Source: Octopus vulgaris | Taxonomy: Eukaryota | Assembly (NCBI GenBank): GCA_951406725.2 | Contig: OX597822.1 | Span: 40,486,001 to 40,550,000 of the forward strand | Length of the DNA stretch: 64,000 bases | Reading direction: 5' to 3' | Part shown: positions 1 to 64,000 of the stretch, in pieces | Layout of the letters: every line of letters begins with the position of its first letter | Position numbering within the stretch: position 1 is the stretch's first letter | The notes under the pieces: model-generated | What the model saw: the letters and a program-made list of their open reading frames with translations, nothing else | What the model was told of the DNA's origin: nothing | Database searches by the model: none | Made by a program: the position numbers and the translations under genes

Positions 1-29
1 GCGCACACGATGTTGCACAGCCTATAAGA

Positions 30-149
30 TATGTATGTGTGTGTGTGTGCGTGTGTGTGTATGTTTGTACGTGTATGTGTGTGTGTGTATATGTGTGCGT
101 GTGTGCATGTGTGTGTGTGTTTGTGCGTGTGTGTATGTGTGTGTGTGTT

Positions 150-198
<49 letters not shown>

Positions 199-1189
199 AT
201 GTGTGTGTGTGCGCGCGTGTGTGTGTGTACGTGTTTATTCGCGACATATATTCGCATAGAAAAGTGCCAGCCTAAAGCCGCATGCAACAGCGTACACACA
301 TCGACTCAATGATGTATAGTATTCCATACAGAGACGTGCACACACACACACATACATACACACGCACACACATACATACACACACACACACGAACGTGCA
401 CATGCACGCACAAATACACGTAATACACAGATACACAAATACACAAATACACAGATACGCATACTCGCTCATAATATGCATGATCACAGATATGTACACG
501 CCAACACGGATGTGTGTGTATGTGTCTGAATGAATGTGCGTTTGTGTGTGTGTGTGTACTACACTGAAGTGTTGCACGCTTAAACATATATATTCATGCA
601 TGCGGATAGTAGCACATTTATATATGTACATATGCACACTTATGCATATATTCTCGCACAGTTATACACGCAATGCGCGTGAGGCACAAAGAAAAAATTC
701 GCACAACGTTTAGCATACGCATGCAATCACATACATGCAAACACACATACACGTGCGCACACGCAGCCATGTATGCTCACATATCGCCGCAGTCACACTT
801 GGCGGAATAGATACATAAATAAAAAGATAGATAGATAGAGTGGCTTTGTGGTAAGTAGCTTGTTTACCAGCCACATGGTTTCGGGTTCAGTCCCACTGCG
901 TGGCATCTTGGGCAAGTGTCTTCTACTATAGCCTCGGGCCGACCAAAGCCTTGTGAGTGGATATGGTAGACAGAAACTGAAAGAAGCCCGTTGTATATAT
1001 GTATATATATATATATATATGTGCGTGTGTGTTTGTGTGTCTGTGTCTAGCATTGCTTGACAACCGATGCTGGTGTGTTTATGTCCCCGTTACTTAGCGG
1101 TTCGGGATCGAGTTGCTCGATTAAAGGCGGTGCTCCAGCATGGCCGCAGTCAAAATGACTGAAACAAGTAAAAAGAGAAAAAGAGAAAG

Positions 1190-1247
<58 letters not shown>

Positions 1248-1597
1248 GTAGGTAGGTAGGTAGATAGATAGATAGATAGATAGATAGGTAGGTAGGTAAT
1301 GCATACATACGCACATATATATACATAATGAGAAATACATACACATGTAAACATATAGGTACGCACGTACACAAATATATGTATGTATCTATCTATCTAT
1401 CCATCCATATATATACATAGATGTGTGTGTGTGTGTGTAAGTGTGTGAATGTGTGTGTATGTGTACATATTTAAATATATGTATATATACATATATATGT
1501 ATACATATCCACATATATATACATATATGTATATATACATATATGTGTGTGCGTATATATATATATGTGTCTATATGTATGTATATGTATGTATATA

Positions 1598-1676
<79 letters not shown>

Positions 1677-1939
1677 ATAGATAAATAGAGAGAGAGATTG
1701 ATAGACAGGGAAATAGATAGATATATAGATAGATAGATAGTTGGATAGATAGAGACAAAAAGCGAAAAAACAGCACGTATGTTCATCCATGCATGATAAA
1801 ACCCCCCATTTATTTACATAATTTTGCATTTACACATGCTCACACACGCTCCCCTTCAATCACACACACACATGCCCCGTCTCTCAGAAAGATTGCATAG
1901 ACACACATACATACCTGCGTATACTTATTTACCTACAAG

Positions 1940-1971
<32 letters not shown>

Positions 1972-2146
1972 AATACATATATATATGTATACATATTTGC
2001 ACACAGTCATACGTATTCATGTACACACACGCGCGCACACACACACAAATACACTTATACACTCACAAACACACATACGCAGTCCTATAAAATAAAAAAA
2101 AAACATCGATACATCACAACTATATGCCTTACATCAACATACATGC

Positions 2147-2191
<45 letters not shown>

Positions 2192-2192
2192 C

Positions 2193-2268
<76 letters not shown>

Positions 2269-2709
2269 TGCACACACATAAATATGCACAATACTTGTAC
2301 ATAGGCACAGAAACATATGTATAGACATTATGTATAAACGCATACGCACTCACTCGTACAAAGAAAGATCTGCATACACATAACAGAATTCACAAATCGG
2401 AGCAAATACTCACTCATATGTGCATTCTCATGAAAGAAAATTCATTCAGACTGCATACACACACACGTGCTCTCGCACGCACACACACGCACGGACTTAC
2501 GCACACACTTACGCACACATATATATATATATGTATGAAAATGTACGCACACATACATTCACAATAAACGCATATAGGTTCATGATTCTCCTTGCACAAC
2601 ACACCAAGTATTATCAGACACACACACACACATACACACACACACAGTGAAAGCAAACCATTCAGACCTTACAGCTCCATAAAGCCATCCGCAAACAGAC
2701 GCGCGCGCG

Positions 2710-2776
<67 letters not shown>

Positions 2777-3333
2777 CTATACACACTCAGGGATACACAT
2801 ACACTCACGGGCACACAGACATAATCACACAGCTATATACACGCACAAGCACGTGCACAAAGCAAACAGTAAAACTTCCAATATTCAGCGGTGAAAATGT
2901 ACAACATTAATCAGGTACTATCACGTGATCACAATATTTTTACATTTAGTTTCACTTTCGTTTTCCTCACAGAAATATGTTGATATATCCAATGTTGTGA
3001 AAGTATGTTTGCACTGTTCTGACTGACTTTCGTTCCATTCCGGTAGGCCGGCATCAGCACCCCACCACCACCACAACCAATGCGAATACTACAGCCATCA
3101 TCCCACCACCACAACCAATATCATCACCACCATCTCTACCACCAGCAACTACAGCAGCAACAGCGGGGCCCTCATCGGCAATAACAAAAACAATATTCGC
3201 ATATATTTACATGTATTGGAATAAAAAATTGACTGTATATATGCATACTTACACATGTGTGTATATGAATGTGTGTGTGCGTCTATGTATGTATGTAGAG
3301 ATAAATGTATAAATATGTATACACACATGTATA

Positions 3334-3378
<45 letters not shown>

Positions 3379-3424
3379 TTATGTATATGTGTGTATATCT
3401 ATCTTTTGCTCTCTCTCCCTCTCC

Positions 3425-3477
<53 letters not shown>

Positions 3478-3570
3478 CATGCATACACACATATATGTAT
3501 GTATATGTATACATGTATGCATGTTCATACGCATGCATGCGTCTGCGTGTGTGTGTGTGTGTGTATAATT
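30..3570. repeat. Compound microsatellite field (TG/CA, TA, GATA)
   Basis: Direct inspection. Confidence 0.9.
839..1180 (+). mobile_element. tRNA-derived SINE family A (internal microsatellite)
   Basis: A box TGGCTTTGTGG, B box GGTTCAGTCCC, tail GGCGGTGCTCCAGCATGGCCGCAG..CTGAAACAAG. Confidence 0.85.
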
Positions 3571-3599
3571 AAATAATAAGGATGTCTCCTATTTTGTAG

Positions 3600-6030
3600 A
3601 ATGTTTTACACATGAGAAACGGAAGACTAATACCTCCCGCTTGCAGGTCTGCTTCTCAACGTCCACAGTGCCTGACGAAGAATTGGAGAGTATGTGATTA
3701 ATTCCAAAATATTTCTGACAAAATTCCAGAATGCAATGTTATCATTCCGGGTGTGATTTTAATGTAAAAGTTGGTGGTCTTCATTTAACAAACCCTGTGT
3801 ACATTGGCAAACATAGCACAGCTCAAGACAATACTTAGGGTTTCTATGTAGCAATGTCCAGTCAACATAGCAATCTCTCGATAATAGACACTCATTTCAT
3901 GAAAGGAACACTCCAAACAAGGATTTTTGCCGGTGGTTGTACTAAGATACAAATCATCCATAAGTTAGATATGTTTAACGTGTCTGACGTCTCTCTATAA
4001 AAATGCCTGACATATCAGGTCACAGGGGTGAGGATGGGCGGCTGTTTAAATACAAACTTTATATGGTAAAGAAGAGCAATTGCTATTGTCAAGTTTCACA
4101 CAGAAGGTCTTAGAGACATAGGAAAAGTTCAAGGATTTTTAGTTGAACTTAATAACTGCTTCCCACTACCCCTACTCAGTAATGACCTTATTGCATGTAA
4201 TGACCTCTCAGAAGCTTAATGTTTGAATTAATTTAAACAGTAAAACCTGTCATCCTGTCTAAGAAAGAATGTTATCTGAAATGGTTGTCAAATGCAAGTA
4301 AAACCGAGATGGAAAACAAGATTATTTTGAACTCTCTTGGTGACAACACCATTGAGTATAAAATAGTAAAAGCTGAAGCAAAAGGAACTAGTTAAGAAAG
4401 ATAATCTTTTAAAACTCTAAACAGACTGTGATCAGCTTAGTGAACGTCCGTCAGATAAATAATTCTTCTAGGATTTAAAGTACTTAAATCAATGAAACAT
4501 TCCATTGATTGGTGAATCGAAGGTGAAGACGGAGTTGTTTTTAACAAATAAGGATGATGTCCTTGAAATTTGGATAACTTTCTAGGAAGAACAATATATC
4601 GGTATCCCTGTATCATTGTATTGGTCAGACTATCAAGTGTGGTTATACGCCGCTGGTCACAGTGTGTTTCTTCGCATAGCTGTAGCCTTTAAATGATGCA
4701 ACCATGCTGGTTAGGCAGGCAGGCAGGCCAACTTTTGCATTGAATGAATGGGATGCCAATCACTCGCAGGGTTACCTTTTTACAGCTGAGTGAACTAGAA
4801 CACTGTGAAATGGTGTGTTTTGCTCAAGAATACAACACATCGCCGATCTGGAAATCGAAACCACAGCCTCGCGATTGTGAGTAGAACTTCCTAACCATGG
4901 CCACGCGTCTTCACATATACTAATATAACCCTCACAAAACTACATAAAGGTTAAGTCAACATTCCCTCGTTTGCATTATCTGCGGTGCTAAAATCAACTG
5001 CCCGACTCGAAAAAGAGGGTGCGTTGGTCTTGATCATGTTTAAGCAGGGTTTTTAAAATATTTTTAAGTCTCGGAAGGTTCAACCACTTTCTACTTGAGC
5101 TTGTTCACAACGTTCTAGCAACTGCTGATGTAACCATTGTCTTTCGGGAGAGCATGCACTGCTGTAGATTTCAAAATGAATATTCTGAGCAAATTCAAAA
5201 ACTAGTTGACTAATGAGCTATCTATGTTACATCAAGAAATTATTCAAGACCATCGTTACTTCTCAAAAGAAAAAAAAAATTTTTTAATACGTCATTTTTT
5301 TTTTCATCAGATTTTCTACCGATCTAGAAGAGGCACAATAGAATAAGAATTTCCCTTGCAGCAAAATACAAAATAATAAACTTGAAACTCAATTCAGCAA
5401 CACAATCCAGTAACTCAATTCATATTGTTTTCACCTCAATTCATATTGCTTGGCAGACTCTTCTCATCACTTTGGAATGTCCTGGAACGCAACCCCATCC
5501 AGAACAAATACGGCATCCTCCTTAAATCTCTATATAAAGCTTCACAATCTACGACAACGACAAATGTTAGAACTGTTATATTTGTGGGCAGAATGAAAGG
5601 TGTTAAGCAAGGAGTTCTTTTGACAGTTATTCTTTTCTGTGTTGTACTAGCCGAAATTACATTAAAATCTGGAGAAGAAAATAGAACTGGGTTCTCTACG
5701 GCAGCTAAATAATCTTTAAACAGTTATGCGGAAGATATTACTGCTATAAAAAATAACATTATTTTTCTTTCAGATTTCATTAGTCACCTGGTAACAAATA
5801 CAAACAAATAAGTTTCCAAAATAATCTTGACAAGATTAAGTGCCTGACTACAGATAAGAGATACAGCGAAACCTAGGTATAGTTATTTATGGCATGTGTA
5901 ACGCATGTAGTGGAACTAATGTAAGTAATAAATTATCAGCGTTAAACAACAATGAGATTGCTGTCAACAACAGGATTTCGTCGGCACGGTCAACATTTTC
6001 TGAAAGAGATCTCCATTTAAAATCAAATCG
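3600..6030 (+). pseudogene. Heavily decayed RTE-like LINE (AP endonuclease and RT remnants), interrupted by a SINE at ~4625-4912
   Basis: KGVKQGVLL..ILF motif at ~5600, YAEDI (YADD-like) at ~5725, DFN.KVG-like remnant at ~3755; many stops. Confidence 0.55.
4625..4912 (-). mobile_element. SINE head D + tail 2
   Basis: Head matches 43920-44057; tail matches 52260-52365. Confidence 0.65.
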
Positions 6031-6183
6031 AATGCTAAATAGAATGTCATGGCTGCGCGGTAAACAGCTTGCATCCCAACCACATGATCTAAGGTTCGAT
6101 TCCACTGTATGGCATTTTGGACCGAATAAAGCCTTGTGAATGGATTTAGTTGACGGAAACTGAAAAAACGCTTAAGTTATTTT

Positions 6184-7052
6184 ATCGATAAAATAACTTG
6201 GCGGTTCGCCAAAGGCGATCGATAAAGTAACTTAGCGGTTCGCCAAGGGATCGATAGAATAAACTAGCGGTTCGCCAAAGGAGATCGAAAAAATAACTTA
6301 GAGGTTCACCGAAGGAATTGATAAAATAACTTAGCGGTTCGCCAAACGACATCGATACAATAACTTTGCGGTTCGCCACAGGAGATCGATAATATACCTT
6401 AGCGGTTCGCCAAACGAGATCGATTAAATAACTTAGCGGTTCACCAAAGGAGATCGATAAAGTAATATTAGCGGTTCACCAAAGAAGATCGATAAAATAA
6501 CTTAGCGGTTCGCCAATGGAGTTCGATAAAATAACTTAGTTGTTCGCCAAATGACATAGATAAAATAACCTAGCGGTTCACCAAGAGAGATCGATAGAAT
6601 AATCTAGCAGTTCGCAGATCGATAAAATAACTTAGCGGTTCATCAAACGAGATCGATAAAATAACTTAGCGGTTCGCCAAAGGTGAATGATGAAATAACT
6701 TAGCGGTGTGCCAAACAGATCGATAGAAAACCTAGCGGCTCGCCATAGGAGATCGATAAAATAACTTAGCTGTTCGCGAAAGGAGATCGATAAAAACATT
6801 AGCGGTTCGCCAAACGATATCGATAAAATAACTTTACGGTTCGGCAAACGATATCGACAGAATAATCTAGCGGTTCGCCAGAGATATCGATAAAATAACT
6901 TAGCGGTTCGCGAAAGGTGATCGATGAAATAACTCTGCGGTTCGCCAAGGAAGAACGATAAAATAACTTTGCGGTTCGCCAAACGAGATCGATAAAATAA
7001 CATAGCTGTTCGCCAAGGGTGACGATAAATAACTTAGCGGTTCGCCAAAGGA
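6184..7052 (+). repeat. 34-bp minisatellite, ~25 copies, SINE-derived
   Basis: Consensus TAACTTAGCGGTTCGCCAAAGGAGATCGATAAAA. Confidence 0.95.
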
Positions 7053-7279
7053 AATCACTGAAATTCCGAACTCATTGGCGGGAACCGGATCCGCCCACCC
7101 CGGGGAAATACCGCCACAAGTACAAATGCAAATAAGTATATACTTGTATCTATTGTCATCAGGTTCTATAACCCGCTCTCATAAGTCTATTAATATGTCC
7201 TCTTCGCTCTCCTTTTCATACCTAAAGTCACACATTGGGAGACACAAAACTCCATCCCAATATCGCTGCAACACGCATA

Positions 7280-7493
7280 AGACGGCAAGCTGACAAAAGC
7301 GTTAGCAATCCGGGCAAAATGCTGAACGGCGTTTCGTCCGTCTTTACGTTCGGAGTTCAAATTCCGCCAAGGTCGACTTCAGCTTTCATACTTCAGAGGT
7401 CGATAAAATAAGAACCAGTTAAGGACTGGAGTCGATGTAATCAGTTTATTCCTTCTCCAAGGTTGCGGGCCATGTGCCAAAGTTTGAAGCCAA
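7280..7493 (+). mobile_element. SINE family B (Meta-domain-like)
   Basis: GAGTTCAAATTCC B box followed by a GTCGACTT.GC.TTTCAT.CTT..G.GGTCGATAAA body. Confidence 0.7.
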
Positions 7494-7550
7494 TATCACA
7501 GCAAAAGGCTTTTACTGTTTGTAAAAAGTTAATTGACATCTTTATAAGTA

Positions 7551-8062
7551 CCGTAAATCCTCGAGTATAATCCACATTTTTTTCCCAAAATTTAAAGGTC
7601 AAAATCCCTAGTGCGTACTATATACGAGGTTTAAAATAAAAATAATTTCCTAAGCAATATCCGAGTCTCTATTTGCTGTCCGGCAATGTTTATTGAGACG
7701 CATTTTGTTATGTCGGGCGCGAAGATACCTTAAGCTAAGCCTGAAAGCAATGAAGTCATAAAAGAATCATCCATAACTTGCAGTAAGCAACATTTATTAA
7801 ACGTTATTACTGTTATTTCTTTATTTTCTGCAAACAAAATACACAAAAAAGCTACACGTTTGCATTATGTTATATATACAATAATAATAAGGGACGTAAC
7901 CGTATACATTTTTACAAACTAAGGACGTTATATAAACCTCCTTGACTCAAGTTAGAGAAGGGGTGCATATTATACACACGATTTAGGTTTTTCAGAAGTA
8001 CAGCCCCCTAAAATTCCACTGCGTATTATACTCAAGGGCGGACTATACTCGAGGATTTACGG
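7551..8062. mobile_element. pogo/Tc2-type MITE
   Basis: TIR CCGTAAATCCTCGAGTATA / TATACTCGAGGATTTACGG with TA on both sides. Confidence 0.9.
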
Positions 8063-8716
8063 TATTCTTTAAGTCATTCATGGAAGATGTACGGATGATG
8101 CCTTTTTCTCTAACTTGTAGGCCATAAGGACTCATCTGAGAGTCACTGAAGTAGGTATAAGTACGATAATAAATAACAAAAAGAAGCTACCTCTTTTAAC
8201 AGCTACACTTCCTAGAGTTTTCATGTTCACTATCAAGTTCATTTTCCATTGCATTCCATTAACGAGGAGAAACGCATTATATTCTGTGCCGAGGGCTCTA
8301 CCGCCAACGCGCCAACATTCTACAATATATCAATCAAGACATAAATGTAATGATAAAATATATTTGTTTACGCTGAACGTAATTATCTTTGTATAAAAGA
8401 AACGCATTGGAAATTATGAACACATGTAATTACGTCATCTGAATGACAGCGAAAGAGGAAGTTCTTGGAAATAATATCATTTGTTGTATTCTCTTCGTTT
8501 ACGTAAAGCAAAATAATGGTTTTTGTAAGCATCAAAATATAATAAATTCTCTGGCAAATCTGTTTCGAGGTGCCAGTCACTACCGTACGTAAACGAAGTT
8601 ATTTCCAACAAATATCTCATCTGCGCTCTTGCTGATGATGTGGCTAAACGTGTACATATTTCTACCTGCTTTTATCTATGTCTAAAGCAATATCTATCTA
8701 TCTATATATCTATCTG

Positions 8717-8797
<81 letters not shown>

Positions 8798-8817
8798 CAT
8801 CCTCGCTTTCTCTCCCT

Positions 8818-8898
<81 letters not shown>

Positions 8899-8936
8899 GC
8901 TACACTCAAAACAAAAAATTCTTAAACATATCTCCC

Positions 8937-8988
<52 letters not shown>

Positions 8989-9317
8989 ACCAAACAAACA
9001 TGATTTATATTGAACTCCTAATACTTTTTTGTTGAATATTTTCTTAAATACTTTATCGTAAACTGTTTTTAACATTTTCTTAATATTATCAAAGAATGTA
9101 TAAATGTATTTTAATAATTTTGTGAAAACCAGTACTTAACATAACAAAACTTTTACAAGGCTTTACACTCTACTTTCGTCAAACTTTTTCTAAATAAGTG
9201 AAACCAATCAAATGAATAAATATCTTTAAAATTGCATTTTCAAACCTTCTTTCATATATATTTCCACTCGTGCATTATCTTACAACTTTACTTTGTTATA
9301 TATATATATTTTTTTTT

Positions 9318-11570
9318 TGTTTCAGCTCAGAGCTGCGACCATGCTGATGCACCGCCGTTTTGTGCTACACTGTTATTACGAAGAACCTCCTCTAATATGT
9401 GGTACTTGGTGAAGAATGGAGTTTGATATAGCTACTCTCATTTGCACCTCTTGCCGTGAGGTAGGTTCATCTGGGACTCTCGACAGGAAGATGTCCAGGA
9501 TCTTCCAGACATATATTACTGCATACCTCTCCCGTCTTCTCTCCAGGGAGTAGAGTCTTAGCTGTTTCAACCTTTCCCAGTAGCTGAGCTGTTGCAAAGA
9601 GACGATCTTCTTTGTGAATCTTCTCTGGGTTGCTTCAAGGTCCGCTGTTAATTTCACACTGGTGGGTGACCATAGCTGTGAACAGTAATCAAGGCGGCTG
9701 AGGACGAATGTCCGCCAGAGGACCATCATGGTTTCCTTATCTCTGGTTCTGAATGTTCTTAGGATCCAGTCAGCCAGTCGTCTGCACTTTGTCGCCATCC
9801 TGGTAATATGAACTTGGAAAGAGGTATCATCACTCATGTCGATACCCAGGTCCGTCACAGACTTAGGCTCTGGGATTGAAATTCCCTGTGGACCGGTGTA
9901 TCCTGTAAGTTTAATATTCAGTTTTGGATGCTAGTAGCGCAGGGCCTGGAATTTTTCAGCATTAAACTGCATATTATTATCCTCAGCCCATCTGTAGATT
10001 GAGTCCAACTCTTGCTGCAGGTGTGCAACATCGCTGGAGTTCTGTATTTTCTGCGAGACTTTCGTATCGTCTGCATAGCTTGCCAGAGTGGCTATCCGGG
10101 CATTTGAGGGCATATCTGAGAGGGCCACTATAAAAAGTAGTGGTCCCAAGATAGTGCCTTGTGGAACACCACTTACTATTTGTGTGTTCATAGAGGTGGC
10201 TCCATTAACCACTACTGCCTGACTCCTATCTTTCAGGAAGTCATGTAACCACACTCCAAGTTTTCCAGCTATGCCAAGGTCACGCAGTTTGTGGCATATC
10301 ATACCATGATCCACCTTGTCAAAAGCTTTTGCAAAATCAAGGTAGATTACGTCCACATTTGATTTGTTGAGTAACTGCCTCAACAACCAGTCATAATGTT
10401 GTAAGAGCTGGGTCAGGCAGCTCCTACCTGGTCGAAAACCATGCTGGGTATCACTCAGCAAGTTATTTTCCTCAAGGAATGCGATTAGTTTCTTTCTGAC
10501 TATCCGTTCCATGACTTTGCTGATGTGTGAAGTCAGAGAGACAGGCCAATAGTTTTTGGCAACTGCTCTACTTCCCCCTTTATGTATTGGGCATATTATT
10601 CCCTCCTTCAGCTTGCTTTTGCAGTTTGTCATTTGTAAGAAAGCTCTGGAAGAGAATCTTGAGTAGTTTTGCCAGGGCATGCTTACATGCTTTGAGGAGG
10701 ATTGCTGGGAAACCATCTGGACCAGCAGTTGAGTTTGTGTCCACTTCATCTATAGCTAATTGTAACCGCCTCGCTGGTTATAGGTGAGGCGGCAAAGAAG
10801 TCCACTGGTTCGTTCACTTGTCTGTGTTCCAACGGGGTGGTAAAGACACTTTTGAACTGGTCATTCAGCATCTCACTGATCTTAGTTGGACTGTCTGTGA
10901 GGGAGCCATCCTTTTGGAGGAGGGGTCCTATCTTGTAGTGTACTGACAGTTTCTTTCGCGTAATGAAAGAAGGCCTTTGGGTTTGATTTAATGTTTTTTG
11001 TAACCCAGGCTTCTTTGTCTGCTTTCTCCCTCACATAGGATTGTTGCAGCCTTTTTTCGATCTCCATCAGTGTTGTTTTTAGGCGGGACGTTTCGCTACT
11101 TTTGGGGATGTTGGTTGAGACGATTTGCAACCTTCGTCCGTCGTCTCATGAGGATCTTCCTGTCTCTTGGAATCTTGCTCCTATTTGTTTTGGCCTTGTG
11201 CTCTGGGACATATTTCTGGCATACGACTTGCACAGAAGACATGAAACATTCTAGTTTCATGTCAATGTCTGGTGTGGAGTGACATTCCGGCCAGACCTCT
11301 CTGAGGATCTCTTTTTGGATCGATTTCCAATCTGCTTTGTGGAAGTTCAGATTGGAGAGATTTCGGGTGCTTCCTTTAGGCTGTATGTCTCTGGTTACTT
11401 TTGGCCCAAACATAGACAGCTCTATTATGTTGTGATCCGAAACTAATGTCGGTGTCACTTTCACATCATGAATGATGTCCATGTTGTTCGTGAAGCAGAG
11501 ATCCAGAATGTTATTCGCCCTAGTTGGTTTGAGTACAACTTGCTCCATGAATAAGGCGTTGGTGAGGTTA
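9318..11570 (-). mobile_element. CR1/L2-group LINE, 5'-truncated and frameshifted
   Basis: PTR.NNILDL, PVSLTS..SKVMER, QHGFRPGRSC, YLDFAKAFDKVDH, SGVPQGTILGPLLF, YADD, SRLDYCSQLWSP motifs. Confidence 0.9.
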
Positions 11571-11877
11571 TATAAATATAAATAATTTAAATTAGAGATA
11601 AAACCACTATTAGGCAACTCAAACAGTGATAAACATAAACCAAAACATAAAATAAATATAAAAATAAAAACAAAAAATAAATATAATTAATATAATATAC
11701 AAAATATATATAAAATATAAAATTTAAAATTTAAATTATTGAAATTTGAAATTTAAAAATTTATTTTTAATATTTTTATATTAATAAATTTTTAAACTTT
11801 TAAACTTTTAACCTATTTTTTTATACCCGGTTTCTGGTTTGATCCGACCTCGTATATATTTACATATATATATATAC

Positions 11878-11927
<50 letters not shown>

Positions 11928-12339
11928 CACACACACACAATAAAGTCAGTCGCTACATCAAAGTGACTGTTGAATATTACTACTAGTTTAATCCCAAACA
12001 AATTCTCCGCCAACTGGTTATCGGTGCAACACTCTGTACCTTATATATACAATATATTGTAATCAAGGAAAGAGAACCCCTACTACCCTCTAGCAGTTAA
12101 TAGGATCGCAAGACTTACTCAGTTTTGAGCTATTTGTCTCATTTTCAGTTGAGAATCCGCTGTTGATGCAAACAGGAAATGATGAAACTAAAAATATGAG
12201 TATATGTATATTCCTATTAATATTTAACACAAGTGACAGAGTGATTCAAGGTCCGAGAGTTACGTACTTGGCACTTAAACTAGTCAAAGGTCGAAGGCCA
12301 GTGAGTTTATGCAGTTGTTGGTAAATAAATAAATATATA

Positions 12340-12744
12340 GGCGCAGGAGTGGCTGTGTGGTAAGTAGCTTGCTAACCAAACACATGATTCCGGGTTCGGT
12401 CCCACTGCGTGGCATTTTGGGCATGTATCTTCTGCTGTAGCCTCGGGCCGACCAATGTCTTGTGAGTGGATTTGGTAGACGGAAACTGAAAGAAGTCGTA
12501 TATATGTATATATATATATATATATATGTATATGTTTGTGTGTTTGTGTTTGTCCCCCTAGCATTGCTTGACAACCGATGCTGGTGTGTTTACGTTCCCG
12601 TCACTTAGAGGTTCGGCAAAAGAGACCGATAGAATAAGTACTGGGCTTACAAAGAATAAGTCCCGGGGTTGATTTGCTCGACTAAAGGCGGTGCTCCAGC
12701 ATGGCCACAGTCAAATGACTGAAACAAGTAAAAGAGCAAAGAGA
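12340..12744 (+). mobile_element. SINE family A, full length
   Basis: Same head/body/tail as the other copies. Confidence 0.9.
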
Positions 12745-12950
12745 GCATATAAACTTATTTCCCTATGGAATGTTCAAGAACGAATTATAATAATGTGCCG
12801 TAGAAAATTTTAAAAATTTGCCTGTTGTTATAATTCCTTCTAGAATATTCTATATGGAAATATATTTATTTATTTATCAACAGCTGTATAAACTCACAGT
12901 TTGATAACGCACGAAACTCTCGGGCCTTGAGTCACTCTGTTACTTCTGCT

Positions 12951-13027
<77 letters not shown>

Positions 13028-14357
13028 TGTGTATGTCCAACGGGAGATGGAGATATTTGTACTTTGTACTTTGTATTTTGTATTTTGTACTTTGTATGTA
13101 CTTACTTTTTGCTTCGCCCGAAACCTCTCCTTAGCGCGAAGGCCCTTCATGAAAAGCATCCTAGCTAAGGCCACCGCAGGTTTTCAGATACTATCACTGT
13201 TCAACGAGTCTTTTTAAGACAGTGGTGTGTAATATTGGGAGATTTGACTGCTATTTCTAGCAGGTTGACTGACTGCGTAGAAGGTCCCTATTTAGCTTGT
13301 GCATGTGCATGCTTATGTGTGTTTGTATGCATGCTTTAGGAATTGTGGACTTTAACCGTTGCCACCTAGGGACGATAGACTATACCGACATTTCGTGAAC
13401 TGATGAAAGTAGATTTCCATGGAGACTCGAACTCAGAGAGAAGTACTCAAGCATATAATGGTAGCATGAAAATTAATATTGGCTTTGCCCGTCACACATC
13501 CACGATAAGATAGAAGCGATAATTCTGGCGGGAAAACTTAATAAAGATTCGCCATTTTGTTTTAATCTGGAGATCTGACATAATATTGATTTAATGTATG
13601 GATTGTATTTGGAATATTAAAAAAAGGAATTGTATGAGTGGATATAATACTGAGATAGCAATTGAGAGGCTTTGAGCTCAAATCCACTGCTGGGATTTTG
13701 TTTCGTTTTGTGGCAATAACTAAATTAAGCTATTAGTTTGAATGTTTTGCATGTAAGTTGTAAAATTTTCATTGTTTGAAATGGATATTTAATATCATGG
13801 GGATTGTTCGTTTATTTAAAATACAGTGCCGAATTTCTTCTCCAGCTTCCATAAATCCGGAAATACTGTACAATATTATGCATTTTACGGTGTGTTAAAA
13901 ATAATTTTCAACCTTACTTTTTTATGTTGATCGATAAAGGTTTACAAGAGTATTAATTTGTATCTGTATCTGTGAAATAAAATCATTTAATTTCCATCCT
14001 AAGAATTTTAAGACGATTCATAAATATCGAACAGACTCTGCTTTAGAAATGTATTGATTTGAATCTGTTAATTATAATTTAGTTCTTAGACTTCCATAGT
14101 TAATTTTAGATTTTATGTGTATATTTAGACTGTCTCCAGAAAATCGGAAAATCCAAACATCCGGGCTACTTCCGGTCACATGCTGGCCGGATATTTGGTC
14201 CGAGACTGTATAAAGATTTTTCTGAGCACCAACCACTGTACAGACTTGTCGCTTTTGTTTAGCCACAAATCGATCCTAATCAAATGAATTTCAACCAAAG
14301 TGCTTCATTTCTCGCGTGTAGCAATCACTGTGTAATGGGTTCTTTCTTTACATACAC

Positions 14358-14905
14358 TTCATCGTCATCGTCATCATCATCATCATCATCATCGTCATCG
14401 TCGTCGTCATCATCACAATCGTCGTCGTAATCATCATCATCATCATCATCATCATCCTCATCATCACCATCATCATCATACTGGTCGTCGTCATTAGCAT
14501 CATCATCACCATCGTCGTCATCATGATTATCATCATCACCATCATTATCATTATCATCATCATCATTCATCATCATCATCATATTCATCATCATCATTCA
14601 TCATAATCTTCTTCGTCGTCGTCATCATCATCATAATCGTCGTCGCTTTCATCATCATGATCATGATCATCATCGTCATCATCATCATTATCATAATGGT
14701 TGTCATCGTCATCATCATCATCATCATGATCATAATCGTCGTGGCTCTCATGATTATCATCATGATGATCATCATCATCATCGTCATCATCGTCATCGTT
14801 GTCGTCATCACCATCACCATGATCATCGTCATCGTCGTTATGATGATGATGATGATGACAGCATCATCATCATCAACATCATCATCATCATCATCATCAT
14901 CATCA
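14358..14905. repeat. Degenerate (CAT/CGT)n trinucleotide tract
   Basis: Direct inspection. Confidence 0.95.
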
Positions 14906-15152
14906 CTACCACCATATCTCATTGAAAGCAGTGTTTTTCATCAGCATGGGCTATGAGGATTGAAAAATTTAGGGAGGAATTTCCATGCTTTTGAGCATTT
15001 TAAAACTTGTCTGGTACTGTGGTAAAGAAATAAGAAATGTCCTATTTTCCGGCATAGAAGTCGACTCAATATACAGCATGATCATGCAGTTCCAGTATCT
15101 CGTCCTTGTCTTTCCAAATCCTGCCGCATTTCACGAGACCTTTCGGGTCTCT

Positions 15153-15509
<357 letters not shown>

Positions 15510-15510
<1 letters not shown>

Positions 15511-15920
15511 AGCAATTTTGGGTGAGGAGGTAAGTCGATTACATCGCCCCATTACTCAGCTGGTACTTATTTTATCGACCCAGAAAATATGTAAAGCAAA
15601 GCCAACCACGGCAGGATTTGAACTCAGAACGTAAAGATGAACGAAATACCACAAACCTTTTTAGCCAGCGCGCCAACGGTTCTGGCATCTCGCCGCCTTG
15701 CATGTGAGCAAATAATGGCTTCGAATTTTGGCACAAGGCCAGCAATTTATGGAATGGGGTTAAGTTGATTACATCGACCCCAGTGCTCAACTGGTTCTTA
15801 TTTTATCGATCTCTGAATGATGAAAGGCAAGATCGACCTCGACCACGGTGGCATTTGAACCCAGAACGTAAGAATTGACTTTGCCCAACGTACTAACAAT
15901 TCTGCTAGGCCGCCACCTTA
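15510..15920 (-). mobile_element. Two family B SINEs
   Basis: Reverse complement of the family B body, twice. Confidence 0.7.
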
Positions 15921-16469
15921 CGCATTATCAAGTATCATTAAGTATGATTTTACTATGTTTGTACATATTATCACCCCCCCCCCCCACACACACACACACA
16001 CGCGCGCAAACTGCACACACAGTCACACATACAAACATATGGTGATTGACACTTCTTTACAGAAGGTCAGCTCTTCAATTCGTAATGTTGTCATGAAATC
16101 CGTTTGTCCAGCTCTGGACAAGTAAGCCTACAGCAGATGTCACAGACATTTTCAAGCAGAAAAGTAACTTGGATTTAAGTCACCTCCTGTTTATGAAATG
16201 CAGCGTTCGATTCTCTGTGCTTCAAATGCTTTACACCAATCATATATCACTCCTTTCCAAACCGATCGATTTTCCGTCATCTGTTCCCAGTCTTCAACAT
16301 TCACACTAAAAGCCTTTAGACTTTTTTTTTTACGACATCTCGAAAATGTGTACATATAAACCATCTGCAATTCAGGTTTTTGTTATACGAGTTTACATTC
16401 TCCTAGGAGGAATTTCTAAGAAATAGAGATTCTTGCTCTGTGTGTATGTGTGTCTGTGCGTGCATGCGC

Positions 16470-16513
<44 letters not shown>

Positions 16514-16835
16514 ATGCGTGCGTGCGTGTGCGTGTGCGTGTGTGTGCATGCGTGTGTGTGCGTGTGCGTGTGTGTATGTGGCTTACAATCTAACCAGCCT
16601 ACACCTCTGACCCTAGTTCATTTAGACCCGAGAACAATTGTGCCTAAGCAGTGGTTCCACACGTCTCAAAAGCCTGGAACTGCCATAGCAGGGCCTCACC
16701 ACCAGAAAGCCATTAGACATACAAAATCAGAAACACGTACCCAGACACAGCTACTACATGTGCGCGTGCGTATGTATATATACACATGTAATATATTATA
16801 ATATATATTTGTGTGTGTGTATATATATATATATA

Positions 16836-18902
16836 TGTTGTAGTGAAAATGGTACTCCCCTTCCCACGTAACATACTACTTTGTCACGTGTGAAGGGAAG
16901 TACCAGCCACTATAAAGTCAGGCAGTCAGTCGTTGTAGGAAGTCAATAGTTGTAGAGTTGTACGTGTTCTCAGTTGGAGTCATTTACGTGGTATACCCAG
17001 AACACACACATTCATTGATATATACACACATGCATAAATACACGCATACAAACGCTTACCTACATACATACGTACATACATACATACATACATACATATA
17101 TACATACATACATACATACATACATACATACATACATACATACATACATACATACGTACGCACGTGTGTGTGTCTGTGTGTTTATGTGTGTGTGTGAAGG
17201 GGCATGGCTTAGTGGTTAGTGTGTTGCACTTAAGACTGCAAGATCGAGGTTTCGATTCTAAGACCGAGCGTTGCCTTATGATCTTGAACAAAGTACTTCA
17301 TTTAATGTTGCTCAGCGATCATTCCGTCATTTGACATGTGGCACCCAGTTTCACCTGTACAGGTAATGTCAATTTGATGGAGGGAGTGAGCTTATGTGAA
17401 CACAAACACAAAAAAAATCTCGCAAAGGTGGAAATGAACCAGAATATAACTCCAGAAACTGTCAGAAGAGAGCGATACGATATTAAAAGTAAGGCACGAC
17501 ACAGAAGAAATCCTACGCAGAGATTGTTTACAGATAAAACCAGTATGGAAGAGTCGGAAGACGGATAAAGTGTTTCACAAAAAACACGATATACCACAGG
17601 AGATAAATCCATGTATGACATGCGGTGGTAGGCACCTGAGAAAAGAGTGTCCGTTCAAAAAATCAAAGTGTTTTTGTTTTGTGAACACAGGACATATTAA
17701 ATCGCACTTTCAGAACTAAGAAGATGAAAAATTGGACCAAACGAGTAAAAAATAGTCTGTCATTAGAGAAAAAAGTTTATACAACGAAAAGAAAATTCAT
17801 AAAAGTGAAAATCGAAATCACTAGTATCAAAATGCAATTAGACACGGGTAGTGACATCACTATCATAAATGAAGAAACATGGCGAAAAATCGGTAAGCCG
17901 AAATTATTTAAATCAAATAAAGTAGTATATGGTGTTAGAGGAAAGAAATTATATTTCATTGGTGAATGTATTTGCAATGTAACTTTTCGATAGCGCCTTA
18001 CCATCCCAGATAAAATAGACAGGCAGAACGTTTTATGGACAGTTTTAAAAGTGCTTTGAGAAAAGCAAAAAAGGAAGTTACAGATGAAATCGCTCTGCAG
18101 CGGTTCCTAAGGGTATACAGGCTGACACCGAACCCCAGTACACCAGCAGGAAGGGCACCAGCAGAACTGATGTTCGGGAAGAATGCGAAATCAGCTTTTG
18201 ATAAACTGTTACCTGGCGAAGAAAGAAAAAGTACTAAGAAAAACAATCCAATTTTTTTCAAAATTGGTGATAAGGTGTACATGAGGTCGTATAAAAACGT
18301 AAAACAGTACCGGGAAGGAGGGAAAATTATAAAGTACACAGGAAAAATGATGTACGGAATTAAAAGACACAGAAACCAATTGAAGAAGAGACTCATAGAA
18401 AATGAACCAGACAGATTAGAAGAGTCTAAGCAATGGCTGTATGGCACATTCCAGGTACCAACACCGTTACAGGTGGTTGAAACCACGCGTACAAGTAGAA
18501 GGGAAAGAGTTCCTACAAATAGATGCCAAAAAGAAAAAGTATTAAATTGGGGAAAAAAATCATTAGGAGGAGGGGTGAATAAAGTAAAATAAAATTACTT
18601 TCTTCCCAAAGAAAAAAGAAACTAAAAGGGGGAGATGTTGTAGTGAAAATGGTACTACCCTTCCTACGTGACAAAGTGGTATGTCTCAGCCATTATAAAG
18701 TCAAACAGTCAGTTGGTATAGAAATTCAATAGTAGTAGAGTCATTGTACGTGTTCTCACTTGGGGTCTGTGTCTGCTACGTGATATATACGAGTTCGAGT
18801 TACCGTCAAGGTAGAGGTTTCTAAATCATTATCTTGTGGAGCTATCAGCAATAGCATGATAGAAAAGTCAAATATAATAAGATAAGGAATACCGCTACAA
18901 CA
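16836..18902 (+). mobile_element. Internally deleted Ty3/Gypsy LTR retrotransposon relic
   Basis: LTRs start TGTTGTAG at 16836 and 18636; the second ends CTACAACA at 18902. PPT AAAAGGGGGAGA at 18624-18635. Zn-knuckle remnant ~17610-17710, protease LDTGSDITII, integrase AERF...FL..YR.TP...PAELMFG. RT/RNase H absent. Confidence 0.85.
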
Positions 18903-18989
18903 TAATAGTGGCGACAAAAATATCACAGTGCCAACACTGCCATACAAATAGACAAGGATCCACATTACAACAATATACATATAAGATAA

Positions 18990-19152
18990 GGCGCAGGTGT
19001 GGCTGAGTGTTAAGTAGCTTACTTACAAGCCACATGGTTCCGGGTTCAGTCCCACTGCGTAGCACTTTGGGCAAGTGTCTTCTACTATAGCCTCGGGCCG
19101 ACCAAAGCCTTGTGAGTGGATTGGGTAGACGGAAACTGAAAGAAGCCCGTTG

Positions 19153-19187
<35 letters not shown>

Positions 19188-19330
19188 CTGTGTTTGTCCA
19201 CCCACCATCGCTTGACAACCGATAGATCAAGTTGTAGGCTCACAAAGAATAAGTCCTGGGGTCGATTTGCTCGACTGAAAGCGGTACTCCAGCATGGTCA
19301 CAGTCAAATAACTGAAACAAAAGAGTAAAA
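18990..19330 (+). mobile_element. SINE family A with internal deletion
   Basis: Homology to 12340-12744. Confidence 0.85.
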
Positions 19331-19341
19331 TAATATACATG

Positions 19342-19404
<63 letters not shown>

Positions 19405-19704
19405 ATGTGTGTGTGTGTATTTATGTATGTATGCATTCGTGTATGTATGTATGTTTCTATGTATGTATGTATGTATGTATGTATGTATGTACTGCAACGG
19501 TAGAGTGCAGACAAAAATACAAAAGCGAGTGGAAAATGAAAAAGCGAAGTGATAAGAAAAATTGAATACAATTCCGAAATTGATTTGAAAATTAGACTAA
19601 AAACTTTTCGCGATAATTTTCAAAGATATTTATCACTTGAAAATGGTTTAGAGTAAAACTGATAAATATATTATTTTCTATCAGAAATCAATACAATTTG
19701 ATTC

Positions 19705-19744
19705 CACTACTGCTGTTGTTGTTGCTGCTGCTGCTGCAACTACA

Positions 19745-19782
<38 letters not shown>

Positions 19783-19789
19783 AACAACA

Positions 19790-19827
<38 letters not shown>

Positions 19828-19837
19828 AACAACAACA

Positions 19838-19884
<47 letters not shown>

Positions 19885-19950
19885 AACTACTACTACTACT
19901 AGTAGTAGTAGTAGTAGTAGTAATGTTGCTGTTACTACAATTATTATTAA
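19705..19950. repeat. (CTA/CAA/GTA)n tract
   Basis: Direct inspection. Confidence 0.95.
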
Positions 19951-19989
19951 GACGGCGAGTTAAGAAAATTCCTTAGCTACATTTCTTCT

Positions 19990-20510
19990 CACATTTCACT
20001 TGAGGGATTACAACAACTTGAGGGATGTGCAACAACTGGTGTTGCAAAGAAGGTGAAATTAATGGCAAAGCAAAAAAAAAAGCGCTCGAGCAATTGGCTG
20101 ATAGGTAGACCAGACACATACCCATCAAGACTAAAGGCAGAGAGCGAAGGCTTCATCTTAGCTGCACAAAATCAAAGCTTATTGACCCGGAACTACCAAG
20201 TCAATGGTGATAAAAAATCGAGTAGGCCCAAAGTACGGATTCTGCAATGATGTGATTGTAACAGTGGACCACCAAATCTCTGGATGTATGGTTTTATAAA
20301 TCCCCACATGACAGAGTTGGCCATTATCAATACCGGTTAATATGTCGGCATTATAAAATCGAAACCAAAACGGTATAAGCACCACTCTGAGGATATAACT
20401 GAAGGAGATAATGTAATGGTTCCTTGGGACTTTTCAGTACATAAAGACAGAACCATCAAAAACCAGTAAACCGGATATTGTTGTAAAATATCAAAACAAT
20501 TTCGTTTATT
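19990..20510 (+). pseudogene. R4/Dong-like (REL endonuclease) LINE fragment
   Basis: LKAESEGFILAAQNQSLLTRNY, then WDF..DRTI..KPDIVV remnants. Confidence 0.65.
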
Positions 20511-20672
20511 AGTTGACAGGAGTGGCTGTGTGGCAAGTAGCTTGCTTACCTATGACATGGTTCCGGGTTCAGTCCCACTGCGTGGCACCTGGGCAAGTGT
20601 CTTCTACTATAGCCTCAGGCCGACTAAAGCCTTGTGAGTTGATCTGGTAGACTGAAAGAAGCCCGTCATGTG

Positions 20673-20735
<63 letters not shown>

Positions 20736-20756
20736 CTATAGTAGAAAGGATAATAA

Positions 20757-21157
20757 TCCTTTCTACTATAGGCACAAGGCCTGAAATCTGGGGAGAGGGC
20801 GGTGGCTAGTCGATTAGGTCGACATCAGTACGCAAATTAGTACTTAATTTATCGACTCCGAAAGGATAAACGGCAAAGTCGACCTCGGTGGAATTTGAAC
20901 TCAGAACGTAGCGGCAAACGAAATGCCTATTTCTTTACTACCCACAAGGAGCTAAACACTGAGAGGACAAACAAGGACAGACAAACGGATTAAGTCGATT
21001 ATATCGACACCAGTACGTAACTGGTACTTATTTAACCGACCCCGAAAAGATGAAAGGCAAAGTCGACCTCGGCGGAATTTGAACTCAGAACGTAGCGGCA
21101 GACGAAATACCGCTAAGCATTTCGTCCAGTGTGCTAACGATTCTGCCAACTCGCCAC
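20757..21157 (-). mobile_element. Dimeric SINE family B
   Basis: Two bodies joined by the TGTCCTTGTTTGTCC...CCTTGTGGG.A.TAAAGAAATA linker, as at 36303 and 54170. Confidence 0.8.
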
Positions 21158-21167
21158 TACCACCACC

Positions 21168-21213
21168 ATAATAATAATAATAATAATAACAATAATAATA
21201 ATAATAATAATAA

Positions 21214-21268
<55 letters not shown>

Positions 21269-21269
21269 G

Positions 21270-21326
<57 letters not shown>
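21168..21326. repeat. (AAT)n(AGT)n(GGT)n(AGT)n tract
   Basis: Direct inspection. Confidence 0.95.
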
Positions 21327-21749
21327 ATGTTGCTATTGTTGCTGTTGTTCTTGTTACTGATGTCATCATCCTTCATATCGTTGTTTTGTACAGCTGCATT
21401 CTGTGTCAATACGTATGGCATAGATTAAGAAAAGGTATTAAGTGATTAAATACTTTCAACTGCCTGAGCTGCCCCCCCTCACACCACTTCACCCCCCCCC
21501 CTTCCTTCATTGACCATTCAGCATTACAATGCATCAGAAAAACGCTCTCAAAAACACTGAAAGAAAACATGGCTGTATGTACGTGATATAAAAGTTAAAA
21601 AGAACGCTTCTTGTACGCATATACGTGATACTACACAGGTTCAAAAAGATTTCGTGCATGCGTGATGTAGGAGAGTAAAGTGTGAGCGAAAACAAAGATA
21701 TAAGTTTGTAAACATAGAAAGGTACTGAATATTGATTTATGTGTGTGTG

Positions 21750-21798
<49 letters not shown>

Positions 21799-21897
21799 CT
21801 TTCATCTTTTTCTTTTACGTTTTTAAGTCAATAGACTGCGGCCACACTGAGGCACCGCTTTGAAAATTTGTTTGTCGAATAAATCGACCTCAGTACT

Positions 21898-21975
<78 letters not shown>

Positions 21976-22020
21976 AAACAAGTAAAAAATAGAAAATGCT
22001 AAAATAATTTTATAGTGAAC

Positions 22021-22066
22021 ATTTCAGTACCGGTTTCGGTCATTTTGAGACCTTTTCAACTGTAAC
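22021..22066 (-). ncRNA. Minimal hammerhead ribozyme (inverted copy pLTR)
   Basis: Reverse complement of 26024-26069. Confidence 0.75.
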
Positions 22067-22752
22067 GATTAAATAATTAAATTTAGAAAAATTAGAAGAA
22101 AAGTTTTTTAAAAAAAATATTTCTATAGTAGTGTTCAGATTTAAGTGGCATTCTGCCTTTCTCTGACTCCCTTGTTTGCACTTGTGTGTTCGAGGTAGTT
22201 GTGAGTTCTTGGTAGGGTAGTAGAGGGAAGGCTGGTGAGGGAAGGGGGTGGGAGAATCTGGGAGTGCCCTGATGGTCGTATTTTGAATGGTCAGTGGCGG
22301 CTGGCAGTCTCAGTTCAATTCAGGATTGTTTATAGAATTAGCGTAGGTGTTATACTAAAAAACATTAGTGACAAACTTAAGGGGTAGGGGGTGGAGAAGA
22401 AGAAGAAGAAGAAGAAGAAGAAGAAGAAGAAGAAGAAGGAGAAGGAGAAGATGATGGTGATGGTGGTGATGATTATGACGACGATGATGATGATAACGAT
22501 GATGATGAAGAAGAAGAAGAAGAAGAAGAAGAAGAAGAAGAAGGAGAAGGAGAAGATGGTGGTGATGATGATGACGCCGATGATGATGATAACGATGATG
22601 ATGAAGAAGAAGAAGAAGAAAAAAACAGAGAAGGGAGAATATGAATGGGTGTAAATATAGCTATGAAGGGGCTGATTAGTAATGGATTCTATGGAGTGTA
22701 GTATTTGTGTGTGTATATATATTTTTTTCTTTTATTCTAAAGTTGAGGTATA

Positions 22753-24906
22753 TTAATTGTTTGTCGTAGACCCGTTAAGAAGTGGCTTGTATTTTGTAAT
22801 AAAGAGATTTTCTTTACTTATTCTTTGTCTCGAGGTTGTATCGTCCCTAAATTGGTAGAGGGGGAAAATTCTGAAGTTTGGTGTTTTTTTGTTGGCGCAA
22901 GTATCTATGTGTTGGCTAAAAGCTATTTTTCTGTTTTGGGGAATTTTTATCTGGGATCTGTGCAGGGCCATTCGTTTACGCAAACCATTTTTTGTTTGGC
23001 CTATGTACTGCTCTTGACACCCGGAGCAGGTTAGTGAGTATATTAGGTTCTCCGAAGCACATGTGAAGTTGCTTTTCACTGTAAACCGTTGTCCCTGTTT
23101 GAAGGAGAACTCCGAACCCTCGATTAGATAGTCGCATATCCCGCAATTGGGTCTTCCACATTTTTTTACTGTCGGCTTCTGTGTTGAAGAGTGAATTCGG
23201 GCTTGTGTAAGGAGACTTTTCATGGATCTAGGCTGTCTTTTGCTTTTTATGATCGTGTGTGTTTGGAGGATTGTGTTCATTCTGTGGTCTTTTTTTAGGA
23301 GGGGTATGTTGTGGAGGATGGTGTCGAAGGCTTCGTTATTGAGAGGGTTGTGTGTGGAGATGTATGGTAAGGCTTTTGGTTGTAAGTTTTTCTTTGATTT
23401 GGGATGTCTCAGTTCCTTGATGTTAAGTTGAAGGGCACGTTGAATGCACTTGTCAATAAGTGAAGGTGGATAGTTCCTGGTGATTAGGGTATCTTTTAGT
23501 TCTTGTAGTCGTGTGTCTCTGGTGTTTGCGTTAGAGACTATAGTGCATATCCTTTTTGCTAGATTGAAGGGGATATTCATCCTGGTGTGTCTGGGGTGGC
23601 ATGAATTGAATGGAAGATATTGCTTAGAGTCTGTAGGCTTATAGTATATGTCTGTTTCTATTATATTATTAGCTTTCTTAATGAGGATATCGAGGAAGGG
23701 GAGTTGTTGTTGGCTATATTCCATCGTGAATTGGATGTTTACGTCCAGTCCGTTTAAAATTTTCTGGAATTCTATGAGTTTTTCTATATTTTTATGCCAA
23801 AGGATGAAACAGTCATCTAGATATCTCTTCCAGTTGTTTTCTATGTAGATGGAGAAAGGGCTGCCATATCTTTCTAGAACCTTACGATACAGACTGATCT
23901 CTAGGTATCCTATGACTAGGTTGGCAAAGGAGGGGGCCATTCGTGTACCCATCGCAGTCCCCGATTTTTGTCGGTAGAAGTTGTCATTGAAGGCGAAGAA
24001 GTTATTTTCCAGGATGAATTTAACCCCTTCTATCACAAATTCTTTTTTGATGCGGTGTGGTAGTTCGTTGGCGTGATTCTCTAGCCAGAATTGGATTGCC
24101 TCTAGTCCTAGGTTGTGGGGGATATTGGAGTAGAGGTTGACTACATCGAAGGATACCAGTATGGTGTTTTTGTTTATAGTATTCGGTAGGTGATTGAGCA
24201 TATCTAAGTCGTCCCTTATATAGCTTTTGACATGTTTGAGGAGTGGTTTTAACAGGGTGTCTAAAAAGTTACTGAGGCGGTGGGTTTCGCATGCGGGACC
24301 TGCTATTATGGGTCTCAATTTGAGGTCATTAGGATTAGGGACTTTAATTATTTTGTCTGTAGCTATCTTGCATGCGTTGCTTATTTTTTCACTTTTGTGG
24401 ATCTTAGGTATACCGTAGAATTGGCTAGTTTTACTTGTGAAATTGGTCATATAATCATATTCTTTGTCGGTGAGCCCTGCTTTGTATGGGTTTAATATGG
24501 ATTTTAGTTCCCTCATTATTTTTTGTTGACTGTAGTTTTGTGCCTTTTCATAGTATGTTGTGTCTTCCAGCATAGAAAGTACCAAAGTTATGTAAAATGT
24601 CGTATCCATTAAGACAACAGCACTCCCTTTATCGGCCTCTTTGATTGTTATTGTTTTATCTAGTTTTAATTTGTTCAACTCAGCCCATTCTTTTTTGCTG
24701 AAGTTTGGTTTGTGTTTTTGTTTGTGCATATGTTGATATGGGTAATTTGATATGTGGTCACAGAAATCATCAAGTGTTTTATTCTTACCTTTCGAGGGGG
24801 TGTAGTTACTCCTATTTCTGGCTAACGATTCGTCCTCGTTGTATTTATCGTATAGCTCCTCAGTAAGTCTTAATTTTCTGCAGAATTCTGCGATGTCTTC
24901 TTTCAT
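22753..24906 (-). CDS. PLE RT-GIY-YIG, identical copy
   Basis: Translation identical to 27558-29711. Confidence 0.93.
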   Translation of the reverse strand: MKEDIAEFCRKLRLTEELYDKYNEDESLARNRSNYTPSKGKNKTLDDFCDHISNYPYQHMHKQKHKPNFSKKEWAELNKLKLDKTITIKEADKGSAVVLMDTTFYITLVLSMLEDTTYYEKAQNYSQQKIMRELKSILNPYKAGLTDKEYDYMTNFTSKTSQFYGIPKIHKSEKISNACKIATDKIIKVPNPNDLKLRPIIAGPACETHRLSNFLDTLLKPLLKHVKSYIRDDLDMLNHLPNTINKNTILVSFDVVNLYSNIPHNLGLEAIQFWLENHANELPHRIKKEFVIEGVKFILENNFFAFNDNFYRQKSGTAMGTRMAPSFANLVIGYLEISLYRKVLERYGSPFSIYIENNWKRYLDDCFILWHKNIEKLIEFQKILNGLDVNIQFTMEYSQQQLPFLDILIKKANNIIETDIYYKPTDSKQYLPFNSCHPRHTRMNIPFNLAKRICTIVSNANTRDTRLQELKDTLITRNYPPSLIDKCIQRALQLNIKELRHPKSKKNLQPKALPYISTHNPLNNEAFDTILHNIPLLKKDHRMNTILQTHTIIKSKRQPRSMKSLLTQARIHSSTQKPTVKKCGRPNCGICDYLIEGSEFSFKQGQRFTVKSNFTCASENLIYSLTCSGCQEQYIGQTKNGLRKRMALHRSQIKIPQNRKIAFSQHIDTCANKKTPNFRIFPLYQFRDDTTSRQRISKENLFITKYKPLLNGSTTNN

Positions 24907-25043
24907 TTCATTGTAGTTGGGGTGTTGTGGGGTGGGTGTAAACTTGAGTCCTTTGGAAAGTATGTTTATTTGGTTTGCTGTTAGTTCCTTGTGAGTTAGA
25001 TTAATAATTTTTATTACTTTTGGTTCCTCCTGCTTGTTTGGTG

Positions 25044-25816
25044 CTATCTTGTGTCTCTGTGTTTGCGTATTGGGTCTAAAAAATGAATGCGGTGGTTGGG
25101 ACGGTAGCTAGTATATAGTTGTTCTTTGTTGATTAGGGGTCTCCTGTTGTGATTTGTGGTGTGTGTTCTTGGAGCAGTATTGAGGAGAGCATCCCGATAT
25201 CCCATATTCGGGTGTGGTGTTCTAGGAGGCCTTCGTTGGTAATCATTGCAAGTGGTGTGGGTTTGTTGTGCATGGTTGTTTAACCGGTTAATGGGACGAA
25301 GATTTCGTTGGTAACTCCTTTGGGTGGGGATGAGGTTGCAGTGTCTATGCTGTGGGTGTTGATTTATCCTTTCTCTGCTTGAAGTGGGGGTATTCCTGAT
25401 ATTGTATCGCTGGCTGCTTACAGAGTTGGGGTTAGGTCCTGTATTCTTTTTTTGATAGTAGTGAAGGTTCCGATTTTTAGACGGGTGTGTATCGGTGTTT
25501 GGGTGTTGTTTTGGTTTTCTTATTTTCTGGAAAGGGTTGTTGGAGGCGTGCTCTGTTTGAAAGACGGCTTCATAGTCTGAGAACCAAGTGGCGCTTTTCT
25601 CCCAGCGTTGGAGAGATTTTAGTTCTTCTTTTTCACAGTCCTCTTTCCATAGTTTGGAGAACTTCTCTTGATCTGGGCCTTGGGTCATTTTGCGAATTTC
25701 TTCGTTGATATCTTCATCGGTGGATTTTATTTTATCCTCATTCGTTTGGGCCCTCAATTTCAGAAGTTCTATTTCCATTTTCATTTTTTCCAGTGCCATT
25801 CTCTCCCTGAGGTGTC
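25044..25816 (-). pseudogene. 5'-truncated ORF1 of the inverted PLE copy
   Basis: Identical to the C-terminal 251 aa of 26467-27420 and cut at the inversion junction. Confidence 0.8.
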
Positions 25817-26160
25817 AGGGCACTCCCAGATTCTCCCACCCCCCTTCCCTCACCAGCCTTCCCTCTACTACCCTACCAAGAACTCACAACTACCTCGAAC
25901 ACACAAGTGCAAACAAGGGAGTAAGAGAAAGGCAGAATGCCACTTAAATCTGAACACTACTATAGAAATATTCTTTTTTAAAAAAACTTTTCTTCTAATT
26001 TTTCTAAATTTAATTATTTAATCGTTACAGTTGAAAAGGTCTCAAAATGACCGAAACCGGTACTGAAATGTTCACTATAAAATTATTTTAGCATTTTCTA
26101 TTTTTTACTTGTTTTTTCATATATATCAACTCGTGTGTTCCTTTTCACCCTTATACATAT
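25815..26160 (+). repeat. 5' pseudo-LTR of PLE
   Basis: Direct repeat of 30186-30528 with few differences (e.g. GTAAGAG vs GTCAGAG). Confidence 0.9.
26024..26069 (+). ncRNA. Minimal type I hammerhead ribozyme, U3-A8 core variant (5' pLTR)
   Basis: gttacag TTGAAAA GGTC tcaaaat GACC GAAA ccgg TA ctgaaat; helix III is the palindrome ACCGGT. Confidence 0.75.
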
Positions 26161-26466
26161 CATTAACCCACACGAGATACAGAAAATGCCGACAAAAACA
26201 GACACAATCACCTCCATAAACGAAGAAATACTGAAAGAACTCAAGAAAATCAACACAAATTTGTCAACTTTTTTAACAAATTCGACTCGACACTTCAACC
26301 CAATCGAGAGAACAATGAAGAAACAGATACGAAAAATACAACCTCCGAAATTGTCGAAAACCTTGGAAACTTATGCGAAACAATTAGAACATTTTTCTCT
26401 AACAACGCTAACCAAGGACCTCCAAACGCGTCAATATATGGGATCAATACTCTAACAACATACCAA

Positions 26467-27420
26467 ATGAAACACCACATAATACCACAATGGAACAAAT
26501 CACTCAGAGATAGAAAGTTCGCCTTTTGGAAGATGATCCAAAACAACAACAAAGCGGATATATACGAAAAATGGCTCAACCGGACCCCGTTAATCCTCCC
26601 ACGTAAATTCCAGTTCAAAGCTATTACAGAAGAACCTGAAACACAAAGACACCTCAGGGAGAGAATGGCACTGGAAAAAATGAAAATGGAAATAGAACTT
26701 CTGAAATTGAGGGCCCAAACGAATGAGGATAAAATAAAATCCACCGATGAAGATATCAACGAAGAAATTCGCAAAATGACCCAAGGCCCAGATCAAGAGA
26801 AGTTCTCCAAACTATGGAAAGAGGACTGTGAAAAAGAAGAACTAAAATCTCTCCAACGCTGGGAGAAAAGCGCCACTTGGTTCTCAGACTATGAAGCCGT
26901 CTTTCAAACAGAGCACGCCTCCAACAACCCTTTCCAGAAAATAAGAAAACCAAAACAACACCCAAACACCGATACACACCCGTCTAAAAATCGGAACCTT
27001 CACTACTATCAAAAAAAGAATACAGGACCTAACCCCAACTCTGTAAGCAGCCAGCGATACAATATCAGGAATACCCCCACTTCAAGCAGAGAAAGGATAA
27101 ATCAACACCCACAGCATAGACACTGCAACCTCATCCCCACCCAAAGGAGTTACCAACGAAATCTTCGTCCCATTAACCGGTTAAACAACCATGCACAACA
27201 AACCCACACCACTTGCAATGATTACCAACGAAGGCCTCCTAGAACACCACACCCGAATATGGGATATCGGGATGCTCTCCTCAATACTGCTCCAAGAACA
27301 CACACCACAAATCACAACAGGAGACCCCTAATCAACAAAGAACAACTATATACTAGCTACCGTCCCAACCACCGCATTCATTTTTTAGACCCAATACGCA
27401 AACACAGAGACACAAGATAG
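26467..27420 (+). CDS. PLE ORF1-like protein (helical/coiled-coil N-half, Asn/Arg/Pro/His-rich C-half); frame open from 26167
   Basis: 317-aa ORF inside the element upstream of RT. Charged heptad-like segment LRERMALEKMKMEIELLKLRAQ. No recognised domain. Confidence 0.7.
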   Translation: MKHHIIPQWNKSLRDRKFAFWKMIQNNNKADIYEKWLNRTPLILPRKFQFKAITEEPETQRHLRERMALEKMKMEIELLKLRAQTNEDKIKSTDEDINEEIRKMTQGPDQEKFSKLWKEDCEKEELKSLQRWEKSATWFSDYEAVFQTEHASNNPFQKIRKPKQHPNTDTHPSKNRNLHYYQKKNTGPNPNSVSSQRYNIRNTPTSSRERINQHPQHRHCNLIPTQRSYQRNLRPINRLNNHAQQTHTTCNDYQRRPPRTPHPNMGYRDALLNTAPRTHTTNHNRRPLINKEQLYTSYRPNHRIHFLDPIRKHRDTR

Positions 27421-27557
27421 CACCAAACAAGCAGGAGGAACCAAAAGTAATAAAAATTATTAATCTAACTCACAAGGAACTAACAGCAAACCAAATAAAC
27501 ATACTTTCCAAAGGACTCAAGTTTACACCCACCCCACAACACCCCAACTACAATGAA

Positions 27558-29711
27558 ATGAAAGAAGACATCGCAGAATTCTGCAGAAAATTAAGACTTA
27601 CTGAGGAGCTATACGATAAATACAACGAGGACGAATCGTTAGCCAGAAATAGGAGTAACTACACCCCCTCGAAAGGTAAGAATAAAACACTTGATGATTT
27701 CTGTGACCACATATCAAATTACCCATATCAACATATGCACAAACAAAAACACAAACCAAACTTCAGCAAAAAAGAATGGGCTGAGTTGAACAAATTAAAA
27801 CTAGATAAAACAATAACAATCAAAGAGGCCGATAAAGGGAGTGCTGTTGTCTTAATGGATACGACATTTTACATAACTTTGGTACTTTCTATGCTGGAAG
27901 ACACAACATACTATGAAAAGGCACAAAACTACAGTCAACAAAAAATAATGAGGGAACTAAAATCCATATTAAACCCATACAAAGCAGGGCTCACCGACAA
28001 AGAATATGATTATATGACCAATTTCACAAGTAAAACTAGCCAATTCTACGGTATACCTAAGATCCACAAAAGTGAAAAAATAAGCAACGCATGCAAGATA
28101 GCTACAGACAAAATAATTAAAGTCCCTAATCCTAATGACCTCAAATTGAGACCCATAATAGCAGGTCCCGCATGCGAAACCCACCGCCTCAGTAACTTTT
28201 TAGACACCCTGTTAAAACCACTCCTCAAACATGTCAAAAGCTATATAAGGGACGACTTAGATATGCTCAATCACCTACCGAATACTATAAACAAAAACAC
28301 CATACTGGTATCCTTCGATGTAGTCAACCTCTACTCCAATATCCCCCACAACCTAGGACTAGAGGCAATCCAATTCTGGCTAGAGAATCACGCCAACGAA
28401 CTACCACACCGCATCAAAAAAGAATTTGTGATAGAAGGGGTTAAATTCATCCTGGAAAATAACTTCTTCGCCTTCAATGACAACTTCTACCGACAAAAAT
28501 CGGGGACTGCGATGGGTACACGAATGGCCCCCTCCTTTGCCAACCTAGTCATAGGATACCTAGAGATCAGTCTGTATCGTAAGGTTCTAGAAAGATATGG
28601 CAGCCCTTTCTCCATCTACATAGAAAACAACTGGAAGAGATATCTAGATGACTGTTTCATCCTTTGGCATAAAAATATAGAAAAACTCATAGAATTCCAG
28701 AAAATTTTAAACGGACTGGACGTAAACATCCAATTCACGATGGAATATAGCCAACAACAACTCCCCTTCCTCGATATCCTCATTAAGAAAGCTAATAATA
28801 TAATAGAAACAGACATATACTATAAGCCTACAGACTCTAAGCAATATCTTCCATTCAATTCATGCCACCCCAGACACACCAGGATGAATATCCCCTTCAA
28901 TCTAGCAAAAAGGATATGCACTATAGTCTCTAACGCAAACACCAGAGACACACGACTACAAGAACTAAAAGATACCCTAATCACCAGGAACTATCCACCT
29001 TCACTTATTGACAAGTGCATTCAACGTGCCCTTCAACTTAACATCAAGGAACTGAGACATCCCAAATCAAAGAAAAACTTACAACCAAAAGCCTTACCAT
29101 ACATCTCCACACACAACCCTCTCAATAACGAAGCCTTCGACACCATCCTCCACAACATACCCCTCCTAAAAAAAGACCACAGAATGAACACAATCCTCCA
29201 AACACACACGATCATAAAAAGCAAAAGACAGCCTAGATCCATGAAAAGTCTCCTTACACAAGCCCGAATTCACTCTTCAACACAGAAGCCGACAGTAAAA
29301 AAATGTGGAAGACCCAATTGCGGGATATGCGACTATCTAATCGAGGGTTCGGAGTTCTCCTTCAAACAGGGACAACGGTTTACAGTGAAAAGCAACTTCA
29401 CATGTGCTTCGGAGAACCTAATATACTCACTAACCTGCTCCGGGTGTCAAGAGCAGTACATAGGCCAAACAAAAAATGGTTTGCGTAAACGAATGGCCCT
29501 GCACAGATCCCAGATAAAAATTCCCCAAAACAGAAAAATAGCTTTTAGCCAACACATAGATACTTGCGCCAACAAAAAAACACCAAACTTCAGAATTTTC
29601 CCCCTCTACCAATTTAGGGACGATACAACCTCGAGACAAAGAATAAGTAAAGAAAATCTCTTTATTACAAAATACAAGCCACTTCTTAACGGGTCTACGA
29701 CAAACAATTAA
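27558..29711 (+). CDS. PLE reverse transcriptase + C-terminal GIY-YIG endonuclease (frame open from 27357)
   Basis: ADKG, FYGIPKIHK, LRPII, SFDVVNLYSNI, GTAMG, RYLDD, LPFLD, YYKPT, SCHP motifs; CGRPNCGIC linker; NLIY..TC..C...YIGQT. The conserved INLTHKEL..ILSKGLKFTPTP motif lies upstream of the first Met. Confidence 0.95.
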   Translation: MKEDIAEFCRKLRLTEELYDKYNEDESLARNRSNYTPSKGKNKTLDDFCDHISNYPYQHMHKQKHKPNFSKKEWAELNKLKLDKTITIKEADKGSAVVLMDTTFYITLVLSMLEDTTYYEKAQNYSQQKIMRELKSILNPYKAGLTDKEYDYMTNFTSKTSQFYGIPKIHKSEKISNACKIATDKIIKVPNPNDLKLRPIIAGPACETHRLSNFLDTLLKPLLKHVKSYIRDDLDMLNHLPNTINKNTILVSFDVVNLYSNIPHNLGLEAIQFWLENHANELPHRIKKEFVIEGVKFILENNFFAFNDNFYRQKSGTAMGTRMAPSFANLVIGYLEISLYRKVLERYGSPFSIYIENNWKRYLDDCFILWHKNIEKLIEFQKILNGLDVNIQFTMEYSQQQLPFLDILIKKANNIIETDIYYKPTDSKQYLPFNSCHPRHTRMNIPFNLAKRICTIVSNANTRDTRLQELKDTLITRNYPPSLIDKCIQRALQLNIKELRHPKSKKNLQPKALPYISTHNPLNNEAFDTILHNIPLLKKDHRMNTILQTHTIIKSKRQPRSMKSLLTQARIHSSTQKPTVKKCGRPNCGICDYLIEGSEFSFKQGQRFTVKSNFTCASENLIYSLTCSGCQEQYIGQTKNGLRKRMALHRSQIKIPQNRKIAFSQHIDTCANKKTPNFRIFPLYQFRDDTTSRQRISKENLFITKYKPLLNGSTTNN

Positions 29712-30185
29712 TATACCTCAACTTTAGAATAAAAGAAAAAAATATATATACACACACAAATACTACACTCCATAGAATCCATTACTAATCAGCCCCTTCA
29801 TAGCTATATTTACACCCATTCATATTCTCCCTTCTCTGTTTTCTTCTTCTTCTTCTTCATCATCATCGTTATCATCATCATCGGCGTCATCATCATCACC
29901 ACCATCTTCTCCTTCTCCTTCTTCTTCTTCTTCTTCTTCTTCTTCTTCTTCTTCATCATCATCGTTATCATCATCATCGTCGTCATAATCATCACCACCA
30001 TCACCATCATCTTCTCCTTCTCCTTCTTCTTCTTCTTCTTCTTCTTCTTCTTCTTCTTCTTCTCCACCCCCTACCCCTTAAGTTTGTCACTAATGTTTTT
30101 TAGTATAACACCTACGCTAATTCTATAAACAATCCTGAATTGAACTGAGACTGCCAGCCGCCACTGACCATTCAAAATACGACCA

Positions 30186-31155
<970 letters not shown>

Positions 31156-31449
31156 ATATATGCTTTCGGTGCGAATGTTTCTTTTATTTCGACGCAGTGA
31201 TTTACAATCCTGTAAATAATAATAATGGTATTTTTATATAAGCTTAAAGCTTATGGCGACCACCGTGCAATGAATAAGAAAAAAAGGGTTCCGGTTAACA
31301 AAGGTATGTGGGTTCGGGTCCCACGTGAGCAGGAAAGCCTTCTTTTGTCCTGTCGAGGGCTTATATGCCCCTTTATTGCACTATTTTCCTTAGTCGTTGC
31401 ACGGTGATCGGCATAAGCTTTAAGCTTATATGTGTGTGTGTGTGTATAA

Positions 31450-31815
31450 GTCTAGTGCTTATTCTATCGGTCTTTTGCCAAATCGCTAAGTTACAGGAAC
31501 ATAAATACATCAACAACGGTTGTCAAGCGATGGTGGAGGACAAGCATAGACATAAAGACACACACACACAATTGTATGTATGCGTTCTGCCTTCTTTTCT
31601 TTATAAACAATATCTACGCATCACTTCAAAGATATGTGTGTGTGTGCGCGTGTGTAGATAACAGGCTTCTTTCAGTTTTCGTCTACCAAATCCACTCACA
31701 AGACTTTGGTTGTCCCGAGTGAAAGACATTTGCCCAAGGTGCCATGCAGTGGGACTGAATCCAGAACCATGTGGTTGGGAAGAAAGCTTCTTACCACACA
31801 GCCACACCTGCACCT
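31450..31815 (-). mobile_element. SINE family A, diverged
   Basis: Homology to the other copies. Confidence 0.75.
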
Positions 31816-32157
31816 ATGTAACATCCAAAAGTCTAGAGGTCTGCGAATACAACTGAAATTCAATAGAAAACGCAAACATTCAGGATATGCTGCATTGATT
31901 TACATATGTTCCAAAATTCATTGTTAAATTAAGAGGGTCCTACTTGGTGTTTGAGCAGTGCCAGTCAATAGCATTCCATGAATTTCATGGCGAAATAGTT
32001 TACGTGGGACGATATTAAGATGTTTTCTACAACCATTTTCCTCAATAACTAAGGTCCCTATGATAAAAAGGGATGTTTCCGTTTTTGACCAAACCACAGC
32101 TTTTCAATCTCCGTCTCTGTCTTTCAACTTAACCAATTTTTAAAAATCTAATATCTA

Positions 32158-32222
<65 letters not shown>

Positions 32223-32378
32223 GTCTGTCTGTCTGTCTGTCTGCCTGTCTGTCTGTCTGTCTATCTATCTATCTGTCTGTCTGTCTGTCTTTCTGTCTTT
32301 CTGTATATCTATCTATCTATCTATCTAATATATGTATATATATATATATATATATACATACATATATATGTCTATCTA

Positions 32379-32487
<109 letters not shown>

Positions 32488-32569
32488 TATATTCATATAT
32501 ATATATGCATAAATACATATACATATACATACATACATATGTGTGTGAGTGTGTGTGTGAAGGTATACT

Positions 32570-32890
32570 CATATCTATACATTTTCAGATCTTGCCAACG
32601 TTGTCCTTGACAATGATTTCTGGTCCATTTTTCTTGAATTTTCCGATCTGCGTTAACTGGAAAATCCCACCAAACTATTACCGTTTCTCTTTCCATGATT
32701 GGCTCTGGGTGGTACCCTTACCATTAGGGGAATGTTCTTATATCGTAAGGATCACAAATTTTCCGGAGTCAGTATTGACCTATTCTGCCATGGCGATTGT
32801 TATTTATTTGTTAACAGTATTAGAGAGCTTGATATGAAATAGCCAATTGCTTCTTCAGATTGGTTTCTGAATTCGTTCCCTTATCGTTCA
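32570..32890 (-). pseudogene. R4/Dong-like REL fragment
   Basis: [15 protein letters not shown] motif. Confidence 0.5.
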
Positions 32891-33077
32891 GTCTTTCCCC
32901 TATCCCTGTGCGTGCATGTGTGCGTGTCAGTGAGTTTGTGTGAGGTACTGTGGATAAACGTATAGATTTTAGGGGAAGTGGGGTCTGACCTAGTTGCCAA
33001 AGTAAATACTATACTCTGTGTTCGTATAAAGCATTTTCTTGGATCGTTATGCAACAGCAGTATATATAGATGAGTGT

Positions 33078-33154
<77 letters not shown>

Positions 33155-33604
33155 CGTGCGAGCAGGCAGGTGTGCGATGATGATGTAGTCTATCTGAACT
33201 GGAATGCTAATACTCAGTGAATATACGTTGTTAAATTGAACAAACAACTAGGACACACACCGTCGAAACTGGTGGAGGTCCCGTATGAATACAGCACATG
33301 AACGCTCTCACCTGGATATACCTGTATGCATAAATGCATACACGCATCCATACCTGCGTACATGCATACGTACGTACTTACATAAATATATGCACACATA
33401 GCTACATGCAGACACACATACATACCTGCATACATACATATTTGCATACGTACATACATGCATGCTTACAGACATGCACACATACATATATGCATGCATA
33501 CATACACATATAGATGCATACATGCATCCATGCATACACACATGCACACATGCTTACATACATACACGCTTACACACATGCATACCTGCATATATACATA
33601 TATG

Positions 33605-33635
<31 letters not shown>

Positions 33636-34159
33636 GCATACATATACACTTACCTATATGCACACATACATACCTACACACATAGACGCATACACGCGTA
33701 ATTAAATACATGCATATATACATATATACATACATACGTACACACACACGCATACATACATACATACATACATACATACATACATACATACATACATACA
33801 TACATACATACATACATACATGCATACGTGGATTCATGCATACATACCTACGTACACACGTACATACATGCATATTGAATCATAAGCGTATACTGAACAA
33901 TAAAGCTAAACACACACATACAGATACACAAAAATCCTGAGAGATGAAAATAAATGATAGAACACACATCTGCCACCCCATCTCTACTCAATCCACCGCT
34001 TCATCAATTCACATACACGTGCATTTCTACAAAACACACACACACATACACACACACGCGTATATATGCATACACAATCACACATGCACACATGCATCAT
34101 ACAATATGCAATAGCCTAACGCTTACATATTCATACAACCAAACTCACACACACACACA

Positions 34160-34194
<35 letters not shown>

Positions 34195-34620
34195 ACATAG
34201 CTCCATTTTATCTCCCTTTCTTCTTCCTCTCTGTTTCCCATATACATCTATACACACACACACGCACATACGCATGCGCATATGCATTTGGTAATTAAAC
34301 AGTTTTATCAAATTGAAATAATTAACTTTTGTCAAAAAATATTCTAATATTATCAGCTATCGATTCAATCAATAATAATGTTCGCTGTTTTTGTATTTGA
34401 AGCAGGAAATAATATTGTCTTTTGTATTTTGATGATTAATTACTGTCTACTGTAGAAACCAGTAGAGGTATCCATCCATGGGTGATTGCGGCACAGAGAT
34501 GTATGTTACAAGCTGACTTGGTACTGTCCATGTTTTCTCTGTGACAGTACAAGGAACTCTCGGTCGACCTGCTATAAATAGCACCCTACCTTGTTTAAAT
34601 GATAAATAAAAAAGTATATA

Positions 34621-34851
34621 CAGTAAGCCCTCGACTATCGCGGGTGTTACGTTCCAAAACCCACCGCGATAGGTGAAAATCCGCGAAGTAGAAACAGTAC
34701 TGTACTGTATATTTTGTTTTTATTATTTTTATAATTTGTGTTTATATTTATTTTATTACAAATGCAAAACACCACCACGGACTAATCGAATCGACGTAAG
34801 CTTAAATAATAAACCGCGATAGGTGAACCGCGATATGGCGAGGGATCACTG
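34621..34851. mobile_element. Tigger/pogo-like MITE
   Basis: TA-CAGTAAGCCCTCG...CGAGGGATCACTG-TA imperfect TIRs; internal CCGCGATAGGTGAA duplicated. Confidence 0.8.
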
Positions 34852-34862
34852 TAATCTATATA

Positions 34863-35935
34863 CTCTTTTACTCTTTTACTTGTTTCAGTCATGTAACTGT
34901 GGCCATGCTGGAGCATCGCCTTTAGTCGTGCAAATCGACCCCAGGACTCATTCTTTGTAAGCCTAGTACTTATTCTAGCGGTTTCTTTTGCCGAACCGCT
35001 AAGTTAATGAGACGTAAACACCAGCATCGGTTGTCAAGCGATGTTGGGCGGGGGGTATTTGGCAGAATCGTTAGTGAGTCGAACAAAATGCCTTTCCCAT
35101 ATATTAACCTACAGCTTGTCACATTCTGAGTTCTAATATCGTTGACGTCAATTTTGCCATTTATTCGGGCGCAGGAGTGGATGTGTGGTAAGTAGCTTGC
35201 TTACCAACCACATTGTCTTGGGTTCTGTGCCACTACGTGGCACCTTGGGCAAGTGTCTTCTACTATAGCCTCGGGCCGACCAAAGCCTTGTGAGTGGGTT
35301 TAGTTGACGGAAACTGAAAAGAAGCCCGTCGTATATATGTATATATATTTATATGTATGTATATGTTTGTGTGTCTGTGTTTGTCCCCCCCACCACCACC
35401 ACCAACATCGCTTGACAACCGATGCTGGTGTATTTACGCCTCCGTAACTTAGCGGTTCGGCAAAAGAGACCGATAGAATAAATACTAGGCTTCCAAAGAA
35501 TAAGTCCTGGGGTCGATTTGCTCCTCTAAAGGCAGTGCTCCAGAATGGCTGCAGTCAAATGACTGAAACTAGTAAAAGAGTATTCCGTCAAGGATGTCGG
35601 TAAAATAAAGTAGGCGTAGGCGTGGCTGTGTTGTAAGAAGCTTGCTTCTCAACCACATGGTTCCGGGTTCAGTTCCACTGAACTGTGTGAGATTTTGAGC
35701 AAGTGTCGTCTACTCAAGCCTCAGGCTGACAAAAGCCTTGTCTGTGGATTTTTATACGGAAACTGAAAAAAGCCCGTCGTATATGTATGTATGCGTGTTT
35801 TTGTCCCCCACCACCACTCGTTTGTTTACGTCCCGTAATTAAAGAGACCTAAAAAATAAGTACCAGGCATAAAAATGTTAGCACTGAAGTCGATTTGTTC
35901 AAAGCTGTACTCCAGCATGGCCACAGTCTAATGAT
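34863..35935. mobile_element. Cluster of SINEs (family A minus 3' half, family B head, two family A plus copies)
   Basis: Copies at ~34863-35050(-), ~35060-35165(+), ~35168-35580(+), ~35612-35935(+). Confidence 0.8.
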
Positions 35936-36302
35936 AAACAAATATACGATAAAAGATACCAGTCATTTTTCTAAGATCGATATTATCAACTCCTTTTCCC
36001 TCCGTTATATTTCATGTCTTCTAAGAATGTCAGGGAATCAATTATTTTCCCATAATACAAACGACATTAATTATGCTAATATATTATGCATGATCGTAAT
36101 GAAAACTTGGTCATCAATACAAATTAATCTTGGCTTAATGAAACTCAACGATAATGATCTCAATCAGGGATAAGCACATATTTGAGTCAAGATGGAAGAA
36201 TTTCCTGGTGAATCAAATATTCATTCTATACTTTTATCAAAATGACAGTTTCTAACTTATTTTTCTTTGCTGTATAATAAGAGGCATTATTTTTGGCGGT
36301 GT

Positions 36303-36630
36303 AAGGCGATGAGCTGGCAGGGTCGTTAGCACGCTGGATGAAATGCTTAGCGGTATTTCGTCTGCCGTTACGTTCTGAGTTCAAATTCCGCCGAGGTCGA
36401 CTTTGCCTTTCATCCTTTCGGGGTCGATAAATAAAGTACCAGTTATGCACTGGGGTCGATATAATCGACTTAATCCCTTTGTTTGTCCTTGTTTGTCCCC
36501 TCTATGTTTAGCCCCTTGTGGGCAATAAAGAAATAAGTATTTCGCCCGTCGCTACGTTCTGAGTTCAAATTCCGCCGAGGTCGACTTTGCTTTTCATCCT
36601 TTCGGGGTCGATAAATTAAGTACCAGTTGC
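36303..36630 (+). mobile_element. Dimeric SINE family B
   Basis: Same dimer structure. Confidence 0.8.
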
Positions 36631-36930
36631 AGTTCGGCTGGGATGTGTTACCTCACCCTCCATATTCACCAGATATTGCTCCTTCGGATTTCCACTTATT
36701 CAGGTCTCTGCAGAATAGTCTTAATTGAAATAATTTCAATTCGTTGGATGACGAAAAATGATACCTTGATGAACTCTTTGCCATGAAACTAACTCAATTC
36801 TGTGAAGAGGGTATTTTCAAGTTAAAGGAAAGACGAAGACGCATTGTGCAACAAAATTGTTCATATTTGGTTGATTAAAAATGTAATGGCAAGTATTTAT
36901 TGACCTTTTTCTTTCCTTTAAAAATCTGGT
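36628..36930 (+). pseudogene. mariner transposase C-terminal fragment
   Basis: GWDVLPHPPYSPDIAPSDFHLFRSL motif. Confidence 0.85.
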
Positions 36931-37355
36931 TCCTGACAGATTTGTCTGCTCTGTAAGGGATATTATCCCATATATACTGTTATATCAGTATTTTACGCGT
37001 TGAAAAAAATATATCTTTCTACTTACACTACAATACATTACAGCGCTTCAAAAATAAACTTAAGTTTGTTTACATATGACGTAATATATATATATATATA
37101 TGTATGTATATATATATATATATATATATCAATTAGTCAATTTAGGGTAGCAAAAAAATTCAATAGAAATTTATCGCTACCAGCGGCCTAGTGGAAAAGA
37201 GAAAATAGTCAACGACTAAATATATAAATATAACAATTTAGGAGTGACCTTGACAGGCCATTCGTCCACCAGAAAGAGCAGCCATAACTCACACCGCCAA
37301 GTAGTAGTAATTCAGAAATTAGGTGAAAATTTAAAAACATTTACCCTAATTCATC

Positions 37356-37453
37356 TTTTAGACGATGCATCGTTTCTGTGTCATTAATGATTAAATTAGC
37401 TTAATTAAATTAAATTAAGCTAATCTACCATAGGTTACACTTCATCAGTAAAA
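37356..37453 (-). ncRNA. Hammerhead ribozyme, family A unit 1
   Basis: Reverse complement of 38612-38709. Confidence 0.85.
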
Positions 37454-37832
37454 AACCTGGGAGAGACAAATATACACGAGGCGTCTGTATCGATGCCTCC
37501 GGAATATCTGTCTTAACATTTTCAAGACTGACGTATTCGCGCCAAACTTATCAGCAGTAAATATAAACTGCCGATTCAATCTCAGAATTATTCAGAAAAT
37601 TATCAATTAGTCAATTTAGGGTAGCAAAAAAAATTCAATAGAAATTTATCGCTACCAGCGGCCTAGTGGAAAAGAGAAAATAGTCAACGACTAAATATAT
37701 AAATATAACAATTTAGGAGTGACCTTAACAGGAACCATTCGTCCACCAGAAAGAGCAGCCATAACTCACACCGCCAAGTAGTAGTAATTCAGAAATTAGG
37801 TGAAAATTTAAAAACATTTACCCTAATTCATC

Positions 37833-37932
37833 TTTTAGACGATGCATCGTTTCTGTGTCATTAATGATTAAATTAGCTTAATTAAATTAAATTAAAGCTA
37901 ATCTACCATAAGGTTACACTTCATCAGTAAAA
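37833..37932 (-). ncRNA. Hammerhead ribozyme, family A unit 2
   Basis: Same motif with two single-A insertions in helix II. Confidence 0.8.
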
Positions 37933-38307
37933 AACCTGGGAGAGACAAATATACACGAGGCGTCTGTATCGATGCCTCCGGAATATCTGTCTTAACATTT
38001 TCAAGACTGACGTATTCGCGCCAAACTTATCAGCAGTAAATATAAACTGCCGATTCAATCTCAGAATTATTCAGAAAATTATCAATTAGTCAATTTAGGG
38101 TAGCAAAAAAATTCAATAGAAATTTATCGCTACCAGCGGCCTAGTGGAAAGAGAAAATAGTCAACGACTAAATATATAAATATAACAATTTAGGAGTGAC
38201 CTTAACAGGCCATTCGTCCACCAGAAAGAGCAGCCATAACTCACACCGCCAAGTAGTAGTAATTCAGAAATTAGGTGAAAATTTAAAAACATTTACCCTA
38301 ATTCATC

Positions 38308-38405
38308 TTTTAGACGATGCATCGTTTCTGTGTCATTAATGATTAAATTAGCTTAATTAAATTAAATTAAGCTAATCTACCATAGGTTACACTTCATCAG
38401 TAAAA
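38308..38405 (-). ncRNA. Hammerhead ribozyme, family A unit 3
   Basis: Reverse complement of 38612-38709. Confidence 0.85.
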
Positions 38406-38611
38406 AACCTGGGAGATAAATTTCTATTGAATTTTTTTGCTACCCTAAATTGACTAATTGATAATTTTCTGAATAATTCTGAGATTGAATCGGCAGTTTA
38501 TATTTACTGCTGATAAAGTTTGGCGCGAATACGTCAGTCTTGAAAATTTTAAGACAGATATTCCGGAAGGCATCGATACAGACGCCTCGTGTATATTTGT
38601 CTCTCCCAGGT

Positions 38612-38709
38612 TTTTACTGATGAAGTGTAACCTATGGTAGATTAGCTTAATTTAATTTAATTAAGCTAATTTAATCATTAATGACACAGAAACGATGCAT
38701 CGTCTAAAA
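38612..38709 (+). ncRNA. Type I hammerhead ribozyme with extended helix II (family A)
   Basis: tttta CTGATGA agtgt...attagcttaatt/aattaagctaat...acaca GAAA cgatgcatcg TC taaaa; helix III is the palindrome ACGATGCATCGT. Confidence 0.85.
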
Positions 38710-38831
38710 GATGAATTAGGGTAAATGTTTTTAAATTTTCACCTAATTTCTGAATTACTACCACTTGGCGGTGTGAGTTATGGCTGCTCTTTCTGGTGGA
38801 CGAATGGCCTGTTAAGGTCACTCCTAAATTG

Positions 38832-38891
<60 letters not shown>

Positions 38892-39261
38892 GAAATCAAT
38901 AGTAATACACGTTCTAATATAACGGTTGGCAATCCTATACGACATTATTCGAGTTGTTTCCCATTCGGGGCTGGCGGTGGAACTTCAATCACCTTGAATA
39001 AAGATGTATCGGATTATCAAGCTTTGGATTAGGATGCATACTATAATCGATTTAATATAAATCAATAAATGCTCTCATAAAATGATTCTAAGATACTTAT
39101 TCAGCAGAAAAATGCCTCCGAATATAATATGGAGAATATGCTCCTTAAAAAAATGTTAATGATAAACATCATTCTTTCCATTCTTCATTATTTTCTCTCT
39201 CCTTCTCTTTCTCTCTCTCTCTCTCATTATCTTTCACTCTCCCTATACATAAGTACATATG

Positions 39262-39284
39262 GTCGAAAGACGCCTGTTGTGTCC

Positions 39285-39318
<34 letters not shown>

Positions 39319-39847
39319 GGGGTTTTTTTGCATTTATATTCGTATTTTTTTTTGTATTTATATTCGTGTAAGATCGTCCGTTTTTCTGTCCTTGTTTCGT
39401 ACACATTCGATCCTTTTTCCGAGGAATCTAATGCTCTTAGCTTAGTTTTTCCTTGGGGCTGGCCAGATTGGAGCAATCTCAAGATTAATCAACCGAAATT
39501 GCGAGGATGATCCGGTTCTTGACTGAAGATTAAAGGCTTTGATTGACCCGTCTGTGTTTTTGTATCATCTATTTGGATGTTTTGCGTTCTTGTCCCATTT
39601 TGTATTTTATATATATATGTATATATATATATATTGTTGTATTTAGGAATGGTCATTTTGCCAGTTTAGCCAATAAAAACACACGCACTATATATTTGGT
39701 GTTACTTTGCTTCATTGCTATTTATTTTTTTACATTAATCTTAATCTTATTTCGGCTAAACTGGCAAAATGACCATTCCTAAATACAACAATATCTGTTT
39801 CAACACACGACTTCACATAAAAAATCTTGCACAACAAATATTTAAAC

Positions 39848-39897
<50 letters not shown>

Positions 39898-40624
39898 CGG
39901 GAAGCTTTATGAAAATAGACAAAAGACGAAGGCAGGTGGAAAACAAACGAACAATTGTATTAGTATGGCGCTCAGGAAATATATATATATAGCGGCGTAA
40001 GTACATTTTATTCTCTTATATGTAAGTACTCATTTCACTAAACTTTGTACGACTTCAACACTCTTTCTCTCCCCCCTCTCTCACATGCTTTACCTTTTTT
40101 ACTTTGCACTTCACTGTCCCTGTCGTTCTTTTTTCTCGCCAATCCTTGATTCTTTGGCCTACACACTCTCTTTCTTCTCCCCCTCCTTAATCCCTTTATT
40201 CCGCTTTTTCTCTCTCTTCTCCCTCACCTTAATTCCTTTGCTACTCTTTTTCTCTCTCTTCTCTTCTCACGTGACTGCTGGCTGACTAGTAGCCCTTTTG
40301 CGTCGGACCTCGGGCACGGTAACATCGTTGTTTTCGTATGCCGTAAGGCTTAATTCTCACTCAATACGCCAGCTGAGTTCAATTCGTCTCTAGTCAAAAG
40401 ACGCCTGCTGTTGTGTCCTGTTATTATTATTATTGTTTTGTTTTTTTTTAATTTATATTCGCATTATTATTTTTTTTTTTTCATTTATATTCGTGTAACA
40501 TCGTCCGTTTTTCTGTCCTTGTTTCGTACACATTCGATCCTTTTTCCGAGGAATCTAATGCTCTTAGCTTAGTTTTTCCTTGGGGCTGGCCAGATTGGAG
40601 CAATCTCAAGATTAATCAGCCGAA
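39262..40624 (+). repeat. Two ~230-bp copies of a T-rich dispersed repeat (~39262-39495 and ~40392-40624)
   Basis: Shared AAAGACGCCTG...GGAGCAATCTCAAGATTAATCA.CCGAA. Confidence 0.8.
39631..39794. repeat. 41-bp perfect inverted repeat with 82-bp spacer
   Basis: 39631-39671 is the reverse complement of 39754-39794. Confidence 0.9.
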
Positions 40625-40676
40625 TGAGATAAAAATCCAAGGCTGTGAAAGATTACAGAACATTTATAAAGAGAAT

Positions 40677-40724
40677 GTCTTACAGCTGTTTCCGGGATAT
40701 TTTATTTATCTCTTCATCCGAGAC
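40677..40724 (-). ncRNA. Degenerate minimal PLE-type hammerhead
   Basis: Minus strand: gtct CGGATGA agagata aataaaa tatcccg GAAA cagctg TA agac; U4->G change; palindromic ACAGCTGT. Confidence 0.6.
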
Positions 40725-40770
40725 GGTGCGAGAAAATGGTGAGCAATAGTTATTCTAGAGAAGATTATGA

Positions 40771-40851
<81 letters not shown>

Positions 40852-40897
40852 AATAGATAGATAGATTTATGTATATACGTATGTATTGCAGGTATGC

Positions 40898-40992
<95 letters not shown>

Positions 40993-41771
40993 TATTTGTA
41001 CCTATATGTCTGTTTACATATGTAAATACATGTGAGTATACATATGTATGTATGTACATATTTGTATGTTTTATGTATGTATTCTCATGCATATGGTTGC
41101 ATATCTTGACATGCTAATATATATTTAAATGATAACATTCTGGAAAGTTTTACAGATTTATACAGTTCTAGTGATGGACTGGATCTGTAGTCTTCGGATT
41201 AGTTTTCTCCTTTCTGGTTTTGAGAAGCCTATTTTCTCAAGATTGGTATTTAGGCAGTGTGTTACATATCCCAGGGCCCCAATAATTACAGGTATAAACC
41301 TGAACTTGTAATCTGGATAGAGTAAATGCAAATTTTCCAACAGTTCATCATAGGTGTTCTCTTTTTCACTGATCTTCAGCTTTATGTTAACATCCGCTGG
41401 GCAGTTAATTTCCACAATTATGTCCAGTTTCTTTTCTCAGTCCCAAATCATTATATCAGGTCTGTTGTGCTTACAGTTTATTGAGGTCTTTACTAGGACA
41501 TTCCACAAATATTCCTTTTTATTATGTGTGGTTATGGTTTCTACCATATTGTGGGCTTTTATTTCGTTTTCCTTCCAACGAATTTCATTATATTGTGCCC
41601 AATTTATGTGGAAATTATGTATGCTTGTTAGTATTTTCCGGATTTTCACATCAGTAGCTTGGATTTTATCAAGCGTCCAATCAAGCAGCCTAAACGTTGG
41701 TATGAGTACTGGCACCGCAAACACATAGTGGGACACTGTCTTATTGAATGCAGCGAGTTCTGAGGTCCAAA

Positions 41772-42144
41772 TCTCTCTATATATAAACGGCAGTTTGTCT
41801 GTGTGTCTGTTAGGTTGTACCCTCACCCTGACCACGGCTTTCAACCGATTCTGATGAAACTTGACACACACATAGCCTAATGTCATAATTCAAAACTAAC
41901 GCAGCGAAAATTTTGAAAAGTTCCCCCAGTTCTGAAAACGATCGATAAATTCGACATGGGGTCGACAATCAGAAACACAAACCACAGATGGTCTAGGGGA
42001 CGCAACTCGACCTTTTTAACTATCAAAAAAAATTTACCATCATTTTTTTTCCCATTTTTTTGCGATTTTTTGGCTATAACTCTCTAAAAATGCTTTATAG
42101 TTATTTCCCTTACAAACCCGAGCAACGCAGGGCGATACTGCTAG
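41772..42144 (+). mobile_element. Non-autonomous Helitron
   Basis: 5' TC, 3' CTAG, subterminal hairpin CCCGAGCAACGCAGGG, inserted A|T with no TSD; LINE relic continues on both sides. Confidence 0.8.
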
Positions 42145-42255
42145 TTTCATTTATTCGGCTGTAATATTCTTTAGTGATACGTGTTTTGTTACAGGTGCTA
42201 TTGTATGATATATCTTCATCCACACCTAGATACCTGTAATATTTTTCGTCAGATA

Positions 42256-42469
42256 AAGCAGCGAGCTGGCAGAAACGTTAGCACGCCGGGCGAAATGCTT
42301 AAGGGTATTTCGCCTGTCTTTACGTTCTGAGTTCAAATTTGACCGAAGTCGACTTTGCCTTTCATCCTTTCGAGGTCGATAAACTAAGTACTAGTTGCGT
42401 GCTGGGAGTCGATCAAATCGACTGGCTTCCTCCCCCGAAATTTCAGGCCTTGTGCCTAGAATAGAAAAG
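42256..42469 (+). mobile_element. SINE family B monomer with 18-bp TSD
   Basis: AATATTTTTCGTCAGATA at 42238-42255 and 42470-42487. Confidence 0.9.
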
Positions 42470-42939
42470 AATATTTTTCGTCAGATACAGAGGAAACAGT
42501 CAGATCATTGAGGGATATTTTACTAGTTTGGTTTATAGTTTTCCCCCTTTTCACAACCATATAACAACATTTATCCTGACCTATGTATGTATGTATGTAT
42601 GTATGTATGTATGTATGTATGTATGTATGTATGTATGTATGTATGTATGTATGTTTGTATGTATGTATGTATTATGTATGTATTATGTATGTATAAACAC
42701 TATATTGAAATTTGTCAAATGAGGTCTTCAGGGAAATCACAACTTTAGTGTGTTCGATCTAATTTTTTTCGTCTTTTGTCTTACTGCGACAGGTTACGCG
42801 AGATTGGTTATTAAGTACATAGGTATCGAGTGCATCTGCTATTACACACACACACGCGCGCGCGGGCACACACACACACACACACACACGCACACACACA
42901 CACATACGTAGTCATGCTCATGCACAGACATACATATCC

Positions 42940-42984
<45 letters not shown>

Positions 42985-43497
42985 CACGCAGACAAACTCT
43001 CACACACACACATACATACATACATACATACATAGACATGTTCACACACAGACATACACTTCCATACATATATATATATATATATTCATACACACACACA
43101 CACACACACACATGTATACATACATAGGAGCACATACCGTTCAATAACAACGAATACACATACTTGGCGGAAGCTGTTTACATGTATATACACTCCGATA
43201 TACATACGCTAACGAAACAAATGTCACACAATACGCAAACAGTTACGTGTGTGTGTGTGCACGCGCGCGCACCCAACACTGACATACTGATGTAAATGCG
43301 CACGTATACACCTCATCGAAAGGTGTTGGGCAATACAAAGACAGATACATACACACATGTACCCACACGGAAAAAACACACACAAAATTACTAATACTTC
43401 TGTTTTAGATAGACGTGTGAGTACATATCGCTACGTTTGAGTGAAAAAACACACACACAACACACACACACACACACATATATACATTATATAAAAC

Positions 43498-44057
43498 GTC
43501 GCCCTTTTCAAGCCAAGCTAGGCTCATGGGCCCGGTTTTCCGGTTTCTGTGACGTATCCGTTCCCCCCAGCCGGATGGGACGCCAGTCCATCGCAGCGTT
43601 ACTCTAGAAACAGGAAGAGAGAGTGAGGGAAAGTTGTGGCGAAAGAGTACAACAGGGATCGCCACCACTCCCTACTGGATTCTCGTGGAGCTCTTAGGAG
43701 TTTTCACTCAATAAACACACAGAACGCTCGGTCTGGGAATCGAAACCGCGATCCTCCGACCGCGAGTCCGCTGCTCTAACCACTGGGCCATTGCGCATCC
43801 ACAAATAACTGCGCCCTTTTAAGGCCTAGCCAGGCTCATGGGCCCGGTTTCCCGGTTTCTATGGCGTATGTGTTCCCCAGCTGGACGGGACGCCCGTCCA
43901 TCGCAGCGTTACTCATTTTTGCCAGCTGAGTGGACTGGAGCAACGTGAAATGAAGTGTTTTGCTCAAGAACACAATGCGTCGCCCGATCCAGGAATCGAA
44001 ACCACAATCTTACGATCATGATGCTGACACCCTAACCACTAAGCCACGCACCACCAC
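43498..44057 (-). mobile_element. Two tandem tRNA-derived SINEs (heads C and D) sharing a V-domain-like tail
   Basis: Shared GTAACGCTGCGATGGAC.GGCGTCCC.TCC.GCTGGGG tail with different tRNA-like heads. Confidence 0.8.
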
Positions 44058-44077
44058 ATACATTATATACACGTATT

Positions 44078-44267
44078 CTTTTACTCTTTTACATGTTTCA
44101 GTCATTTGACTGTGGCCATGCCGGAGCACCGCCTTTAGTCGAGCAAATCGACCCCAGGACTTATTCTTTGTAAGCCTAGTACTTATTTTATCGGTATCTT
44201 TTGCCGAACTGCTAAATTACGGGGACGTAAACACACCAGCATCGGTTGTCAAGTGATGTTGGGAGGA

Positions 44268-44356
<89 letters not shown>

Positions 44357-44518
44357 GACAGGCTTCTTTCAGTTTCCGTCTACCAAATCCACTTACAAGG
44401 CTTTGGTCGGCCCGAGGCTATAGTAGAAGACACTTGCCCAAGGTACCACGCAGTGGGACTGAACCCGGAACCATGTGGCTGGTAAGCAAGCTACTTACCA
44501 CACAGTCACTCCTGCACC
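44078..44518 (-). mobile_element. SINE family A, full length
   Basis: Reverse complement of the consensus. Confidence 0.9.
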
Positions 44519-45259
44519 ATATATATATATAGACATATATAGACATACAACCATGCATAAACATATATATGTGTATACTATATATAACCGCGCACACACA
44601 CACACTCACACACACGCACACAAATACACACACAAACATACACACGTATATATATAGAGAGAGACATACATTCATGCATAAACATATATATATGTGTATA
44701 CTCTATATAACCGCGCACACGCTCACGCACATACACATTCACCTAAACACACTCAGCACACATAACACCCATGTACGCGCAGACAAACTGACAGACACTC
44801 ATATATGTCTGTGTATGTGTTGGTGTGTATGTATATACACACATATATATGTGTATGCATGTATATATATATATGTGTGTGTGTGTCCGTGTGTCTGTAT
44901 GTGTGTGTGTATAGTGAGATAGAGAGAGAGTGTGAGAAGTGAACTAGCGAAAACTGCTATATCTAGTAACATCAACTCTGAAATTTTCAGTCAGACTCTG
45001 TTGACCTGGCAGTCTTTAAGAAGTGTCTATTACGGGGAAGAAATCAGATCAATGCAGTTTTTCGATTAATCAGAGATTAACACTGGCTGTACGTTTGTTG
45101 TGTTATCTCGGTCTTTGTAACATAGTTAACTGGGTGAACTTGGGTACAGGAGTATCAAATCTTGACTAGAGATGGATTAACCCTGAAGAGGTCCTAATCA
45201 TTCAAATGATTTTGGTAACCCCATATATATGTATTTCAAAATATAAACAATAAAATCTA

Positions 45260-45803
45260 TCTCTAAGCTTGCCAAGAAGGCTGGGGGTGTCCTGGCATCA
45301 CTCAGCAAGACCCTTGTCAGCCACTTACCAGCTATTTATTTTAAACTGTATTTGTCAATGGTACGTCCATACTTAAAATTTGCTTTACCAGTCTGGAACC
45401 CCTATTTTGCTCAGCATATCAATCTCCTGGAAACTGTTCAGAAACATGCAACAAAACGAATACCCGTCTTCAAGCATCTACCATACTTTGTAAGTCTTGC
45501 TTCCCTGGACACGGACACATTAAAGCCCAGACTCTGGCCACTGACTTGTTAGACACGCACAAGATTATCCACCATCTGTTCAACAGCAACCTTGGGCATA
45601 TTTTTGAATTCCTTAAGACAAACACTCGCGGACATGCTTACAAAATCAAAAAACAACACAGCGCCCATGACTTTCGGAAACATTTTTTCACGCTCAATAT
45701 TGTCGAAGTAAGGAATAAATTATCCTCATCAGTTATTAGCTGTCGAGACACTACATCCTTCAAAACTTCCGTGCTTCCTGAAATCCGCCAACAGTGCACC
45801 TGA
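45260..45803 (+). pseudogene. CR1/Jockey-group LINE 3' fragment
   Basis: VRPYL.FA.PVWNP, ETVQKHATK, TRGH.YKI, RKHFF motifs. Confidence 0.75.
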
Positions 45804-45859
45804 TGGTTTCCTTTTGTTTTTTCTTTTATTTTGTTTTTTATGTATAATTCCTTTATGAT

Positions 45860-46027
45860 AGCGCAGGAGTGGATGTGTGGTAAGTAGCTTGCTTACCAAC
45901 CACATGGTTCCGGGTTCAGTCCCACTGCGTGGCATCTTGGGCAAGTGTCTTCTATTATAGCCTCGGGCCGACCAAAGCCTTGTGAGTGGATCTGGTTGGC
46001 GGAAACTGAAAAGAAGCCCGTCGTGTA

Positions 46028-46077
<50 letters not shown>

Positions 46078-46345
46078 CGTATGTGTGTGTGTCTGTGTGT
46101 GTGTGTGTGTGTGTGTGTTGTGTGTGTGTGTGTTGTGTGTCTGTGCTTGTGTGTCTGTGTTTTTCCCCAACATCGCTTGACAATCGATGCTGGTGTGTTT
46201 ACATCCCCGTAACCTAGCGGTTCAGCAAAACAGACCGATAGAATAAGTACTAGGCTTACAAGGAATATGTCCTTGGATCGATTTGCTCGACCAAAGGCGA
46301 TGCTTCAGCATGGCCGCAGTCAAATGACTGAAACAAGTAAAAGAG
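45860..46345 (+). mobile_element. SINE family A, full length
   Basis: Homology to the other copies. Confidence 0.9.
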
Positions 46346-46902
46346 TTGCTGTGTACCTCAGTACTGCATGCAACTGTCTCCCTCATACGATATGAAATAT
46401 TTTAAAAATAAAAGCCATAAAAGTGTCTCAGCTTGACTGCAGCCTCAAGGCTGAGACATATAAAAGAATAAAATAAATTTTCATTTTCCAAAATGAGACA
46501 AAACTAACAGATGGAAAATAATGTTTATTTTTGTATAATTCCACCTCATTTATATTTGAAAAGTTTTCTACTTTATCTGACTGCAAACTCTTTGATCAGA
46601 TCCTGCAAATTGGTCTTACGTAACACATCTGTTTTTATTCTTTTATTCTTGTATTCTTTTATTCCTTTATTCTTCTACTTGTTTCAGTCATTTGACTGCG
46701 AATCTTGATGGAGCACTGCCTTTAACGGTCTTTTTTTTTAGTCGACGAAATCAACCCCAGGACTTATTCTATTCTTCTCTTTTGCCGAATCGCCGATGTT
46801 ACAAGAACGTAAGCATATCAACAGGGGTTGTCAAGGGATGGTGGTGGGGACAAACACAGACACACAAACATAGACATACACATACATACATACATACATA
46901 CA

Positions 46903-46975
<73 letters not shown>

Positions 46976-47198
46976 ATTAATAAATATAAGGGTAGCAAAA
47001 AATTCTAGAAAAAATTCTCCGCTACCAGCAGTCTAGCGAGAAAGAAAAGATAATCTAAGACTATATAATATACATTCAACAATATCAGGAATGGCCATAA
47101 TAGGACATTCGACTCACTAGAAAGAGCAGCCAAACTCAAACCGCTAAATAGTTGTAATTCTAAAATTGAAAGAGAAATAAAAACGTTTACCCCTTTCA

Positions 47199-47293
47199 TC
47201 TCTGGACTATGCATAGTTTCGGCAAACTTTGGTAAACAAATTAATTAAATTAAAGTAAATTTATTTACAACTGGCGTGCCTTGTCAGCAGAGA
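47199..47293 (-). ncRNA. Family B hammerhead, core mutated (CTGACAA)
   Basis: Perfect helix I and GGCA/TGCC helix II base, with a G8->A substitution. Confidence 0.7.
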
Positions 47294-47659
47294 AGCCAAG
47301 GACGAGTATATGTCCACGTGGCGATGGTAAAGAAGCTTCCAGTCTATATGCTCTAAATTTTCAAAATCTGCCGCAATGGCGCGGTCTTCTCAGCAGCAAA
47401 TATAAACTGCTGATTTAATTTCAAAATTAGCCAAAAAATCATTAATTAATAAATATAAGGGTAGCAAAAATTCTAGAAAAAATTCTCCGCTACCAGCGGT
47501 CTAGCGAGAAAGAGAAGATAGTCAAAGACTATATAATATACATTCAACAATATTTGCTGTTGAGAAGACCGCGCCATTGCGGTAGATTTTGAAAATTTAG
47601 AGCATATAGACTGGAGGCTTCTTTACCATCGCCTCGTGGACATATACTCGTCCTCGGCT

Positions 47660-47754
47660 TCTCTGCTGACGAGGCACGCAAGTTGTAAATAAATTTACTT
47701 TAATTTAATCAATTTGTTTACCAAAGTTTGACGAAACTATGCATAGTCCAGAGA
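47660..47754 (+). ncRNA. Type I hammerhead ribozyme with extended helix II (family B)
   Basis: tctctg CTGACGA ggca...gtaaataaatt/aatttgtttac...tgac GAAA ctatgcatag TC cagaga. Confidence 0.85.
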
Positions 47755-48431
47755 TGAAAGGGGTAAACGTTTTTATTTCTCTTTCAATTTCAGAATTACA
47801 ACTAGTTAGCGATTTGAGTTTGGCTGCTCTTTCTAGTGAGTCGAATATCCTATTATGGCCATTCCTGATATTGTTGAATGTATATTATATAGTCTTTGAT
47901 TATCTTTTCTTTCTCGCTAGACCGCTGGTAGCGGAGAATTTTTTCTAGAATTTTTTGCTACCCTTATATTTATTAATGATTTTTTGGCTAATTTTGAAAT
48001 TAAATCAGCGGTTTATATTTGCTGCTGAGAAGACCGCGCCATTGCGGTAGATTTTGAAAATTTAGAGCATATAGACTGGAGGCTTCTATACCATAGCCTC
48101 GTGGACATATACTCCTCCTTGGCTTCTCTCCTTCCCTTGATGCCCAATAAACACATGCTTATTTTGCTCAATGGTTAACCCAGCGCTGGTCTTGACCTGT
48201 GAGGAATTACTTGTATTTATACTTGTTACATGTGTGCTAAATAACTCTGGCATTGATTGTACTTCAGTCCCGGAACAGCAGAAACTGCTGAGCGGGTGAC
48301 TAGAACTGATTTCTGAATCATAAGCTCACACACATCTGACATGCAACAAAACTTCATAACTCCAAATCCGCAAACGTTTCACTCATAACAACGCTACAAA
48401 AGATCCGCCCCCGCGCTCTCTAAATCTCTCT

Positions 48432-48710
48432 CGGCTTAGTGGTTTAGGTATTCGGCCCGATTCCCGGTGGCCTCTTTCGTCCTTGAGCAAGACACGTTGT
48501 TCCAGTCCACTCAGCCAGCAAAAACTAGTACTACTCGTATCTACGTGTATGTTAAAGGGCCATTCTATGTCACGCTGAATCTCCCTGATAACTACGTTAG
48601 GGGTCTTCTAGTCTGTGGAGTAATCATGCAATTGCACATTAATTTCACGAGCAGGCTGCTCCGTTGATTGATTCAACTGGAATGCTCGTCGTTGTGACCG
48701 ACGGAGTCCC
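48432..48710 (+). mobile_element. SINE head D (deleted) + tail 3
   Basis: CTTGAGCAAGACAC..CCAGTCCACTCAGC; tail matches 62348-62510. Confidence 0.6.
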
Positions 48711-51409
48711 AATTTTATATGTATTATTCCTTTATGATATCACACTCGCCTGGCTTTTTATATTCACTTTTAGGATACGAATTAGCAGTTCGCTAAATTA
48801 TCCATAAACGTTTATAATATAAACATATATGCTGGCAGAAGGAATTAGCCGGTCACACGGCATTCGAACAGTCACCACTGACAATGTCTATAGTCCTAGA
48901 TGAAACTAGATCTTGCCTGAGGATCCTAGAAGCGGTTGCCTCCCTTGTCAGCGGATGTGAATACTCTCTAGGCTCCTCCTACCGCATTAAGAGTATTTTA
49001 ACTAATCTGGTTACCTTTAAAGATGACTGACGGCTTGGGAAATGAATTTGTTTAAACCGAAGAAGAGTTGTGTACCATCAACCTGATTCTATCATCCGTG
49101 ACCATCTTCAATCCAGGTCAAGATGAATCGGGATGGAAACAGATGCAGTAGATAACCAATATGTTTTATCTTACTGTCTGTGCCCCACAATGCATTATTG
49201 CAGCTGCCCTCTTCTCCGTTGACCCATGAAGCCTTTTTACAGCTCAGTCTGCAGGATCCAGTACTAACATGCATTGGTAGGCAAGCCGTAATATGCTAAT
49301 CAACCCATAGCTGGAACCTTGACAGGAGCTACTACTCTGGGTCGGATAGACCTAGGGACAATGTGTGGCTAAGCCGTGGTTTCACACTCCTTAAAATCCT
49401 GGGACAGTCGAGCCAGGGCTACAGTACTGGATGCAGTTTAAAATCATACTCAGGGCATGACCGATTATTAGAGATTATGTCAGAAACACTGACCTTTGTC
49501 TTCAGGTTCCAAAAGTACCTAACAATTAAGCATCTACTAACTCTACGAAGATCCTGTGCGGCCCGCAGTCATGTACTTTTCCTTCTACTGAGGTAATGCT
49601 GTTACAAAACATATATATATTCTGTTACTGCATCCAAAATTGTCTACCCTGCCACTGAGAATAGTCACTCACCAACACAGTTCAACGTCTCATTTACAGA
49701 CAAACAGTCTCTCCCCCATACCTTTTCTACCGTTACTACAATAACCTCTGCTCCTTAAAGGTGTTATCTCGAGCTTCATTCATTCAGGAACACTCAACAC
49801 ATTAAACTCTCTTCCGCTCGTCACACTTTCTCCCCCACCTCATACACTCAACCTCCACGTCCCCAATTAGACACAATAGCCAGCCCTTCCACTCGAAAGA
49901 GAGAGAAAGCGGAAAAGCGGAAGAGAGACAAATAACCAGACAAGCAGACAGATAGAGAGAGAGAGTGACGGAGAGAGATAGAGTGGGAGAGTAGGAGAGA
50001 GGGGAAAAGAGAGAACTAGACATACAGACAGTTTCTGCCACTCAAATTGTACCCACAGAACTGCTCAAACCAGGATTATAGTACACGTCACGTTCACATT
50101 TACCATGATCAAAGCCATTCCAATGACGACAATCGCGTCTATATTTTCTTTTCCCCGGATTTAGTCTATCTACGATTACATAATTCAGGGCTATATTCAG
50201 TTTTATGTCATTCTGGTGTGATTTAAAATATGCACTGTTTCTCGTAGTTTCAAAGGCTGTATATAAACACCCCCAATTGAGTTGGCCGTAAATATGTTCT
50301 CGCTGTCTCAGCAATTAGGCGGTTGTCTGTACTTGCATGAAGTAATGGCGAGGAATGTAGAACAAAAAAATGTCATCTTAAGTAGAAAATACGTAAATAC
50401 TGAGGCACGCAAATCTTCTCATTTGAGAACATAAGATTAACAAAATTCTCATACCACCTTTCAGCATTTTTTTTAAACTTTATTTTTTTGAATGAGATAT
50501 AGTAAGTATCTGGCTTAAAGGTCAAATACACACCAAACTATCCCGTCTACAGTTCACTAGCTGTGTGAGTGCCAACTATCAGACATGGTAGAGTGAAAAA
50601 AAAATGTGTTTTTTGAAGGCACGTAATGTATCCCATAGAATAGGGCATCACGCCATACGGCCATGTGAATGTGACATCTGAATTAACAATATTATCGTAA
50701 TTCTGTGTTGTATTTAAGCGCAATCAGTTTGTAATGAGGTCTGTGAGCTTTTTTAATTATCTCTTTATTCATCTGATCGCTGTCAAATGGAATCAGATAA
50801 TCATCGTCATTGCTGTTGTTTAGGTGCCAGACAAACAACGAGTGTCAAATCAGATCACTCGAAATGTTAGTGGTGTAAAAGTAGCGCCAATGCATTCTAT
50901 TAGTTACTTCATATCCATGTGTGTTTGAAATGGAATTGTGTCGGGTTTGATGTTATGAACTATAGTCAAATGTGAATGTATGTGTGCTTACGTGTGTGTA
51001 TGTGAGTGTGATACGTAGCAAAGATGTTGAGATATTCAACAGCCAACCACTTTGCACCGTGAGATCATATTGCCTGCCTATGTTGTTCCGTTCTGTTGCC
51101 CTTTAAAAGTCACACAATTCCACAAAAATTTATCCTGATTCACTTAGTCCCCTCTTAGCTGTGGAGCGATACTTTAAAATTCTTTCAATGCCTGGCGACG
51201 GAGTTATGAACATGTGGCTATGAAGTTCGTTTCACAATGATTTGGTATAATTTTAAGATTAACCATCTTAAACCAACCTTAAGAGAATAAGAAGAAAACC
51301 CCACCGATGTTACAAGGAAAAAAAGGGTCCTGAATTCTGTGCCTATAGTTTGTTCGAGCTGTTAAAAAAGAATAACACAGAAACAATATTTTTGTCCCAC
51401 TTGCTGAAG

Positions 51410-51444
<35 letters not shown>

Positions 51445-51713
51445 GTGTGTGCGCGTGTGTGTGTGTTTGTGTGCGTGCGCGGATGTTTTTGACTGTGTTT
51501 TTAACCCCCCCACCCCCCCACACACACACGCTGTCGCTTGACAACCGATGTTGGTGTGTTTACGTCCCTGTAACTTGTGTTTACGTCCCGGCAAAACAGA
51601 CCGATAGAATAAGTACCAAGCTTACAAAGAATAAGTCCTGGGGGGGACGATTTGCTCGACTAAAAGCGTTGCTCTAGCATGGACGCAGTCAAATGACTGC
51701 AACAAATGACAGA

Positions 51714-51802
<89 letters not shown>

Positions 51803-52254
51803 TGTGTGTGTGTGTGTGTGTGTGTATGTTTGTTTGTGTGTGTATTGCATAAATAGTCTACTATACACATCTGCTCACATTATCAGACTCCCTCTGTCAT
51901 TCCAGTTACCTATACTGTTAGGAAGTTATAATGATACCACTTTACTGATATCAATTCTACACACCCTCTTCCTTATCCTCCAGCTCCTGCTGTTGCTGCT
52001 GCCTATTTGATATCCAATAATATCCAGTTCGCCACTGATCCAGAGCTTCGTCTCAAATACCCATAAATTATAGCAAAAACGAATCACAGGATATCACAGT
52101 TATTCTTCACTACAAACACATTATCGTCGCAGCAACTACGTTTACACGCAGTCAGGAGTGTAGAATATGTATGCATACTCGCATTCGTATAGACAATGAT
52201 ATAAACATATATATACATATATAAGTATGTATAGGTTCACATATCACGTGATCA

Positions 52255-52558
52255 CATGACCGACCTGGTTTTCAGATGTTGCTACACATCGCTAGTCACA
52301 ATGCGCTTCGCATTGTTTTAGCCTTCAAATGATGCCACCCCGCTGGCTAAGCGAGCAGGCCAACAGAAGAAAGAGTGAGAGAAAGTTGCGACGAAAGAAT
52401 GCAGCAGGGATGGCCACCCCACCCCACCCCTGCCGGAGCCTCGGTGAGCTTTAGGTGCTTCCGGCCAATAAACACTCAAAACGCACGGTCTGGCAATCGA
52501 AACCGCGATCCTACGACCGCGAGTCCGCTGCTCTAACCACTGGGCCATTGCGCCTACA
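52255..52558 (-). mobile_element. SINE head C + tail 2
   Basis: GGCGCAATGGCCCAGTGGTTAG..GACTCGCGGTC head. Confidence 0.75.
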
Positions 52559-52829
52559 CAGGTTCACATATATGCGTATAAATATCATTTTTTTAATATC
52601 TTTTAATTGCTTCTGTTAATAGACAGCGGTCAAGCTGGTGCACCACCTAGAAGAATTTTTAGACGAATGAAGCGAATCCAGTATTTCAATTTAAACGTGA
52701 TACTTCTTTTATCAATCTTTAGTTGCCGAGCCGCTATGTTTCGGGGACGTAAGCAAACCAACATCGGTCTAGTGGGGAGGGAGGCATAGACACCAAAACA
52801 CGCAAATATAGATACCGATTTATACACAT

Positions 52830-52999
52830 AGGCGTAGGAGTGGCTTTGTGGTATATAGCTTGCTTACCAACTACATGGCTCCGGGTTCAGTCTCACTGCG
52901 TGGTACCTTGGGCAAGTGTCTTCTACTATAGCCTAGGGCCAACCAAAGCCTTGTGAGTGGATTTGGTAGACGGAAAGTGAAAGAAGACCGTCGTATATA

Positions 53000-53048
<49 letters not shown>

Positions 53049-53890
53049 TTGTGTCTCTGTGTTTGTCTCCCCAGCATCGCTTGACAACCGATGCTGGTGT
53101 GTTTACGTCCCCGTAACTTAGCGGTTCGGCAAAAGAGACCGATAGAATAAGTACTGGGCTTCCAAAGAATAAGTCCTTGGGTCGATTTGCTCGACTAAAA
53201 GGTGGTGCTCCAGCATGGCCGCAGTCAAATGACTGAAACAAGTAAAAGAGTAGGCTGAATCCTAGTACATATTCTATCGGTTCCTTTTGCCGAACCGCTA
53301 AGTTACGGGGACGTAAACACATCAGCATCGGTTGTCAAGCAATGTTGGGAGTGGGGGACAACCACAGACACTCAAACATATACACACATACATATATAAA
53401 TACATATATACGACGGGCTTTTTTCAGTTTCCCCTACCAAATCCACTCACAAAGCTTTGGTCGGCCCGAGGCTACAGTAGAAGACACTTGCCCAAGGTGC
53501 CACGCTGTGGGACTGAACCCAGAACCATGTTGTTGGTAAGCAAGCTACTTACTAGTCAGCCACTCCTGTGCATTATTCTAAAGAAAGCTAGGCATGAAAA
53601 CTATTAACTTTTATTAAATACAGACGCAGGTAAGGCTTTGTGGTAAGCCATTCGCTTCCCGATCGCATGGTTCCAAGTTCAGTCCCATTGCGTGGCACCT
53701 TCGGCAACCTCTGGCTGACCTAAGGCTTGTGGTTAGATTTGGTAAACGGAGACTGAAAGAAGCTCGTCGTATGCGACTTCGTGTGTATGTTTGTTTCCCC
53801 ATCACCGCTTGACAACCGGTGTTGATGTGTTTACGTCCCCGTAACTTAGCGGTTCGGCAAAAGAAATTGTTTGAATAAGTACTAAGCTTT
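52830..53890. mobile_element. Three adjacent family A SINEs (+,-,+)
   Basis: ~52830-53250(+), ~53255-53572(-), ~53623-53890(+). Confidence 0.85.
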
Positions 53891-54069
53891 AAAAGATAGC
53901 TAGTGTGGTTGAATAGTGACAAAAACAAGAAAAACGTAAAAGGTAGAAGTGGTAATAATTTTGAGAATAAGTCTTATTTTTATCATTGGAATCCTGAGAT
54001 TAGTAGAATGTGTTTGAGCTGCAATACTTACCAATTTGTGCTCTAGAAATAATATGTAACACACAAAGA

Positions 54070-54535
54070 TGGCGAGCTGGCAGAATCGTTAGCACGCCGG
54101 ACAATATGCTTAGCGACATTTTTTGCTGTATGATAAGAGGCATTATTTTTGGCGGTGTAAGGCGGTGTAAGGCGATGAGCTGGATGAAATGCTTAGCGAC
54201 ATTTCGTCTGAGTTCAAATTCCGCCGAGGTCGACTTTGCTTTTCATCCTTTCGGGGTCGATAAATAAAGTACCAGTTATGCACTGGGGTCGATATAATCG
54301 ACTTAATCCCTTTGTCTGTCCTTGTTTGTCCCCTCTATGTTTAGCCCCTTGTGGGCAATAAAGAAATAAGTATTTCGTCCGTCTTTAGGTTCTGAGTTCA
54401 AATTCCGCCGAGGTCGACTTTGCCTTTCATCCTTTCGGTATCGATAAATTAAGTACCTGTAAAACACTTGGGTCGATGTAATCGACAAGTCCCATCCCCC
54501 AAGATGTCAAGCCTTGTGCCTTTAGTAGAAAGGAT
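54070..54535 (+). mobile_element. Family B SINE with nested dimer
   Basis: Homology to 36266-36630. Confidence 0.8.
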
Positions 54536-54789
54536 TATGTAACACACGAACTGGACATCGGAAGAAGACTCGCCACTCGAGAATAAAACTAAGCTAAAAC
54601 TAAGCAAGGAAGTGACTTTGGAGCTGAGCATTAAATGGTCGGGTTAGGACTCCTTTATTCGTTTCAGCAATTTTACTTTTCCCTTCTTTCCTTCTTAAAT
54701 TTTTAGCTTTTGATCGTGAACCGGGATATTTCCCTCGCGCACGCGCGCATACACACGCATAAGGAAGAAGGGAAATGGAGAGACAAACA

Positions 54790-59930
<5,141 letters not shown>

Positions 59931-61119
59931 GAACGGGCTAGTAAAACCCAGGCGATCAGTTCAATAGCACTTCATGCAGGAACCTGGCTAGTAATCGAGT
60001 TGGTTAACGAACAAATGATTGGTAATACTTCAATGAATTCTTGAAGAAGTACTTCGCCAATCCAAGGCGATCGTGTGTGCGTATGCGTATGTGAGTGTGC
60101 GTGTATGTGAGTGCGAGTGTGTGTGCGCGTGTGTGTGCGAGCGCGTGTGCGTGTCTGTCTGTGTCTGTCTATATATATATATATATAGTGTAATAAATAA
60201 AAATATATGCATACATACAAACATATATGTACGTACCTACATCTACATGTATATATACATGCATATATAAATATATATACGTACAGGACACCACAAAAAG
60301 ACGTAGAACTCAACAGAAACGAAAACGGAAAGGCCATTTTTTTACAACAGAAAGACAGAGACGTGGAACAGGACGAGAACGAAAACGGGAAAAACATTAT
60401 TTACAACAGAAAAACAAGGTACAGGATATACTACACAAGGAAAAATCCCCTTCATCAGCTGTCGCTAGTAGACTTAGCGTGTTTCGAAGGCAAGACAGGA
60501 CACGACTCGTCAATACTAAGCCTTCCTGCGAAAGAATTAAAATAAAATAACCTCGCAGAGGGGTAAAACAAGCACGAAAAAATGTAACACAAACAGGACG
60601 TAACAATAAAACTGCACAATAAAATACAAGATAAAAATACATGTACAAGAAAATACAAAACGAGAAATAAAATACAATACGAGAAATCAAAATAAACAAG
60701 AAAACAAACGAGAAAAAAAAAACAAACGAAAGGCCTTTGTTCTGGTTGGGACGGAAGAGGTTCTGGCAAGCGCATGGAAACATGAATTTACGGTTTGAAA
60801 GCAGCGTGCAAAAGGATAGCAGTGACAAAAGTGAGGAGGAGTGAGAGAGAGAGAGAGATAGATAGAGGAAGACACGCGGCTGAGAGAGAGATGAGGAAGA
60901 GAGAGAGAGGGGAAGGTAAAGCAAAGGGAGAGAATTTCGCGTCATAATTATATTATAAAACAATACTTGGAGGATAAGAAACGGAACGAAGCGAAGAATC
61001 GAACGAACCCGATATATATATATATATATATACACACATACACGCAGACGCACACGCGCACGCAAACACATATATATAAGGCGCAAGAGTGGTGACTGCG
61101 TATTAAGAAGTTTGCACTT

Positions 61120-61300
61120 CCGTCAGCTGTTCGGTCATGCCTTTCATCAACATAAACGGGGTTGAAGATTGTCGATATCTTTTGATCTGCTGGATGAACT
61201 TGGCGGCCCTGTCGAAACATGGCTGTTTCTTTCAGTTGGCTACTGTTAGCATGTCTTCACCAGAAGCCTGCAGATCTTTCGCAACTCCTGCGAAAACTCC
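61120..61300 (-). pseudogene. Possible LINE RT N-terminal fragment
   Basis: ASGEDML...*KK...P..L.KG.T resembles the K(A/S)PGPD region; weak. Confidence 0.3.
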
Positions 61301-61906
61301 ATCAAAATTCTAGGAGCTGGCAATTCCGGAATTGCGGTGGTTAGTAGCTAGAACCTGGAATACAAACGATCTTTTAATATGGTGTTAAAGATTCGAATCT
61401 ACCACGTTGATGCTGTCAACAAAATCGTAACAAAAATGAGGAAGGTGAAATTTTGTACATTCTACATCAGAGATACTCAGCCATTTTTTTTTTTATCTTT
61501 GGATCCGCTTCATTTCTATTTATTCTCTACTGGACGCTCACAGCTATTCGATGCATAAAAAAATCCCGTTACATTTTTGATTAAATATTATTATGAATTG
61601 TATACATATAAGAATATATATATAATAGTGTATAAGAATTTATACACGGAGAGACGACCGCCATGTGAACACCTTACATGCTAGAGAGAGCAGTCAAAAC
61701 CCAAACCATAAAAAAATATCCTTACTTATTGCACGTTGCTTGTAAGCGAGCAGGACAGTTGAATGAATAAAAATAGAGTTAACTCTATACCCATGAGTTT
61801 CATCATTAATGATCAAATAAATCAATCAATGCTAACCACTGGTATAAATTATTGATTTTATGATTTTTACCCTGCATTTATATATATAAATACATATATA
61901 TACATA

Positions 61907-62010
61907 CGAGGGGTGTATGAAAAGTCTTGAGCCTCCAAAAAACAAAACATTGTACAAGACTTCTGATGAAAGTACAAGACTTCAAGGCTCAAAACTTCCA
62001 TACACACCTC

Positions 62011-62011
<1 letters not shown>
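61907..62011. mobile_element. 105-bp mariner-type MITE
   Basis: TA-CGAGGGGTGTATGAAAAGTCTTGAGCCT...AGGCTCAAAACTTCCATACACACCTCG-TA. Confidence 0.75.
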
Positions 62012-62092
<81 letters not shown>

Positions 62093-62094
62093 AT

Positions 62095-62155
<61 letters not shown>

Positions 62156-62347
62156 TCAAAATAAGCAACATGTATATCCAAGGTAGAGTAGTACAATTGT
62201 TTCATGCTACTTCATTTTATTAAACACTGTATTACTTCAGTTTTAAAATGTCGAGCAATCTTCAACCACTTATAGAATTTTCCAATTAAATGGACAATGC
62301 ACATTCTTATCCCTATTTCATTTGCCAACATTATAAAGAGGGTATAT

Positions 62348-62723
62348 CGTGGCACTCCGTCGGTTACGACGACGAGGGTTCCAGTTGATCCGATCAACGG
62401 AACAGCCTGCACTTGTAAGTGGCTGAGCACTCCACAGATACGTGTACCCTTAACATAGTTCTCGGGGATATTCTGCGTGACATAGAGTCTGACAAGGCTG
62501 GCCCTTCGAAATGCTGGTACAACAGAAACAGGAAGAAAGACTGAGAGAAAACTGTGGCGAAAGAGTACAGCAGGGATCGCCATACCCACCCCCCTGCCGG
62601 AGCCTCGTGGAGCTTTTTGGTGTTTTTGCTCAATAAACACTCACAACTCCGGTCTGGGAATCGTAACCGCGATCCTACGACCGCGAGTCCACTGCCCTAA
62701 CCACTGGGCCATTGCGCCTCCAC
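62348..62723 (-). mobile_element. SINE head C + tail 3
   Basis: Same head; tail ends GTCGTAACCGACGGAGTGCCAC. Confidence 0.75.
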
Positions 62724-63035
62724 ATACACACACACACACACATATATATACACACACACACAAATATATACATATATACGCATATACAGAAACACGCATA
62801 CATACACGCATACATACGTGCATACGACGGATTTTTTTTTTCAATTTCTGTCAACCAAATCCAGTCATAAGGCTTTGGTCGGCCCGAGGCTGTAGTAGAA
62901 GACACATGCCTAAGGCGTCACATAGTCGAATTGAATCCGGGACCATGCGGTTGGGAAGCAAGCTCCTTACCACACAGCCACGCATGCACCTCTATACACA
63001 GAAACAAATACACGCAAATATGTATGTGTATGTTG

Positions 63036-63875
<840 letters not shown>

Positions 63876-64000
63876 TATATGTACGCAGATGCACACACAC
63901 ACACACACATACACTGTGTGTGTGTGTGAGTGTGTGTGTGTGTGTGTGTGTGTATTTATGTTGTTGGTCTAAACTCCGGTGTTGTTTATGTTGTATCCCT

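Follow-up and report, generated by a model that had tools for sequence, protein, structure and literature searches.

With moderate confidence, we explain family A of Octopus vulgaris as a multicopy non-coding repeat that the protein of a Penelope-like element (PLE) copies in trans into (TA)n tracts, probably from a self-cleaved monomer circle. That family A is a non-autonomous element mobilised by PLEs is very probable. Its ends carry the Penelope insertion signature, and it is therefore likely to be a parasite of Penelope-like elements. Judged by its DNA features, family A is an animal non-LTR retrozyme. This class is already known.

Architecture of family A and its hammerhead motifs

The element that we studied lies in a window of 64,000 nt, the whole stretch of DNA that was analysed, which spans 40486001-40550000 of contig OX597822.1 (Table 1). 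A sequence-only reading had described ~2.7 near-identical non-coding units and an inverted partial unit, with a type I hammerhead in each unit, a 2-nt GA overlap at the central 5′-5′ junction and both 3′ ends running into (TA)n. All of these points were borne out, and four hammerhead motifs were found in the element. The tandem array has a period of 475 nt with 2.7 copies and 98% matches, and the inverted arm matches the left one at 97-98% identity. The arms terminate at two different fixed sites, a point absent from the earlier reading. Between the predicted cleavage sites lie a predicted monomer of 475 nt and the next one (37361-37837, 477 nt), which differs from the former solely by 6 gap positions. 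In a natural two-unit stretch of family A the longest ATG-started frame has 43 codons. Two traits of retrozymes are thus present, namely tandem non-coding units of a few hundred bases with low GC (475-nt period, 34% GC) and at least two consecutive type I hammerheads (three consecutive and one inverted).

Table 1. Positions of family A, its sister family B and the coding PLE in the window
Feature	Position	Strand	Remarks
Left arm	37127..38416	-	2.7 units in tandem, running from unit position ~371 (5′) to fixed site B (3′)
Site B	~232-237 nt after predicted cleavage site		3′ end of left arm
Right inverted arm	38415..38837	+	0.9 of a unit, running from unit position ~186 (5′) to fixed site A (3′)
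Site A	~136 nt after predicted cleavage site		3′ end of right arm
Head-to-head (5′-5′) junction	38415..38416	.	2-nt GA microhomology
(TA)n target, left flank	37084..37129	.	
(TA)n target, right flank	38833..38891	.	
Predicted monomer	37838..38312	-	between two predicted cleavage sites; 475 nt, 34% GC
Type I hammerhead motif	38612..38709	+	predicted cleavage 3′ of C38704; 65-nt helix II region
Type I hammerhead motif	38308..38405	-	predicted cleavage 3′ of C38313
Type I hammerhead motif	37833..37932	-	predicted cleavage 3′ of C37838
Type I hammerhead motif	37356..37453	-	predicted cleavage 3′ of C37361
9-mer CCTAAATTG	37138..37146	-	just before end site B
9-mer CCTAAATTG, second copy	37234-37242	-	96 nt upstream of 37138..37146; before site A
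9-mer CCTAAATTG	38823..38831	+	just before end site A of right arm
Conserved hairpin (GGTAGC...GCTACC)	37146..37181	-	in 96-nt tail, directly before site B
Family B sister element	46972-48130		~470-nt unit, ~72% identical to family A, same two end sites
Neptune-like PLE	21903-30525		young, coding, head-to-head; two ends ~34 nt apart into (TA)n
784-aa RT-GIY-YIG frames of Neptune-like PLE	22753-25107; 27357-29711	minus; plus	
Minimal U3-A8 hammerheads of Neptune-like PLE	22028-22059, 26031-26062, 30399-30430		

Elsewhere in the window, a 34-nt minisatellite of 26 copies was observed at 6184-7056. Judged by their motifs, the frame fragments on the minus strand at 9376-11686 are presumably of LINE-type RT/endonuclease origin, and a frame fragment on the plus strand at 18014-18592 is presumably integrase-like.

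Scanning the window for the hammerhead core gave five type I motifs, four in the family A element and one in family B near 47.7 kb. The family A motif has the form CTGATGA, 65-67 nt, GAA-ACGATGCATCGT-C, the final C being C17. Helix III is a perfect 12-nt palindrome, the helix II region measures 65 nt and helix II does have an A.A opposition at its base, all in line with the earlier reading. A 22-nt hammerhead motif had 195 exact matches in the genome compared to none for the reversed control, which shows that the motif is not due to chance. When 45 copies of families A and B were aligned, RNAalifold recovered helices I, II and III unprompted. The 34 named pairs were paired in 97.8% of 1,529 cells, with slid controls reaching 35-50%, and two-sided change was seen in 14 of the 34, although these changes represent few subfamily events and not 45 independent ones. 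Compensatory changes across subfamilies occur in all three helices. Helix III exists in three forms, all perfect palindromes (100, 86 and 39 of 233 parsed sites). A helix III pattern allowing 16 combinations, only four of them palindromic, had 1,146 matches genome-wide against 12 for the control, and 100 of 100 among the matches listed were palindromic. As judged from the aligned copies, the hammerhead of families A and B is under selection. The changing positions pair in monomer and dimer folds alike and can therefore not tell these folds apart.

In the listed rows of 229 sites from both families, the base of helix II was A.A in 173, A.C in 3 and G.C in 39. The A.A form belongs to family A, A.C to a small subfamily and G.C to family B, with the next pairs covarying; A.A characterises the family and is no sign of decay. 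PMC4209133 reports that PLE hammerheads have an unpaired base on the 5′ side of stem II. We found no literature on an A.A opposition at this position, and PMC2632901 does not mention the helix II base pair.

The Rfam check proposed with the earlier reading was negative, with no matches in the window at the gathering score and no hammerhead family among the 25 matches at E<=10 in 37000-39000, which are AT-rich chance matches. The long helix II is a likely reason for this miss. The predicted minimum-energy fold of the family A motif, and that of the circle, is not the active hammerhead fold, so that the predicted cleavage may be weak or assisted. Folded as a circle, the monomer had z=-4.0 compared to 40 shuffles.

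A pattern search for a short helix II returned family B deletions and an unrelated hammerhead family. The latter (L169-L195, e.g. L175:1500-1540) is older and diverged; its non-coding repeats carry a hammerhead with a short helix II and the palindromic helix III ACACTGCAGTGT, and some of its copies form ~340-nt tandems.

Insertion ends and coding Penelope-like elements

A search of the 2.8-Gb genome with one unit returned 1,136 candidate places, of which 39 were scored; these contained 174 matches. Together with the 195 and 1,146 motif matches, this confirmed a multicopy and not a single-copy element, and the genomic copies showed that it is young and targeted to (TA)n, as had been proposed. 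We sampled copies from 38 other top places, a set biased to young multi-unit copies, and from 40 further places, mostly singletons, taken from the first 100 listed of the 195 motif matches. About half of the first 100 listed matches to the helix III pattern belong to family B, which is older than family A, its copies being ~90-95% alike. Families A and B align across the whole unit and share its length and ends, indicating that the non-coding unit has persisted as a lineage.

The sample contained 81 elements in 79 stretches, 50 of them head-to-head inverted and 31 with a single arm. Counted from the predicted cleavage, the 3′ ends of the arms lie at about +136, here called site A, or at about +232, called site B, 96 nt apart. 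Both ends were at A or B in 44 of the 50 inverted elements, with 43 A+B, one B+B and no A+A (p=2.6e-12 against 50:50), and one end lay outside A/B in the remaining 6. The single arms ended at A or B in 27 of 31 cases (19 at A, 8 at B, 4 elsewhere). At least six TA units followed 88 of the 94 A/B ends, a count that is partly circular at site A where the unit itself is AT-rich. Insertion within (TA)n masks any target-site duplication, which in retrozymes exceeds 4 bp when present.

Both sites are preceded by the same 9-mer. In family A this is CCTAAATTG (172 at A, 129 at B) and in family B CCTTATATT (35 at A, 25 at B), changed in step; in these counts the first three letters were largely fixed by the search and the last six are the test. 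Site A lies within a long covarying stem, and a conserved hairpin precedes site B. The 20 stretches retrieved with the 9-mer+(TA)n pattern contained unrelated repeats as well as further subfamilies of family A.

In contrast to the fixed 3′ ends, the 5′ ends of the arms are spread over the unit, and the overlaps at the junctions are mostly 0-7 nt. Only 2 of 94 5′ ends fall at unit positions 1-5, suggesting that the RT does not usually run off a cleaved linear end; that 5′ ends do not stop at the predicted cleavage site is expected if the template is continuous there. An apparent excess of 5′ ends at unit position 1 disappeared with a two-unit reference and is explained by the boundaries of the BLAST alignments. 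Positions 368-373 (window ~38411-38416) hold 8 of 94 5′ ends, a number reached in 6 of 300 uniform simulations, and this cluster could be a transcript start, an RT stop or chance. It is located just upstream of the hammerhead, at a pyrimidine tract ending CAG. The junction at window 38415 and that of a distant locus, L043, are near-identical (371/186 and 373/186, respectively), and this likeness suggests a favoured head-to-head junction.

Fold-back self-priming, proposed for PLE head-to-head structures in PMC3846280, or L1-type twin priming could in principle produce the inverted arm instead of two independent starts at A and B. In 6 of 47 junctions both 5′ ends lie within 15 nt of the same unit position, where about 3 were expected. 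However, 41 of the 47 join unrelated positions, and fold-back leaves the other fixed end of the second arm unexplained in 43 of 44 cases. We therefore regard this origin as very improbable.

Of the features expected of PLE mobilisation, two fixed 3′ ends, variable 5′ ends, head-to-head arms and a (TA)n target shared with intact PLEs of the genome were found; a further one would be similarity to the 3′ end or pLTR of an autonomous partner. The proposal that a (TA)n-targeting PLE RT/EN mobilises the element is strongly supported, as the signature of two fixed ends and head-to-head arms is common to four coding PLE families. These RT-GIY-YIG families (784, 781, 899 and 778 aa) have near-identical copies with two fixed ends into (TA)n, and their tails of ~34, ~34, ~155 and ~150 nt all differ from the 96 nt of family A. 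The Neptune-like PLE in the window has 85 scored genomic copies with 99-100% protein identity, many sharing the same 784-aa frame. An upstream 417-aa frame overlaps this frame in another phase, and the phase change may reflect an intron or a programmed frameshift. The 899-aa and 778-aa families (L229-L258, L299-L328) are young and carry long tails and hammerheads with a ~50-55-nt helix II region; in the 778-aa family the hammerhead core CCGAAGA replaces CUGANGA. The 899-aa clade (C3-G8 core, long helix II, long tail) is nearest to family A in anatomy, which we treat as a lead only.

The unit showed no similarity to the four coding families, which were sampled among thousands of PLE candidates. 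Profile matches in L201, L229, L299 and L320 were rejected as partner similarity, their positions being outside the coding elements. In the 167 stretches (38+29, 40, 40 and 20; flanks of 1.5-4.5 kb), a sample of the genome, no coding ORF was attached to family A or B, and no RT-GIY-YIG ORF lay between or upstream of the repeats as in an autonomous PLE. PLE ORFs near L036, L037, L043, L146, L148, L277 and L347/L348 belong to separate insertions in shared (TA)n tracts; these are the loci read by eye, further PLE matches lying near L031, L108, L112, L117, L136, L157, L260, L278, L331 and L346. The ORF at L277 looked as if joined to a family B pLTR, but a SINE-like repeat separates the two, and the PLE carries a hammerhead and a (TA)n end of its own. 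The junction of PLE and family A shared by L347 and L348 is one 4.2-kb duplication with shared flanks.

These data bear on the alternative, already considered in the sequence-only reading, that a coding PLE elsewhere is the source of the units, which would be its pLTRs in solo or amplified form. Here the arrays would have grown by unequal crossing-over and been homogenised by gene conversion, which is the model of a 2026 preprint (10.64898/2026.07.22.740005). The preprint covers four invertebrates, namely three insects and a coral. In it, Xenopus retrozymes are homologous to pLTRs of annotated PLEs and 24 of 57 families match TEs. Some local duplication is also likely in our copies (repeated units at L039), and the copies examined are a sample. 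Against this origin, no such PLE was present in the 167 stretches, a sample and not the whole genome, and in all seven cases read by eye the nearby PLE ORF belongs to a separate insertion that has ends of its own. Moreover, families A and B are alike over the whole unit (~72%) with the same length and ends, and dispersed multi-unit arrays show fresh A/B ends and arm-to-arm identity. We give this alternative little credence, while an ancient pLTR origin of the unit is possible.

The template of family A insertions

To describe the template, we compared units within and between loci. At family-wide polymorphic sites, units within one arm differed in 32 of 74,400 comparisons (0.04%) and the two arms of one locus in 38 of 56,958 (0.07%), against 269,355 of 8,220,218 (3.3%) between loci. 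Among locus-private variants at sites covered by at least three units, 10 were fixed in all units (9 of them across both arms), 6 were mosaic and 63 were singletons. The shared haplotype per locus indicates that a single unit is usually the ancestor of both arms and of all their units, and we consider one template unit per insertion likely. Of the earlier proposal of a multimeric or circular RNA template, the haplotype data thus favour the version with one template unit per insertion. A homogeneous parent outside the sample, or assembly polishing that flattened unit differences, could contribute to the homogeneity. The mosaic private variants stand partly in alternate units (L033, L039, L059, L158), and for 16 site/allele pairs mosaicism recurs in at least two loci. 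Such alternate-unit mosaics point to some dimer templates or later local duplication; a pure monomer circle leaves them unexplained.

Given one template unit, we see even chances that it is a hammerhead-made circle. A monomer circle explains the one-haplotype data, and repeated template switching on a terminally redundant linear RNA explains them equally well, DNA alone being unable to separate the two. The same PLE parasite might accordingly use an uncleaved linear RNA, either a homogeneous-master multimer or a transcript slightly longer than the unit with repeated template switching, the hammerhead being kept for another step. In the only in vitro PLE system, Poseidon, cleavage is dispensable: hammerhead mutants still inserted and the dominant template was uncleaved RNA (PMC11167929). 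Furthermore, preprint 10.64898/2026.07.22.740005 reports that in vitro cleavage failed in 8 of 9 retrozyme dimers from Xenopus. Both observations count against the circle step. An uncleaved template also agrees with the weak predicted folding and A.A of family A, with the alternating-unit variants in L033, L039 and L059, and with the 5′-end cluster at 368-373 if this is a transcript start or RT stop. However, ten whole-locus private variants and the near-absence of mosaic family-wide variants would require a one-unit bottleneck at almost every insertion, and from a plain multimer mosaics would be passed on. On balance, we consider the uncleaved linear template unlikely.

In the mechanism that we favour, a tandem copy would first be transcribed. 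Adjacent hammerheads are predicted to cleave the transcript, probably weakly, in dimeric form or assisted by protein, with the ~475-nt monomer then predicted to be ligated into a circle. A PLE protein dimer would then occupy the 9-mer-marked sites A and B of one RNA, both (TA)n strands would be nicked and one cDNA would be started per site. Each RT would go round the same unit for a length that varies and reaches about 7 units at most, before the two cDNA ends are joined via 0-7 nt microhomology. What the genome shows is the product, a pair of arms placed head-to-head that share one haplotype and have random 5′ ends; one arm stops at A, its counterpart at B, and both lie in (TA)n. The Poseidon PLE protein is a predicted dimer, and in vitro its RT starts at two internal sites bounding the tail, with both target strands being cleaved and extended (PMC11167929).

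More tentatively, family A may be a viroid-like hammerhead-made circle, unrelated in sequence to any coding element, that hijacks the PLE dimer via a duplicated 9-nt signal, both RTs rolling round it from starts 96 nt apart. If this is true, the copies record how the inverted arms and tails of PLEs form, by one dimer on one RNA with two starts.

Family A among known retrozymes and Penelope-like elements

Compared to the animal non-LTR retrozymes in the accessible parts of PMC7229834 and preprint 10.64898/2026.07.22.740005, family A has its own 65-nt helix II region, A.A base and 12-nt palindromic helix III. We encountered neither head-to-head arms with two fixed ends nor (TA)n targeting in those parts, and in the available text of PMC7229834 the words 'inverted' and 'microsatellite' occur 0 times. 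According to a 2020 review (PMC7761336), animal retrozymes carry no motif pointing to a partner, whereas the end signature of family A points to a partner type. Unlike the Xenopus retrozymes, family A had no homologous pLTR among the four coding PLE families sampled. Self-cleavage and monomeric linear and circular RNA are further features expected of animal retrozymes, to which family A is assigned by its DNA features.

With EN+ PLEs (PMC8557442, PMC3846280 and PMC11167929), family A shares partial tandems, an inverted 5′-truncated arm, a tail confined to one end, insertion into AT-rich or (TA)n DNA and a hammerhead that precedes the 3′ ends. That tandem or inverted PLE insertions bear a tail at one end is already published in PMC8557442 and PMC3846280. 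Family A differs in having no ORF and a tail of 96 nt, compared to the 30-40 nt reported there. Its core is the canonical C3-G8, in contrast to the U3-A8 minimal motifs of Neptune-like families of the same genome. The MRC1-type elements of Chlamys (PMC8557442) are likewise non-coding PLE derivatives with pLTRs and multicopy head-to-tail insertions. Their 3′ ends resemble those of their autonomous families, and their clade lacks canonical hammerheads, whereas in family A a hammerhead is present and no matching partner was found among the four families sampled. In a literature that was mostly non-subscription and without Repbase, we found no description of family A, of any cephalopod retrozyme, or of one-start-per-arm or shared-haplotype evidence.

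In the published text available to us, PLE mobilisation of animal retrozymes from circles has been argued so far from co-occurrence and pLTR similarity. To this, family A adds insertion-level evidence in the form of the PLE end signature, the one-start-per-arm rule and one haplotype across both arms, and the genomic evidence for the proposed Penelope mobilisation of retrozymes is unusually clear. Its 475-nt template with two mapped start sites, combined with the four intact candidate proteins, would allow the formation of tails and inverted arms to be tested in vitro. Family A is therefore a good example and test system, and not a new kind of element.
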